This document shows positions 1-64,000 of a stretch of 64,000 nt of DNA, piece after piece; the first letter of the stretch is position 1; every line of letters starts with the position of its first letter. The stretch is from Flavobacteriales bacterium. Lineage in GTDB: Bacteria; Bacteroidota; Bacteroidia; CAIKAF01. Both the position numbers and the translations under genes were made by a program. The notes beneath the pieces are model-generated. The model was not told where the DNA came from. It saw only the letters and a list, made by a program, of their open reading frames with translations, and did not search any database. Where the stretch lies: contig JAGYKD010000002.1 in NCBI GenBank assembly GCA_018401695.1, forward strand, positions 238,636 to 302,635, written 5' to 3'.

Positions 1-1
1 G

Positions 2-190
2 CGCTATGCCGTGTCCATTGATGCAGAACTTATTGTAATTTCCTCACGTCCCGACGAGCGTAATATGGCTGGTCTGCTCTTTGGTAGGGTGGAAGAAGAA
101 GTAATCAACAACGAAGCCATGATTCCTGTTTTAGTGGTCAATCCTAAACAGGATGTGTCCCATCTAAGTATCGATATTTCTACTTGGTAA
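2..190 (+). CDS. 3' end of an upstream CDS (partial, product unknown)
   Basis: Open frame runs from the window edge to TAA at 188-190 (…RYAVSIDAELIVISSRPDE…STW*). It reads plausibly as protein and sits upstream of a lipid A gene. Confidence 0.35.
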   Translation, partial: RYAVSIDAELIVISSRPDERNMAGLLFGRVEEEVINNEAMIPVLVVNPKQDVSHLSIDISTW

Positions 191-281
191 CTACATGTAA
201 GCAAAATGGTTAGGTCGGAATTTGAGTTAGCCTCGGTTCCGACTTTTTTATTTCCGTTTTTCTCAAGTCTTAGGCCTGTTT

Positions 282-1148
282 ATGCTGGTTCAAACCCTGT
301 CTTTAGTTGCTGTTAAGCTCCTGCTGTTTTTAGTGCAAGCTTTGGGCCGTCGGGGGTTACTTTTGCTCAAACCAGCTTTAGCATTTCTTCTTAGGCCATA
401 CAGAAAACAGGTCATCCAAATAAACCTTCAAAGGTGCTTTCCTGAAAAATCAAGGAAGGAAATTAAAACCCTTCACCAAAAATACTTAAACTACCTCACC
501 GATGTGATTCTTCAAAGTTTGTTGGGTTTTGCAAGCTCAAAATCTACCTTGGCCTACTGGCAAAGTTTTGCCCCCCATAATTTGCTCGACCAAATGGCAA
601 CCAACAAAACCAACTGTTTTGTGGTGATGGGGCATACCTCCAATTGGGAATGGGCAGGGCTCCGGGCCGGTATGCAACAAGGCCTGCACATGGCCGCAGT
701 ATACAAGCCTCAATCCAACACAAAAATCGATCGTTTTTTAAAAAAGACGCGCCGACGTTTTGGGACAGAAATGGTTGCCATGTCTGAAGTGCCACGCTTT
801 TTGTCAAAACAAGAAAGCCCCTGGTGCCTAACCTTTATTGCCGACCAAAACCCACCCAAAGAAACAGCCCACTGGGTAGATTTTTTTGGCATAAAAACGG
901 CCTTTTTTTCCGGTTGGAGTCGCTTGGCCCTGCGAAAAAATATTCCGGTACTGCTGGCCGTTCCAAAAGATTTGGATTCCTGGAATAGGTGTATGGATTT
1001 TTCCATACTCTACAATGGAACAGAGGAGCTAAGTTCCGAAGAGCTTACCGCCCGATTTGCCCAAGCCCTCGAAGCCCAAATTCGAAATAAACCCGAGGCA
1101 TGGTTGTGGTCACACAAACGCTGGAAACACGGGTATATGCCTAAATAA
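282..1148 (+). CDS. lipid A biosynthesis acyltransferase (LpxL/HtrB family)
   Basis: 288 aa with an N-terminal TM segment. HTSNWEW motif and the WLWSHKRWK C-terminus are typical of lauroyl/myristoyl-Kdo2-lipid IVA acyltransferases. Confidence 0.7.
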   Translation: MLVQTLSLVAVKLLLFLVQALGRRGLLLLKPALAFLLRPYRKQVIQINLQRCFPEKSRKEIKTLHQKYLNYLTDVILQSLLGFASSKSTLAYWQSFAPHNLLDQMATNKTNCFVVMGHTSNWEWAGLRAGMQQGLHMAAVYKPQSNTKIDRFLKKTRRRFGTEMVAMSEVPRFLSKQESPWCLTFIADQNPPKETAHWVDFFGIKTAFFSGWSRLALRKNIPVLLAVPKDLDSWNRCMDFSILYNGTEELSSEELTARFAQALEAQIRNKPEAWLWSHKRWKHGYMPK

Positions 1149-1244
1149 CCCACTATGTAATGGTATTTCGTTAAGGAATGGTTAAAATCGAAGTGGCAAA
1201 GCCTTCGATTACTTAATTTAGTGTGTTCATTAAAACAATAGCAT

Positions 1245-2738
1245 ATGTGGCCAGGATACTTACGTTGGATTATTGTTTTCCTTATTTCGTTTCAATCGCT
1301 TAAGGCTCAATCCCAGGAAACGTTTCCCGAATATTCTTTTAGCTTCAAGGTTAAAGGTTTAAAAGATACGGTGGCCTACCTCGGTTTCCATATGGGTGAG
1401 CAAAAATACGTTAGAGATACCGCAAGGGTCAACAGCAAAGGCGAAGTAACCTTTACCCACCTCACCCGAAAAGGTGCGCCCGATATTTTAAAAGGGGGTA
1501 TTTACTTATTGGTCCTACCCAATATGCAATGGTTTGAATTTGTGGTGGCTGAACCTAAATTTACCATTGAAACAGATACCCTAAACTTTGTTCAAAATGC
1601 CCAAATCAAAGGGTCTCTAGAAAACCAGCTATGGTTCGATTACCTCCGCTTTGTGAGTTCCATGCAAGAAGAGGTACAAAAACTTCGCGCCGAACAAGAA
1701 GCATTAGAGCCCGAATCCCCACGTTATAAGGCCATCAGTAAGGAATTGGAAGCGAAAACCAAAGGCCTTAAAGAGTATCGTGCTAAAGTTCGGTCAGAAC
1801 ATCCCAATACCTTTATGACCACCTTGTTCAATGCCATGGAGGATGTGGAGCTTCCTAAGGATCTGGATACTGCCGACCGTAAAGCCGCCTATTGGTACAT
1901 GAGGAATCATTTTTTCGATCCTTTTGACCTTCAAGACATGCGCCTGCTTAGAACTCCTATTTTCGAACCCAAATTGGTTACCTATTTTGAAAAAGTCGTT
2001 CCCCAACAACCCGACTCTGTTTTGGCAGAAGCCCGCAAGCTGATTAAAATGGTAGAAGGCGACGAAGAAATGTTCAAGTTTGTAGTCCACAAACTTACCA
2101 GCATGTTTGAGCGAAGCCAGGTAATGTGCATGGACAAGGCCTTTGTAGGCATGGTGGAAACCTATTATAAAACAGGAAAGGCCACCTGGCTCGATGATAG
2201 TACGCTAGCGAAGGTTATTGATCGCTCCAACAAACTGGCACCGCTGCTTTGCGGAGAAAAAATCCCCAACATCATTCTTCCCGACACCGGCATGACGGTA
2301 TGGCATAATTTATATGCCCAAAATGCCGATTACACGGTGCTTTATTTTTGGGATGCTACTTGCGGCCACTGCAAAAAGGCCACCCCGAAATTGGGAGAAG
2401 TGTATACGGACTTTCTTAAACCCAATGGAATTCCTGTATTCAGCGTTGAAGGAGAGGTTGAAACCACCAAATGGAAGGATTTTATTAAAGAACACAACAT
2501 TCCTTTCATATCCGTATCCGATCACCCCATCATGCGCGATAAACCCGAAAATTTTGTGCCTTCCAAAACCACACTGGAAAGCATTAACTTTCGCAATGTT
2601 TTTGACCTAAAGGCCTATCCCGTAATTTATATTTTAGATAAGGACAAAAAGGTCATTGCCAAGCGTCTTGGAGTAGAACAAATCCAAGATTTTATTGAAA
2701 AACACCGCGCACAAGAAAAGAAGAAGCAGCAACCTTAA
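1245..2738 (+). CDS. TlpA-like thiol-disulfide oxidoreductase (thioredoxin fold with N-terminal Bacteroidetes domain), secreted
   Basis: Signal peptide and a WDATCGHCKK thioredoxin CxxC motif. 497 aa. Confidence 0.65.
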   Translation: MWPGYLRWIIVFLISFQSLKAQSQETFPEYSFSFKVKGLKDTVAYLGFHMGEQKYVRDTARVNSKGEVTFTHLTRKGAPDILKGGIYLLVLPNMQWFEFVVAEPKFTIETDTLNFVQNAQIKGSLENQLWFDYLRFVSSMQEEVQKLRAEQEALEPESPRYKAISKELEAKTKGLKEYRAKVRSEHPNTFMTTLFNAMEDVELPKDLDTADRKAAYWYMRNHFFDPFDLQDMRLLRTPIFEPKLVTYFEKVVPQQPDSVLAEARKLIKMVEGDEEMFKFVVHKLTSMFERSQVMCMDKAFVGMVETYYKTGKATWLDDSTLAKVIDRSNKLAPLLCGEKIPNIILPDTGMTVWHNLYAQNADYTVLYFWDATCGHCKKATPKLGEVYTDFLKPNGIPVFSVEGEVETTKWKDFIKEHNIPFISVSDHPIMRDKPENFVPSKTTLESINFRNVFDLKAYPVIYILDKDKKVIAKRLGVEQIQDFIEKHRAQEKKKQQP

Positions 2739-2784
2739 TTGAGTTGCTTTTTCAACCCTTATCCATAGAATTTTCACGACTTTT

Positions 2785-3696
2785 GTGGATATGAAGAGGG
2801 TTGGCATTATCGGAGCCTCCGGGCAAATAGGCACCTTGCTTTCCAAAGGTTTAGCATCCGAAAGAAAGGTGGACCTACTGCGGCTGTCTCGAAAACATGA
2901 AGCGGGTTTCCTTTGCTTTGACCCCTTTGAAGATTCCTGGGAAAAACTAGGAAAATTGGATGTGCTCATTAATGCGGCCGGTATTATTCAAGAAAGTAAG
3001 AATACCGACTTTTACCGCATCCATGTAGATTTGGTTCGAAAAATTATTGAAAACCGAAGCCTTTTGGGCAATCCGAGAATCGTTCACTTCTCCGCCCTTG
3101 GCGCCGAAGCAGGATCCCCTTCGGCCTTTTTAAAATCAAAAGCCCTCGGCGACGAAATAATGGAAAAGCAAAGCAATGTGTTGCTGTTAAGGCCTTCTAT
3201 TGTGTGTACTCCGGACACCCTTTTGGTGCAAAAACTCATTTTATTGTTGGACATTAGCCGCTATTTCTTCAATAGAGCCCTGCTCCCAACGGAGTTTCCC
3301 GACAAGCAAATTCAACCCGTTATGCCCTTCGATTTGTTGGCTGCGGTCTCCAAAGCTTGCTTTGAGCCCTTGCCTAACACAAAGGTTTTAGAAGTAGTAG
3401 GTCAAAATGCCTATTCTTTTCGGTACCTTATGGAGTTGGCCGCTCGGGTTAGAAACCAACGGCTAATTCCTATCGAAATTCCTAAAAACCTGGTAGGAGT
3501 AGTTACCAAAAACTTTATTTCGGTTTGGTTCCCCGGCTTGGTAAGTTACGACCAGTTTCAACTGCTATTCAAGGACAATACCGGAAATAAAGAAGCCTTG
3601 GAAGCTTGGTTGAGACATCCGGTGCAAGATACCAAGGACTTTTGGCAGGAAGCCTTTAAAAAGGAGCAAGAGGGAATTAACCCGGACGCTGAATAA
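2785..3696 (+). CDS. NAD(P)-binding NmrA-like/epimerase family protein (SDR superfamily)
   Basis: N-terminal VGIIGASGQIGTLL Rossmann motif. 303 aa. Confidence 0.55.
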   Translation: MDMKRVGIIGASGQIGTLLSKGLASERKVDLLRLSRKHEAGFLCFDPFEDSWEKLGKLDVLINAAGIIQESKNTDFYRIHVDLVRKIIENRSLLGNPRIVHFSALGAEAGSPSAFLKSKALGDEIMEKQSNVLLLRPSIVCTPDTLLVQKLILLLDISRYFFNRALLPTEFPDKQIQPVMPFDLLAAVSKACFEPLPNTKVLEVVGQNAYSFRYLMELAARVRNQRLIPIEIPKNLVGVVTKNFISVWFPGLVSYDQFQLLFKDNTGNKEALEAWLRHPVQDTKDFWQEAFKKEQEGINPDAE

Positions 3697-4390
3697 ACCG
3701 CAATTGATGGGTGTATTTCTTTTGGCCAATGTGGTAAATGCCCTGTTGGTCAAATTTGTCAATCCTTACTTCTCCTGAAGCATGCAATATTTCGGTGGGA
3801 CTCAACAGCAATCCCACATGGTTTATATGGCCTTCTTCATCTCCAAAAAAGGCCAAATCTCCCTCACTGGCATCCAACCACCATTGCACCACTGTGCCTT
3901 GCTCGGCTTGTTGGGAGGCGTCTCTTTTGAGTGGAACGCCTCGGGTTCGCCAAAGCAATTGCGTTAAGCCGGAACAGTCCACGCCCATCGGCGATTTGCC
4001 TCCCCAAAGGTAAGGGGCTCCTAACCATTCTTGGGCTAGTTCCACCCAAGGTTTAGGCTTATATTCTTTTTTATCTTGGCTAAGCCAAGCCCCAAAACTT
4101 AACCACCTGGGATGTCCTTCCGCAGGCTTGGGGAAGGACACGAAGGCCTGCTGAACTACAGATTTTACCTTCCAATCTTGGACAGAAACTTCATCTGCCG
4201 CCAAAACCATTTGGTTCGTCCTTATCCAAGCCGGATATCCATCCACTTGGCTTTCTACCAATGCCCATTCCCCCATATTTTCTAGGATAAGCAAAGGCTC
4301 TCCATAGTGCCATTGGGTGCTAAGCTCTGATTTGTGCGAAGCTTCAGCCCTTCCGGGCACCAAGGAAAGGGCAACGGTGGCCACTGCCAT
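3677..4390 (-). CDS. NlpC/P60 family cell-wall peptidase (SH3-like N domain)
   Basis: GAPYLWGGKSPMGVDCSGL catalytic Cys motif and a downstream His. Start chosen at the internal Met to avoid overlap with the thiolase. Confidence 0.65.
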   Translation of the reverse strand: MAVATVALSLVPGRAEASHKSELSTQWHYGEPLLILENMGEWALVESQVDGYPAWIRTNQMVLAADEVSVQDWKVKSVVQQAFVSFPKPAEGHPRWLSFGAWLSQDKKEYKPKPWVELAQEWLGAPYLWGGKSPMGVDCSGLTQLLWRTRGVPLKRDASQQAEQGTVVQWWLDASEGDLAFFGDEEGHINHVGLLLSPTEILHASGEVRIDKFDQQGIYHIGQKKYTHQLRFIQRPG

Positions 4391-4392
4391 AG

Positions 4393-5571
4393 TTAAACCT
4401 TTTCGATCACTAAGGCACTTGCCCCTCCTCCTCCATTGCAAAGGGAAGCTACGCCGTATTTCCCGTTTTCTTGATGGAGTACCGAAACCAAAGTAGCCGT
4501 AATCCGTGAACCGGAAGAGCCTAAGGGGTGTCCTAAGGAAACCCCACCACCATAAACATTTACCTTATTGGCATCTAGCCCCAACTTTTGATTGTTGGCT
4601 AGCGCAACAACTGCAAATGCTTCGTTGAGCTCGTAAAAATCGACCTGATCTTGTGTTATTCCGGCGCGCTCCAAAGCCTTGGGAACGGCAAGGCTAGGTG
4701 CAATGGTAAACCAACAAGGCTCCGTTGCGGCATCGGCATATCCAATGATTTTTGCCAAGGGTTTCAGGTCATGTTTTTCGACCGCCTCGGCACTTGCCAA
4801 AATCAAAGCAGAAGCTCCGTCATTCAAGGTAGAAGCATTCGCGGCTGTTACGGTCCCGTCTTTTTGAAAAACCGGCCTCAGGGATGGAATCTTATCAAAA
4901 TGCACGCTTTTGTATTCCTCGTCCTCAACAAAAGCAACAGGGTCTCCTTTGCGTTGAGGAATTTCTACAGGGTAAATTTCGCGAGCGAATTTACCATTCT
5001 GCCAAGCTTTTTCGGCCCTTTGGTACGATTCAATTGCATAAGCATCCTGGTCTTCCCTCGAAATATTCATTTCACGGGCACAGTGTTCTCCTGCATTGCC
5101 CATGTGGTAGTCGTTATATACATCCCACAAACCGTCTTTTACCAAACCATCAAGTACTTGCCCGTGACCAAGCTTTTGACCAAAACGGTTGTTGGTAAGA
5201 TAATAGGGTACTTGAGACATGTTTTCCATACCTCCGGCAACCACTAAATCGTTTTGTCCAAGCATAATGGACTGAGCACCCAGCATGATTGCTTTCATTC
5301 CGGAGGCACAGACCTTGTTTACCGTGGTACAGGGCACCGTATCGGGGATTCCTGCTCCAATAGAAGCTTGGCGAGCGGGAGCCTGTCCCAATCCTGCCGA
5401 CAATACATTGCCCATATACACTTCTTGAATAGCCTCAGGACTTAAGCCCGACTCTTTTAGTGCACCTTGAATGGCAAAACTGCCTAGTTTGGTAGCACTT
5501 AGGTCTTTTAGGCTTCCTCCAAAACTTCCCATGGCCGTGCGCCCTGCCGCTACTATATATACTTCTTTCAT
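4393..5571 (-). CDS. acetyl-CoA C-acetyltransferase (thiolase II)
   Basis: MKEVYIVAAGRTAMGSFGGSL N-terminus, a CxS active site and the C-terminal NGGGGASA thiolase signature. Confidence 0.85.
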   Translation of the reverse strand: MKEVYIVAAGRTAMGSFGGSLKDLSATKLGSFAIQGALKESGLSPEAIQEVYMGNVLSAGLGQAPARQASIGAGIPDTVPCTTVNKVCASGMKAIMLGAQSIMLGQNDLVVAGGMENMSQVPYYLTNNRFGQKLGHGQVLDGLVKDGLWDVYNDYHMGNAGEHCAREMNISREDQDAYAIESYQRAEKAWQNGKFAREIYPVEIPQRKGDPVAFVEDEEYKSVHFDKIPSLRPVFQKDGTVTAANASTLNDGASALILASAEAVEKHDLKPLAKIIGYADAATEPCWFTIAPSLAVPKALERAGITQDQVDFYELNEAFAVVALANNQKLGLDANKVNVYGGGVSLGHPLGSSGSRITATLVSVLHQENGKYGVASLCNGGGGASALVIEKV

Positions 5572-5720
5572 AATTAATGCGCGTTAGATTTGATGCGAAA
5601 ATAGGAATTTATAGACCGATTATTGGGCTTTGTTGCTATAATTTAGAGTCGAGGCCTGGTGTTGGCCGGTAGGGTTGGGGACAAGAGCCCGACCTCAATG
5701 TTCTTGCTTACATTTGATCT

Positions 5721-7742
5721 ATGCACTGGTTTAAACGTTTCATAAAACCTTGGATGTTGTTTCTAGTCGCAGCATTGGCCATTACGCTTCTGTTGCCCAA
5801 CCAGGTTTTTTTCCAATACGAGTATCAAGTGGGGCGCCCTTGGATGCATCAAAAACTCGATGCGCCCTTTGATTTTGCTATTCAAAAGACCAAAAGGGAA
5901 CAGAACCAACAAAGAGAAGCACTTAAAAAAGCCCAATGGGTGGTTTTACGTGTGGACAGTGCTGCCGAAAAACGCGTCAAAGAGGCCTGGCAAGCGGTAT
6001 TGTTGAATTACGCGGCACAGCTTTCTGAAGTTCAAAGGGAAGCATTGCAAATGGGAGCCGACAGTCTGTTTGAACGAGGCATTCATGCCCAATCGCAAAC
6101 GCAATTTCCGGTCGAAGTGGTCCATGTATTGTTCCCGAATCAGGAGCTTCGTACCCGATTAAAAGAACGCATGGTATCTCTTTCCGAAGCTGCCGAATGG
6201 CCCGGAAAGTGGCCTTCTACTCTTGACAGCATGGTTCTATTGGACCTAAAGCAGGCTTGGCAACAAAGTCTAGAGCCCAATTTGTATCCGGATATTTCTT
6301 GGAGCGAGCGACTTAAAGAGCGGACCTTGGATGCTCTTCCCGGATTCCGTGGCCTAATTCTGGAAGGAGAACTGGTGATTGACCAAGGCGAAATGGTGAC
6401 TCCCGAACGTTTTCGAGTGCTCAATAGTTTGAGGTCCGCCTATCAAGAAAGGGAAGCCACAGCCCTGCAGCGGCTTGGAACCTTTGCCGGGCAATGCTTG
6501 TTTGTCTCCATTTGGGTAGCCTTTCTTTTTGCCTACTTTAAGGTTTTTAGAAAGCTTTGGTTAAGACAGCCCAGACGCATTGGGGCGCTGCTTGCTTTGC
6601 TTTGTTTTCATGTAGCTTTGGCTCGCTTGGCCATTGAAACTCCCGGTGGCCATATTTATATGGCTCCGGCCATTATGTTTCCGATTCTTGTTCGGGCCTT
6701 GTTTGATAGCCGGACGGCCATTTTTTCCTTGTTTACCTTTGTGCTGATTTGCGGTTATTTTGCCCCCAACAGCTTTGAGTACGTCCTGCTTCAATTTGCC
6801 GGTGGGTTAATTGCTGTTTTTTCTTTCCGTAAATTCAGAAAACGGGCCCAACTCTTTTCCATTATTGGTATGTTGTTGGTGGTGTGGTCTTTTTTAAACC
6901 TTACCCTTCATTTGTTGCGTACCGGTACTTTGCTGGGGCTGGATTGGTATCCTTTTCTTTGTTTTGGCATCTCCGGGGTGGCCACCTTGTTCACCTTTGC
7001 CTTGGTATTCATTACCGAAAAGCTCTTTGGTTTCCATAGCGACTTCACCCTATTGGAATTGTCGGATATGAACAATCCCCTGCTCAAGAAATTATCCCAA
7101 AAAGCCCCGGGTACCTTTCAGCACAGCATTCAAGTGGCCAATTTGGCCGAAGCCGCCGCCGAAAAAACAGGGGGCAACAGCCTATTGGTCCATACCGCCG
7201 CCTTATACCACGATATCGGAAAGCTCAAACAACCCGGCTTTTTTATCGAAAACATGATGGGCGAACGCTCTCCTCACGAAGTTTTAAGTTTTGAGCAAAG
7301 CGCAGAAATCATCATTCAACATGTAGAAGAAGGGGTGGCATTAGCTAAAAAACACAAACTTCCCGAAGTGTTGATCGATTTTATTCGAACCCACCACGGG
7401 ACCTCCACCGTGCAGTACTTTTACCGAAACTACTTGAAAGCTTTTCCGGAAGACAAGGAAGTTCGTGCACGTTTTTCTTACCCCGGCCCCAAACCTTACA
7501 GCAAGGAAACCGGCATATTAATGATGGCAGATTCGGTAGAGGCTGCCTCAAGAAGCTTAAAAGAAAAAACGCCCGAAGCCCTGGAGCAGTTGGTCGACAA
7601 GGTACTGGACCACCAACTCCGGGAAGGACAATTGGATCATTGCGACTTAACCTTAGCCGAAATACGAATCATTCGCAAAGTGTTTAAGGAAAAGCTAATG
7701 AATATGTACCATCAACGCATCGAATATCCGGAGCATTCCTGA
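5721..7742 (+). CDS. 7TM receptor with intracellular HD hydrolase domain (HDIG phosphohydrolase, YqfF-like)
   Basis: Multiple TM helices followed by an HD motif (LLVHTAALYHDIGK). Confidence 0.75.
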   Translation: MHWFKRFIKPWMLFLVAALAITLLLPNQVFFQYEYQVGRPWMHQKLDAPFDFAIQKTKREQNQQREALKKAQWVVLRVDSAAEKRVKEAWQAVLLNYAAQLSEVQREALQMGADSLFERGIHAQSQTQFPVEVVHVLFPNQELRTRLKERMVSLSEAAEWPGKWPSTLDSMVLLDLKQAWQQSLEPNLYPDISWSERLKERTLDALPGFRGLILEGELVIDQGEMVTPERFRVLNSLRSAYQEREATALQRLGTFAGQCLFVSIWVAFLFAYFKVFRKLWLRQPRRIGALLALLCFHVALARLAIETPGGHIYMAPAIMFPILVRALFDSRTAIFSLFTFVLICGYFAPNSFEYVLLQFAGGLIAVFSFRKFRKRAQLFSIIGMLLVVWSFLNLTLHLLRTGTLLGLDWYPFLCFGISGVATLFTFALVFITEKLFGFHSDFTLLELSDMNNPLLKKLSQKAPGTFQHSIQVANLAEAAAEKTGGNSLLVHTAALYHDIGKLKQPGFFIENMMGERSPHEVLSFEQSAEIIIQHVEEGVALAKKHKLPEVLIDFIRTHHGTSTVQYFYRNYLKAFPEDKEVRARFSYPGPKPYSKETGILMMADSVEAASRSLKEKTPEALEQLVDKVLDHQLREGQLDHCDLTLAEIRIIRKVFKEKLMNMYHQRIEYPEHS

Positions 7743-7759
7743 AACTATTCAGAAGCCCT

Positions 7760-8644
7760 TTATTTTTTGCTTTTGTTGCGGATTAGCGCTTCCACCGCAT
7801 CCCACATTTCCGGAGGAATCATATCCCCTACCCAAGAGAATTCCCCTCCGTTTTTCATCCATTCGCCCCCATCAATGGTAATTACTTCTCCATTTATATA
7901 GGCCGAAAAATCGCTCATCAAATAAGCCGCTAAATTGGCAAGCTCTTGGTGATGCCCCACTCTGCCTATCGGAATCTTTGAGGGAATATCCATTTGATCC
8001 ATGAATTCTTTTGGGAAAAGTCTGTCCCAAGCTCCCGGAGTGGGAAATGGCCCCGGAGCTATGGCATTGCTTCGGATGCCATATTTGGCCCATTCCACGG
8101 CCAAAGAACGTGTGAGCGCCAATACCCCCGCTTTTCCACAAGCAGAAGGAACAACATAGGCCGAACCGGTCCAAGCATAGGTGGTAACAATATTGAGCAC
8201 GCTGGCCGTAATTTTTTGTTCTATCCAATATTTGCCTAGGGCCAAGGTGCAATTGTAGGCGCCTTTCAATACAATATCTACCACTGAATCAAAGGCTCTG
8301 TGGCTCAATCGCTCGGTGGGGCTTAAAAAATTTCCCGCAGCATTATTCACCAGCCCGTCTATTTTGCCCAAGGACTCAACGCCATAAGCGATTAACTCTT
8401 CTACCTGCTCGTAGTTTCGTATGTCGCAGCTCTTGTACACTATAGTTCCTCCGGTGCGCTCATGCAACTCTTTGGCGGTGGTTTCCAAAACCTCTGTGCG
8501 TCTGCCACAAATGACCACATCGGCTCCTAGGGCTAAAAAATAAGCGGCCATGGATTTGCCAAGTCCGGTTCCTCCCCCCGTAATTAAGATGGATCTGCCT
8601 TCCAGGCTATCGCTCGGAAGCATGGGTTTTTGGTAATTTTCCAT
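7760..8644 (-). CDS. SDR family oxidoreductase (2,4-dienoyl-CoA / trans-2-enoyl-CoA reductase-like)
   Basis: ITGGGTGLGKSMA glycine-rich motif and NNAAG. Start trimmed to an internal Met to remove the overlap with ctpA. Confidence 0.65.
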   Translation of the reverse strand: MENYQKPMLPSDSLEGRSILITGGGTGLGKSMAAYFLALGADVVICGRRTEVLETTAKELHERTGGTIVYKSCDIRNYEQVEELIAYGVESLGKIDGLVNNAAGNFLSPTERLSHRAFDSVVDIVLKGAYNCTLALGKYWIEQKITASVLNIVTTYAWTGSAYVVPSACGKAGVLALTRSLAVEWAKYGIRSNAIAPGPFPTPGAWDRLFPKEFMDQMDIPSKIPIGRVGHHQELANLAAYLMSDFSAYINGEVITIDGGEWMKNGGEFSWVGDMIPPEMWDAVEALIRNKSKK

Positions 8645-8649
8645 GGGAA

Positions 8650-10248
8650 TTAAGATTTTATGTTTGTGGGCCATGCACCTTGCAATAGGTCTATGGCCTT
8701 TTGTAACGATTCGTTTTGACCCTGCATGATCTCAAAGTAGGCATTTCTATCGAATAGCGCCTGGGCGGTCATGGCCTTGAGCACCGTTTTAAGCCATGCC
8801 TTGCTCTTGGCTAAATCCTCCACGGGGATGTTAATTTCCTTTTCTTTGGCTGCTTTCAGCACGCTTTGCAGCAATTCCTCGGCATCGAAACCCTCCTTAA
8901 AATCCGTCAAATTTGGGTAGCTGTTTTTGAGCTTAGTCCGGTTTTTGTCTATATATTCCATGGTGGTTTGGTAGCTCAAACCGGTGCCGTTTACCCGGTT
9001 TAGAAAAGGACTAAAAAAAGAAGTGTCCAGCGGAACAAATACATCGGGCAGTATGCCGCCGCCGCCGTATACTTTTCTGCCGGCATTCGTTTTGAAAGTT
9101 AAGCTGTCCGGAAAATGAATCATGGCCGAGTCCGTGAGCTCTCCTTCCTCAAAACGATGCGCCAAATCTTCGTAATAGGCATCCGTGCCTTTGTCGTAGG
9201 GTGACTGAATGAATCTTCCGGAAGGCGTATAATAGCGCGCAGTGGTTAGGCGAAGCGCACTCCCGTCCGGTAGGGGAAAGGTGTTCTGTACCAGGCCTTT
9301 GCCAAAACTTCTGCGGCCAACAACCACGCCACGATCCCAATCTTGAACGGCCCCAGCTACAATTTCTGAAGCAGAAGCGGATCCCTCATCAATCAATACC
9401 ACCAATTTGCCATGGTCTAAATTTCCTCTTACACTGGCCTTATAGTCTCGGCGCGCCGAGTGGATGCCTTCGGTATACACCACCAATTGTCCGGAAGTTA
9501 AAAATTCATCGGCCAAGGAAACCGCAGCTCCTAAATAGCCCCCGGAATTGCCTTGAAGATCCAGGATAAGGTTTTGGGCGCCTTGTTCTGTAAGACTTAT
9601 CCAGGCGTCCTCGAATTCCTTGGGGGTTTTCTCGCCAAAACGGTTGAGTTTTATATAGCCAATACCCGGCGCAGCCATATAAGAGGCATCTAAACTAAAT
9701 ACCGGAATTTCGTCGCGGGTAATATGAAAATCAATCAAATCCTTTTGGCCGGGGCGTTTTATACCTACGCGAACTATTGAGCCTTTTTTGCCTCTTAGCC
9801 ATTTAAACACATCGTTGTTGGTAATGCCGGTTCCGGCAACCACGGTGTCGTTTATGGTTACAATTTTGTCGCCGCTTCGAATGCCCAGCTTTTCTGAGGG
9901 GCCACCCGAAATGGGACTCACCACCATAATGGTATCGTTTAAGATATTGAATTGTATACCAATACCTTCGAAATTTCCGGAAAGCGCCTCTTCAGAAGCT
10001 TGCAGCTCTTTTAAGGACAAATAGTAGGAGTGAGGGTCTAGCTCTTTAAGCACCCCATTGAGCGCAGCCTCAATGAGCGGATCCGTTTCTACGGATTCTA
10101 CGTAGTAATTTTCCAGGTAAAAGAGCAGCGCATCCAGCTTCTCGGAGGGGTTGATCATGGGTTGCTGGGCGCGAAGGACTTGCCCGGAGAACAAGCCCCA
10201 AAAGGCCAATGCCGCCACGAAAGTTAGGGAACCTTGTATATGCTTCAT
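8650..10248 (-). CDS. ctpA: carboxyl-terminal processing protease (S41, PDZ domain)
   Basis: Signal peptide, a PDZ segment (GIGIQF…SGGPSEKLGIRSGDKIV) and the S41 motif LILDLQGNSGGYL. Confidence 0.8.
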   Translation of the reverse strand: MKHIQGSLTFVAALAFWGLFSGQVLRAQQPMINPSEKLDALLFYLENYYVESVETDPLIEAALNGVLKELDPHSYYLSLKELQASEEALSGNFEGIGIQFNILNDTIMVVSPISGGPSEKLGIRSGDKIVTINDTVVAGTGITNNDVFKWLRGKKGSIVRVGIKRPGQKDLIDFHITRDEIPVFSLDASYMAAPGIGYIKLNRFGEKTPKEFEDAWISLTEQGAQNLILDLQGNSGGYLGAAVSLADEFLTSGQLVVYTEGIHSARRDYKASVRGNLDHGKLVVLIDEGSASASEIVAGAVQDWDRGVVVGRRSFGKGLVQNTFPLPDGSALRLTTARYYTPSGRFIQSPYDKGTDAYYEDLAHRFEEGELTDSAMIHFPDSLTFKTNAGRKVYGGGGILPDVFVPLDTSFFSPFLNRVNGTGLSYQTTMEYIDKNRTKLKNSYPNLTDFKEGFDAEELLQSVLKAAKEKEINIPVEDLAKSKAWLKTVLKAMTAQALFDRNAYFEIMQGQNESLQKAIDLLQGAWPTNIKS

Positions 10249-10441
10249 ACACAAATATACCTGCCTGGTTTAATCCTCGGGCATTTGCTAAGGATTTTTA
10301 GTTTTTTTTGAGGTTCTTCGCCCGATTTTTTGTGCTATGCTTCGCCGGAAAAATCTTACCGGTATCGGTATGAAGCTTCGATTATTAACCTTGAGTGGAA
10401 AAATTGAACTTTCAAGATTTTCTTCTCCCTGAAATTGGCTT

Positions 10442-10509
10442 AAAATCTCTACATGAACTTTTTTAATTAACTGATAAACAGAATTCATTGTTTTTTAAAA
10501 TCTCTACAT
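10442..10509 (+). repeat. 68 bp paired-motif element (AAAATCTCTACAT x2, 55 bp apart), copy A
   Basis: Same motif pair with identical spacing and a similar spacer at 51596-51663. Confidence 0.6.
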
Positions 10510-10700
10510 ACCCAAAGTAGAAAGTCGAGCCATTTGGGCCCCGGCATCTACAAAAATCCTCCTCCGTATGGGCGTCCACTCCAGCCTCACCCTTGGCATG
10601 GCACGGTCTGCCAACCGCCCTAGGGTGTTTCAACACCCCAGGGCGGGGCATACCGGCCTTGCCAAGGGCGGGGTCTTCCGTTCAAGCCCGGGGGCCATTT
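10510..10700. ncRNA. candidate structured RNA / GC-rich hairpin cluster (unclassified)
   Basis: 65% GC block in a 1 kb gene-free gap. Contains a 12/13 bp hairpin CCGCCCTAGGGTG-TTTCAA-CACCCCAGGGCGG. No tmRNA, RNase P or SRP signature motifs were found. Confidence 0.2.
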
Positions 10701-11282
10701 TATGAAGTTTTTGGTCCCTATTGCTTTGTTTCAAAAGAAAATGCCGGGCTTTACTTTGCGGAGGATAGGATCTTTTTGAAAATGCTAAACGCTAGGGTAG
10801 GTGCACCCCAAAGGGACAAGCACAATCCGTCTAAAGACCATACAGCCTTGCCACAACTTTCCAAAGAGCATAAGGTTTGAATGCAAAGATTCGCTTTTAG
10901 AGGCATAGATTTCGGCCAGGACATGGAAGAGTAAATGATCCGGCGCAGGGACCGAGCCGGTACCCCCCTTTTGGGCTCCGAATGAGGGCCTGCCGGAAGG
11001 AGCGACTATAAGAAGCTCCCTTGCGGCAGAAAGAGACCGTTGATTTACACCTATTCTGGCGGCATACCAGTCCTGACCGAAGCGTCAGGAGATTTTCGAT
11101 TTGTCCACGCCTTAATCTGTACCGACGCTAGGGTCGGCATCAATGGACCTCGAAAATGCTATCCGTCAAAGGCCTCTATGTAAATTTTTAAAAAATCAAT
11201 TGCCCGAATTCGGAGGCCAAAAGGGGAGTAAAGGGGAGGGCCCGGAAGCCCCGCCAACAGAGAATGCCTAATGGTGTATTGG

Positions 11283-11304
11283 AAGAAGCGGGGCTTGCGC
11301 CCCA
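11283..11304 (-). terminator. putative intrinsic terminator of the PiT-like gene
   Basis: On the minus strand GGGGC-GCAA-GCCCC is followed by GCTTCTTCC, directly after the stop codon. The T-tract is weak. Confidence 0.3.
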
Positions 11305-11307
11305 CCA

Positions 11308-12453
11308 TTACAACAATTCGTCGATGAGTTGTTGGTTAACGGCCAGGGCAAGAATAATCGATACCAACAAGCCTATGAGGGCGAATACTACATCGCGAAG
11401 CACCATTTTGATGGCAATGCGTTTGTGGTGGAAGCCGCTTTTTTTCCGCATGATGGATATAGCGATTTCGCGACCGCCAATAATGCCCAAAAACACCCAG
11501 GTGGTGCTCATGGGTACGGTACTGATAAACAGTTTGTAAATGAGCATAATGGCGTAGCTGAAGTCGATGAGGGTGGCGGCGCGCACGTCGTCGATGCGTT
11601 TTTTTTCGCTTACGATGTTCTGAATTTTGTCGCCACGTTGGTACATAAGCAATCCCAATCCGGCAAAAATGAGTCCGGCAAATCCAAGAAACTCCCAAAT
11701 ATTGAGTTGTCGAGGCAGGTAAACGGCAATGTTGGCTGCGTCTTGCATGAGCCAAACTCCCCAAAGCGTGCCGCTGATGAGCCATTGTGCCACAATCCAA
11801 CCCTTGGCATGTCTTCGTCCGCTAAAGAATTTTCGAATGATGGAGTAGCCGCCAATCCAAATGACCATGGAAAGGACAAAAGCCATTCCATAACCGCTTA
11901 CGCTTTTTACAAATACCGAGGAAATACCTGAAGCGCTGGCGGAGAAGCAGCTGAGCAGCAAAAAGGTAGTTGAAACCGGCATGCGCAAACGGGTGAGCAC
12001 CAGTAAAATGAGTGGCGCCACCACTTGAATAAAGGAAAAACCTTGTTCGGCCGTGGGTTGCGGATAGGGGGAGTGCTGGGGTAAATCGGGATATTTACTT
12101 GGGTTGTAAATGCGTTGGTAGGTTACATCGCCATCAAAAACAATCCAACTAAAGGAAACCACGGCCAAAAAAATTAAACCGGCAAAAAGCCATAGGATCC
12201 ACCAGGGTCTACGCGCATTACTGACAATAAAAGTGCCTAGGGTTTGAATGGAGTCGTTGGCAACAGCTGCATAGCCGGCAAAAATAAATCCGAGCCACAT
12301 GGCTACAGAATGCACCTGATAAAAAATACCGGAAATGGTAAAGCCCAATACAATGAGCAACAAGAAGCTCCGTTCGCGGAGTACAATTTCGAGGAAGTTG
12401 AACCTCCTGCGGGCTAGAACCGGCTGCAATTGCGGACTGGATTTCTGTGGCAT
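11308..12453 (-). CDS. inorganic phosphate transporter (PiT family), tentative
   Basis: Polytopic membrane protein with an ANDxxxxxGT-like motif near the N-terminus and a second hydrophobic half. Confidence 0.45.
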   Translation of the reverse strand: MPQKSSPQLQPVLARRRFNFLEIVLRERSFLLLIVLGFTISGIFYQVHSVAMWLGFIFAGYAAVANDSIQTLGTFIVSNARRPWWILWLFAGLIFLAVVSFSWIVFDGDVTYQRIYNPSKYPDLPQHSPYPQPTAEQGFSFIQVVAPLILLVLTRLRMPVSTTFLLLSCFSASASGISSVFVKSVSGYGMAFVLSMVIWIGGYSIIRKFFSGRRHAKGWIVAQWLISGTLWGVWLMQDAANIAVYLPRQLNIWEFLGFAGLIFAGLGLLMYQRGDKIQNIVSEKKRIDDVRAATLIDFSYAIMLIYKLFISTVPMSTTWVFLGIIGGREIAISIMRKKSGFHHKRIAIKMVLRDVVFALIGLLVSIILALAVNQQLIDELL

Positions 12454-12578
12454 ATATTTAGCCCTTTAGTTTTTCAGCGTACGGCAGTTGTTCTGCATTA
12501 TACAATCTGACGCAAATATCTAAGATGCAAAAGGGCAAAAGCCCGGAGCTGTATTAAATAATTGTTAAGGCGATAGGT

Positions 12579-13013
12579 TTACAAGGTAAACTGAGCAGAC
12601 ATGTCCCAGTAAAACAAAGCGAGCGAAAGTCCGGCCAAAATCATGTAAGGCACAAGAGAGGCCGCGCCCGGATAGTCTTTTGCCAATCGCTGTCCGGTAA
12701 ATAGGGCCAAAAGGGAGGCCATGCTAAAGAACAAAGCGAGGCTAATGAGCACGGGGCTAAAATCACCACCAATACCTTCAAAAATCCAAAAACCTCCGGC
12801 AGCTAAGCCAAATAAGCCCGCCAATAGTTCCAAAAGCGTGAGCGTGGGCAGCAGTATGGATACCGTTCCGGCCAGTGGAGAGGCTGAAAAGTGCCCTTTA
12901 AGCCAGTCTAGGTTGCCTTTATAGTTACGGCATTTGTCGTAAGCGCTTTGGGCAAAACAAATACCCAGCATGAGCAAGGGGGCTGCAAAAAGAAAACGCG
13001 TTATCCAAATCAT
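12579..13013 (-). CDS. DoxX-like small integral membrane protein
   Basis: 144 aa with four predicted TM helices. Shares a 4 nt overlap with the upstream reductase gene. Confidence 0.45.
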   Translation of the reverse strand: MIWITRFLFAAPLLMLGICFAQSAYDKCRNYKGNLDWLKGHFSASPLAGTVSILLPTLTLLELLAGLFGLAAGGFWIFEGIGGDFSPVLISLALFFSMASLLALFTGQRLAKDYPGAASLVPYMILAGLSLALFYWDMSAQFTL

Positions 13014-13552
13014 AGGGCAAAGGTAGCGATCCGGGATTTTAGCTCGGCAATTTGTTGCCGAAGGGCAGTGGCCACCAAGGGGTCCACTTGCGTACCGTCT
13101 TTGGAAACCAGGTTATGGATACCGGAAACAGGCACCTTAAGGGGAAGTACATCGGAGCCGAGGTAATGAAGCACGGAAGTAAGGTGGTCCATTCCTCTTA
13201 CATTTCCTGACCTCCCGGTGCCGAGTCCCACCAACACCGAGAGTTTGTTTTTGAACCATACGGGAGGGCAGGAATCGATAAGCAACTTTACCAGACCCGG
13301 GTAAGAGCCGTTGTATTCGGGGCAAATCCAGACCAAAATTTTGGGTATGCGGATATGGGTTATCAACAGGTTTTCAACATCCGAACTAGGAGTTCCAAAA
13401 ATGCTATTGTCCTTAAAGAAGGGGCTGGGCAGCTCTTGGAGCGAAAAAATTTGGGAGCTTATGCCCTCTTGTTCAAGCAACTGCATGTAAAGTCTTGATA
13501 AAGTGAGGGTATAGCTGTCGTTTCTGTGGGTTCCGGAAATAATATGAATCAT
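13010..13552 (-). CDS. NAD(P)H-dependent FMN reductase / flavodoxin-like oxidoreductase
   Basis: MIHIISGTHRNDSYT flavodoxin-like N-terminus. 180 aa. Confidence 0.55.
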   Translation of the reverse strand: MIHIISGTHRNDSYTLTLSRLYMQLLEQEGISSQIFSLQELPSPFFKDNSIFGTPSSDVENLLITHIRIPKILVWICPEYNGSYPGLVKLLIDSCPPVWFKNKLSVLVGLGTGRSGNVRGMDHLTSVLHYLGSDVLPLKVPVSGIHNLVSKDGTQVDPLVATALRQQIAELKSRIATFAL

Positions 13553-13697
13553 GAATATTCGTTCAAAGAAGTATTACGGCTGTTGATAAGTCAAAAGTAA
13601 GCAAAGCCTTGCTGTATCAATAATGCCTATTTTTGTGTATTGTTCATGGAGCAACGCATTAGACGCCTAAAAAATTGGTTTCTTTATATACAGAAGT

Positions 13698-14501
13698 ATG
13701 GGTAAAGTAATTTCCATTGCAAACCAAAAGGGTGGCGTGGGTAAGACCACCACGGCCATAAATTTAGCGGCGGGTTTGGCCGTTTTGGAGTTTAAGACAT
13801 TAATTATTGATGCCGATCCTCAAGCCAATGCCACTTCCGGTGTCGGCTTTGACCATAAGGCCGTCCAAAGTTCCATATACGATTGCATTCTAAACGAGGT
13901 GAAACCCGAGGATATTATTCTGGAAACCAAAACGCCTCATTTGGATATTATTCCGGCGCATATTGATTTGGTAGGCGCTGAAATTGAGCTCATTAATCTG
14001 CCGCACAGGGAGCAAAAAATGAAAGAGGTAATTGACGAAATCAAGCACCTCTACGATTTTATCATTATAGATTGCTCGCCCTCTTTAGGGCTTATAACGG
14101 TAAATGCCCTTACGGCCTCCAATTCGGTGATTGTACCCGTGCAATGCGAGTATTTTGCCTTGGAAGGTTTGGGCAAGCTGTTGAATACCATTCGTATTGT
14201 TCAGTCCAATTTGAACCCGGAATTGGAAATGGAAGGCATATTGCTTACTATGTTCGATAAGCGATTGCGGTTGTCGAATCAGGTGGTAGAAGACGTACGT
14301 ACCCATTTTCAGGACATGGTGTTTCAAACCATTATTGCGCGCAATACCACCTTGGGCGAAGCTCCAAGCTTTGGAGAAACCGTAATTATGTTCGATGCGG
14401 AGAGCCGCGGTGCGCAAAACTATTTGGACATGGCCAGGGAGCTCATACGTAAGAACAATATTCGAAAAGAACAATCGGTATTGCACACCACAAAGGCCTA
14501 A
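13698..14501 (+). CDS. parA: chromosome partitioning ATPase ParA/Soj
   Basis: [14 protein letters not shown] deviant Walker A motif. 267 aa. Confidence 0.9.
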
Positions 14502-14514
14502 GTAAGATATTGGT

Positions 14515-15387
14515 ATGGCACAAAGAAAAAAAGCATTAGGCAAAGGATTGGGTGCCTTGTTGGCTGCCAGAGAAGAAGAGCAATCCTCCGATCATCATTC
14601 GGTTTCGTCCTCCGGTTCGGGAAGCATTGCTTTAATTGAAGTAAAAGATATTGTAGCCAATCGACTTCAACCCAGAACAGAATTTGAAACGGAGGCCTTA
14701 GAGGATTTGTCGGAATCCATTCGGCAGTTTGGCATTATTCAGCCCATAACCGTTCGAAAAACGGACGCGTCTTCCTATGAACTTATTTCCGGGGAGCGTC
14801 GGTTTAGGGCTTCTCAAATGGCAGGCCTAACCGAAGTGCCCGCTTATGTGCGGGAAGCAGACGACCAGGCCATGCTGGAAATGGCCTTGATTGAGAATAT
14901 CCATAGGGAAGACTTAAATGCCATGGAAATTGCGCTGTCTTACCAAAAGCTTATGGACGATTTTCAGTTTACCCAGGAACAGTTGTCTTCCAGGGTGGCC
15001 AAAAAGCGTTCTACCATTACCAATTACCTGAGGTTGCTCAAATTACCTGTCGAAATTCAATCGGGAATTATCGAGGGAATTATAAGCATGGGGCATGCCC
15101 GCGCCTTGGTCAATGCCGGTTCGGAGGAACGTCAAGTGGCCTTATATCGGATGGTCCTGGACAAAGGTTTGTCGGTACGCCAAGTGGAATCCTTGGTAAA
15201 ATCTCCGGAATCCAAACCTGCACCGGTTACCAAAGTTCAAAAGATGCGGATTAAACCGGGGGCTTGGGCTGGCGATTTTAAACCCAAAATGGAGGCCAAA
15301 ATGGGAGAAGAGGGCAAAGGAGCCATTACCATTCGCTTTGAATCCAAAGAAGAGTATGAGCGGTTGGTGCAGCATTTGAGCCAATGA
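14515..15387 (+). CDS. parB: chromosome partitioning protein ParB/Spo0J
   Basis: GERRFRAS ParB box and a helix-turn-helix, located directly after parA. Confidence 0.9.
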   Translation: MAQRKKALGKGLGALLAAREEEQSSDHHSVSSSGSGSIALIEVKDIVANRLQPRTEFETEALEDLSESIRQFGIIQPITVRKTDASSYELISGERRFRASQMAGLTEVPAYVREADDQAMLEMALIENIHREDLNAMEIALSYQKLMDDFQFTQEQLSSRVAKKRSTITNYLRLLKLPVEIQSGIIEGIISMGHARALVNAGSEERQVALYRMVLDKGLSVRQVESLVKSPESKPAPVTKVQKMRIKPGAWAGDFKPKMEAKMGEEGKGAITIRFESKEEYERLVQHLSQ

Positions 15388-15950
15388 AGTCCGGAGCATT
15401 TGTGGTCTTTTTCCTGATGCTTTTTGCTTTCGCTAATGCGCAGCAGGAAGCCAACGATTCCCTTAATATTATCCGAAGGGACAGCTTAAAAGCCCTACGG
15501 TTGGAAAGACACAAACCGGCGACAGCCAGCATACTGAGTGCGGTGCTGCCCGGGGCGGGTCAGCTCTATAACCGAAAGTATTGGAAAGCCCCAATTGTTT
15601 GGGGAGGGCTAGGTGCCTGTGGTTACTTTTTTGCGGCAAATCATATAGAATATATTAAGTTTCGAGACGCTTTTAGGGATCGTGTAAACGGTATTCCAAA
15701 TCCGGAGTTTGATGTCTATGATGCTACCGCCTTGCGTTCCGAAAGGGACTTGTTTCAGCGCAACCGCGATTTTGCAGCCATCATTGGTTTGGTGGTCTAT
15801 TTATTAAATATCGTAGATGCTACGGTAGATGGTCATCTGTATCATTTTGATGTTAGCGATGACTTATCCTTGTATTGGTCACCGGTTTCCATGCCGGCCG
15901 GCCTGCATGGAATGCAGCAAACAGGAATTCAATTGGGTATAAGGTTTTGA
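15384..15950 (+). CDS. DUF5683-like protein (conserved parB-downstream gene in Bacteroidetes)
   Basis: Signal peptide. Conserved position between parB and dapB. Overlaps parB by 4 nt. Confidence 0.5.
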   Translation: MKSGAFVVFFLMLFAFANAQQEANDSLNIIRRDSLKALRLERHKPATASILSAVLPGAGQLYNRKYWKAPIVWGGLGACGYFFAANHIEYIKFRDAFRDRVNGIPNPEFDVYDATALRSERDLFQRNRDFAAIIGLVVYLLNIVDATVDGHLYHFDVSDDLSLYWSPVSMPAGLHGMQQTGIQLGIRF

Positions 15951-15988
15951 AGAATAACACACCACATAGCTTGCAACCTTTGGCCATA

Positions 15989-16702
15989 ATGGGCTACGGG
16001 CAAATGGGAAAGGAAATTGAGGCTTTGGCCGGTTCTTTTCCATTTGAGTTGGTAGCGGTGCTTGATCATGGTTTTGAGAAAGCATCCCTGGATTGGGTAA
16101 AAAGGAAACCGGTGGTGATTGAGTTTTCTGAACCTGAGGCTGCCCCAAACAATATACGATTTTGCATGGATCATGGCCTCCCTATGGTGGTTGGCACCAC
16201 AGGTTGGAACGATCGGGAGGAGGAGTTAAAAAGCTATTGCCAGAAAGAAAATGGAGCCTTGCTCAAAGGCAGTAATTTTAGCCCAGGAGTAAATCTTTTT
16301 TTTGCTCTAAATGCCTGGATGGCACGCCGGATGAATCAGCTGTCGGACTATCGAGCGACCCTTCACGAAATACATCACACCCGCAAAAAAGATGCGCCCA
16401 GTGGAACAGCCATTAGTTTGGCCCAAGGGCTTATAAAAGAGCACGCTCAATACCAAGATTGGAAGCTGAGGGAGGACATGCCTTCCGATTTGGATGGCAT
16501 ACTTCCGGTGACCTATGAGCGAAGCGATGAAGTACCGGGAATACATCAGATTCAATGGCATTCTGCGGACGATCTTTTGCAAATAAAGCACGAAGCCTAT
16601 GGACGAAAGGGATTTGCTCGTGGGGCATTAATGGGCGCTATGTGGATAGTACAACACAAGGGATGGCACGATGTGTCAGAAATGTATGCATTTGGAGCAT
16701 GA
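15989..16702 (+). CDS. dapB: 4-hydroxy-tetrahydrodipicolinate reductase
   Basis: MGYGQMGKEI N-terminus and the MVVGTTGW motif. The ORF-track start at 15875 overlaps the upstream gene. The true start is probably ATG 15989 or an in-frame TTG at 15947. Confidence 0.8.
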   Translation: MGYGQMGKEIEALAGSFPFELVAVLDHGFEKASLDWVKRKPVVIEFSEPEAAPNNIRFCMDHGLPMVVGTTGWNDREEELKSYCQKENGALLKGSNFSPGVNLFFALNAWMARRMNQLSDYRATLHEIHHTRKKDAPSGTAISLAQGLIKEHAQYQDWKLREDMPSDLDGILPVTYERSDEVPGIHQIQWHSADDLLQIKHEAYGRKGFARGALMGAMWIVQHKGWHDVSEMYAFGA

Positions 16703-16890
16703 GTTGGTTTGGCGAAGGAAAAAAGACCGAACAAAGGTCAAAAAGCACAGGAAATCGGGTCGACTTTCATCAGTACCGAAATCGAAGGAAGGCCGGTTTT
16801 AGCGGATTGATGCGGATGTTGGTGTATGGCGCCATGGTCTTGGCTTTGGCATTTATGCTCATGGAATTGGTGCAGATGTTGCCGGGTTGA
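16699..16890 (+). CDS. possible small membrane protein (63 aa)
   Basis: ATG overlaps the dapB stop (ATGA). Basic N-terminal half and one C-terminal TM helix. No homology recognised. Confidence 0.2.
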   Translation: MSWFGEGKKTEQRSKSTGNRVDFHQYRNRRKAGFSGLMRMLVYGAMVLALAFMLMELVQMLPG

Positions 16891-16987
16891 TGCCAACAGG
16901 CCTAATATAGGGACGGGCAATAGGTAGCTTGCCTACAGGCCGGCTAAAAGCTTTATTAACTCCGAATCATTACTTTTACCCGAGACT

Positions 16988-17632
16988 ATGGACCAGCTAA
17001 TGGCTTCTTATGTTTTTGCGGGTTTCGGTGGGCATGCATTGGAATTAATGGATGCCATGCAAGCGTGGGAGGCATCCCCTGCGGCTTTTGCTTGCTATGT
17101 GTTGCCCGAAGCAAAAGCTGCATGGAGGGGGCCCAAACTTGAAGTTATTTGCAACCCGGAAGACCTTAAAGCTTGGTGCCGTGCCGATACCCGGGCGGTT
17201 TTGGCTACCGGAAACCCAAGATTAAGACGGCAGCTCTTCGAAGAGTTAAGTAGTTACGGCATTTCGTTTACTACCGTTGGACATCCCCAAGCCGTTTGTA
17301 GCCCCAAAGCCATATTTGGAGAAGCTTTAAACCTAATGGCCTTTGCATTTGTGGGGCCTTTTGCCCAAATAGAAACCGGAGTGTTGCTTAATGTAGGTGC
17401 CTCTGTTCATCACGGTGCCGAAGTGGGCGCCTTTTCTGAAATTGGCCCCGGTGCCCGTGTTTTGGGCGATTCAAAAATAGGGGAGGGCTGTTTGGTTGGT
17501 GCCCAAGCCACCATTATGCCCGGTATTTCTCTGGGAAAGAATGTTAGGGTAGGTGCCGGTGCAGTGGTTACCAAAGATGTTCCTGCAGGAAAAACAGTGG
17601 TGGGAGTGCCAGCCACACCTCTTAAAGGCTGA
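16988..17632 (+). CDS. sugar O-acyltransferase (NeuD/PglD-like, left-handed beta-helix hexapeptide repeats)
   Basis: Hexapeptide repeats (LGKNVRVGAGAVV…) near the C-terminus. 214 aa. Confidence 0.6.
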   Translation: MDQLMASYVFAGFGGHALELMDAMQAWEASPAAFACYVLPEAKAAWRGPKLEVICNPEDLKAWCRADTRAVLATGNPRLRRQLFEELSSYGISFTTVGHPQAVCSPKAIFGEALNLMAFAFVGPFAQIETGVLLNVGASVHHGAEVGAFSEIGPGARVLGDSKIGEGCLVGAQATIMPGISLGKNVRVGAGAVVTKDVPAGKTVVGVPATPLKG

Positions 17633-18146
17633 TTTCTTCTTTTTTCTTGTCTCTTTTTTGTTCCCAGCGATTAAAATCGTTGAGGTGCCAAAGCGTGGCC
17701 ACAAAGGAAAGCAAACTTACCGTCCAAACGGTACTTCCTAAGCCCAGCGAAAACATGAGATTGGCCATATTGAGTACAAAGCCACCCATAAGAAATAGAT
17801 GCACCAAGAGAAGTGGCTTAAGTTTCTGTTTTATGGCCCATAGGATGAACGAAACAACAACAAAGCCCAAAAAGGGGATTTGAAGAAAACTAAAAAGGGA
17901 CTCACCGGGCCATTGCATTATGCTAAGCATGGAGCCAATAGAAGAAACTCCCAAAAAGCTCACCATAGAAACAATCAGCAAAAGATGCCGGGTTTTAAAC
18001 TGCTTAATGGTAAGCATAAAAGCCATCAATGCAGGAATAAGCACCAATAGGTGCTTAATGGGGGAGAATGGAAGCTCTGCACCCAGGTAAAAGCCCATCA
18101 TACTCACGCCCATGCATAAATACGCAAGAAACAGACGTACCGACAT
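17622..18146 (-). CDS. hypothetical integral membrane protein
   Basis: Five to six predicted TM helices. 174 aa. Confidence 0.4.
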   Translation of the reverse strand: MSVRLFLAYLCMGVSMMGFYLGAELPFSPIKHLLVLIPALMAFMLTIKQFKTRHLLLIVSMVSFLGVSSIGSMLSIMQWPGESLFSFLQIPFLGFVVVSFILWAIKQKLKPLLLVHLFLMGGFVLNMANLMFSLGLGSTVWTVSLLSFVATLWHLNDFNRWEQKRDKKKEEISL

Positions 18147-19339
18147 CAGTGTTTTTCATGATCAATAGAAAGGGTCCTTATGGTCCCTGATTCCGGGTCA
18201 AAGCTTATGCGCAGGTGTTTAAGTTGCTTGTAGGGAATCCGCTGCACGGTGCCCAATTGGGCAATGGAAAGTTTTTCTGTGGTGAGCACTTTATTGTTCC
18301 ACAATATCTGAAACTCGGTGGGTTCGGGAATACGGTAGGCCAGGCGTTGGTCTTCATCGGGGTTTTTGCCTCTTTCGTAATAAAGGTTTGACCGGTTTTT
18401 GCGCACCATTTCGGTCAGTTGCGTGGGTTTTGGAACAATGTATACCGTTTCTTTAATCATCTTTAGGCTGTCGTTGATGCCTTTTTCGGGGTTGAATTTG
18501 AATAGGCTTTGGTATCCTTGGTCCATTAAACTAGGCAAATAGGTGTAGCGGTAGTGAATGGTTTCGGTAGTGCTATAGCCTGTAAATAACTGAAAATAGG
18601 CCGATTCCATTTGGTCCAGCTCTTTTAGCATGGTTTCTAAAGTGCCTTCGGGGTATTGTACGTCTTCATTAAACGAAATCAGCTGATACCTATTGCTTCT
18701 TATGGAGGCAATGCGCGTTGCGGCTTCTCGAGCGCTTTCTTCCAGGGTGCTTTTTATGAGCACTTTCTCAATTTGCCAGCGTTCCACCACCACCGAGTCG
18801 TCGTACACCTCGCGTTTGTATATGGTGTCCAGCTTTTCACGCATATTGAGCAAGTTCAGTTGACTGCGAATCTGGGCTTCTTCCTCCGCACGGCTTACGT
18901 TTTCTTGCCTCCGCTCTCTTTTTTCTTCCTCCGAGGTTTGCCAGTTTACATGCCTTAACAAGCCGTTGGACTCAAACTCCAACATAAAACCTGCCTTAGG
19001 AGAGGCCTCAATAAAGTACACCTGATTAGGATCCGGAATTTGTTCGGTTCGTAGCTCAATATCTTCAATTTCGTAAGAAAAGGTTTTGCGTTCCAGCACC
19101 GGGTAGCCCAAGAACTTTTCGGCGTAGGTATGGTAGGGACCGGGTACCTGGGTTGTTTTTTTGATTTTTACGTCTGCCACCACCACAGTTTGAGGTAAGT
19201 AATAATAAAAGCCTTCATTTTTCGGCTTAAAACCTTCCCTTACGTGGTGTACCTTTACTTTGCTGCTGCAGGAAAGCACCAAAGCTGTCCCTGTCATTAG
19301 CAAGGCTGCAAGATGAATATTCTTACTCCCTATTATCAT
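18146..19339 (-). CDS. hypothetical lipoprotein
   Basis: Lipoprotein signal (…LVLSCSS). 397 aa with charged, coiled regions. Confidence 0.45.
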   Translation of the reverse strand: MIIGSKNIHLAALLMTGTALVLSCSSKVKVHHVREGFKPKNEGFYYYLPQTVVVADVKIKKTTQVPGPYHTYAEKFLGYPVLERKTFSYEIEDIELRTEQIPDPNQVYFIEASPKAGFMLEFESNGLLRHVNWQTSEEEKRERRQENVSRAEEEAQIRSQLNLLNMREKLDTIYKREVYDDSVVVERWQIEKVLIKSTLEESAREAATRIASIRSNRYQLISFNEDVQYPEGTLETMLKELDQMESAYFQLFTGYSTTETIHYRYTYLPSLMDQGYQSLFKFNPEKGINDSLKMIKETVYIVPKPTQLTEMVRKNRSNLYYERGKNPDEDQRLAYRIPEPTEFQILWNNKVLTTEKLSIAQLGTVQRIPYKQLKHLRISFDPESGTIRTLSIDHEKH

Positions 19340-20800
19340 ATGCTACTGCTTTCCTATGCCATGAAATTAAGCCCAATCCAATAAAGGTCAGCAAACCGTT
19401 TACCGGAAGTATAGCAAACCCAAAACTAAAGGCAAAGGTACTGGATAAATAGTTTTCTAATAACCAGGCCATGGCAGGGGCCGTCAAACATACCCCTACC
19501 AAACCTATCGCGGGGAGCTTGCGCTGCTTGTGAACTATGCCAAAAGCAAAAAGCCCAAGCAATGGACCATAGGTATAACCCGCTAAGGTTAAAATGGCGC
19601 CTATGACCGAACGTTCGTTGAGTAGCTCAAACAGCCAAATACTCAACAACAGGGCCAAAGCCATACCCAATTGCACACGAGTTCTAATGCGTTTTCTTTC
19701 CGAAGCTTTGTAGCGTTCGGTCTTGCCAAATTCTAAAAAGTCAATGCAAAAAGAGGTGGTAAGGGTGGCTAAAACCGAGTCTGCACTCGAAAAGGTGCTG
19801 GCAATTAGTCCAAGGGTAAAAAATACCATCACCACGGCACCTAAATGCTCAAAAGAAAGCCAGGCAAACAGCTGGTCTCCTTCCGGCAAGGGTTGCCCCG
19901 GAAGCTTTTGGGCGGCATAGCTATACAATAAAGCTCCAAGACTCAAAAAAGCCAGGTTTACCAGCACAATCACCAGGCTGAACCCTACCATGTTTTTTTG
20001 CGCTTCTTTTAAGTTTTTGCAGGATAAATTTTTCTGCATCATGTTTTGATCCAATCCTGTCATGCATAAGGCAATAAAGGCGCCCCCCAACAAATCTTTG
20101 CCCCAAAACCGCCCATGGGACCAATCGGTATTAAACCATGGGATGTGTACACTTTCTCCCGCAATTCCTCTCCAATCCCAAAGACTTAAGTCCAATTCCT
20201 GCATCAAAACAAAAACCGCTACTCCCATGGCCAAAAGCATCATACCCGCTTGCACAGCATCGGTATATATCAAGGTCTTTATGCCTCCTTTCCAAGTGTA
20301 AAGCCACATAAAGCCCATCATTAAGGCAGAAGTCAAGAGCAAAGGAACACCCAAATCGTCCAAAAAGAAGGCCTGCAATACCAACACAGCCAAATACAAC
20401 CGACCTGCCGAACCTAAAATGCGGCTAAGTAAAAAGTAGCCCGAACCCACCCGTTGGGCAGTAGTACCAAAGCGATGCCCCAAAAAACTGTAAATGGTCG
20501 TTAGGTTCATGCGATAATACAAGGGCAGCAAAACCAAGGCAATGATTTGATACCCTATGAGGTAGCCAAAAACTACCTGCATATAACTAAAGCCTGACTT
20601 GGATACGGTGCCCGGTACACTCATAAAGGTCACCCCGCTTAAGGAGTCGGCAATCATGCCAAAAGCAATTAAATACCAAGCCGATTTTCGATTGCCCAAA
20701 TAGTATCCTTGTTCGTCGTTTTTTCGACCGGTTATCCAACCCAACAGCAGCAGCAAACCTACGTAGCCGCCCAAACAAACCAACAACCAAATCCAATGCA
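19323..20800 (-). CDS. sodium:solute symporter (SSF family)
   Basis: About 13 TM helices. Start moved to the internal Met (MHWIWLL…), which gives a typical SSF N-terminus. Confidence 0.65.
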
Positions 20801-20808
20801 TCCTTTGC

Positions 20809-22671
20809 TTAGGGCTTAATGAAGGTTTGGCTCGACTGTACCGAGGCGGAGCTAATACGCAGTATATAGCTGCCCGAAGCCAAATGTCCTGCCTCAAATG
20901 CAATTACCTGTTCTCCTGCATATCCTTGACCTTTATACAAGGTATGCAATTTCTTTCCCTGCATGTCGTATACTTCCAGCAGCACCTCTTCGCTGCCCGG
21001 CAAACTGAAGCTTACATGCACCCTGTGGTATCCCGGGTTGGGAAAGACCTGCATTTCTTGACTTTTTTGCGCTTCTTCTATGCTCGAAGGGGCGCTGCCG
21101 AAAGGGCTAAACACTTCGGTAATCCATGTAGAATGTCTGCTGTTGGAAAACCCAAAGGTTCCGGAAATCCAAGCTCTACCATACAAGTCATAGTCTTGCT
21201 GAGCTCCAAAATAATCGCCCCAGCGTTCTACACCACCGTTGAGCACCAACAGGTTGCCCAAACCTTCTTTTACCCGCAATACCTCCGAAAAGCTCCCATC
21301 ATGGTAGAGCATAACGCTATGCCCGGGAAAGGTGTTGGGGCCACTGTGGTTAAAGGCAATCAAGGTCACCGGCTCCCAGCCGTTTTGATACCCCATGGTT
21401 GCCAGGTTGGGATAGCCCAAATCCAGGCTGTCAAAGCCAATTTGCCAACCACGTACGCTGCGTTGCCCCGGGTTTTCTGCCTGTTGAATTTCACCAAAAT
21501 ATATACCCGATGAGCCATGCGCCGTATCTATGCTGTTGCCTGCAAAATGAATGGTATTTCTATCTAAATTGGCGCTCAACACCCTGGCGTCATTGGTGGC
21601 CAGCACCTTGGAGGTGTCCGGCTGTCGGGCATCCGGCGACAATCCATAAGCTTTATCCAAGAGCATAACCTCAACGCTCACCTGAGCCGCACCCATGGTA
21701 TCGCTCAAGGTCACAAAAAAGAGGGTGTCGTTTTGTACATCAAAATTTCGATTGCTTAAGAAATATTGTTTGCGGCTACCTGCCAGCTCTGAGCGACGTG
21801 CTACCGCATGCAGGTTTCGGATAGGGCGCCCATCGTAGCCAATGCCCGACCAAATCTGAGAAATAAGCGTGTCTCCCGCATAGGCAGGTGCTTTTTTCAT
21901 TTGCCAAATCACCGACTGGGTAAAGCCCAGCTGCCAACTTACTCCATCCTTTATTTGATTACCGGTCACAAAAACTTCATCCTCGGTAATGGAAAGGGTG
22001 GGGAAGTCAAACCAAGTGGTGTCGTTAAAGGGATTTCCGGGCAAAGTATAAATGTTCCAATCGCCGGTGGGGTCGTTGCTTTGTGAAAAGGCCATTACTA
22101 TTTTGCTGCTTGCCGGTGTATTCCCGTTTAATACCACCGCTATAAATTTATCCGCCAAGGGATCGTAAATCACTTTGGGGTCAAAGCGGTTGTTTAAAAA
22201 GCCTCCAAGACCAGCAGCTTGGGTAAAAAACTTAAGTGTTTTTGAGGAGCTCACGCTTCCATCCCGCATATCGTATACCTGAATGGTGGTGTTCACAACC
22301 GAAACAATTTGGCTGTCGCGATTAAACGCCAAATAATTGTCCAAAGGCACGCTGCTGTTAAAATAGTTGCCCTGAAACGACCGCCCCAAAACAGGTACAG
22401 GAAGGTTGTTTTTGTTAGGAAGCATGGACGAAGCACCCACTTTTCGCGGGAAAGCCATGCTAGACGCTTGTTTTTGAAGCTTTAAGCCCACTTTCGAAGC
22501 CTTGCTGTAATAATCGCCCGAAGGCTTAGGCAGCAGTTGCGGCATCCAAGGGTCCTCCAACCCCGTACCTAAATGCACCACACCCGAGGGCGCAATACGA
22601 AACGAACTGGCTTGCTGTGCAAAAAGTGGGGCGGCAAACAAAAACGCACCCAACCAATAAAAACCTTTCAT
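20809..22671 (-). CDS. secreted protein with T9SS C-terminal sorting domain
   Basis: Signal peptide. C-terminal roughly 80 aa (…VFPNPGYHRVHVSF…YILRISSAS…) match the Por secretion tail. Confidence 0.6.
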   Translation of the reverse strand: MKGFYWLGAFLFAAPLFAQQASSFRIAPSGVVHLGTGLEDPWMPQLLPKPSGDYYSKASKVGLKLQKQASSMAFPRKVGASSMLPNKNNLPVPVLGRSFQGNYFNSSVPLDNYLAFNRDSQIVSVVNTTIQVYDMRDGSVSSSKTLKFFTQAAGLGGFLNNRFDPKVIYDPLADKFIAVVLNGNTPASSKIVMAFSQSNDPTGDWNIYTLPGNPFNDTTWFDFPTLSITEDEVFVTGNQIKDGVSWQLGFTQSVIWQMKKAPAYAGDTLISQIWSGIGYDGRPIRNLHAVARRSELAGSRKQYFLSNRNFDVQNDTLFFVTLSDTMGAAQVSVEVMLLDKAYGLSPDARQPDTSKVLATNDARVLSANLDRNTIHFAGNSIDTAHGSSGIYFGEIQQAENPGQRSVRGWQIGFDSLDLGYPNLATMGYQNGWEPVTLIAFNHSGPNTFPGHSVMLYHDGSFSEVLRVKEGLGNLLVLNGGVERWGDYFGAQQDYDLYGRAWISGTFGFSNSRHSTWITEVFSPFGSAPSSIEEAQKSQEMQVFPNPGYHRVHVSFSLPGSEEVLLEVYDMQGKKLHTLYKGQGYAGEQVIAFEAGHLASGSYILRISSASVQSSQTFIKP

Positions 22672-22923
22672 GAGCTGTAGTCTATGGCCTAAAGTTGTTC
22701 AATTTTTTTGGGATGCCCAAAGGCTTTATTTATAGGGGCCGCTTTTCCGGTGCTTTGCACCATCGGCTTTGCGCCCGGGCGCTTTTGCAGCCGGCTGCAG
22801 GGGCTTGCTGCGCGCCGCCGCTGCCCCGGCGCAAAAGCTGCCCGGCCGCTTCAGCAGGCTGGTACTGTCGCCCCGGGCGGAATCGAAACTGTGGTATTTT
22901 CCCCTACCTTTGTGCTTTAAATC

Positions 22924-23664
22924 TTGTTTTTGCCTGTGAAAGCTGTTTTCCTAAAAGAAATATCCGCTTTTTTTTCGTCCTTAACGGCCTACCTGGTCAT
23001 TGGACTCTTTTTGTTGGCCAACAGTATTTATTTGTGGCTTTTTCCCGGCGATAATATGCTCACCGCCGGTTATGCCGATATGCGCCGCTTTTTTGTAGAT
23101 GCTCCCCTGCTTTTTTTACTCCTGATTCCCGCACTTACCATGCGCTCCTTTGCCGAAGAAAAAAGTTTGGGTACCCTCGAAATCCTGCTCACCAAACCCT
23201 TAAACGAAGGCCATTTGGTGCTTGCTAAATTCTTTGCTGCCCTGTTTTTAATCTTGGTGGCTTTGCTGCCTACCATAATTTATCCGGTCTCTTTGTACAT
23301 GCTGGGTGATCCACCCGGAAATTTAGATGTGGCTGCGGTAACAACTTCTTATTTAGGACTGCTGCTTTTGGCCTCGGTTTATGCAGCAGCCGGTATTTTC
23401 GCTTCTACCTTTTCCAAAAATCAAATGGTAGCGCTTTTGCTTGGTTTGCTTTTTTGTTTGCTGGTTTCCGAAGGTATTGCCCAATTGGCGGTCTTGCCAT
23501 TTTTTGCCGGAGCCGACTTGTTCATAGCCAATTTGGGCATACATGCCCACTACGAGGGCATAAGCCGTGGAGTTATCGATTCCCGAGACTTACTTTACTT
23601 CCTTAGCCTCACGCTTTTATTTTTGGCCGGAGCTCGGCTTGTACTCCAAAAACGCACCTGGTAA
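22924..23664 (+). CDS. gldF: gliding-motility ABC transporter permease GldF
   Basis: N-terminus is (M)FLPVKAVFLKEISAFFSSLTAYLVIGLF. Six TM helices. gldG follows immediately. Confidence 0.8.
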   Translation: MFLPVKAVFLKEISAFFSSLTAYLVIGLFLLANSIYLWLFPGDNMLTAGYADMRRFFVDAPLLFLLLIPALTMRSFAEEKSLGTLEILLTKPLNEGHLVLAKFFAALFLILVALLPTIIYPVSLYMLGDPPGNLDVAAVTTSYLGLLLLASVYAAAGIFASTFSKNQMVALLLGLLFCLLVSEGIAQLAVLPFFAGADLFIANLGIHAHYEGISRGVIDSRDLLYFLSLTLLFLAGARLVLQKRTW

Positions 23665-25358
23665 TGTTGCAGCAAAGAAAATGGCGCCATTTGGCCTCCT
23701 TTGGACTACTTCTGGGTTTGGTTTTTATACTAAATCTCTTGTCCCAAACCGGTTTTTTTAGAATTGATCTTACCCAGGAAGGCCGCTACAGCCTTTCCGA
23801 TTCAACCGTGGCCATGTTGGAATCCATGGAAGAACCGGCCATTATAACCGTATACTTGGAAGGAGATTTCCCCGCCAATTTTAAACGGCTGCGTAACGCT
23901 ACCCAAGAATTGCTCGACGAGTTCAGATCCTACGGAGGTTCAAACCTGCAGTACCGATTTGTTGACCCATTTGCAGGAAAAAATAAAGAGGAGCAGGCCC
24001 AGATGTACCAAGAACTTATTGAAAAAGGCCTCAAACCATTTACGGTAGCCTTTACCGAACAGGGCGGTTCTCAACAAAAAATGATTTTTCCCGAGGCCAT
24101 TATTGCTTATCGGGGACGGGAAACCCGAGTGCCGCTTCTTCAAAATCAACAAGGCAGAGATCCTGAGGTTGCCCTTAATCAATCCATTGAGCAATTGGAA
24201 TTTGCCTTTGCCTCCGGATTATACAAGTTGCATACCTATGAATCCCGCCCAAAAGTGGCTCTGTCCTTTGGGCATGGTGAACTTCCCCAAGGCCTTATGG
24301 CCGACTTTCTGGAAACCCTCAAGGATTATTACGTAGTAGAAGCGGTAGAAATTAAAAACGACTTAGAAATTCTTACCCAAGCCTACCGTTGCCTCATTGT
24401 GGCCAAACCTTACCAAGCCTTCGACGATGCTTCAAAATTCATAATTGACCAATACATTATGCATGGCGGAAGGGTACTGTGGCTGGTGGATCCGGTGCTT
24501 ACCTCTATGGATAGCTTGCGCACTAGTGGCTTAAGTTATACGGTGGCCGTTCCTCAAGATTTGAACCTAAACGATATGTTCTTCAGATACGGGTTTCGTC
24601 TGAATTACGATTTGGTGCAAGACGCCAGATGTGCCTTTATTCCGGTTGTTACCGGAATGGATGGTGATCAGCCCCGCGAGGAGTTGTTGCCTTGGTTTTA
24701 TTTTCCGGTGGTGGTTCCCGGAACCCAGCATTTTTTGTCCGAAAACGTAGGACCTATTCGCCTGGAATTTGCTTCTACCGTGGATACGGTTAAGTCTCCA
24801 GGAATTCAAAAAAGCGTGCTGCTCACCAGCTCCGATTTGACCCGCGTGCCCAAGGCCCCGACTCGGGTTGCGCTTCAGTCAGTTTCCGAAATTCCTGTGC
24901 CCGAACGGTTTAATCAGCCCAATAGAACCTTGGCGGTTTTGCTCGAAGGCCGCTTTTCTTCGGCTTTTCAGCAAAGAATTGTGCCCAAATCCAATAAGCC
25001 ATTTAAGGCCGAAAGCGAACCTACGCGGATGATTGCCGTTGCCGATGGCGACATTGTTAAGAACAAGTTTAGTGCTTCTCGCCAACAACCTTTTCCTTTA
25101 GGGTTAGACCCTGTGAGCGGAGTGTATTACCCCGGCAACAAAAACTTTTTACTCAATTGCGTAAACTACCTCGCCGACGATGGTTGGTTCATTCCTTTGC
25201 GCAATAAACGCTTTCAAATACGTTTGCTTAACCGAAAGGCAGTAGAAGAAAAGGGCAGAAGCTGGCAAACCTTTAATGTGGTTTTTCCGCTTGCCTTTAT
25301 GTTGGCTTTTGCTTTTCTATTCAATTTTGTAAGAAACAGAAGATTCCGATCGCAATGA
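23664..25358 (+). CDS. gldG: gliding-motility-associated ABC transporter component GldG
   Basis: About 560 aa with TM helices at both ends, in the conserved position after gldF. Confidence 0.8.
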   Translation: MLQQRKWRHLASFGLLLGLVFILNLLSQTGFFRIDLTQEGRYSLSDSTVAMLESMEEPAIITVYLEGDFPANFKRLRNATQELLDEFRSYGGSNLQYRFVDPFAGKNKEEQAQMYQELIEKGLKPFTVAFTEQGGSQQKMIFPEAIIAYRGRETRVPLLQNQQGRDPEVALNQSIEQLEFAFASGLYKLHTYESRPKVALSFGHGELPQGLMADFLETLKDYYVVEAVEIKNDLEILTQAYRCLIVAKPYQAFDDASKFIIDQYIMHGGRVLWLVDPVLTSMDSLRTSGLSYTVAVPQDLNLNDMFFRYGFRLNYDLVQDARCAFIPVVTGMDGDQPREELLPWFYFPVVVPGTQHFLSENVGPIRLEFASTVDTVKSPGIQKSVLLTSSDLTRVPKAPTRVALQSVSEIPVPERFNQPNRTLAVLLEGRFSSAFQQRIVPKSNKPFKAESEPTRMIAVADGDIVKNKFSASRQQPFPLGLDPVSGVYYPGNKNFLLNCVNYLADDGWFIPLRNKRFQIRLLNRKAVEEKGRSWQTFNVVFPLAFMLAFAFLFNFVRNRRFRSQ

Positions 25359-26380
25359 GAAAGCTTAATACAATGCTCCTTTTTTTAGCGGCTTCCCTCT
25401 GGTATGCTTGTGGTTCGGGAGGAAGGGGAAGTACCCTTTCGGCAGATTATACCGCATTCAAAATTGAAGATACGGCCGGTATTGACCGCATTGTGTTGAG
25501 CAACCGAAGCAAACAACAAACCGTTTTGGTCCGCAAGCCAAACCGATGGGATGTAGAAAACGGCAACTTTCCCGCACGAAAAGATTTGATTGAGGTTACC
25601 CTAAACACCTTGCACCGGATGGAGGTGAAGGAATTTGTCTCTAAAGCAGGAAGAGACCACCAATTAAAACAATTGGCGGTGCACGGCACTACAGTGGAGG
25701 TGTACCAAAACGGTGAAATTACCCGTCGTTTTTACGTAGGCGGCCCTACCCAAAACCATATGGGAACCTACATGATGTTGGACGGTGCCGATATGCCCGT
25801 GGTGGTATATGTGCCCGGATTTAGAGGCTATTTATCCAACCATTTTACACCCAATATTCAAGAGTGGAAAAGCCGGCAAATTTTTGCTTACCACATTTCC
25901 GATATTGAGTCGGTGCAGGTGAGGCATGTCCGGAATCCCGAGCAATCTTTTAAGGTCGAATTGCTTAGTCCTACCCAATTTGCTCTGTTTCGAGGAGCTT
26001 CCCTTAGCCAAGCTATACCTTCTTTTGATACCAGTTTGGTTAAGGTGTTTCTACAAAATTTTAAGGCGCTTGGCTTTGAAAACTTTGTAGACATTAACGC
26101 GGCACGCATGGATTCGGTTCGGGCAAAGTATGGTTTGTACAGCGTAGAAGTAATGGAAAAGGGTGGAACCCTTCGAAAAGTGGACCTTTACCAAATTCCT
26201 TTGCCCCCGGGTACCTTGAATATGCTGGGCGAACCGGTAGATTTTGATGTAGACCGCATGTATGGCGTAGTAGACGATTCTATAATTACCCTTTGCCAGT
26301 TTTTTACCTTTGACCCTGTTACCATGCCTGCCGATTACTTTTTAAAGAAATCAGCGGTTCATAGAAAAACCGACGGCTGA
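25355..26380 (+). CDS. DUF4340-like lipoprotein (conserved gldG-downstream gene)
   Basis: Lipobox (LWYACGSGG). 4 nt overlap with gldG. Confidence 0.45.
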   Translation: MRKLNTMLLFLAASLWYACGSGGRGSTLSADYTAFKIEDTAGIDRIVLSNRSKQQTVLVRKPNRWDVENGNFPARKDLIEVTLNTLHRMEVKEFVSKAGRDHQLKQLAVHGTTVEVYQNGEITRRFYVGGPTQNHMGTYMMLDGADMPVVVYVPGFRGYLSNHFTPNIQEWKSRQIFAYHISDIESVQVRHVRNPEQSFKVELLSPTQFALFRGASLSQAIPSFDTSLVKVFLQNFKALGFENFVDINAARMDSVRAKYGLYSVEVMEKGGTLRKVDLYQIPLPPGTLNMLGEPVDFDVDRMYGVVDDSIITLCQFFTFDPVTMPADYFLKKSAVHRKTDG

Positions 26381-26424
26381 ATCTTTTTTTCAGGTTATAT
26401 TTGTGAGGATTAAATTGAAGGATT

Positions 26425-27552
26425 ATGCATTTTGTTGTTTCCAGCAAAACTTTATTGCAACACATACAAACCTTAACCGGTATTATTCCTAGCGGAAACT
26501 CCACCGTGCCTGTGTTGCAAAATTTCTTGTTCGCTACCGAAGAAAACGGAAGTCTAAGGGTTACGGCTTCTGATTTGGAAACTACAGTAGTTACCTCGGT
26601 GCCTGAGGTAGATGTCCGAACTCCCGGAAGAGTGGCATTTCCGGCCAAGTTCCTCGTAGATATTCTCAAGACTTTTGCCGATGTTCCGCTCTCGGTTCAG
26701 GTAGATACCTCCAATTGGAAAATTACCCTGAGTTCCGATTTCGGAAAATACCATACCGCCGGTTTTGACCCCGAAGAATATCCTTCCCTTCCTGTTTTTG
26801 ATGTGCAAGGCTCCTTTGAAGTAGAGGCCGTTACCTTCAACCATGCCATCTCTAAAACCATGTTTGCTGCCGGAAACGATGAAATTCGTCCGGTAATGAG
26901 CGGTATTCTTATGCAGGTGACCGCAGAGGGAACCAACTTTGTAGCTACCGACGGCAATAAGTTGGTGCGCTACAAAAGAAAAGACCTCAGTTCCGAAAAT
27001 CAATTCGAACTTATTCTTTCCAAGCGTCCGCTAAACTTGCTTAAGTCTATTGTAGGTACCTCCGAAGAACTAATTTCCATTGAGTACTCTGAAAGCAATT
27101 TGCGCTTTGTGTTTGGAGACTTCATAATGTATAGCCGTGCGGTAGAGGGAAATTATCCGGCCTACGAAACGGTTATTCCTAAAAACAATCCCAACAAATT
27201 GGTGGTAGACCGCACTGCTTTGATGAATGCATTGAAGCGGGTGTCTATGTTCTCCAATAAATCTACCTACTTGGTGAAGGTGCAATTGCAAGGCAACGTA
27301 ATGCAAATCATTGGAGAGGATTTGGACTTCAACAATGCCGCCAGCGAAGAGCTGAGTTGTCAATATGTAGGCGAAGACATGGAAATAGGCCTAAGCGCCC
27401 GTTTTTTGGTGGAAATGTTGAGCCACTTGGAGCAAGACAGCATCACCATGGAATTTAGCTCGCCCAACAAACCGGGAATTTTAGAGCCTACCGATTACCA
27501 GCGCGATATTGAGGACATCACCATGCTCATGATGCCTATTTGGGTAGGCTAA
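26425..27552 (+). CDS. dnaN: DNA polymerase III subunit beta (sliding clamp)
   Basis: 375 aa with an N-terminus typical of beta-clamps (…VPVLQNFLF…LRVTASDLE…). Confidence 0.85.
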   Translation: MHFVVSSKTLLQHIQTLTGIIPSGNSTVPVLQNFLFATEENGSLRVTASDLETTVVTSVPEVDVRTPGRVAFPAKFLVDILKTFADVPLSVQVDTSNWKITLSSDFGKYHTAGFDPEEYPSLPVFDVQGSFEVEAVTFNHAISKTMFAAGNDEIRPVMSGILMQVTAEGTNFVATDGNKLVRYKRKDLSSENQFELILSKRPLNLLKSIVGTSEELISIEYSESNLRFVFGDFIMYSRAVEGNYPAYETVIPKNNPNKLVVDRTALMNALKRVSMFSNKSTYLVKVQLQGNVMQIIGEDLDFNNAASEELSCQYVGEDMEIGLSARFLVEMLSHLEQDSITMEFSSPNKPGILEPTDYQRDIEDITMLMMPIWVG

Positions 27553-28217
27553 TTGGGCATAGAAGCCCCCATAAATACATAGTACAGCATATTGGCCCCC
27601 ATTTGGAGGGCCTTTTTTCTGGTAGATTCACTGTCGCCATGCACCTCGGGGTCTTCCCAGCCGTCGCCTAAATCGGTTTCAACGGTGTAAAGCAATACCA
27701 GGCGTCCTTCTATAAAAATACCCAAGGCTTGTGGTGCTTTTAAATCGTGTTCATGAATCTTTGGCATGCCTTGGGCGAAAGTAAAGGGCTTGCGAAAAAT
27801 GGGGTGATTGGAGGGAATGCTTGCTAAATTGTGGTCGGGAAAAATCTTTTTTATTTCTCGCCTGGCGTATTCATCCATGCCGTAGTTGTCGTCTATGTGC
27901 AAAAAGCCACCTCCCATCATCCATAGCCTTAAGTTCCTGACCTCTTCTGTGGAGAGCACTATATTGCCGTGCCCCGTGGCGTGCACCCATGGGTAACGAA
28001 ATAAATCGCTGCTTCCGGGTTCTACCACGGCAACTTCCGGGTTTAGCGCCATGCCCAAGGCATCGCGGCAAAACTTTACCAAATTGGGCACACTGCTGGG
28101 GTTGGCATACCAATCCCCACCTCCCTGGTATTTTAATACGGCCAACTGAGGTAATTGGGCACACAAGGTGTGCAGGGAAAACCATGCCGGCAGAATCAAC
28201 CAAAAACAAGCTTTCAT
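27549..28217 (-). CDS. secreted DUF4159-like protein
   Basis: Signal peptide and an LKYQGGGDWYA motif. Convergent with dnaN, overlapping it by 4 nt. Confidence 0.4.
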   Translation of the reverse strand: MKACFWLILPAWFSLHTLCAQLPQLAVLKYQGGGDWYANPSSVPNLVKFCRDALGMALNPEVAVVEPGSSDLFRYPWVHATGHGNIVLSTEEVRNLRLWMMGGGFLHIDDNYGMDEYARREIKKIFPDHNLASIPSNHPIFRKPFTFAQGMPKIHEHDLKAPQALGIFIEGRLVLLYTVETDLGDGWEDPEVHGDSESTRKKALQMGANMLYYVFMGASMPN

Positions 28218-28485
28218 AGCTTAAAGATACATTACCTGGGCCATACCTCTGCGGATACTACAAAAGACTGGCCGACAGTGGTCCCATTTTATCATAGATT
28301 AATTAGTTGAAAATGAGAATTTTATATGCATTTTTTCCGTTTTAAGCATGCAAAAAACAATCGAAACTTGCGTTTTTTTGTTTTTGGGGCTTTGTTTCAA
28401 AGGGCGCATCTTTGTATTGTAAGCAGCTTACAGGAAAGTTGTTACAAGGTTTAGGTTAGGGTTAATGTTCGCATAGCGGACAGGT

Positions 28486-28514
28486 AAGGGCGGTTTTCCG
28501 CCCTTATTTTTTTT
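28486..28514 (+). terminator. strong intrinsic terminator hairpin (plus-strand T-tract)
   Basis: AAGGGCGG-TTTT-CCGCCCTT followed by ATTTTTTTTGG. No annotated plus-strand gene lies upstream. Confidence 0.55.
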
Positions 28515-28681
28515 GGAAGATAAAGCGCCCCCGGGCGAACGGAAAGCCCGGAAAGCGGCCAGCCCCTACGCTTGGCAGGCGGAGGCGGCACAAAGTAAGC
28601 CCACGCACTGCCTAGCGAAGGGTGCTGACCGCTTGAGGACTTGCAGGGAGCACGGGAATTTGGCGCCCAAACCATCCTTTT

Positions 28682-30538
28682 TTACGACCGAATGAACCGT
28701 TTTACAATTCGGTGTTTGGAATTTTCGAATACCATGTAATACAGGCCTTTGCTGAGGGCGTAGCCGTCGTCGGTGCGGAAGCTGTTTTGCCGGCCCACTT
28801 CGTATTCGAGCAGGCTGCGGCCATGCATGTCCAGTATGTGTATTTTTGCCGGGCCTAAGTTGCCTTTCCAACGGACGCTGATGGGGCCGTGCGTTGGGTT
28901 TGGAAAAACAGTCATATCTAAGGTTTGGCCTGGGTTCCTTGGTTCTAGGGCTTTTTCAAGGATTTCCTGCAAGTGGTCCTGGGGCGGTTCCTGCGTTTGC
29001 GGTTCGCCGTTTTTTTCGCACTCGGGCACATACACAAAGCGATGAATGATTTGGAGCAACATTTTATTGAGCTTGTCCTTGTCGACGGTTCCGGCTACGG
29101 GACTTCGGTGGCTGTTTCCAATGCCGCTGTCGTCGGTAAGGGCCGTGTAGGTGCCATTGGTCGCTAGGGCCATGGCACGGCTTAGGAATTCGGCATCGGC
29201 GTCCATGCCGCTGCAAGCCAAAGGTACAATTCGTATGCCCTTTTCTGCTGCCTCTGCAGTAAGGAGCTGCAAGGCGCGGATGGTCTGTTGGTCCTTGTGC
29301 GCCGGGGCGTCAAGCACCAAAAATAGGATCCTTGCTCTTGCTTCGCTGCTCCAGCTCAACTGCTGAATACCCGCCATAAGTCCTTGATCTACAGCTTCCG
29401 GGAAATCTCCGCCACCGCCCGCTCTTTGTTCCTTTAAAAAGGAAGCGGCACCCGATCCGGGTCTAAAATCTTGATGCTGATATATGTAATGGTCTGTTAT
29501 GTCGCGATATACTACGGCCGAAGTTCTAAAATCAAGCGCTTTATGTTGGGTTTGGGCTTGTTGCATAACGTCCTCCAATTCGGTTTGGAGGTAGTTGAGT
29601 TCGTCGCCCATGGAACCGGTAGCATCAATAACAAAAGCAATGTCTACGGCTTTGGCAGGGCTGGGGCACTCCACCTGAAAACTCAGCTTACGGTAGCTAT
29701 GGTGCTTTTTTTGTGCACGGACGGTTTGGCTATGACCACGGTAGGTTGCCCTCAAAAACAAAGGACGTTCTGCCTGGGTATCTCGGCTAAAAAAATCGGC
29801 CCAAAGCTCGGCAGTTCCTGTGTTGTTGGTGCGGCCACTCCAAAGGATTTGCCCTTTTTCATTTTCCAAGAAAACGGGCACATCTACTAAGGCTTGCCCG
29901 TCGGCAGACTGAACCTTAAGGCCATATTTTTTTTGAGGAAACATGTGCCATTGGGCCATAGAAGATTGCAGGCTATCTAAGGCGTGTTGCGTCCAAAAGT
30001 CCCAGTGAATAAAGTCGTTGACCTCTCTTGCGGTGAGTTTCCCGGCCCCTGGGGAAGCTGTTGGGACTGGAGCTTCAAAATCTGCACCCATGCTTACCGC
30101 GCCGGTGGCTTTATCGGACCTTGCCCTGCTCATGGAGCTTCCTTCCGAAACGGTAGGAGCTATTTCTTCGGCGGATCCGTCAAAGCGCATGTTTTGTTGT
30201 AAGGCAATATTTGGCGCTTTTTTGATTTTGGTGGCTTCCAAAACCAGCGAGCTAAATTCGGGGGTTTCTTTGGAAATGACCAATGGCTTCTCTAAATGGT
30301 AGGCCATGTTGTGGCTAAAAGCCACCAGTCGATAGCTTCCGGGTAACAAGCTGCCGCAAAGCGTGTCGCCGTTTTGCCATAAAAAGTTGTGGACTCTTTT
30401 TTGGTTTCGATACATTTCTACCCGAAATTCCAGCGACTTTGGAGCGCTTTCAGGTGCCGAAATACGGAGACATGAGGACTGCGCCCCAAGGTGCAGGGTA
30501 GCAAGACTAAAACAAAAGACAAGAAGTGAACGCATCAT
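28682..30538 (-). CDS. secreted von Willebrand factor A domain protein with T9SS C-terminal sorting domain
   Basis: Signal peptide, a vWA MIDAS motif (AFVIDATGSMGDEL) and a C-terminal Por tail (…VFPNPTHGPISV…YYMVFENSK…). Confidence 0.65.
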   Translation of the reverse strand: MMRSLLVFCFSLATLHLGAQSSCLRISAPESAPKSLEFRVEMYRNQKRVHNFLWQNGDTLCGSLLPGSYRLVAFSHNMAYHLEKPLVISKETPEFSSLVLEATKIKKAPNIALQQNMRFDGSAEEIAPTVSEGSSMSRARSDKATGAVSMGADFEAPVPTASPGAGKLTAREVNDFIHWDFWTQHALDSLQSSMAQWHMFPQKKYGLKVQSADGQALVDVPVFLENEKGQILWSGRTNNTGTAELWADFFSRDTQAERPLFLRATYRGHSQTVRAQKKHHSYRKLSFQVECPSPAKAVDIAFVIDATGSMGDELNYLQTELEDVMQQAQTQHKALDFRTSAVVYRDITDHYIYQHQDFRPGSGAASFLKEQRAGGGGDFPEAVDQGLMAGIQQLSWSSEARARILFLVLDAPAHKDQQTIRALQLLTAEAAEKGIRIVPLACSGMDADAEFLSRAMALATNGTYTALTDDSGIGNSHRSPVAGTVDKDKLNKMLLQIIHRFVYVPECEKNGEPQTQEPPQDHLQEILEKALEPRNPGQTLDMTVFPNPTHGPISVRWKGNLGPAKIHILDMHGRSLLEYEVGRQNSFRTDDGYALSKGLYYMVFENSKHRIVKRFIRS

Positions 30539-30591
30539 GGTGTTTTATTGGGTTTACACCTGTGCGCAATAAACGTTCAAAAGGAAGTGCA

Positions 30592-31503
30592 TTATGGCTC
30601 AAAAATGACCTGTAAATCCTTTCTTTTAGAAATGATTTTTAGAGGCATAACCTCGTTGTAGGGAATGGGGTTCCCTTTGAGGTTAAGGTAATAGAGCTTA
30701 GGGTGGTAGGCAAAGCGCTCGGAAATTTGGGTCAATTGATTTTGCGCCAAATTGATTTCGCTAAGGTGGTTTAAACGGAGCAGGGATTCCGGAAGCTCGC
30801 TGATGTTATTTCCGGCCAAATCCAATATTTTGAGTTTGGAGAGTTGGGCAATGTCTTCGGGAAGGCTGTCGATTTTGCAATTGACCAACATAAGGCTTTC
30901 CAAGTTTTTGCACCGGAATACAAAATCGGGGATGCGGTGAAGATTCACGTTGTAAAACTCCATAGAGCGAAGGGAAGGCAATCCCGGCATGCTGTCTACA
31001 AAAAGCAAGCTATCGCTTTCGTTGTAAAAAATACGCAGCAGTTCCAGGTTTCCTAATGCCGCCAAATCAAAAGGAAGGGAATCGAGCCGGGTTTGGGTCA
31101 TTTCCAAGTAAAGCAAACTGGGGATTTGTCCCAACTCAGGTGGAAAATAAGTAAGGGGATTGTCGTTGCTTACCAAAATAAATAGGAGAGGGTTTTGCAT
31201 TAGGCTGGAGGGCAGCTGCTGCAAATGGTTATTTTTAAGAAATAGAATTTCCAGTTGGCTGAGCTGAGCCAGTTGTCTTTGCTCCTTCTCGGAAAGGAAT
31301 CCGGTAACCATCAATTTTTGGGTGTTCTTATCCTTTAATCCGCTGCGCTCGGTGTAGGTAATTCCCATAGGAGAACCATATCCTTTGAGGACTTCAGGAT
31401 CGGTGCTGTCGAATCGAACTTGAGCAAAAATAGGGGAGACAATGGATGCTAGGGTTCCAAAGCAAAGTCCCAGGTGGAAGATTATGGACAGAATTTTTCC
31501 CAT
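30592..31503 (-). CDS. leucine-rich repeat (LRR) protein, secreted
   Basis: Signal peptide and eight or more LxxLxLxxNxL repeats. Confidence 0.65.
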   Translation of the reverse strand: MGKILSIIFHLGLCFGTLASIVSPIFAQVRFDSTDPEVLKGYGSPMGITYTERSGLKDKNTQKLMVTGFLSEKEQRQLAQLSQLEILFLKNNHLQQLPSSLMQNPLLFILVSNDNPLTYFPPELGQIPSLLYLEMTQTRLDSLPFDLAALGNLELLRIFYNESDSLLFVDSMPGLPSLRSMEFYNVNLHRIPDFVFRCKNLESLMLVNCKIDSLPEDIAQLSKLKILDLAGNNISELPESLLRLNHLSEINLAQNQLTQISERFAYHPKLYYLNLKGNPIPYNEVMPLKIISKRKDLQVIFEP

Positions 31504-32027
31504 GCTTGTTTAGCGTCTGCATCACCAAGGTCGGCACTTTTTTTGAAACAGGTGCATGCCATGGAGCTATTTCCCCTATCCATGTGCAAAACAGCCAAGT
31601 TGAACCAGCCTTCGGCAAATTGTGGATCGGCCTGCGTGCTTTGCTCAAAGGCCCAGAAGGTGGAGTCCGGTTCTTGCAGGCGGTCGTAAACCAAGCCTAA
31701 GTTAAACCAAGCTTCGGCATAGCCGCTGTCCAAGGCAATGGCTTCAAAAAAATCGGATTTGGCGGCATCAAAGCGGTCCAAACTAAAGTGGCAAATGCCA
31801 CGGTCGTGCCAGGCCGAAACATACAAGCTGTCTAAGGCGATGCATTGGTCAAAGGCTTCTGTAGCGCGTGTGAGGTCTTGATTTTCATAGTATTGTAAGC
31901 CTTGTTGGTACCACTCCTCGGCCGAGCCGGGCCCTTCTGTGTGGAGGTTTGTGGCCGGTTTTGGGGCTTGCTTGCCGCAGCTGTAGGCAAAGCAAAGTCC
32001 GAGGCTTAAAAGAAAAAGTGTTTTCAA
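31482..32027 (-). CDS. TPR-repeat lipoprotein
   Basis: Lipobox (FAYSCGK) and three TPR-like repeats (…AWFNLGLVY…GWFNLAVLH…). Confidence 0.55.
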   Translation of the reverse strand: MKTLFLLSLGLCFAYSCGKQAPKPATNLHTEGPGSAEEWYQQGLQYYENQDLTRATEAFDQCIALDSLYVSAWHDRGICHFSLDRFDAAKSDFFEAIALDSGYAEAWFNLGLVYDRLQEPDSTFWAFEQSTQADPQFAEGWFNLAVLHMDRGNSSMACTCFKKSADLGDADAKQAWEKFCP

Positions 32028-32608
32028 AAGAAAATGCCGGTTCTAATGTCGAAAGGATAAAAATAAGGAGAATCTTGACCCATGGGCAATACGTTATACA
32101 AAAAGGCCAGGTAAAAGAAACCGGAATCAAAATGTTCTACATAGCCGCCTCCCAAAAATAAGGCATGAGAATTGAGCCGTGTATTGTCGTTTTGGTAATT
32201 ATAATTGAGCCATTCGTACTGACCCATAACCAGTAAAAAATCAAAAACGGTGAGCATGGCAAAATTTCGTAAACCAAACATATGGGAGTCTCCCGGAGAA
32301 CCAACCCAATTGGTGTATTGGTATATAGGTCCGCCTCCGATTATGAATTTTTGGTCTAAGGATACATCGTAAGCAACGGCAGGCGAAACCCCAATAACGG
32401 TAACATTACCAAACCAAAGATTCAAATCTCCTCCAAACATGATTCGGTCCCATACCGAAACTCCGGGATCTTCTTTTGCTTCTTGGCTTGTGAAAGTACC
32501 GGTTTCATTGCTGTCCGTCTCCTCCCTGCGGTCTATTTGTGCCCTAAGGTTGGAGTTTAGTACCAAAACCAACAGAAAAATGCCAAGGCTACACTTCATT
32601 TTTTCCAT
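32024..32608 (-). CDS. hypothetical outer-membrane beta-barrel protein
   Basis: Signal peptide, alternating amphipathic strands and a C-terminal …GIFF. Confidence 0.4.
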   Translation of the reverse strand: MEKMKCSLGIFLLVLVLNSNLRAQIDRREETDSNETGTFTSQEAKEDPGVSVWDRIMFGGDLNLWFGNVTVIGVSPAVAYDVSLDQKFIIGGGPIYQYTNWVGSPGDSHMFGLRNFAMLTVFDFLLVMGQYEWLNYNYQNDNTRLNSHALFLGGGYVEHFDSGFFYLAFLYNVLPMGQDSPYFYPFDIRTGIFF

Positions 32609-32655
32609 CCATCAAAATAGCGCATGGCTGTAATGTTACAAAAACCGCACCGAAA

Positions 32656-33735
32656 TTAATGGTCAAAGCTCAAAATGAGCTCTTCGCCTTCCGGGTGGGT
32701 TTGGCAAGCCAGCGTAAAACCGGCTTCTACCTCTTCCGGACTTAAGGCATAATTTAAGGCCATGCGGCTTTTCCCTTTAAGCACCTTGGCCTTGCAAGTA
32801 GCGCAAACCGCACCTTTGCAGGCATAGGGGGCGTCGGCTCCGGCCTCCAGTGCGGCATCCAAAACCGCTGCTCCTTCTTTGTCCAAGTCAAAAGTGGTAT
32901 GCAGGCCATCCAAAATTACGGTTACCCGCGAAGTTTCGCCTAATAAAGTAGGGGCTTGACTTTCTTCTATGCCCCTATCGTTTATCTTTTGGCCCGGAGC
33001 GGAAAACATTTCGAACTTGATTTGTTCAGCAGCCACTCCACGCTCCATCAAACGCTGTTTTACTTGTTCTATCATGTCGCCGGGACCACACACCAAATAG
33101 GTATCGCCACCGGCGGGTCGAAGCAGTTTTTGACACAGTTCGCCACAGCGTTCTCCATCAATACGTCCGCTAAACAGTGGAATATCCATACTTTCCCTAC
33201 TCAAAATATGGTACAAAGCAAAGCGGTGCGGATAGCGGTTTTTTAAACCTTCCAAGGTCTCCTTAAACATGATGGAGCCGGTATTTTTATTGCCAAAAAA
33301 CAGGGTAAAGGTGCTGTTTTCTTCTCCGGCAAGAACTTCCTGAAGCATGCTCAACACCGGAGTAATGCCCGAGCCCGCAGCAAAAGCCACTATATGCCTT
33401 CCTTCGGGCGGCGATTGGGGCAAGGTGAAGCGACCCATAGGTTTCATTACCTGAACTTTATCGCCAACCTGTAGGTTTTCGTTGGCCCAAGTCGAAAACC
33501 GCCCTCCGGGGACTTTTTTTATTCCCACCCGGAGCAAGGCATCTTGCGGCGCCGAACACAGCGAATAGGTTCTCCTTAGGTCCTCGCCCTGGATTTCTTT
33601 GCGCAGCGTAAGGTATTGACCGGCCTTAAAAGCGAACTCTTCTTTCAGCGCTTCGGGCACTACAAAAGCAACTTGAACACTATCTTCAGTTTCAGGCCGC
33701 ACTTCGGCCACTTCCAATTCTACAAAACGAGGCAT
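32656..33735 (-). CDS. paaE: 1,2-phenylacetyl-CoA epoxidase reductase subunit (FNR-like + 2Fe-2S ferredoxin)
   Basis: FAD/NAD-binding ferredoxin reductase fold with a C-terminal CxxxxCxxC…C ferredoxin. Divergent from paaABCD. Confidence 0.8.
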   Translation of the reverse strand: MPRFVELEVAEVRPETEDSVQVAFVVPEALKEEFAFKAGQYLTLRKEIQGEDLRRTYSLCSAPQDALLRVGIKKVPGGRFSTWANENLQVGDKVQVMKPMGRFTLPQSPPEGRHIVAFAAGSGITPVLSMLQEVLAGEENSTFTLFFGNKNTGSIMFKETLEGLKNRYPHRFALYHILSRESMDIPLFSGRIDGERCGELCQKLLRPAGGDTYLVCGPGDMIEQVKQRLMERGVAAEQIKFEMFSAPGQKINDRGIEESQAPTLLGETSRVTVILDGLHTTFDLDKEGAAVLDAALEAGADAPYACKGAVCATCKAKVLKGKSRMALNYALSPEEVEAGFTLACQTHPEGEELILSFDH

Positions 33736-33995
33736 ATGGCTGTTTTGGACAAATATACACGACTGAGGGGATTTTTTGGGGCGCCTTTTCGGGCTTTCGG
33801 CGGTAGTGCCTTTGGAGTAGGCTGTCGGGCTCGGGGCTCCGGGCTCTGCAGCCGAGCTGCAGCGTCCTCGCCTCCGGCCCGAACAAGCCTCCTCCTACAG
33901 GCAGCTACCTGCCTCTATCCCGGGCGCAGTGCTCCGTTTTAAAACATTCCTTAGCGCTGTGGTGTTTTTTTTGTAAAATTGCATCTATACAGCTT

Positions 33996-34934
33996 ATGGA
34001 AACTACCGCACTCGAACATCGTTTCAACCAAAAAATTGAACGAGAAGAAAAGATTGAGCCTAAGGACTGGATGCCCGAGGACTACCGCAAAAACAATATT
34101 CGGCAAATATCCCAGCATGCCCATTCCGAAATTGTGGGTATGCTCCCGGAAGCTAATTGGATTACCAGGGCGCCCAGTCTCCGCCGTAAAGTGGCTCTGC
34201 TGGCTAAAGTCCAAGACGAAGCCGGACATGGTTTGTACCTCTATAGCGCAGCAGAAACCTTAGGCACCGATCGCGAAGAAATGATTGACGATTTGCATTC
34301 CGGCAAAGCCAAATATTCTTCCATATTTAATTATCCTACCACTACTTGGGCCGATATTGGCGCCATTGGTTGGTTGGTTGATGGGGCTGCCATTACCAAT
34401 CAAGTAGCACTTTGCCGCACTTCCTATGGCCCTTATGCACGTGCTATGGTAAAAATTTGCAAAGAAGAAAGCTTTCACCAGCGCCAAGGTTACGAAATCA
34501 TGTGCGCTATGGCCTTCGGCACCCCCGAACAAAAAGCCATGGCTCAAGATGCCTTAAACCGCTGGTGGTGGCCCTCCCTAATGATGTTTGGCCCTACCGA
34601 CGGCGACAGCGTGCACTCACAAAAATCGATGGATTGGAAAATAAAGCGCTACTCCAACGATGAGCTTCGCCAAGAATTCGTGGATAAAACCGTAGCACAA
34701 GCAGAATATTTGGGGCTTACCATTCCCGATCCGGATTTGACATATAACGATGAAACCGGTCATTATTCCTTTGGGGAAATCGACTGGAAAGAGTTTTACC
34801 AGGTCATCTCCGGTAACGGCCCATGCAACAAAGAACGCATAGAAGCCCGCAGAAAAGCGCATGAAGATGGAGCTTGGGTGCGCGAAGCAGCCAATGCCTT
34901 TGCCCAAAAACGTGCCAATCAACAAGTAGCCTGA
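33996..34934 (+). CDS. paaA: 1,2-phenylacetyl-CoA epoxidase subunit A
   Basis: 312 aa. Di-iron ferritin-like motifs (…QDEAGHGLY…[11 protein letters not shown]…). Confidence 0.85.
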
Positions 34935-34947
34935 TACATAAAGCAAT

Positions 34948-35235
34948 ATGAGCAACCAAAACTGGCCTCTATTCGAGGTTTTTATACGTTCAAAAAATGG
35001 ACTTAGCCACAAGCATGTCGGAAGTCTGCATGCCGCAGATGCAGCTATGGCCATTGAAAATGCAAGAGATGTGTATTGTAGGCGTAACGAGGGCGTTTCT
35101 ATTTGGGTGGTTCCCTCCACCCAAATTGTAGCTTCTGATCCCGAAGACGCCGAGGCTTTATACGAACCCGCCAAGGATAAAATTTACCGGCATCCAACTT
35201 TTTACACCGTACCGGACGAAGTAGGACATATGTAA
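34948..35235 (+). CDS. paaB: 1,2-phenylacetyl-CoA epoxidase subunit B
   Basis: 95 aa. The N-terminus WPLFEVFIRSKNGLSHKHVGSLHA is typical of PaaB. Confidence 0.85.
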   Translation: MSNQNWPLFEVFIRSKNGLSHKHVGSLHAADAAMAIENARDVYCRRNEGVSIWVVPSTQIVASDPEDAEALYEPAKDKIYRHPTFYTVPDEVGHM

Positions 35236-35996
35236 TGGAGCAAGAAAAGCAAAAAGCAGCCCTCAATTTGTCTTTGGTTATGGGCGATAATGCCCTAATC
35301 TTAGGGCACCGTTTGTCGGAATGGTGTGGTCATGGCCCCATTTTAGAACAAGATATTGCCTTATCCAATATTGCTTTGGATTTAATTGGACAGGCCAGGT
35401 TATGGTTGAGCCATGCAGGAAAACTTCAAGGAGGAAAATCCGAAGACGATTTGGCTTACCATCGCGATGTGTTTGATTTCCACAATTTTCAAATGGTCGA
35501 AACGCCCAATGGGCATTGGGGAAAAACCTTATTGAGGCAGTTTTTATACGATGCCTGGCACCATGCCATGCTTCAAAAGCTGGTGCTCGCTCAAGACGAA
35601 GATATTGCAGGAATTGCGCGGAAATCCTTAAAAGAGGTAAACTATCACCTTCGATGGAGCAGCGAGTGGGTCATTCGGTTGGGCGACGGAACAGAAGAGA
35701 GCGCTGCCAAAATGCAGGATGCCTATGCCGATGTTTGGCCCTATGTTGGAGAACTTCTTCAAAAAGATTTTTGGTTAAAGGAGCTGGATCAATGGATTCC
35801 CGGATTCACTGCCGACGAAATCCTTGCCCAATGGTGGAAAACGGTGCGAGAAGTGTTTAGTCAAGCCAATCTTCCGGCAGAACCCATGGATTGGTTGTAC
35901 CGAAAAGGCCATCTGGGGCACCATACCGAGCATCTGGGCTTTATTTTAGCCGAAATGCAGTTTCTGCCAAGGGCCTATCCGGACGCAACCTGGTAA
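35235..35996 (+). CDS. paaC: 1,2-phenylacetyl-CoA epoxidase subunit C
   Basis: 253 aa PaaC-like protein at its position in the operon. Confidence 0.75.
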   Translation: MEQEKQKAALNLSLVMGDNALILGHRLSEWCGHGPILEQDIALSNIALDLIGQARLWLSHAGKLQGGKSEDDLAYHRDVFDFHNFQMVETPNGHWGKTLLRQFLYDAWHHAMLQKLVLAQDEDIAGIARKSLKEVNYHLRWSSEWVIRLGDGTEESAAKMQDAYADVWPYVGELLQKDFWLKELDQWIPGFTADEILAQWWKTVREVFSQANLPAEPMDWLYRKGHLGHHTEHLGFILAEMQFLPRAYPDATW

Positions 35997-36001
35997 ACCC
36001 A

Positions 36002-36490
36002 ATGGCCAATCTCGAAACCATAGAACAAGCCTTAGAAAAGGTGAAAGACCCGGAAATACCGGTGCTCACCATTAAAGATTTGGGCGTGTTGCGCGGATTG
36101 GAACGTGCGGAAGATGGAAGTCTGAAGGTAATAATAACGCCTACTTACTCAGGTTGTCCTGCCATGTACACCATTGAGCAGTCAATAAAGCAAGTGCTCA
36201 CCCGATTGGGCGAAGAAACAGTAACCATAGAGACCCGGTTAGACCCGGCCTGGACTACCGATTGGATGACCGAAGAAGCCAAACAAAAGCTTCAGGATTT
36301 TGGTATAGCACCACCCGAAGGAAGCAGTGCCGATAAACGGGCTTTGTTTGGGGAGGAAAAGCAGGTAACCTGCCCACATTGCAAAAGCCGAAACACCTTT
36401 ATGAAAAGTCAGTTTGGCTCAACTGCCTGTAAATCATTGTATCAGTGCTGGGATTGCGAAGAGCCTTTCGACTATTTTAAGTGCCTTTAG
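36002..36490 (+). CDS. paaD: phenylacetyl-CoA epoxidase assembly subunit PaaD
   Basis: DUF59-like N-terminus with a C-terminal Cys cluster (CPHC…CWDC). Start set at the internal Met after the paaC stop. Confidence 0.75.
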   Translation: MANLETIEQALEKVKDPEIPVLTIKDLGVLRGLERAEDGSLKVIITPTYSGCPAMYTIEQSIKQVLTRLGEETVTIETRLDPAWTTDWMTEEAKQKLQDFGIAPPEGSSADKRALFGEEKQVTCPHCKSRNTFMKSQFGSTACKSLYQCWDCEEPFDYFKCL

Positions 36491-36576
36491 GCGACATACC
36501 GCCCTGTGAGACCTCTGCTTAAGGTCAGGATTAAGAACAAAGATTCCCGGTACGGAGCCCATAATTAATTGCATCA

Positions 36577-38007
36577 TTGTACCTTGGAGCCATGCGAACA
36601 CAGGGTTCATCCACAGAATTGGTAAGAGGTCTTGGCCTTTTTGCCGCCTTTGCATTGGTTTTTGGCTCCATGATTGGTTCGGGTGTATTTAAGAAGGTTT
36701 CGGCCATGGCCGATTATTTGGGCAATCCGGTTTGGATTATTTTGGCTTGGATAGTTGCCGGCAGCATAACCTTGATTGGCGCCTTATCCAACGCGGAAGT
36801 AGCCGGCCTAATTGCCGAACCTGGCGGGCAATACCAGTACTTTAAACGTATGTATGGCAAAGGCTTTGCCTTTTGGTATGGTTGGAGCAGCTTTTCTGTA
36901 ATCCAAACCGCCACCATAGCTTCTGTAGCTTATGTATTTGCCGAGGGCCTAAATGTTTTTTACCCTTTGCCTGTTTTATCTGCTTCCTGGGCAGAGATTA
37001 CTTGGTTTGGCTACATACAGCCCTTCCACAACTTCGGGGTAAAGCTGGTAACCATTGGCCTTATTTCCCTGCTCACCTTTTTAAATGTGCTTGGAGTACG
37101 CGTGGGAGGCACGATTACCTCCATCATGGCCAGCAGTGTGGTGCTTTGTATTTTATTAATCATTGCCTTAAGTTTCGGTTCCGGAGCAGGAGATACCTTG
37201 CATTTTCAAATGTCCACCGGACCGCAACTGGAAAAGGAGCCTTTGGTAGGAACGGGTATGTTGGGTTTGTTTTTTATGGCTTTGATGTCTGCCTTTTGGG
37301 CCTATGAGGGCTGGAACAACATTGGTTTTTTGGGAGGAGAAATCCGAAATCCCTACCGCAATATCCCCAAAGCTTTAGTGATGGGGGTTGGCTTTGTAAT
37401 GCTGGTGTATGTACTGGTGCATTTGGCATTCCTCTATATTATGCCTGTGCAAGATTTACAAGCCGTTACCGATAAGCAAATTGCTGCAGTAGAAGTCATT
37501 CGACGCTTTATGGGCGATGGCGGAGCCTTGGCCATTTCGGCATTGATTGTAGTGAGTACCTTCAACAGCACCAATACTACCATTTTAAGTGCACCTAGGG
37601 TGTATTTTGCTATGGCTAAGGACCGGTTGTTTTTTCAAGGAATTGATAAAGTGCACCCCAAATTCAAGAGTCCTTCCAATGCTCTATTGATTCAAGCGTT
37701 TTGGGCATCGATATTGGTAATGACAGGCAGCTTTGACGATCTAACAGAGATGCTCATATTTGCCGCATTTATTTTTTATGGGGCCGGTGCATTTGGCGTA
37801 TTTGTATTGCGAAAAAAATGGCCCGACCGTGAACGCCCCTTTAAAGTACCCTTTTACCCCTTTTTGCCGGCGGCCTTCGTACTGTTTTGCTTGGCTTTGG
37901 TTTTGATTTCGATCTTAGAAAACCCCATGGGTTCTTTGATGGGCATAGTGCTTATGGCCACGGGGCTACCCTTTTATTATTTTTGGAAAAGAAATGGAGG
38001 AGAGTAG
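36577..38007 (+). CDS. amino acid permease (APC superfamily)
   Basis: Twelve TM helices, 476 aa, APC-like N-terminus. Confidence 0.7.
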   Translation: MYLGAMRTQGSSTELVRGLGLFAAFALVFGSMIGSGVFKKVSAMADYLGNPVWIILAWIVAGSITLIGALSNAEVAGLIAEPGGQYQYFKRMYGKGFAFWYGWSSFSVIQTATIASVAYVFAEGLNVFYPLPVLSASWAEITWFGYIQPFHNFGVKLVTIGLISLLTFLNVLGVRVGGTITSIMASSVVLCILLIIALSFGSGAGDTLHFQMSTGPQLEKEPLVGTGMLGLFFMALMSAFWAYEGWNNIGFLGGEIRNPYRNIPKALVMGVGFVMLVYVLVHLAFLYIMPVQDLQAVTDKQIAAVEVIRRFMGDGGALAISALIVVSTFNSTNTTILSAPRVYFAMAKDRLFFQGIDKVHPKFKSPSNALLIQAFWASILVMTGSFDDLTEMLIFAAFIFYGAGAFGVFVLRKKWPDRERPFKVPFYPFLPAAFVLFCLALVLISILENPMGSLMGIVLMATGLPFYYFWKRNGGE

Positions 38008-38950
38008 GATAAAAGTATTGGAAGAGAGCAATAGCTTTTTAGGCTTTAGTCTTAAGCTTAAGCCCATGTCTTGGATGGCTATAGTATTTGTGGGTTTAGG
38101 CTTGTTTTTGGCCTTAAGTTTACTGGCTATGTTTTTTTTAACCCAGGCTTCAGGCATGTCGGCGGATTTATCGGGAGGAGTTTCTCACATGGTGGAGTCC
38201 TTAGGCTTTCCTTTGGTTTTTTCCGGTATTATGTCGGTGCATGTGCTGCTATGTTTAACTGTATATTTGGTTTGGATTAAAGGGTTTAAGTTTCCTGGCC
38301 GTGCCCTTTTTCGTGTAGGAGCTTCATTCCAATGGAAATGGTGGTTGGGAAGTTTTTTGGTAGTATTTCTACTTAGTGGCCTTATGGATTGGTTTTATTT
38401 GAATCGAAACCCAATACATACCTGGACTTTTGATGCGGATCGCTTTTGGGCCTTTTTTCCTGTTGCCCTAGTATTCTTCCCCTTTCAAACCTTATTTGAA
38501 GAGTTTTTATACCGAGGTTTTTTGATGCGTTGGAGCTTTAGTCTTACCAGGAGCGGCTTGGTTGCTCTTGTCTTGTCGGCAAGTTTTTTTAGCTTAATGC
38601 ATATGGGGAACAAAGAAGTGGAAGCTTATGGCACCGGTTCCATGTTTTTCTATTATGCTTGGCAGGGCGGAATGTTGGCTTTGCTGGTTATGTTAAGCAA
38701 TGGTCTGGAAGCAGCTTGGGGCTACCATTTGGCCAATAATTTGTACGGATCCTTAATAATCTCTGTGCCGGAATCCAGTTTGCCCATGCCGTCTCTTTGG
38801 CAAAGCACGCCACCTGAGGGAGCCGTGTTTTTATTGTACAGTGCTTTATCCACCCTTATTATTGTACTTACTTTGGTTTTGGTGTTTAGGTGGCGCGACT
38901 GGAATCGATTGTTTCCCGAAAAACAATTATTTCCCAAAGACAAGGAATGA
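37994..38950 (+). CDS. CPBP family intramembrane metalloprotease (CAAX protease-like)
   Basis: EEFLYRGF motif with downstream FxxxH and HxxxN motifs. Confidence 0.65.
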   Translation: MEESRIKVLEESNSFLGFSLKLKPMSWMAIVFVGLGLFLALSLLAMFFLTQASGMSADLSGGVSHMVESLGFPLVFSGIMSVHVLLCLTVYLVWIKGFKFPGRALFRVGASFQWKWWLGSFLVVFLLSGLMDWFYLNRNPIHTWTFDADRFWAFFPVALVFFPFQTLFEEFLYRGFLMRWSFSLTRSGLVALVLSASFFSLMHMGNKEVEAYGTGSMFFYYAWQGGMLALLVMLSNGLEAAWGYHLANNLYGSLIISVPESSLPMPSLWQSTPPEGAVFLLYSALSTLIIVLTLVLVFRWRDWNRLFPEKQLFPKDKE

Positions 38951-38997
38951 TTTTGCATCCCTTATCTAAGCAAGAGGGTTGTATCTTTGAACTACCA

Positions 38998-39750
38998 ATG
39001 ATGCTCAGATTTCTCCGTTTACTGTGTTTTTGTTTGAGCTTGAGCTTTACCGGGAACCTCTTTGCGCAAAATTTGGAGGAGCAGGAAGATGTGGAGTATG
39101 ATGCGGAGTTCCGAACCGGTCCGGCACCCAAGGGTGGGTATAGGCATTTAATTCAGGCAGAAATATCTTCTCCCCACAACTTAGCCAACGAAGCCAATGC
39201 AAGAGCCTTTGACGGTATCGCATCCCTTCAGTTGGGTTATGCGTATCAAACCCTCAAAGGATTGTATTTGGGTGGGGTAGTGCGTTACACCGGTTTTAAT
39301 ATCTATTTGCCTCCGGCCGTTCCCGGTGCCATTGAGGGAAGCTCAATCTCAGATATCAACAACCATTTCTTGTCTTTTGGGCCTTCCATAAGTTATATTA
39401 TTTCTGGAGAGTCCGGGGTGGGATTTATGCCCGAGATTAGTGGTGGCCTAAGTACCCTTCGCTACGACGGCATTAAAATTGCCAAATACGACAATGGTTT
39501 CTTAACCCGTAGTATTGCCGATATGTCGTGGTTTGCCAGCCTGAGGTTAAGGGTTTTATTCACACCTTTTGAAGACCAGCATACCCATTTCTCTTTTTTT
39601 GTTGGCGGTACTTACCTTGGGCATGAATTCAAAAAAGAACCCCTGGGTTTAAATGGAGACGACAATCTGATTCCCTTATCGGATGATGGGGGAAGCCTTC
39701 AGCTGCACTTTGGCTTGGGCTTCTTCTTTTTATTAGGAAAAAAGAACTAG
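38998..39750 (+). CDS. hypothetical secreted protein
   Basis: Signal peptide after an internal Met (MMLRFLRLLCFCLSLSFTGNLFAQ). Confidence 0.4.
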   Translation: MMLRFLRLLCFCLSLSFTGNLFAQNLEEQEDVEYDAEFRTGPAPKGGYRHLIQAEISSPHNLANEANARAFDGIASLQLGYAYQTLKGLYLGGVVRYTGFNIYLPPAVPGAIEGSSISDINNHFLSFGPSISYIISGESGVGFMPEISGGLSTLRYDGIKIAKYDNGFLTRSIADMSWFASLRLRVLFTPFEDQHTHFSFFVGGTYLGHEFKKEPLGLNGDDNLIPLSDDGGSLQLHFGLGFFFLLGKKN

Positions 39751-39757
39751 CCAAACC

Positions 39758-41038
39758 TTAACTCCTGCTTTCCCAAAAATTTTCTCTCCAAGGCATGCCA
39801 ATCAAATGCTTGCGCAACAGGTTTAATGCCGATTGGGTAGCCCTCAGTACATTTCCATCACGGGTGCTTCCAAAACGAAAGCACTTACTATAGGTACCTT
39901 CCGGAGTAGCCAAGCCAATCCAAACCATACCTACCGGTTTTTCTGCACTCCCACCTCCCGGGCCTGCTACCCCGGAACTTGAAAGGGCAAAGTCTGCTCC
40001 GGTAATGCTTCGGGCTCCCTCTGCCATGGCCTCAACTACTTCTTTACTTACCGCGCCAAACTGCTGAATATACGCGGGAGGTACCCCTAGCTGCCTTATT
40101 TTTAAAGAATTGTCGTAGGTAACTACACCACCCAAAAATGCCGCCGAAGCACCTGGCACAGAAGTAAGGTGTTGGGCTAAAAGTCCTCCGGTACAACTTT
40201 CTGCCGTTGCTAAGGTATACTCTTTTTCAACCAAAAGTTGCACCACAACTTCCTCCAACCGCTGTTTATCCACACCAAATATCTCCCCACCTAAGATGTT
40301 CCGTAATCCATCTTCCGCTTGGTTCATTAGCTCTTCACCAATCCCCTTGTGATTCAAACAACTGATCCGAAGTTTAACTCTTCCCGCAGAGGGCAGGTAG
40401 GCCAAAGATATTTCCCGAGGAAGGGCGTCCTCCCAAGAACGAATAATCCCCATCAATTCAGATTCCGGTATCCCTTCGGTATGGAAGGTTCGGTGGAGCA
40501 ATGGTGGTAACGAAAAACGTTTTTTTAACCCCGGAATTACTCCGGTCTCCATAATGTGCTTCATCTCGTATGGAACGCCGGGCATGGAAACCACAATGGT
40601 ATTGTTTTTTTCGAACCACATTCCTGCGGCTGTTCCCATTTTATTCAGTAAGGTTGTGCAAGCCTTTGGCAACAAAGCTTGCCCCCGGTTGGCCTCATTT
40701 AAGCTTCGGTTTCGTTCTTTAAAAAACCTTTCTAATTGGTGCAATACCTCCTGGTCTTCACGCCAACCTCCCCCGAAATAAGTCTCAAGGGTGGTCTTGG
40801 TAACGTCGTCTTTGGTCGGTCCTAAGCCGCCTGTCATTAGCACAATAGGAAACTTGTCAAGGATTTGATCCAAAGTTTCCGTTATGGCCTCTTGGGTATC
40901 GGCAATGGTTCGAACTTCCCGAACTTTAATCCCGATTTGGTTCAGCACCTCCGCCATCCACGAAGCATTGGTATTTACAATTTGACCAATAAGAATTTCA
41001 TCTCCTATGCTTACAATAAAGGCCTCCGGACGATCCAT
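39758..41038 (-). CDS. cinA: competence/damage-inducible protein CinA (MoaB/MogA-like N domain + CinA C domain)
   Basis: IGDEILIGQIVNTNASW N-terminal motif and a C-terminal CinA domain (…AESCTGGLLA…). Confidence 0.8.
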   Translation of the reverse strand: MDRPEAFIVSIGDEILIGQIVNTNASWMAEVLNQIGIKVREVRTIADTQEAITETLDQILDKFPIVLMTGGLGPTKDDVTKTTLETYFGGGWREDQEVLHQLERFFKERNRSLNEANRGQALLPKACTTLLNKMGTAAGMWFEKNNTIVVSMPGVPYEMKHIMETGVIPGLKKRFSLPPLLHRTFHTEGIPESELMGIIRSWEDALPREISLAYLPSAGRVKLRISCLNHKGIGEELMNQAEDGLRNILGGEIFGVDKQRLEEVVVQLLVEKEYTLATAESCTGGLLAQHLTSVPGASAAFLGGVVTYDNSLKIRQLGVPPAYIQQFGAVSKEVVEAMAEGARSITGADFALSSSGVAGPGGGSAEKPVGMVWIGLATPEGTYSKCFRFGSTRDGNVLRATQSALNLLRKHLIGMPWRENFWESRS

Positions 41039-41094
41039 ACTACTAATAGATTCAAAATAAGGGGTTAACAACTTTTAACCGGGCTTTGTTCTGG

Positions 41095-41135
41095 GGGCTC
41101 CATTGCCCGAGGCAAAATTGGTATTTTTGTATGCA
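41095..41135 (+). promoter_or_regulatory. putative Bacteroidetes-type sigmaA promoter of the bat operon
   Basis: TTG … 16 nt … TATTTTTG (TAnnTTTG -7 element), 45-85 bp upstream of moxR. Confidence 0.2.
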
Positions 41136-41178
41136 TCCGTAACCGTTTGCGGAGATTTATTTGAAAAATTAAGATACG

Positions 41179-42177
41179 ATGGATGGAATGCGTGTGGATA
41201 TGGAAGCATTAAATGAGCGAATTGCTCAAGGTGCCTCCTTTATTCCCTTGCTCAAACAAGAAATGAACAAAGTAATTGTAGGTCAAAGCTACATGACCGA
41301 CAGATTACTCATTGCTTTGCTTGGCAACGGACATATTCTTTTGGAAGGGGTGCCCGGCTTAGCCAAAACCCTGGCAATAAAAAGCCTCGCTCAAGCAATT
41401 CAGGTTGACTTTAGCCGTATTCAATTTACTCCCGACTTGCTGCCTGCAGATGTGGTGGGTACGGTGATTTACAACCAAAAATCCGAAAGTTTTTCAGTAA
41501 AAAAAGGCCCCATTTTTGCCAACTTTGTACTGGCAGACGAAATCAATCGAGCCCCGGCTAAGGTCCAGTCCGCCTTGCTCGAAGCCATGCAAGAACGCCA
41601 AGTAACCATTGGAGAATCTACTTACCCTCTGCCGGACCCATTTATGGTATTGGCAACCCAAAACCCGGTGGAGCAAGAAGGAACATACCCTTTACCCGAA
41701 GCTCAAAGCGATCGTTTTCTCCTTAAAGTAGTACTTAATTACCCCTCCAACGAAGAAGAACAGCAAATCATCCGTTTGAATATGGGGGGTAATTTCCCGA
41801 AAATCCAAGCCGTAGTGCAACCTAAAGATATTGCAAACGCAAGGGCTTTGGTTAGAGAAGTGTATATGGACGAAAAAATCGAACGCTATATCGTTCGCTT
41901 GGTGCATGCCACTCGAAAACCATCAGAAACCGGTTTCTCTGACCTGGCAGACCTTATTTCGTTTGGAGCATCCCCTCGCGCATCCATTGGTTTGGCCTTA
42001 GCTTCAAAAGCTTTTGCCTTTATTCAGGGCAGAGGGTATGTTATCCCCGACGACATTCGATCTATAGCCGCAGATGTTATGCGCCACCGCATTGGGCTTA
42101 CCTATGAAGCCGAGGCGGAAGAAAAAACAGCCGATGATGTGGTAAAAGAAATAATTAATAAGGTAGAGGTCCCATAA
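41179..42177 (+). CDS. MoxR-family AAA+ ATPase
   Basis: Walker A (GVPGLAKT) and Walker B (LADEINRA) motifs. First gene of the Bat operon. Confidence 0.85.
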   Translation: MDGMRVDMEALNERIAQGASFIPLLKQEMNKVIVGQSYMTDRLLIALLGNGHILLEGVPGLAKTLAIKSLAQAIQVDFSRIQFTPDLLPADVVGTVIYNQKSESFSVKKGPIFANFVLADEINRAPAKVQSALLEAMQERQVTIGESTYPLPDPFMVLATQNPVEQEGTYPLPEAQSDRFLLKVVLNYPSNEEEQQIIRLNMGGNFPKIQAVVQPKDIANARALVREVYMDEKIERYIVRLVHATRKPSETGFSDLADLISFGASPRASIGLALASKAFAFIQGRGYVIPDDIRSIAADVMRHRIGLTYEAEAEEKTADDVVKEIINKVEVP

Positions 42178-42181
42178 TTCC

Positions 42182-43087
42182 ATGCAGGCTACGCAAGATA
42201 TAGCAAACAGGGAGTTAAAAGAACTGCTGAAAAGAGTCCGAAAGATTGAAATAAAGGCAAGAGGCCTAAGCAATCAGCTCTTTTCTGGTCAATACCATGC
42301 TGCCTTCAAAGGGCTGGGTATGTCGTTTAGCGAAGTGCGTGCGTATCAATTTGGAGACGATGTGCGCTTCATTGATTGGAACGTTACCGCCCGCCTTAAT
42401 GAACCCCATGTAAAGGTGTTTGAAGAGGAGCGGGAATTGTCGGTGTTCTTTTTGCTTGACCTTAGCAGCTCCATGAAGTTCGGAGCAAACCACGACCAGT
42501 TCCGCGAGCGAATGGCCGAAATCTTGTGCGTCCTTTCTTTTGCGGCCGTGCAAAACAACGATAAAGTAGGGGCTATTTTTTTCTCCGGAAATCAACGCAG
42601 CTTTATTCCACCCGCCAAAGGAAAAGGGCATGCCATGCGCATTGTGCGCGACGTAATTGCCGCTCCATTACCCGAAGGCAGCACTACCCACCTGGCCGAT
42701 GGTTTGGCTTTCTTAAATCGTGCGCTCAGCAAAAAGGCCACAGTTTTTGTAATAAGTGATTTCCTCGATAAAGGCTTTGAACGTCCTCTTCGTCTGGCCA
42801 ACCAAAAACACGACATTATTGCTTTAAAGCTAGAAGATCCCAGTTTCCAGAATATCCCTAAAGTAGGCCTTATTAAAATTCAGGACCCGGAAACCGGAAA
42901 AAACCGTTGGATCAATACCAACGCTAAGCAAACAAGAAATCAGTGGGCGGCCCATTTTAACAAGCACCAACAAGAACTTCTTCGCTCTTGCAAAGCCGCA
43001 GGCGTAGATTTGGCCATCCTTCCAAGTCACCTCGATTATATCAAACCGTTGAAGCAGCTGTTTCGAAAAAGAGAAATGATGCGATGA
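42182..43087 (+). CDS. DUF58 domain protein (vWA-like, MoxR partner)
   Basis: Conserved second gene of the bat operon. 301 aa. Confidence 0.75.
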   Translation: MQATQDIANRELKELLKRVRKIEIKARGLSNQLFSGQYHAAFKGLGMSFSEVRAYQFGDDVRFIDWNVTARLNEPHVKVFEEERELSVFFLLDLSSSMKFGANHDQFRERMAEILCVLSFAAVQNNDKVGAIFFSGNQRSFIPPAKGKGHAMRIVRDVIAAPLPEGSTTHLADGLAFLNRALSKKATVFVISDFLDKGFERPLRLANQKHDIIALKLEDPSFQNIPKVGLIKIQDPETGKNRWINTNAKQTRNQWAAHFNKHQQELLRSCKAAGVDLAILPSHLDYIKPLKQLFRKREMMR

Positions 43088-44043
43088 AAAAGTTAGGGTT
43101 TGTTATCTATATATTGGCCTTTGGTGCTTCGCTCCATGCTCAGGTAGATGCCAACCTGCGACTTAATAAAGATACCTTGTGGTTGGGCTCTCCCGATACC
43201 CTCTGGCTGGAATTGGACCAGGACCGTAACTTAACCGTTCTTTGGCCCTTGCTGGGTGATTCGCTTGGGCCGCACTTGGAAATTCTCTCAAAAACCCCAT
43301 TAGATACTTTAGCCACAAACGATTCCAATACCTTAAGATATCGACAAGGATTGCAAGTAGTTTCTTACGATTCCGGTGCTTGGGTATTACCCACCATTCC
43401 GTTTCAGTATTTAGATAAACAGGATACGACTTTTGCTGTGTTTCCTGAGAAGAGCATTGTGGTGCTGGCTCCTGCAGTGGACCTCTCAAAAGACATTCGA
43501 GGGATAGAAGGAGTACTGAATCCCGGCTACCATTGGCTCGAATGGTTTCCTTGGCTTTTGCTTTCTTTGGGTATCCTCGCTCTAAGCTTCTTTGCCATTC
43601 GATGGTTGGTGCTTAAAAAACCAAAGCAACAAGAACTCCCGGTCCCCATTCAGGTAGAAGAGGTCCTAAACCCATTTGAAGAAGCTTTGGCCACTTTGGA
43701 ACGTATTCGAAACCGCGCCGATTGGAAACAAGGCAAGGTAAAGGCCTACTACTCAGATTTGGTAGACCTTATGCGCAGGTATACTGAACGATGCTATGGG
43801 GTGGAAGTTTCCGAAATGACTTCTGCTGAGTGGCTTAGTTGGTGGCAACGGGCCGGTTTGGCAAAGCAAGACGGAGGGAAACTTAAGCAACTCCTGCAAT
43901 TGGCCGATATGGTCAAATTTGCCAAACAAAACCCTACCGATAAAGAACACCTGTGGATGGCCGAAACCATCCATGCCTGGTTGTTGATTTTGGAAAAAGA
44001 AAAACAAGCATCTAGCAATCAAGATTCGGAGGAGAAAGAATGA
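43084..44043 (+). CDS. bat-operon membrane protein (hypothetical)
   Basis: Signal/TM start at the internal Met (MKKLGFVIYILAFGASLHAQ), ATGA overlap with DUF58 and a central TM helix. Confidence 0.5.
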   Translation: MKKLGFVIYILAFGASLHAQVDANLRLNKDTLWLGSPDTLWLELDQDRNLTVLWPLLGDSLGPHLEILSKTPLDTLATNDSNTLRYRQGLQVVSYDSGAWVLPTIPFQYLDKQDTTFAVFPEKSIVVLAPAVDLSKDIRGIEGVLNPGYHWLEWFPWLLLSLGILALSFFAIRWLVLKKPKQQELPVPIQVEEVLNPFEEALATLERIRNRADWKQGKVKAYYSDLVDLMRRYTERCYGVEVSEMTSAEWLSWWQRAGLAKQDGGKLKQLLQLADMVKFAKQNPTDKEHLWMAETIHAWLLILEKEKQASSNQDSEEKE

Positions 44044-45053
44044 CGGCTTGGCAACAAATAACATTTACCTATCCTTGGGTTTTGCTGCTGCTTTTGCTGC
44101 TCCCTGTGCTGTTTTGGCTCCACAGATTAAAGCTTAAAAAAGGCGCCCCTGCCTGGAGGGTTCCTTTTGATTACGATGCGCCAAAACTCCCCCGCGACTT
44201 TAGGGCAAAACTGAGTTGGATACCCACAATGCTTAGAATAGGAGCATTAGCACTCCTGATAGTAGTGCTTGCACGACCAAGAGGAAATCTTGGACTGGTG
44301 GAGTCCACCAAAGAAGTCGTAGACATGCAATTGGCCATAGACGTATCCCTGTCCATGCTTGCCAAGGATTTTCAACCCAATCGACTCGAAGTCTCCAAAT
44401 CTCTGGCGGCTGATTTTATTCAAAAACGACCGGACGACCGTATGGGACTTGTGGTTTTTTCGGGAGAGTCCTTTACCCAATGTCCCATGACCACCGACCA
44501 CAGGGTACTCCTAAATCGTTTGGAAGCCCTTTCCATCGACAACGATATGAAGCAAGGAACGGCCATTGGTCTGGGCTTGGCAAAGGCAGTGGCCCGATTA
44601 AGCAATAGCGAAGCCAAATCCAAAGTCGTGATTTTACTTACCGATGGAGTAAACAATACCGGACAGATTTCTCCATTGACCGCCGCACAAATGGCCAGAA
44701 CCTTTGGAATTCGGGTGTATGCCATTGGAGTAGGAAAGAAAGGAATGGCCCTCTCTCCGGTTGGTTACGACTTTTTTGGTCAGCTGCGCTATGGCATGGC
44801 CCCCGTAGAAATCGACGAGGAATTGTTGACCGACATCGCGCAGCAAACCGGTGGAGCCTACTTTAGAGCCACCAATCAAGCCAGCCTTAAAGAAGTTTTC
44901 AAAGAAATTGACCGACTCGAAAAAACGAAAATTCAAATCACCGAATACCAAAAGCAGCCCGATATTTTTTGGCCATTTTTATTGCTTGCTTCTGCCTTGC
45001 TCGGCTTGGAATGGTTGTTGCGTTTAACCCTTTGGAATAGCTTGTCTTTATGA
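44040..45053 (+). CDS. batA: aerotolerance protein BatA (vWA domain, N-terminal TM)
   Basis: vWA MIDAS motif (DVSLSM). 4 nt overlaps on both sides. Confidence 0.8.
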   Translation: MTAWQQITFTYPWVLLLLLLLPVLFWLHRLKLKKGAPAWRVPFDYDAPKLPRDFRAKLSWIPTMLRIGALALLIVVLARPRGNLGLVESTKEVVDMQLAIDVSLSMLAKDFQPNRLEVSKSLAADFIQKRPDDRMGLVVFSGESFTQCPMTTDHRVLLNRLEALSIDNDMKQGTAIGLGLAKAVARLSNSEAKSKVVILLTDGVNNTGQISPLTAAQMARTFGIRVYAIGVGKKGMALSPVGYDFFGQLRYGMAPVEIDEELLTDIAQQTGGAYFRATNQASLKEVFKEIDRLEKTKIQITEYQKQPDIFWPFLLLASALLGLEWLLRLTLWNSLSL

Positions 45054-46072
45054 TACATTGGGAAGAACCTTGGTTTTTATTCGGCCTTTTGGCACTGCCC
45101 TTAGGTATGGCTATCGGCTTTATTTTGCTTAAACAAGCCCAAAACAGGTTAAAAAGGCTGGGCAAGCCCAAAAATACTGCCCAAACTTTGCCCTTATACC
45201 AACCCAAGCGCCTCTTGGCACGACACTTCTTGCTTGGTTTGGCAGGTTCCCTCCTGGCGGTAGCTTTGGCCAGACCCCAATGGGGACAAAGAACGGTCGA
45301 AACGGAACGAAAGGGTATGTATTTGGTCCTGGCCGTCGATGTTTCGCAAAGCATGCTTGCCGAAGACGTAAAACCCAACAGACTTTACCGGGCCAAACAA
45401 GCCGCTATTCATTGGCTCGACGACTTAAACAACGACCAATTAGCCCTGGTTGTCTTTGCCGCCACAGCACAAATTCAAATGCCCATGACCTCCGATTATG
45501 GGGCTGCCCGGCTCTACTTGGAATCTATCGATCAACTTAATCCGGATTTGCAAGGAACTTCCTTAAAAGAAGCTCTTGCCGCTGCCTACAAAGCCATTCC
45601 CCAAGAACGCGAGGCCGATGCCGCCGTTATTTTAATTTCCGACGGAGAAGACCATGAAGGAGAAGCTCTCGAAATGGCAGCTAAAATGGCCGACGAAGGC
45701 ATCGAAGTCCACACGCTTTCCGTAGGATTAAACCAGGCGGTACCCATCCCCATGGGAAACGGATACCTCAAAGACGAGGCCGGAAAAATGGCCTTAACCA
45801 AGCCCAACAAACAAATGCTCGCCCAATTGGCCGACATGGGCGGAGGTACTTTTGCCGATGACCCACACCCCGAACAAGCCTTAAATAGAATTTTTGCCGC
45901 ACTGGAAGAAAAACAACGCGAAAGCTTTACCAGTGAAATCAAAGAAGAGGGTAGGGAAGAACACGCCGGATGGTTTGTGGCCGCTGCCCTTGTATTGCTT
46001 TCCGTAGAATTGTTTTGGAAAAACACTCGAAAACCTCACGCTAAGGTATGGACATGGTTTGGAAATGCTTGA
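45050..46072 (+). CDS. batB: aerotolerance protein BatB (vWA domain)
   Basis: vWA MIDAS motif (DVSQSM). Confidence 0.8.
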   Translation: MIHWEEPWFLFGLLALPLGMAIGFILLKQAQNRLKRLGKPKNTAQTLPLYQPKRLLARHFLLGLAGSLLAVALARPQWGQRTVETERKGMYLVLAVDVSQSMLAEDVKPNRLYRAKQAAIHWLDDLNNDQLALVVFAATAQIQMPMTSDYGAARLYLESIDQLNPDLQGTSLKEALAAAYKAIPQEREADAAVILISDGEDHEGEALEMAAKMADEGIEVHTLSVGLNQAVPIPMGNGYLKDEAGKMALTKPNKQMLAQLADMGGGTFADDPHPEQALNRIFAALEEKQRESFTSEIKEEGREEHAGWFVAAALVLLSVELFWKNTRKPHAKVWTWFGNA

Positions 46073-46791
46073 CCCTTTGCCTGATGGTATGTACATCGGC
46101 CTCGGTCTCGGCTCAACAAGCCGAGCGCCCTTGGTATGAAGCACCCCCTTACCGCTTGTTGCGGGAAGGTAATGCCGCCCTCGAACAAGGAAATATACAA
46201 GAGGCTATGAAGGCTTATCAAGCCTACGGTGAACGTATGCCCAACGACCCCAGATGGCAATACAACCTCGGAAATGCGCTGTTTAAAAACGGACAAGCCG
46301 ATAGCGCAAGGCATTGGTACCAACAAGCAGCCCAAAACCTCAACGACCCCAACCATCAGTCCAAAGCTTGGCACAACCTGGGCAACAGTTATATGCAAGC
46401 AGAGGATTTCCCTAAAGCAGTAGAGGCCTACAAAAAATCCCTGCTTGCCAATCCTAAGGCAGAAAACACCCGCTACAATTTAAGCTATGCGTTGAAAAAA
46501 TTGCAACAGCAGCAACAACAGCAAGATCAGCAGCAACAACAGCAACAACAGCAACAAGAGCAGCAGCAAGAGCAGCAGCAAGAGCAGCAGCAAGAGCAGC
46601 AGCAAGAGCAGCAGCAAGAGCAAGAGCAGCAGCAAGAGCAACAAGAACGCAATCAGCAAAAAAATCAGGAGCTAACCAGAGAACAAGCCCAACGCTTACT
46701 CGACGCCTTAGATCGAGACGAAAAAGAACTGCAACAAAAGAAAATGGAATCCGGGGATGCCCCCCAAAAAAGAATAAAAAAGCCATGGTAA
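46048..46791 (+). CDS. batC: aerotolerance protein BatC (TPR repeats + Gln/Glu-rich tract)
   Basis: Signal peptide, TPRs, then a roughly 50-residue Q/E low-complexity stretch. Confidence 0.7.
   Translation: MDMVWKCLTLCLMVCTSASVSAQQAERPWYEAPPYRLLREGNAALEQGNIQEAMKAYQAYGERMPNDPRWQYNLGNALFKNGQADSARHWYQQAAQNLNDPNHQSKAWHNLGNSYMQAEDFPKAVEAYKKSLLANPKAENTRYNLSYALKKLQQQQQQQDQQQQQQQQQQEQQQEQQQEQQQEQQQEQQQEQEQQQEQQERNQQKNQELTREQAQRLLDALDRDEKELQQKKMESGDAPQKRIKKPW
46501..46650 (+). repeat. CAG/CAA trinucleotide-rich tract with perfect 12 bp repeat (CAGCAGCAAGAG) x5 inside batC
   Basis: Direct reading of 46561-46620. In-frame and encodes (QQQE)n. Confidence 0.9.
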
Positions 46792-48536
46792 GCATGCGTT
46801 TTTTTCTCCTTTTTGCAGCGGTTTGGATTACCCATGTCCTACCTGCCCAACAGATTTCTGTTCAAGTGAACCCCGAAAACCCGACAGTAGGCCAGGCTTT
46901 TCGTGTGGTTTACCAAATTTCCGATATGCAAGGCGCTATTCGCCCTCCCTCTTTTGCCCCACTCATCCAACAAGGCACTTTTCAGCAACAACAATACATC
47001 AATGGAAGGGTTTCTTTTACCCTTACCTATCAATTGGTGGCTCGCGAAGCCGGAACTTACACCATTGCTCCTCTGCGCGTGCTCAATTCCAAAGGCGAAA
47101 CCCTTGGTTCCAGCCAATCGCTCTCTATTCGCGTCGGTAATGCCTCAGGACCAAATGCCAACAATCCCCAAAAACCCGGAAACAGCCCTACCGAAAAAAC
47201 GACCAAGGCAAAAGCCTCCCCCAAAATCTTAATGCGCCTCGAACTCGAGCCTAAAGAAGTTTTCGAAGGCCAGCCTTTTGCCATCGATTTGGTGCTCTAT
47301 ACCAAATACACCAGCCTAAGAAACGAAAGCTTCTCCGCCCTGGAAATTCCCGGAGTCTGGCTCCAGGAGTCCGAGGAAATGGGAAAACCGGAACTGGTAC
47401 CCGCTACCTATCAAGGCGAATCCTACTATAAAGTTTCTCTAAAGCGCTGGCTGGCCATTCCTCAAAGGTCCGGTTCTATTCAAATCCCTTCCATGCAAGC
47501 AACTTTTGTTGTTCAAGAAATGCTGCCGCCCACCAACGTTTTTGAACAACTCTTTGGCGGAGGAAACGTGGTAACCGAAACGGTAGAAATCGAATCGCCC
47601 GCGGCTACCGTTAAGGTAAAACCGCTGCCCGAAAAGGGACGGCCCGCAGACTTTATCAATGCAGTAGGCGATTTTACCATCAAATTTGACGCCGGACCCT
47701 GCACGCTGAGTACTTCCGATGCCCTCCAAATGTCCCTTATGGTTAAAGGTAACGGCAACCTGAATTTGTTCGAATTCCCAAACCCCGATCTCCCCGATGG
47801 CTTCATGGCCTATCCCCCAGAAATTCAAGAAAAAATCACCTTCGGTAGGTTTAAACTCTCCGGTACCAAACAGGCCGACTATATCCTTATCCCCCAAGGT
47901 GGAGGCCGCTTTGTAATTCCTCCCCTGCGTTTTTCCTGGTTTAACCCTTCTACAGAAAGCTACCAAACCTTCCATTCCGATAGCTTAGAGGTGTTGGTAC
48001 AAGGCGCCCCCTTGAACCCCTCCTTGACCCAAAAGGAAGACCAAGCCGAAACTTCTCCCAATTTTTCCCTACCTCAAAACCGAGACCAAGCCCTATGGCC
48101 TACCTGGTTCGGATCCACGGGTTTTTGGGTGTTCACCCTTATCCCACTGCTTCTCTTAATCAGTTGGCCGTTTTTATGGCGCCCGCTGCTTAGCCAAGCC
48201 ACCGAAAAATGGAAACGAAAAACTCCCCTTCAAAAGGCCTTACTCGCGCTTGAACGCTTAGAAAAAGCACCCGATACTCCCTTACATGCCTATTGGCAAG
48301 TGATGAGCAACTACCTGCACGAGGCATTTGCCATTCCTCCCAGCGACCAAACCGAACAGCTCTTAAAGCAGAGCCTCCAAAAGCAATTCCCCACCGAGCT
48401 TTGCACGCAAATACTGGCTTGGAAACAACAATTGGAATGGTCGGCCTTTGCTCCACAACCCCAACAAACACTCCAAAAGCCTACCCAACAAATAAAATCC
48501 TGGCTCTTTCAAATGGACAAACACCTGAACCTATGA
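46785..48536 (+). CDS. batD: oxygen-tolerance protein BatD
   Basis: 583 aa with a signal peptide and a C-terminal TM helix. Confidence 0.75.
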   Translation: MVSMRFFLLFAAVWITHVLPAQQISVQVNPENPTVGQAFRVVYQISDMQGAIRPPSFAPLIQQGTFQQQQYINGRVSFTLTYQLVAREAGTYTIAPLRVLNSKGETLGSSQSLSIRVGNASGPNANNPQKPGNSPTEKTTKAKASPKILMRLELEPKEVFEGQPFAIDLVLYTKYTSLRNESFSALEIPGVWLQESEEMGKPELVPATYQGESYYKVSLKRWLAIPQRSGSIQIPSMQATFVVQEMLPPTNVFEQLFGGGNVVTETVEIESPAATVKVKPLPEKGRPADFINAVGDFTIKFDAGPCTLSTSDALQMSLMVKGNGNLNLFEFPNPDLPDGFMAYPPEIQEKITFGRFKLSGTKQADYILIPQGGGRFVIPPLRFSWFNPSTESYQTFHSDSLEVLVQGAPLNPSLTQKEDQAETSPNFSLPQNRDQALWPTWFGSTGFWVFTLIPLLLLISWPFLWRPLLSQATEKWKRKTPLQKALLALERLEKAPDTPLHAYWQVMSNYLHEAFAIPPSDQTEQLLKQSLQKQFPTELCTQILAWKQQLEWSAFAPQPQQTLQKPTQQIKSWLFQMDKHLNL

Positions 48537-49345
48537 GCTACCCGGCTTTGTTTTCATGGTTGGACGTTTTTCGATTAACAAAAACGGTCGTTTTCTGCCT
48601 GCTGTTCCTACCCGGGCCGGCCTTGAATTCGGCCAAAGCGCAGACAGCAGAAGGCTCCCAAGTCGATTTTCAAAAAGGCCTGGAAGCTTTTTCCAACCAA
48701 TGGTATGCGCAAGCTTTTGACCTCTGGAGCCAAGCCGATGCCCCCCAATGGTCCGGCGATTGGTGCGGCTACACCGCTCAGGCAGCCTGGAAAGCCGGAA
48801 AACCCGCCGAAGCCATTCGTTGGGCCTACCGGGGACTGCGCGTTGAACCTACCCACGCCGGCCTCCGACAGGAACTTAAATTCATGCTCTCCAGCCAACA
48901 ATTGACCTCAGAAATGCCCTTAGAGCCTCCCCATCTTTTTTGGCAAACAAGCATCGACACCCTCGGCCAATGGGCAGTTTTATGGCTTTGGTTGGCTTTG
49001 TGCATTTTGCTAGGACATCATCTGCTGCCCATTCCAGCCAAAGTCCGAAGGCTTTTTCCCGCCTTTTTTGGGCTCTTACTTCTCCTGTCCCTTTCTTTTT
49101 TTGGTTTGGCCTGGGGCCGCTACCTATGGATGCACCGCACCGAGGCCGTAACCGCCCTTTCTTCCGTGGTCCTCAGAGATGCTCCCGAAGATACCGCACA
49201 AGAAATACAAAGGCTTAAGGTCGGGCAAAGGCTTCGATGTATCGAAACCAAGCAGGAATGGCACAAAGTCCGCCTTACCAACGAAGTTTCAGGTTGGGTA
49301 CGCTCCGATCAACTGTTACCTATTCTACCGGAGTCTAAACCATGA
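48533..49345 (+). CDS. batE: BatE (TPR + C-terminal SH3b domain)
   Basis: Start at the internal Met MSYPALF with an ATGA overlap onto batD. SH3-like C-terminus (…VGQRLRCIE…GWVRSDQL). Confidence 0.65.
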   Translation: MSYPALFSWLDVFRLTKTVVFCLLFLPGPALNSAKAQTAEGSQVDFQKGLEAFSNQWYAQAFDLWSQADAPQWSGDWCGYTAQAAWKAGKPAEAIRWAYRGLRVEPTHAGLRQELKFMLSSQQLTSEMPLEPPHLFWQTSIDTLGQWAVLWLWLALCILLGHHLLPIPAKVRRLFPAFFGLLLLLSLSFFGLAWGRYLWMHRTEAVTALSSVVLRDAPEDTAQEIQRLKVGQRLRCIETKQEWHKVRLTNEVSGWVRSDQLLPILPESKP

Positions 49346-49857
49346 GTATACAACGTATTCTACTCTTAAGCGACACCCACGGCTGGCTGCATCCCGGCAT
49401 CGAAGCCCATGCCGCACAAGTCGATGAAATATGGCACGCCGGAGACGTCGGCCAACCCGAAGTCCTGGATCAACTCGAAAGCATGGCGCCCTTGCGCGCC
49501 GTATTCGGCAACATCGATGGCCAAAACATCCGCCGCCGACTCCCCGAAACCCTGCATTTTGAATGCAAGGGCCTAAAGGTCTTTATGACCCACATCTTGG
49601 GAAGACCCCGTGCCTATCCCGCCGCCGTGCGCCAAATGCTCCAATCCGATCCGCCCGACCTTATGATTTGCGGCCATTCCCACATCTTGTTGGTAGAACC
49701 CATCCTTACCGGAAAAGCCCTGCATTTGAATCCCGGAGCCTGTGGAAAACACGGTTGGCATCAGGTCATGACCATGCTCCGCCTCGACATTTCCCACCAA
49801 AAGGTTGCCGCCTTGTCGGTCATTGAACTTGGGCTTAGAGGCAAAGCCTTCGACTAA
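49342..49857 (+). CDS. YfcE/MJ0936-family metallophosphoesterase
   Basis: LLLSDTHG…HAGDVG…GNID…GHSH motifs. 4 nt overlap with batE. Confidence 0.75.
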   Translation: MSIQRILLLSDTHGWLHPGIEAHAAQVDEIWHAGDVGQPEVLDQLESMAPLRAVFGNIDGQNIRRRLPETLHFECKGLKVFMTHILGRPRAYPAAVRQMLQSDPPDLMICGHSHILLVEPILTGKALHLNPGACGKHGWHQVMTMLRLDISHQKVAALSVIELGLRGKAFD

Positions 49858-49887
49858 GTTCCTCCCAACATTCCGTATCTTTTTGCC

Positions 49888-51273
49888 ATGAAATGGCGCA
49901 TCTTCTGGTTATTGGCCGGCCCTTTGGCCGCTTGGCTCGTTTTCCTCGCCTGCCTGCCCATGGGAGCAACCCAAGCCAAAACCCTGGGCTTGGGCGCATG
50001 GATGGTGCTTTGGTGGATAAGCCAACCCGTAAACCTGGCGGTAACTGCCCTGCTTCCCCTGGTCTTTTTTCCCTTGCTCAACCTCATGCCCGTTCGGCAA
50101 ACCGCCGCCTATTACGGCCACGACATCGTTTTTTTGTTTCTCGGTGGCTTTTTGATTGGTCTGGCCATGGAAAAACACCGCCTTCACGAGCGCATTGCCT
50201 TGCTTATTTTGCTCAAAACCGGTGGGCGCCCCATCAAAGTGCTTTTGGGCTTTATGTTGGCCACGGGTTTCCTAAGCATGTGGATCAGCAATACCGCCAC
50301 CACCCTTATGATGCTCCCCATGGCCACTTCCGTGCTCCCCGTGTTCAACAACGCCACTTTTGGTCGACGACTTCTGTTGGCCATTGCTTACAGCAGCAGC
50401 TTGGGGGGCATGGCCACCCTCATTGGCACGCCCCCCAATGTGGTTTTACGTGGACAACTTCAGGCCGCCGGATTGGGCGAGCTTTCCTTTTTTGCCTGGC
50501 TTGGCCTGGCCCTGCCCATAACCCTAGTCCTTGGAGCCCTTTTGTATATGCTCTTGGGCTATGGCTTAAAACACATGCAGGGCTCAGCCATCGACCAAAT
50601 CCGGCAACGCAAACATGCCTTAGGCAAACCCGGGCCGGAAGAAAAACGTGTAGCCCTTATCTTTGCCGCCACCGCTGCGGCTTGGATATTCAGGCCCCTA
50701 TTGGAGCAGCTCAGCGGATTGCCCTTAAACGACACCGGCATTGCCATGGCGGGTGGACTGTTGATGTTTATGGTGCCCTCCACCAAGGCCGGCAAAGCCC
50801 TGTTGGATTGGGACGACACCCGAAAAATGGCCTGGGGCATAATTCTCCTCTTTGGCGGTGGACTCAGCTTGGCAGCGGCCTTAGAGCAAGCCGGAATCAT
50901 ACAAAGCTTGGGCATGGCCGCAGCCGATTGGGGCAGCGGCGGACTCTTTGCGCTCATATTGGGACTTACGGCCCTGGCGCTGTTCCTCACCGAAATCATG
51001 AGCAACGTAGCCCTCGTGTCCATCCTCTTGCCTGTCGTCTTGGAGTTGGCCAAAAGCCTGGACATAAACCCCTTGCAATTGGCCATACCCGTCACCCTGG
51101 CCGCCAGTTGCGCCTTTATGTTGCCCATGGCCACCCCGCCGAACGCCCTTGTATTTGCCGGAGGACAACTCAAAGTAAGCCACATGAGCCGCTACGGCAT
51201 TTGGATGAACCTGGCTTCCGTCTTAGTCATCAGCCTTGCCGCCTGGCAATTCCTGCCCCTTTGGTTAAACTGA
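49888..51273 (+). CDS. DASS/SLC13-family anion:sodium symporter
   Basis: 461 aa, polytopic, two-fold repeated architecture. Confidence 0.65.
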   Translation: MKWRIFWLLAGPLAAWLVFLACLPMGATQAKTLGLGAWMVLWWISQPVNLAVTALLPLVFFPLLNLMPVRQTAAYYGHDIVFLFLGGFLIGLAMEKHRLHERIALLILLKTGGRPIKVLLGFMLATGFLSMWISNTATTLMMLPMATSVLPVFNNATFGRRLLLAIAYSSSLGGMATLIGTPPNVVLRGQLQAAGLGELSFFAWLGLALPITLVLGALLYMLLGYGLKHMQGSAIDQIRQRKHALGKPGPEEKRVALIFAATAAAWIFRPLLEQLSGLPLNDTGIAMAGGLLMFMVPSTKAGKALLDWDDTRKMAWGIILLFGGGLSLAAALEQAGIIQSLGMAAADWGSGGLFALILGLTALALFLTEIMSNVALVSILLPVVLELAKSLDINPLQLAIPVTLAASCAFMLPMATPPNALVFAGGQLKVSHMSRYGIWMNLASVLVISLAAWQFLPLWLN

Positions 51274-51394
51274 GTCTACCCTTTAAAAAGCTGCCCGACC
51301 CATAAAAATGTACGATGGGTTATTTGGGCGCCTAATCCGTCTCCGGCCATTAGCTGCCTTGTGGGCTAGCTACGCCGCTAAGCGTAGGCAAGGA

Positions 51395-51535
51395 GCTTCC
51401 TCTGGTCGCTCTTGCCTCCGCAGCGGCTGAGCAGCCCACATCGTCAGGCTAATTGGCCTGCGCCGGGGCGCGTTAAGCTCCGTGTGTATTTTTTTTGAAT
51501 GATGGCCCACAGTTGAAACCGTGGGCGGTAGTGCG
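51395..51535 (+). repeat. ~140 bp direct repeat, copy 1 (…GGTCGCTCTTGCC…CGTCAGGCTAATTGGCCTGCGCCGGGGCGCGTTAAGCTCCGTGTG…GTTGAAACCGTGGGC)
   Basis: About 85% identical to 51985-52123. Confidence 0.8.
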
Positions 51536-51595
51536 GGTGAAATCATGGGATGCGGTTGAAACCGTGGGCTGTGGTGTGGCCATTTTTAAAGGGAA

Positions 51596-51663
51596 AAATC
51601 TCTACATGGCTTTGTTTAGTTAATTGATTATCAACTGTTTTTTAAAACGAAAATCTCTACATC
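51596..51663 (+). repeat. 68 bp paired-motif element (AAAATCTCTACAT x2, 55 bp apart), copy B
   Basis: Homologous to 10442-10509, including the spacer. Confidence 0.6.
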
Positions 51664-51699
51664 CATAGTTTAAGGCAAAGAGTGCCTGCCAATCGTTCC

Positions 51700-51985
51700 C
51701 TGGCGCAGTTTAAACCGTGGGCTATGGTTTAACCATTGATAATTTCGCCGTTAAATAAACACCTGGGGATTCTATTCTTTCGAGAATTTTAAACCGTTAA
51801 AACGGTTGGCCGGACACGGCATTTCATATAGCCCACGGTTTAAACCGTGGGCTATGGTTTAACCATTGATAATTTCGCCGTTAAATAAACACCTAGGGAT
51901 TCTATTCTTTCGAGAATTTTAAACCGTTAAAACGGTTGGTCCGGACTCGGCATTTCATATAGCCCACGGTTTAAACCGTGGGCTT
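51700..51985 (+). repeat. tandem repeat, ~130 bp unit x2.2, each unit starting with perfect palindrome GCCCACGGTTTAAACCGTGGGC
   Basis: Units at about 51709-51838 and 51839-51969 differ by roughly three substitutions and one indel. A third partial unit follows. Confidence 0.85.
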
Positions 51986-52123
51986 CCTGTGGTCGCTCTT
52001 GGCCGGGCGGCTGCTGAGCACTCTATTTCGTCAGGCTAATTGGCCTGCGCCGGGGCGCGTTACGCTCCGTGTGGATTTTTTTTGAATGATGGCCCACGGT
52101 TGAAACCGTGGGCTATGATTTCA
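51985..52123 (+). repeat. ~140 bp direct repeat, copy 2
   Basis: Matches 51395-51535. Confidence 0.8.
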
Positions 52124-52150
52124 ACCGTGGGTTAAACATCGGTCAACAAG

Positions 52151-52303
52151 AATGCAACGCTTCATTTGCTGAGGCATTGCTATTCGACGCAATTGCTTGA
52201 GGCGGATGTCGATTTGCGGGTCATACAGGAGTTGCTTGGGCATAAGAGAAGATAGACAACAGAGATTTGCACACATGTTAGCAACCGGCTGCTTCAACTG
52301 GTT
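52151..52303 (+). pseudogene. tyrosine recombinase (integrase) C-terminal remnant
   Basis: Translates to …[50 protein letters not shown]. The canonical R-HxxR…LLGH…Y block has a premature stop and Cys in place of the catalytic Tyr. No upstream ORF. Confidence 0.7.
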
Positions 52304-52465
52304 GGTTCACCTTTCAATGACTTGTGAAAACTACTTATATTAGCAAAGGGTAATCGAATGAGGTAAACCATCACTTAGCCTACCATTGAGGGTGGATAAA
52401 TGAGGTTCAACCTCATTTATAAAGGAGTTGGGGCACATGCTAAAATGAACTAAGAACAAAACGAC

Positions 52466-52828
52466 ATGCTTGAATTTATATTAGGATTAACATCGGACAT
52501 TATTTCAAATTCGACTTCACTATCAAAAAAAGACAAGGACACTGTCCATAATGAAGTAACGTATGCATTGAACCAGACACGGACACACATCAGAAACACC
52601 AGACAGGGGAATACAGATCAACCATCTTCTCATTTATCCAATGTTTGGCAAAGAACAGGCAGGCGACTTAGACAAATTGGGCATACCGAAGTCCAAGGTC
52701 TTGCGGACACCATTGAGCAAAAAAGCAAATACTGGTCAGACCCTACTGACTATGATTTACAGAACTTAGACCAGTATGAAATGCGACTAACCCAAGTTGA
52801 AAGTAAATTGAATGAACTCTGCTCATGA
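52466..52828 (+). CDS. hypothetical protein (120 aa)
   Basis: ORF with ATGA coupling to the next gene. No recognisable motifs. Confidence 0.4.
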   Translation: MLEFILGLTSDIISNSTSLSKKDKDTVHNEVTYALNQTRTHIRNTRQGNTDQPSSHLSNVWQRTGRRLRQIGHTEVQGLADTIEQKSKYWSDPTDYDLQNLDQYEMRLTQVESKLNELCS

Positions 52829-53649
52829 AAAGGATTATTGCTACAATATCGTTTATGTACCTTGTTTCCATACCGACAATTGCCCAAAGCGACACAGTTA
52901 CTGTTCAGAAACTGGATAAAATTGAAAAGACGTTAAATGAAATTGCTCAACAACTTACCAATCAAAAAAGTGACTCATTAATTGTCTCCGTAGAGCACTT
53001 TGAGAAGTTGACAAATAGACTTCAAAAAAATGATAGCATCTGGCCTGACATTCTTCCTTCGTTGATTGCAATTTTCGTTGTATTGATATCCACTGGCGGA
53101 GCAATCTTCATTGGAGTTAGACAGATTAGAACTCAAACGACAAATGCGGAAGAGCAAATTAGAAGCCAAGAAGCGCAAGCACAAGATAACCTTCAGGTTG
53201 CTCGAGAACAAATTCAAGAGACATCGAGAATGACCTTGGCACAAGTAAGGGCAAACAATATTTCACAAGCACGAATTAACTGGATACAGGATTTAAGAAA
53301 TGAACTGAGTCAGTTTAATGGAGAAGTCGCAATAATTAACTTTTATCTTCATGATGTGGTGGAGTTGACAAAAGAGGGAAATAAGAAAAAAGCAGAAGAA
53401 TTATACAATCAACAAGTTGAGAGGATAAAAACCGCAAGACAATTAGCATTCAAAATCAAACTTTTTCTGAACAAAGGCGAAACAGACCATAAGAAACTTG
53501 AAGTTTTAATTAACGACTACTACACTTCCGCTCTTGAAACCTTTTCAAAAGTGAAGTCCGACTTTAATAAAGTAAGCAATGACATTCTGGATATTTCAAG
53601 AAAAATACTTAAAGACGCATGGGAACAGGCAAAAAATGAAGGAACATAA
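52825..53649 (+). CDS. hypothetical membrane-anchored coiled-coil protein (274 aa)
   Basis: N-terminal signal-like segment, one internal TM helix (LPSLIAIFVVLISTGGAIFIGV) and long heptad-like Q/E/K-rich stretches. Confidence 0.45.
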   Translation: MKRIIATISFMYLVSIPTIAQSDTVTVQKLDKIEKTLNEIAQQLTNQKSDSLIVSVEHFEKLTNRLQKNDSIWPDILPSLIAIFVVLISTGGAIFIGVRQIRTQTTNAEEQIRSQEAQAQDNLQVAREQIQETSRMTLAQVRANNISQARINWIQDLRNELSQFNGEVAIINFYLHDVVELTKEGNKKKAEELYNQQVERIKTARQLAFKIKLFLNKGETDHKKLEVLINDYYTSALETFSKVKSDFNKVSNDILDISRKILKDAWEQAKNEGT

Positions 53650-53894
53650 AGAACAAAAAGCACGATGCCCCAACAGCGCATATAGCTTATGGCGGGTGAC
53701 GGGATAAATTCAAGGTTTTCGGCACGTAGCAAAGTTTGTCATTGGGGACAGTTAAGTGCTCTAAAAACCGCCACAAGCCATATGCGCAAAACGTTAGCGT
53801 TCATTAGTGTGACGAGTTAACAGCGAAATTATACTTTTGACGGAGCGGTTTCCGAAAGGCCAAACGAGTAGTAATAATTAAAAAACAAAAAAAT

Positions 53895-54383
53895 ATGACA
53901 AAGAACAAGTCAATACCCATTTTGCTCCTCACAGCAGGAGTTCTTTGGGCGGGCCTCACACAAGCTCAGGAATCTGCCAATGCCTCCGGTGGTGATGCTA
54001 CAGGAAGCGGAGGTACTGTTGCTTACAGCGTTGGACAAGTGCTTTACACCTCCAATACAGGAAGCGGAGGAACTGTTGACCAAGGCGTGCAACATGCCTA
54101 CGAAATTTTCACGGTTGGTATAAAGAAAACAGAACTTAACATTTCGCTCACCGTATTTCCGAACCCAACAACAGAAAATTTAACCTTGCAAATAAGCGAT
54201 TACACCAACGAAAAGTTGTCGTATCAGTTATTTGATATGCAGGGAAAACAACTAAGCAAAGGGCAAATAGTAGCACAGCAAACACAAATAAACATTAATG
54301 GTCTGCCCTCCGCTACTTACTTCATTCATGTTGTAAACCAAGAAGACAAAAAAGTTCAATCATTCAAAATCATCAAAAACTAA
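53895..54383 (+). CDS. small secreted protein with T9SS C-terminal sorting domain
   Basis: Signal peptide. C-terminal …LTVFPNPTTENLTLQI…YFIHVVNQEDKKVQSFKIIKN. Confidence 0.6.
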   Translation: MTKNKSIPILLLTAGVLWAGLTQAQESANASGGDATGSGGTVAYSVGQVLYTSNTGSGGTVDQGVQHAYEIFTVGIKKTELNISLTVFPNPTTENLTLQISDYTNEKLSYQLFDMQGKQLSKGQIVAQQTQININGLPSATYFIHVVNQEDKKVQSFKIIKN

Positions 54384-54389
54384 ATAATC

Positions 54390-55274
54390 ATGAAAAGGAT
54401 AATTTCAATATGTGCAGCATTACTAATGACAGCAAGCGTGTTTGCCCAAGCACCCGAGAAAATAAGCTATCAAGCAGTTGTGCGTGACGGAAGTAATACT
54501 TTAGTTACGTCCTCCGCAGTAGGTATGCAAATAAGCATTTTACAAGGTTCATCAAGTGGAACGGCAGTGTACGTAGAAACGCAAACACCTACTTCTAATG
54601 CCAATGGTTTGGTAAGCATTGAAATTGGAGCAGGAACAATTGTAAGCGGGGGCTTTACCGCTATTGACTGGGCAAATGGACCGTATTTTATTAAAACAGA
54701 AACCGATCCGACAGGAGGGACAAATTACACCATTACAGGTATAAGCCAACTTTTAAGTGTGCCTTATGCCTTACATGCGAAAACGGCAGAAACAGTGTCA
54801 GGAGGAAAGGATTTTTATTTAGGACAAGATACGCTTGGTGGTATTGTATTTTATATTTATTTGGATGCGAATGGAGTACAACGTGGACTTATTTTAAATA
54901 AAAACGAAAGTACGGCACAATGGCAAGGCACCGGCACAACAACCAATGCTACACGCAGTTGGGATGGTGCTTACAATACAGGGTTAATGGCAAATAGCCC
55001 TGCTGCTAATTATGTGAATAGTTTAACAGATGGTGGATTTACAGACTGGTATTTACCTTCAGTTGACGAGTTAAGTATTTTATGGAACAACCGCTTTCAC
55101 GCTAATAATGCCCTAAATGCTGGAGGCTATACATTATTGTCAAGCGGCGCTTCCTATTGGAGTAGTACAGAGGGTAGTGCGGCGATCGCATTCCGCTTCG
55201 CCTTCAACGACGGTTACGCACTTAACACCAATAAGATTAATATTCATAGCGTGCGTGCCGTTCGGGCATTTTAA
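54390..55274 (+). CDS. secreted DUF1566 (Lcl C-terminal-like) domain protein
   Basis: Signal peptide and a …TDWYLPSVDELSILWNN… motif typical of DUF1566. Confidence 0.5.
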   Translation: MKRIISICAALLMTASVFAQAPEKISYQAVVRDGSNTLVTSSAVGMQISILQGSSSGTAVYVETQTPTSNANGLVSIEIGAGTIVSGGFTAIDWANGPYFIKTETDPTGGTNYTITGISQLLSVPYALHAKTAETVSGGKDFYLGQDTLGGIVFYIYLDANGVQRGLILNKNESTAQWQGTGTTTNATRSWDGAYNTGLMANSPAANYVNSLTDGGFTDWYLPSVDELSILWNNRFHANNALNAGGYTLLSSGASYWSSTEGSAAIAFRFAFNDGYALNTNKINIHSVRAVRAF

Positions 55275-55626
55275 CCATTTATCAATTTAATACCCTGAAG
55301 CGGTAGATTTTTGAAAATTAATGGCTCTGTATTACGAATTACCAGTTTTTAAGCTCGTATTGATTTTTGGTTATACCAAAGATTTTCCGCCAGAGTATAA
55401 ACATACGCTTGGGCAAGACAATAAATGAGACAACATACAACTAGTAAGGATTATATATATAGCCAATACATCGAACGCAAATAACAAACGCACCGCAAAC
55501 ATTTAGCCGATTAGCAGAAAAGCCCTGCCAAAATGCCTGAATGACCTTTTGTCTTTGTAAGCATCCGACCAACCCCATATTCCCCACCTCAAAATCCCCC
55601 CACAGCTTTGGGCAAAACAAAAAATT

Positions 55627-55842
55627 ATGTCCAAAAGCAATCAAAAACGTGAAGCCATGTTAGCTCTGATAGCGGAGTGGCGCCAAAACGGAGAAACCTA
55701 GGTACATTTTACTACCAAAAATGAAATCTCTTTCGCTAAATTTCAAAACTGGGTGCGCAAAAGCAAGGCTACCGCTGCACCGGAGGGTTCTTTGGAATTT
55801 CCGCTGCCAAGTGGATGTTCCGAAGATACTGCCCCCTGTTAA
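55627..55842 (+). pseudogene. transposase OrfA-like HTH protein remnant with in-frame amber stop
   Basis: MSKSNQKREAMLALIAEWRQNGET*VHFTTKNEISFAKFQNWVRKSK… The TAG at 55699-55701 interrupts a frame resembling IS3/IS66 accessory HTH proteins (F..W.RK). Confidence 0.3.
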
Positions 55843-56184
55843 GGCCATCTTGAACCAGGTGTGTCCTTTTGATTTGGCCTACAGGGCTTTGTTAACTTTT
55901 TAACGGCTTGCTATAAACCAATCAAAAGTGGTATTTTAGACTGGGAAATGGGGTAAGAACGGGGTTATTAGACGAACTGACGTTAGCAGCAACCCCAAAA
56001 AACAGATAATAAAAAATCGCGCAATGGCAATTTTCACACCACGTCGCCTAAAAATCAGATTAAGAAAAGACGAGGCCTTTACCTATATCGCGAGACTTCA
56101 CCCGAAGTTTTCTGCGTTCCAAGTTTAAAAACAGTTGAAGGAGTTGAGTTACTCCCAAGTACATTTTGAGACAGATGGATCGGT

Positions 56185-57111
56185 ATGAACAAAGGTGAAA
56201 TAGAAATATATAAAAGTGAAACCGGCACTGAGGTACAAGTCAAACTGGAAAAAGAAACGCTATGGCTTACCCAGAGACAAATGGCTGAGCTGTTCGAAAA
56301 AGATGCAGACACCATTGGGCTGCACCTCAAAAACATATACAGTGTTAAAGAGCTAGAGGAAAATACAACTACCGAGGATTACTCGGTAGTTCGGCCCGAA
56401 GGGAAAAGAATGGTTCGAAGAACCATCAAACACTATAACCTGGATGCCATTATATCAATAGGGTATCGAGTAAATTCCAAAAGAGGTACTCAATTCCGCA
56501 TCTGGGCTACCCAACGCTTAAAAGATTATCTGGTGCAGGGCTACGCAATCAATGAAAAACGATTGCAGCAAAAAGAGATGGAGGTGCAGCATTTGAAAAC
56601 AGGCATTCACATTTTAGGCAGAGCTATTGAGGAGAAAGCTGGAGAACAAGGGCATGAATGGCTGGTACACTACGCTAAAGGACTTGAGCTTCTAGATGAC
56701 TACGATCATGAAAATCTGGATAAACTCGGCAAGAGCAAGCAAGCAGCGGTTTATCCTGCCAAAGAAGAATACCACAAACTGATCCATCAAATGAAGATCG
56801 ATTTTGATTCAGCCCTGTTTGGGGTTGAAAAAGACCAAAGCTTTGATAGTGCCATAGCCCAAATAGCCCAAGGATTTGGCCATGAAGACATCTATCCTAC
56901 CTTAGAAGAAAAAGCGGCTATGCTGCTCTATCTTATCACCAAAAATCATGCTTTTGCCGATGGCAACAAACGCATTGCCGCAGCCTGTTTTCTTTTATTT
57001 TTAGACCGAAACCACTTACTGACGAATACCCGTAATGACCAAATTATTAGCCATGAAGCCTTGGCTAGCCTAACGCTATTTGTGGCAAGCAGTAGGCCTG
57101 AAGAAATGTAG
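56185..57111 (+). CDS. RhuM-family protein with Fic/Doc motif (HxFxDGNKR)
   Basis: The N-terminus (IEIYKSETGTEVQVKLEKETLWLTQRQMAELF) is the RhuM signature. C-terminal HAFADGNKRIAA is the Doc/Fic catalytic motif. Confidence 0.75.
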   Translation: MNKGEIEIYKSETGTEVQVKLEKETLWLTQRQMAELFEKDADTIGLHLKNIYSVKELEENTTTEDYSVVRPEGKRMVRRTIKHYNLDAIISIGYRVNSKRGTQFRIWATQRLKDYLVQGYAINEKRLQQKEMEVQHLKTGIHILGRAIEEKAGEQGHEWLVHYAKGLELLDDYDHENLDKLGKSKQAAVYPAKEEYHKLIHQMKIDFDSALFGVEKDQSFDSAIAQIAQGFGHEDIYPTLEEKAAMLLYLITKNHAFADGNKRIAAACFLLFLDRNHLLTNTRNDQIISHEALASLTLFVASSRPEEM

Positions 57112-57152
57112 GCTGTAAAAGGATTAATTATTAGTGTATTAAATAGAAATCA

Positions 57153-57257
57153 ATGAGCAACGAATCAAGCATTGTTTCAAAAGTTTGGTGTTTCGCAAGC
57201 GTACTCCGCGACGATGTGCACTCCTCTTTCTTCGTGGCCGGTATGTATTCCTTGTGA
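57153..57257 (+). pseudogene. N-terminal stub of an HsdM-type (type I R-M) methyltransferase
   Basis: MSNESSIVSKVWCFASVLRDDVHSSFFVAGMYSL* matches the conserved HsdM N-terminal helix (…KLW.FCN.LRDDGV…). It is truncated after 34 aa. Confidence 0.4.
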
Positions 57258-57500
57258 GTTGCTCTCCGGCAGAGCACACTTCCACTTCAATACTGACACT
57301 GCCAAGGTCTCAACTATTTTTTATATTTTCAACATGTCTAGTTTAGGGGAAGCCCACAAGAACAATGTTGGTAGAATCACCATATTTATTAACTATGCAC
57401 CAAACCAGTCTTAATGTTTTGTAACCCATGGAAAAACCAAAAGTAAACGAACTCGATAAAGCATATAAAAGATGCCGAAAAATTATTAAATTTTGAGGGT

Positions 57501-57830
57501 ATGAGTGAGATCAAAAATATTGTAGAAAAGCTGATTGCATTTAGAGATGAAAGAGATTGGGCTCAGTTTCATAATCCCAAAGATTTGGCCATTGCTTTAA
57601 ATATTGAGGCAGGAGAACTGCTTGAAGCATTTCTTTGGAAAGGCCCAGAAGATGCGGATATTGAAAAAGTAAAAGAAGAATTAGCCGATGTGTTTGCCTA
57701 CGCTTTTTTGATTGCCGATAAATATAAGTTTGATGTTGTCGAAATTGTTACAACAAAAATTAAAGAAAATGGGGAGAAATATCCTGTGAGTAAAGCTAAG
57801 GGATCTGCGAAGAAATATAATGAATTATGA
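57501..57830 (+). CDS. MazG-like nucleotide pyrophosphohydrolase (small all-alpha NTP-PPase)
   Basis: 109 aa. EAGELLEAFLWK and EELADVFAYAFLIA motifs. ATGA overlap with the downstream gene. Confidence 0.7.
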   Translation: MSEIKNIVEKLIAFRDERDWAQFHNPKDLAIALNIEAGELLEAFLWKGPEDADIEKVKEELADVFAYAFLIADKYKFDVVEIVTTKIKENGEKYPVSKAKGSAKKYNEL

Positions 57831-60031
57831 ATCCCATAGGCGAAATTGTTATTGACTTAAATCGATACCCTTTTTCAAAAAACGCACTTGCCGAAATTTC
57901 AGAAAATAAATGGGTTAAAACTCAATGGCCCTTGGTGTATCTAATAAAAAACGACAAAACCAAAGTGGCGTATGTTGGAGAGACGACCAATGCGTTTAAT
58001 AGAATTAAAAACCATTTTGCTAACGAAGACCGTTTGGTTCTAGATACCATTACATTAATCGGATCCGATCGTTTTAACAAGTCTGCTACCCTTGATATCG
58101 AGTCTCAACTCATTCAATATTTGTCGGCAGAAAACACCTATAAACTTCAAAATGGAAATGGTGGACTAACCCACCACAATTACTACGAAAAGCCTTTCTA
58201 TCGAGATATTTTCAAAGAGATATGGGCACGACTAAAGAGTGAAAAATTAGTTAGCAAGTCGCTAGAGGAAATCGAAAATTCGGATTTGTTTAAATACTCT
58301 CCCTACAAAGCGCTTTCCGATGATCAAAGAGCCTCAGTAATGAAGATTATTCATACGCTAAACAACCAGAACCATCCGAGTATTTTTGTGGAAGGTAGTG
58401 CGGGAACTGGTAAGACCATTCTTGCAACTTACTTGATGAAGCTTTTACATTCACCTCTGCCAGCTGCTGACGAGATAGAAGATTTAGAAGGATACCGTTT
58501 GGAGGAGTATCGATTGCTTGAATTATTTCGCCAAAAGTTTAAAGATGCAACTATTGGTTTGGTTGTGCCTATGACCTCCTTACGCAAAAGTCTTAAAACT
58601 GTATTTGGTGCAATTGGTGGGCTTAAAAGGAGTATGGTTATTGGTCCTTCGGATGCGGTTGAAAAAGAATACGACATCCTAATTGTTGATGAAGCTCATC
58701 GGTTAGCTCAACGTAAAAATATTCCGAATTATGGGTCTTTTGATGCCATAAACCGCTCCTTGGGATTAGGAATTGAAGGCACTCAGCTTGATTGGATAAT
58801 CCGAAGTAGTAAGCACCAGATATTTTTTTACGATGAAGCGCAATCGATTAAGCCCTCCGATATCCCTAAGGAAAGGTTTAACGAATTAAAACGCCAATCA
58901 GCAAAACCCATCAAGCTTACTTCTCAAATGCGGGTTTCGGCGGGTTCCGACTATATCAATTTTGTAGACCGCTTGTTGAAATGTCAACCTCTCGATGATT
59001 TGACCATTCCCGAGAATTATGACTTTAGGTTGTTTACATCTTTCAAAGAATTTCATAATGAGATTATTATTAAAGAAAATGAACTGGGATTGAGTCGCCT
59101 CATTGCCGGGTATTCGTGGCCTTGGATTTCAAAAAGCGATAAAAGCTTGTATGACATTGAAATCGAAGGGACGAAATTGCAATGGAACAAGGTGAACGTA
59201 GATTGGATTAACTCCGCCGATCCGAAAGTGGAAGTAGGTTGTATTCATACTACGCAAGGGTATGACTTAAACTATGCCGGGATTATCTTTGGCAAAGAAA
59301 TAACCTACAATAAAAAACTGAATCGAATAGAAATTATCAGAAAAAACTACCACGATAGAAATGGAAGCGCAGGGATTAATGATGATGAGCGTTTGAAAGA
59401 ATATGTTGTCAATATTTATAAGACCATTATGTATCGGGGGATTAAAGGAACTTTGGTTTATGCTTGCAATCCGGAATTAAGGGACTATTTGGCTGCTTAT
59501 ATTAAACATGAAACATGGGAAAGAGGCGCAACCTCTGTAGAAAAAGAATCATTTTTTAGAGTCTTGGATTTCGAAAAGGTGCTGCCTTACCAAAACGCAA
59601 TTCCCTTGGTTGATATACAAGCCGCTGCAGGAAATTTTAGCGAAAACCAACAGCATTCGGAATTAACATGGGTTGAAATTCCCGATGGATTAAGGGTGAG
59701 TGAAGGCGATTTTATTTGCCAAGTTATTGGCGAATCCATGAATAAACGCATTCCAAATGGATCTTTTTGCCTATTCAAACCATATTCGGGTGGATCACGA
59801 AATGGTAAAATCGTATTAGTTGAGTCAACTAGTATACAAGATTCAGAATTTGGTTCAGGATATACGGTAAAAGAATACCACAGCATAAAAAAAAATTCTG
59901 ATAGCGGTTGGAGTCATGAGTCAATTGTATTAAAACCGCTATCGACTGATGGAGAATACTCAAATATTGTTTTACAAAAAGATGAATTGGTGGATTTTAG
60001 GGTTGTCGGAGTATTCGAGAGAGTAATCTAA
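57827..60031 (+). CDS. GIY-YIG nuclease-like / Schlafen-like (DUF2075) P-loop ATPase with C-terminal LexA-type S24 autopeptidase domain
   Basis: N-terminal VYLIKN…AYVGETTN…R..NH (GIY-YIG). Walker A at GSAGTGKT and a DEAH box at ILIVDEAHRL. C-terminal PLVDIQAAAGNF (Ala-Gly site), GESM (Ser) and TVKEY (Lys) in LexA/UmuD spacing. Confidence 0.7.
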   Translation: MNPIGEIVIDLNRYPFSKNALAEISENKWVKTQWPLVYLIKNDKTKVAYVGETTNAFNRIKNHFANEDRLVLDTITLIGSDRFNKSATLDIESQLIQYLSAENTYKLQNGNGGLTHHNYYEKPFYRDIFKEIWARLKSEKLVSKSLEEIENSDLFKYSPYKALSDDQRASVMKIIHTLNNQNHPSIFVEGSAGTGKTILATYLMKLLHSPLPAADEIEDLEGYRLEEYRLLELFRQKFKDATIGLVVPMTSLRKSLKTVFGAIGGLKRSMVIGPSDAVEKEYDILIVDEAHRLAQRKNIPNYGSFDAINRSLGLGIEGTQLDWIIRSSKHQIFFYDEAQSIKPSDIPKERFNELKRQSAKPIKLTSQMRVSAGSDYINFVDRLLKCQPLDDLTIPENYDFRLFTSFKEFHNEIIIKENELGLSRLIAGYSWPWISKSDKSLYDIEIEGTKLQWNKVNVDWINSADPKVEVGCIHTTQGYDLNYAGIIFGKEITYNKKLNRIEIIRKNYHDRNGSAGINDDERLKEYVVNIYKTIMYRGIKGTLVYACNPELRDYLAAYIKHETWERGATSVEKESFFRVLDFEKVLPYQNAIPLVDIQAAAGNFSENQQHSELTWVEIPDGLRVSEGDFICQVIGESMNKRIPNGSFCLFKPYSGGSRNGKIVLVESTSIQDSEFGSGYTVKEYHSIKKNSDSGWSHESIVLKPLSTDGEYSNIVLQKDELVDFRVVGVFERVI

Positions 60032-60216
60032 TTGCTATTTAATAGCCAAAAACCTTTTGTTCTAACCCAATGGCCTTTAGTGGCCAGCCAAAACGGGACA
60101 ACAAACACCAAGTGCATAAATTTGAGACAAATTCAAGCACTAAAGAACTTTGAATTTGGGCTTTAACCTGAGAGAATGGCTAAGTCCATTCCATTACTCG
60201 GCCAACAAACCCTAGG

Positions 60217-60365
60217 CCACGGTTGAAACCGTGGGCTATGTGAAATGCCGAGGCAGGGCCAACCGTTTTAACGGTTTAAAAATCTTGAAAAAAGGAATCC
60301 CCGCGGTTTTGTTTAATTGCCAAATCATCCATGGTTAAACCATAGCCCCAGGTTTCAACGGCGTT
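60217..60365 (-). repeat. inverted copy of the 130 bp repeat unit plus CCACGGTTGAAACCGTGGG palindrome
   Basis: The reverse complement aligns with 51709-51838 over most of its length. Additional CCACGG/CCGTGG palindromes lie at 60395-60480. Confidence 0.75.
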
Positions 60366-60739
60366 TATGAAATGGGAAATGGATGCATCCATTGCATTAG
60401 CACGGTAAATAGCCGTGGGCTGCGATACATACTTTCTATTCCTAGGTAAACTGCCCACAACCCAGGGTTGTGCCCGTGGGATTAATTGGCAAAGAAATGC
60501 TGGGGGCCCAGAAGGCGGCTTTGCCATGTTTTGCGGGCTGCGGCATAGGCCATAATAAATTTTAATTTGCTTTGGGAGGGACCTCCGTCAAAAATAAGGT
60601 GCTTATGAAATGCGGAGTTTGAAGAGGAAAGGTGTGTCATACGCTAGGTTTAATTGCTGTATCCGTGAAGGAGCTGTTGAGACTCGCTACTAAACCATAA
60701 CGCAGGGACAGGGACCTTAGTATATAGGCGCTTAAAAAA

Positions 60740-61330
60740 TCAGGAGGCCAGTTCCAACTGATGTTTCTCCATGAGCTTACGCAGATTGATTAAGGCATAG
60801 CGCATGCGGCCTAAGGCGGTATTGATGCTTACCTGGGTTTGTTCGGCAATTTCATTGAAGCTCATGTCGGCATAATGACGCATGTATACCACTTCTTTTT
60901 GTTCGGTGGGCAATTGCTCAATGAGGCGGTGTAAAGCGTCCTGGGTTTGTTGCTGAATGAGCTTATCTTCTGCGTTTTTTTCGGGCATTTTGAGTAAATC
61001 AAACACATTAAATTCTTCGTCTTCGGTTTCGAAGCGAGGCATGCGCTTGTTTTTACGGAAATGGTCGATGATGAGGTTGTGGGCGATGCGCATAACCCAG
61101 GGAAGGAATTTGCCTTCATCGGTATATTTGCCGGATTGAAGGGTTTGGATTACCCGAATAAAGCAGTCTTGGAAGATGTCTTCGGAGGTGTCGTGGTCTT
61201 TCACCATCATCATGATGTAGGAATAGACCTTGGTGCGGTGCCTGTGGAGTAATACGTTAAAGGCTTCGGATTGACCGTTCTGATAGGCTTTAACCAGAGC
61301 TTTGTCTGATAATTCGCTGTGACTGTGCAT
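60740..61330 (-). CDS. RNA polymerase sigma-70 factor, ECF subfamily
   Basis: Region 2 (…VYSYIMMMV…DIFQDCFIRV) and region 4 (YMRHYADMSFNEIAEQTQVSINTALGRMRYA). Confidence 0.75.
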   Translation of the reverse strand: MHSHSELSDKALVKAYQNGQSEAFNVLLHRHRTKVYSYIMMMVKDHDTSEDIFQDCFIRVIQTLQSGKYTDEGKFLPWVMRIAHNLIIDHFRKNKRMPRFETEDEEFNVFDLLKMPEKNAEDKLIQQQTQDALHRLIEQLPTEQKEVVYMRHYADMSFNEIAEQTQVSINTALGRMRYALINLRKLMEKHQLELAS

Positions 61331-61728
61331 ACGCTTGGTGATTTACCGTGAAAAAAAATGGTAGCGTATGGGTGTCTTTATAAGCGCGAATTGTATTTGG
61401 TTATGCTAATGTAATACGGAAGAATAGATATGTTGTTTCAAAAATGCAAAAAAAGTTTAAAATCCGGCTGAGGGACAGCAGAGGAAAGCCGGGCAAGACC
61501 GGGGCATGGCAGCAAGTGCGGGGCGGCAGCGACCAAAGGAAGCTCGCCGGCCGGCCTTGATGCCTGCCCCGGGCGCTGCCCGCTTGGAACGGATGGCCCG
61601 ACGGCAGCCCAACACAGCGTAGACCCTATGCAGGGATAAAGGGATGGGGTAGGGAGAACGAATTGCAGGCATAGAGCTGCCGGCAGCCCCCAAAACCAAA
61701 ATTCCCAATTGTTGTTGACCTTTGCACT

Positions 61729-62562
61729 ATGGAGCAATGGGATGCCATTCAAAAGTTGTTGGACGATCGTGATCCGGAGGTGTGGTCGGCCTTGGAGGCG
61801 GAGATTGTTTCCTATGGGGTGGAGGCGGTGCCTTTGTTGGAGGCGGCGTGGGAGCGCAGTCTGGATGAGCTGGTGCAGTCGAGGATTGAGGCTTTGGTGC
61901 GGAGGTTGCATTTGCGGGAGGCGGAGGGTGCGTTGGTGGCGTGGCGCTATGGAAGTCGGGATTATGGTGCTTTGCAGGGCTTGTTGCACCGTTTTTTGTT
62001 TCCGGATATAGCTACTGAGCGTATGGATGCGAAGCTGGACCGGATGTTGCGGGAGGTGCAGCAGGCGCTGCCTCATGGAAGCTTGTTGGCTCGCATTCGG
62101 GTTTTGAACCATGTGGTGTTTGACGTACACCGTTTGGGGGCGCAACAACGTAAGGCGGTGGGTTTGTCGTTGGATTTTGTACATACCCTTTTGGAGCGAG
62201 GAATCGGTTCGCCTTTGGCCATGAATTTTTTGTTTTTGATGTTGTCGGAGCGTTTGGGTCTTGGTTTGCAGCCGGTGGCATTGCCCAGGCATTTTGTGTT
62301 GTGTTCGCCGGTGATAGGGGGGGAGGGTTATCCGGAGTTTTATGTAAACCCCTATGGAAAGGGAGCGGTGTTTAGTTACCGGGAGTTGTTGCACTATTTA
62401 AAGGAGACCGGGCATTCGAGGGGAGTGGAAGGGATGCAGGCCGTAGATGCCCTGACTTTTGCTCGTGGAGCTTTGGAGGAGTTGATACTACACGCAAAAA
62501 AAATGCAGCTTAATCAACGTCAGGAGGAGTTGAGCAAGCTGCACGGATTGTTGTTGCCATAG
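61729..62562 (+). CDS. hypothetical protein (transglutaminase-like/SirB1-type fold suspected)
   Basis: 277 aa with no clear motifs. The sense strand is strongly G+T-rich. Confidence 0.35.
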   Translation: MEQWDAIQKLLDDRDPEVWSALEAEIVSYGVEAVPLLEAAWERSLDELVQSRIEALVRRLHLREAEGALVAWRYGSRDYGALQGLLHRFLFPDIATERMDAKLDRMLREVQQALPHGSLLARIRVLNHVVFDVHRLGAQQRKAVGLSLDFVHTLLERGIGSPLAMNFLFLMLSERLGLGLQPVALPRHFVLCSPVIGGEGYPEFYVNPYGKGAVFSYRELLHYLKETGHSRGVEGMQAVDALTFARGALEELILHAKKMQLNQRQEELSKLHGLLLP

Positions 62563-62575
62563 CTGGCTATGGGTT

Positions 62576-64000
62576 TTATTTAGCCACGGCTACGGATCGT
62601 TTTTCGCGGATTACGGTAACGCGCACCTGACCGGGGTAACTCATTTCTGTTTGGATTTTTTGGGAGATTTCGAAGGCGAGTTTGTCGGATGCTTCGTCGC
62701 TAACGCGGTCGCTTTCTACGAGCACCCTTAATTCTCTTCCGGCCTGAATGGCGTAGCTTTTGATGACACCGGGGTATTCCATGGCCAGGCGCTCAAGTTC
62801 TTTGATGCGTTTGATGTAGGATTCGGTGATTTCGCGTCGTGCTCCGGGGCGTGCACCGGAAATGGCGTCGCATACTTGAACGATTGGTGCGTAGAGGGAG
62901 GTCATTTCTACTTCGTCGTGGTGGGCGCCGATGGCGTTGCAGACGTCGGGTTTTTCTTTGAATTTTTCGGCCAGTTTCATACCAAAAATGGCGTGTGGCA
63001 ATTCGGTTTCTCCGTCGGGTACTTTACCGATATCGTGTAGGAGTCCGGCGCGTTTGGCAATTTTGGGGTTGAGTCCAAGTTCGGAGGCCATAATGGCGCA
63101 AAGGTTGGCCACTTCGCGGCTGTGCTGCAGGAGGTTTTGTCCGTAGGAACTGCGGTAGCGCATGCGTCCCACGTAGCGCATGAGTTCGGGGTGTAGACCA
63201 TGTACTCCAAGATCAATGGCGGTGCGTTTTCCGATTTCGAGGACTTCCTCGTCGATTTGGCGTGTGACTTTGGCGACAACTTCTTCGACGCGTGCGGGGT
63301 GTATTCTTCCGTCGGAGACGAGTTGGTGAAGCGCGAGTCGAGCGATTTCTCTCCGGATGGGGTCGAAGCAGGAGAGGACGATGGCTTCGGGGGTATCGTC
63401 GATGATGATTTCGACGCCGGTAGCAGCTTCTAGGGCTCGGATGTTACGTCCTTCGCGTCCGATGATGCGGCCTTTGATGTCGTCGCTTTCGATATTAAAC
63501 ACCGTTATGGCGTTTTCGATGGCGGTTTCGGTACCCAGGCGTTGGATGGACTGAATGATAACGCGTTTTGCTTCTTTATTGGCGTTGATTTTGGCTTCTT
63601 CGAGGATTTCCTGGACTTGGGCCATGGCTTCGGATTTGGCTTCTTGCTGCAGAGCGTCGACCAATTGTGCTTTTGCTTCTTCGGCGGAGAGTCCGGCAAT
63701 AGTTTCGAGTTGAAGCACTTGACTTCTGTGTGTTTTTTCGAGTTCTTCTCGTTTGACTTCAAGGATTTCGAGGCGTTCTTCGTAATCCTTGATTAGCTTT
63801 TGGGCTTTAGCCTCGGTTTTACGTGCTTCGTCTCGCCACTGCTGAATTTGTTGTTCTTTTTGGCGGAGTTTAGATTCTTGAAGGTTGATTTGTTGATTTT
63901 TTTCCTGGACCTTTTTATTGTGTTCCGCTTTAAGCTGCAGGAACCGCTCTTTGGCTTGCAGGATTTTTTCTTTTTTAATGACTTCGGCGTCGTCTTTGGC
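62576..64000 (-). CDS. rny: ribonuclease Y (KH + HD domains), N-terminal part extends beyond window
   Basis: HD motif (LLHDIGK) and a KH region. The reading frame stays open upstream of Met 63718 to the window edge, where the coiled-coil N-domain lies. Confidence 0.8.

Follow-up and report, generated by a model that had tools for sequence, protein, structure and literature searches.

What are the inverted repeats on either side of the only clear low-GC island in this 64-kb window (the whole stretch of 64,000 nucleotides analysed), and do they say anything about how the island arrived? The low-GC stretch extends from 52.1 to 60.2 kb and has a GC content of 0.38-0.42, against about 0.5 in the flanks. 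It lies between two convergent host genes, one encoding an SLC13 transporter (49888-51273, + strand) and the other an ECF sigma factor (60740-61330, - strand), and both repeat clusters are located in the space between them. The first-pass annotation had offered three interpretations of the repeats, namely former terminal repeats, att-like sites and independent MITE insertions at both ends. The analysis described here indicates that the MITE-like interpretation is essentially right. The repeats are probably REP/PATE-like modules built on a hairpin recognised by Y1 transposases and gathered in a cluster, and the island most likely entered this cluster or a site next to it.

Two clusters of related repeats in the window

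The left-hand cluster begins with a 132-nt segment (D1a, 51395-51526, + strand) in which a terminator-like hairpin with a T-run (51464-51497) is followed by a hairpin of the repeat family that has a TTGAAA loop and one mismatch (51505-51526, + strand). A degenerate hairpin copy, GATGCGGTTGAAACCGTGGGCTGTGG, is found at 51541-51579 (+ strand; repeat families D2/D3) and includes a half-site match at 51560-51572. Two tandem units of 130/131 bp occupy 51708-51984, with the module in the - orientation relative to the right-hand copy. Each tandem unit is bounded by the palindrome ATAGCCCACGGTTTAAACCGTGGGCTAT, which is present in full at about 51828-51855 and about 51959-51984 and as a half copy at 51708-51725, and the units contain the inner box AACCGTTAAAACGGTT (51792-51807 and 51922-51937) and the segment ATGGTTTAACCAT (51724-51736 and 51854-51866). 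The last repeat before the island is a second copy of the terminator-like segment (D1b, 51982-52134, + strand), which carries an intact hairpin, GCCCACGGTTGAAACCGTGGGC, at 52092-52113 and a half hairpin, TTTCAACCGTGGGTTA, at 52119-52134. Over 132 nt the two D1 copies (51395-51526 and 51982-52113) form a direct repeat with 89% identity.

At the right-hand border a single unit (60215-60365, + strand) is inverted relative to the left array. An intact hairpin at 60217-60234, continued by GCTATG to position 60240, is followed by the box AACCGTTTTAACGGTT (60261-60276), the segment ATGGTTAAACCAT (60331-60343) and, in decayed form, the distal hairpin AGCCCCAGGTTTCAACGGCG (60344-60363). The two further downstream palindromes that the first-pass annotation reported are present, at 60401-60417 and 60456-60480 (both + strand). 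The former, CACGGTAAATAGCCGTG(GGCT), spans 60401-60421 with its trailing GGCT and is taken to be a loop variant of the family hairpin because the GGGCT of the family comes next; in the repeat search, CCGTGGGCTGCGAT at 60413-60426 also groups with the hairpin family (D5). The latter is the pair CACAACCCAGGGTTGTG-CCCGTGGG.

The right-hand unit is clearly homologous to the tandem units. A blastn comparison within the 64-kb window aligned the reverse complement of 60215-60370 with the 130-bp units at 51708-51984 at 83% identity over 148 nt (E ~1e-38). Tandem unit 1 gave 83.1% over 148 nt (51704-51850 against 60363-60217, E 4e-38) and tandem unit 2 gave 83.0% over 147 nt, while the two left-hand units are 98% identical to each other. 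When all three units were aligned together with MAFFT the mean column identity was 87%, and the repeat search recovered inverted arms at 51888-51984 and 60214-60310 with 82% identity. The homology proposed in the first-pass annotation is confirmed. The hairpin CCACGGTTGAAACCGTGGG that it had noticed in front of the right-hand copy is also shared by the left-hand side, where it occupies 52094-52112 rather than 52095-52113, and it recurs at 60217-60235. This match extends to a 24-nt exact direct repeat (24/24), CCACGGTTGAAACCGTGGGCTATG, which ends in GCTATG and is located at 52094-52117 and 60217-60240.

Elsewhere in the window the family is practically absent. A search of the 64-kb window with the 18-mer and up to two mismatches returned 10 strand-matches against 0.01 expected, far more than chance would give. 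The half-site AACCGTGGGCTAT was matched 16 times against 1.6 expected, with 14 of these matches within the two clusters and 2 elsewhere, and the inner box AACCGTTWWAACGGTT is confined to positions 51792, 51922 and 60261, all inside the three units. No further copy of the 130-bp unit was found elsewhere in the 64-kb window by blastn. The family, in total about nine hairpins or half-hairpins, is therefore confined to one cluster at 51.4-52.1 kb and another at 60.2-60.5 kb, with the only clear low-GC stretch between them. The first-pass annotation likewise described repeats roughly 8 kb apart that frame the island, and the fact that both clusters abut the window's only island means that the repeats could be causally linked with it.

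The units differ in how strongly they are predicted to fold as single-stranded DNA. Tandem unit 2 with both of its bounding hairpins gave -41.4 kcal/mol (z = -7.8). The right-hand copy folds weakly (-27.4 kcal/mol, z = -1.9) because its distal hairpin is degraded.

A dispersed hairpin and its Y1 transposase neighbours

The core of the repeats is the palindrome CATAGC-CCACGGTTKAAACCGTGG-GCTATG. One genome per species was scanned with CCACGGTTKAAACCGTGG in 8-kb blocks, and the sequence was found in at least 118 blocks, about three quarters of which are from Bacteroidota and the remainder mainly from Verrucomicrobiota, Acidobacteriota and Ignavibacteria; the number of chance matches in the 596 Gb searched is estimated at ~17-35. 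Of the 142 copies listed, 92 also agree in the adjoining bases, TAGC and/or GCTA, which is why the longer form is given as the full motif. The copies, spread throughout the phylum Bacteroidota, are short and mostly extragenic palindromes: only 21 of the 142 listed copies (15%) are located inside ORFs of at least 150 aa, compared with 1749 of 2360 random positions (74%). The family favours gene 3' ends, with the listed copies lying between convergent genes in 32 instances, between tandem genes in 50 and between divergent genes in 11.

The stem of the hairpin is supported by covariation. In an alignment of 21 hairpin variants, changes on both sides were seen in seven of the eight stem pairs and 98% of cells were paired, values that none of 500 shuffles reached and that no slid register approached, in a set picked by eye as hairpins and hence biased toward pairing. 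Compensatory variants of this kind adjoin Y1 transposase genes at three loci (L019, L037 and L038). Arrays of the hairpin with a period of 62-69 nt, at L034 and L060, were considered as possible CRISPRs; this was rejected, as the putative spacers are conserved as well.

Clustering of the ORFs in the at least 118 blocks brought out one family that is present in many blocks, a protein of about 143 aa that was found in 14 blocks among those listed, and hmmsearch detected no additional members in the listed blocks. The protein corresponds to Y1_Tnp, 'Transposase IS200 like' (PF01797, E 4e-27). In 13 of the 14 blocks the family hairpin, exact or variant, is positioned ~50-150 bp from the Y1 gene, and in five (L017, L022, L049, L060 and L088) hairpins flank the gene on both sides. 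In the same clustering of the listed loci no protein family shared near the Verrucomicrobiota and Acidobacteriota copies emerged, and tblastn detected no Y1 gene in the 64-kb window.

The Y1 protein contains the motifs DH[IV]H, WQ and YIKNQKEHH, which are the signature of TnpA_Y1 subclass 1.2 (Quentin et al. 2018, PMC6006769). That study described the subclass as low-copy and found mostly in Bacteroidetes and Cyanobacteria, and reported that end hairpins are generally missing. The hairpins observed at the Y1 loci here are at odds with the last of these features.

More than the hairpin is shared with these loci. In a blastn comparison with all loci, ~65-75 nt of the window unit, made up of the AACCGTTAAAACGGTT box, a spacer and the hairpin, matched about 25 other loci at 73-86% identity, often directly upstream of a Y1 gene. 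The general layout of this module is the AACCGTTWWAACGGTT box, a spacer of ~22 nt and the full hairpin, often with an ATGG-N5-CCAT box beyond. The other ~60 nt of the window unit had no match among all loci (blastn), and the complete 130-bp unit was not found outside the window, metagenomes included. Because it is only the ~70 nt that match elsewhere, the 130-bp unit is best described as a widely conserved module joined to a lineage-specific linker of ~60 nt.

The position of the module relative to Y1 genes is consistent across datasets. A scan of metagenomes with the inner sequence TTAAACCGTTAAAACGGTTGG returned five loci. At two of these, L121 (where the arrangement is seen twice) and L122, the box, ~20 nt and the hairpin are placed directly upstream of the start codon of a Y1 gene whose product begins MPHSFNKIW, and the box-and-hairpin module is likewise present in L119 and L123. 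Among the genome loci, L031, L049, L060 and L064 have the module in the same place before the Y1 gene, and an AATGG-N-CCATT box is often present beyond the hairpin. Within 70 nt of the hairpin, the strict box was found for 23 of the 142 listed copies as against 1 of 2141 background positions, and the ATGG box for 15 of the 142 as against 5 of 2127. Since at such loci the Y1 gene follows the box where the window unit has its linker, the window unit resembles a gene-less version of the same element. The recurrence of the module in about 25 genomes, often upstream of a Y1 gene, therefore suggests that the repeats are non-autonomous hairpin modules of the REP/PATE type.

The same 18-mer, in a fixed context, was also found in 62 phage contigs, where it is associated with recognisable IS200/IS605 genes. 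In L145 and L150 the hairpin precedes a tnpA gene of the Y1 type by ~140 nt, and a large ORF read as tnpB comes after tnpA; Pfam supports these identifications except for the large ORF of L145, which had no match. The hairpin adjoins TnpB, as identified by Pfam, in L191, L143 and L013, and it is upstream of an IscB-like protein with RRXRR and HNH domains (Pfam) in L142 and L151. L145 has a second hairpin past the large ORF, in the same orientation and with compensatory changes (CCACGATTTCAATCGTGG), so that its two hairpins match the left-end/right-end geometry of IS200/IS605 elements. In the phage elements conserved sequence stops directly after TTAC, the target of IS608. Taken together, the end geometry of L145 and the TTAC border place the hairpin in the class recognised by Y1 transposases.

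The hairpin also has a counterpart among structured RNAs. An identical hairpin, CCACGGTTGAAACCGTGG, in Verrucomicrobiota and Acidobacteriota scores above the threshold of the Rfam family RF01687 (Acido-Lenti-1), in which GGCUA links two hairpins, at 37-59 bits. RF01687 is filed in Rfam as an sRNA of unknown function, and Weinberg et al. (2010, PMC2864571) noted only its occasional proximity to group II introns. The repeats might accordingly act at the RNA level, as Acido-Lenti-1-like small RNAs or as stabilisers or terminators at the 3' ends of convergent transcripts, and be conserved rather than mobile. The preference of the family for gene 3' ends would fit such a role, and the covariation of the stem fits RNA as well as it does single-stranded DNA. 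The window copies resemble RF01687 in the first hairpin and the GGCUA that follows; with these alone present and the second hairpin absent, they score 24.7, 24.3, 23.7 and 17.9 bits, the lowest value being that of the right-hand unit (60215-60365), well under the gathering score of 37. Membership of RF01687 would itself bring no known function. Moreover, the palindrome is symmetric, so that both strands read alike, there is no U-run after the hairpin, and the tight association with Y1 genes and with tnpA/tnpB/iscB elements points to a role at the level of DNA. An RNA-level role is for these reasons considered improbable.

The island, its integrase remnant and its borders

The left edge of the island is at ~52135-52139, where a tyrosine recombinase remnant begins 5 nt past the last left-hand repeat. 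Six-frame translation and tblastn identified the remnant at 52139-52324 (+ strand) as the C-terminal ~60 codons of the gene, with an internal stop. When three recombinases were used as tblastn queries this stretch was the only match (best E 2e-10), and the N-terminal part was not found anywhere in the 64-kb window. Database relatives of the remnant carry PF00589 and are themselves short fragments. The cargo, as delineated from ORFs, Pfam and the GC profile, occupies 52466-60031 and is encoded entirely on the + strand. It comprises two unknowns, a T9SS-sorted protein, an Lcl_C-domain protein, RhuM+Fic, a MazG-like protein and a 734-aa protein in which Pfam recognises GIY-YIG, Schlafen-group-3 helicase and peptidase S24 domains.

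No tRNA or tmRNA gene, and no Rfam family at the gathering threshold, was found in the window; the island is therefore not located at a recognised RNA gene. The repeat region had no match in the plasmid collection, and the island had short matches only, all but one within annotated genes. Short-read contigs of the same strain end at 51280, near 52394 and at 60096/60125, close to the repeats, and the assembly graph has a branch at 60096-60125. In the nearest relatives the flanking proteins are 87% and 95% identical and are encoded on contigs only 3.1 kb and 0.9 kb long, and in the next relatives (flanking proteins ~69% identical) gene order is not conserved; no unoccupied site, and no relative lacking the island, was found among them.

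The presence of an integrase remnant beside a border repeat raises the possibility that the repeats are attachment sites. According to this interpretation, the hairpin that ends the terminator-like segment would be attB, the 24-nt exact direct repeats at 52094-52117 and 60217-60240, both with the same TTGAAA loop polarity, would be attL and attR, and the 587-bp segment between the D1 copies would be left over from a previous tandem integration there. Like the attL/attR of islands mobilised by tyrosine recombinases, this locus has direct repeats at its borders, an adjacent integrase remnant and a foreign base composition. A third hairpin copy of the same polarity is available at 51507-51526, and 89% identity between the D1 copies is what would be expected of an element that supplies its target with a new 3' end. 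The direct repeat is ambiguous, however, because the repeat family is dispersed and direct repeats of its members are expected at any two sites within a cluster. In addition, the integrase is a stump rather than an intact gene, and its lost N-terminal part would overlap the repeats that are now present. Recombinases resembling the stump were found at only 3 of the at least 118 hairpin loci, as opposed to Y1 genes at 14, and in L116, the single one of those three recombinase loci that was checked, the hairpin is not adjacent. Conversely, no hairpin adjoins the related integrase in L132, which is likewise truncated and is the only relative whose surroundings were read as sequence. An attachment-site origin, which would not conflict with membership of the hairpin in the Y1 family, is thus regarded as rather unlikely.

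Two other readings of the borders were discarded. An 11/12 direct match seen by eye, between TCGGTCAACAA (52137-52147) and TCGGCCAACAA (60198-60208), is treated as chance because the left copy is within integrase codons that are conserved in L132. An integron array (attC/CALIN) was rejected because the unit ends, GTTTAAAC, do not fit GTTRRRY, which together with RYYYAAC makes up the attC core sites, there are no ORFs between the units and no intI gene, and the recombinase stump has generic C-terminal similarity only.

The inverted 130-bp units could alternatively be the island's own terminal inverted repeats, either those of a transposon-like element or those of a composite mobilised by a Y1 transposase with 8 kb of cargo. 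Inverted homologous copies do bracket the island and are present nowhere else in the window, and the border hairpins, which have the same strand orientation, reproduce the geometry of IS200/IS605 left and right ends. Several observations make this very unlikely. The left-hand copies are outside the integrase remnant and consist of a tandem array with a duplicated terminator segment, so that there is no defined end, and the right-hand copy, at 83% identity, is decayed and lacks an intact distal hairpin. There is no transposase gene within the island, and the hairpin and module are found in many genomes that lack this island. Furthermore, single-strand 'peel and paste' transposition falls sharply with element length, which makes mobilisation of an 8-kb cargo unlikely. 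The suggestion in the first-pass annotation that these are former terminal repeats is therefore not upheld.

The MITE-like interpretation of the repeats fares best, because the hairpin and its ~70-nt module recur in numerous genomes of Bacteroidota, the former lies largely outside genes and the latter is tied to Y1 genes. Each repeat would be a non-autonomous element around the hairpin that Y1 (HUH) transposases of the IS200/IS605 family use as a recognition structure, and in this genome a Y1 transposase whose gene lies elsewhere would presumably act in trans on the modules and move them as single-stranded DNA. Tandem duplication and recombination would then enlarge such groups, giving a cluster of the BIME kind in the spacer where the 3' ends of the SLC13 transporter and ECF sigma factor genes face each other. 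A convergent 3' spacer is the preferred habitat of the family. The low-GC 8-kb island with its integrase stump would have landed later, in or beside the existing cluster, which would account for family members of both orientations on both sides. A split cluster is preferred to the independent MITE insertions at both ends proposed originally, since it calls for one event instead of two insertions exactly at the island borders. Recombination between repeats may also have contributed to truncation of the integrase.

Relationship to known mobile repeats

The window repeats are of a known kind, that is, hairpin repeats related to IS200/IS605 and REP elements. PATEs are miniature non-autonomous derivatives of IS200/IS605 that are mobilised in trans by TnpA, and PATE-like elements without genes have been described in Geobacillus (PMC10055086). 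The window units resemble them in being short, gene-less and bounded by a hairpin, which in this case matches those of the tnpA elements in L145 and L150. The left and right ends of a window unit are indistinguishable because the hairpin loop, TTTAAA, is symmetric. The principal difference is the partner, as the subclass 1.2 Y1 protein is low-copy and is not known to act as an insertion sequence.

The REP/BIME repeats of Proteobacteria and their RAYT (TnpA_REP) proteins offer a second comparison. In both systems extragenic palindromes favour gene 3' ends and are grouped in clusters, where their orientation alternates and the linkers have conserved motifs, and repeats flank one small gene for a HUH Y1 protein. 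The hairpins described here have no GTAG or CGTC tag of the kind that defines the foot of the REP hairpin (PMC3733652); instead, they are flanked by TAGC and GCTA, in the proportion of listed copies given above. The partner protein belongs to class 1 (IS200-like, subclass 1.2) and not to class 2, the modules around the Y1 gene in L038, L049 and L060 are co-directional and not inverted, and the copy number per genome looks low.

Three features were not found described, namely a partner of subclass 1.2, a module of three palindromes and a first hairpin in common with Acido-Lenti-1. We propose, tentatively, that the ~70-nt module (box, hairpin and ATGG box) may be a DNA partner, hitherto overlooked, of TnpA_Y1 subclass 1.2, whose members in Bacteroidota are apparently domesticated. 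If the module is such a partner, the hairpin class that is found beside IS200/IS605 genes in phage contigs may also underlie Acido-Lenti-1. Acido-Lenti-1 would then be no small RNA but a REP-like element acting at the level of DNA, and a REP/RAYT-like system would exist in Bacteroidota that derives from Y1 proteins of class 1 and not class 2.

For the island itself, the inverted repeats are best treated as background members of this family; they are weak evidence on how the island moved and are unfit to serve as its boundaries. Conceivably, such hairpins might be landing sites for integrase-borne defence islands. No new kind of system is involved. What the locus offers is a connection between a hairpin found throughout Bacteroidota, the Y1 proteins of subclass 1.2 and Acido-Lenti-1, which have been treated apart in the literature cited here. 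The link, if it holds, would be moderately interesting to those who study mobile elements: all three would acquire a testable function at the level of DNA, and for a second time, independently, a domesticated single-strand transposase would be known to have genomic repeats of its own.

Hairpin arrays and inverted pairs in other genomes

The CATAGC-...-GCTATG hairpin whose clusters flank the island also occurs as tandem arrays in two 8-kb blocks taken from Saprospiraceae and Bacteroidales MAGs (L034, block positions 4122-4475, and L060, 575-827), repeating every 66-69 and 48-63 nt. The L060 array lies directly upstream of the gene for the IS200-like Y1 transposase. Such arrays might be taken for CRISPR, a reading that was rejected because conservation extends to the stretches separating the hairpins. 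A different layout was observed in two Verrucomicrobiia genomes, where inverted copies of Acido-Lenti-1, the Rfam RNA motif (RF01687) that shares its first hairpin with the family, are paired about 100 nt apart (L075, 676-1002; L036, 2094-2414). In both blocks a tRNA gene directly adjoins the pair, and the arrangement resembles the doublet layout of a REPIN.

Structured segments in and beside the island

Downstream of the SLC13 transporter gene, a GC-rich segment on the plus strand (window 51318-51498) adopts, as RNA, a very stable predicted fold (-89.7 kcal/mol, z = -5.1) and ends in a terminator-like hairpin followed by a U-run. Its 3' 110 nt are present in a second copy at 51982-52091, and the segment matches no Rfam family. 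The segment may represent a structured 3' UTR; alternatively, it may be an unannotated small RNA once used as an integration target.

Within the island, an intergenic element of about 150 nt (53655-53805) contains a long-range stem formed by GCGCATATAGCTTATGGCGG and CCGCCACAAGCCATATGCGC. No Rfam match was obtained at the gathering threshold; a 74% match was found to plasmid pPP2 of Persicobacter psychrovividus, whose record contains 10 matching places, and there too the element is intergenic. The element looks like either another multi-copy miniature element or a small RNA.

Outside the island, Tandem Repeats Finder reported a CAG/CAA-rich repeat at 46503-46641 (period 12/18/24, about 6-9 copies), which is probably a Gln-rich coding repeat.

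The right end of the island and its borders

Logan contigs assembled from this strain's short reads (SRR14300309) stop at window positions 51280, about 52394 and 60096-60125. At the last of these, two contigs overlap by exactly 30 nt, and the overlap sequence is not a family repeat. Together, the contig ends and the overlap suggest an assembly-graph branch, and therefore possibly strain variation at the right border of the island.

The last genes of the island (57501-60031), as judged from Pfam, encode a MazG-like pyrophosphohydrolase and, overlapping it, a 734-aa protein that combines GIY-YIG, Schlafen-group-3 helicase (DUF2075-type) and peptidase S24 domains. A RhuM+Fic protein is encoded upstream of this pair, and the three genes together resemble a set for defence or abortive infection.
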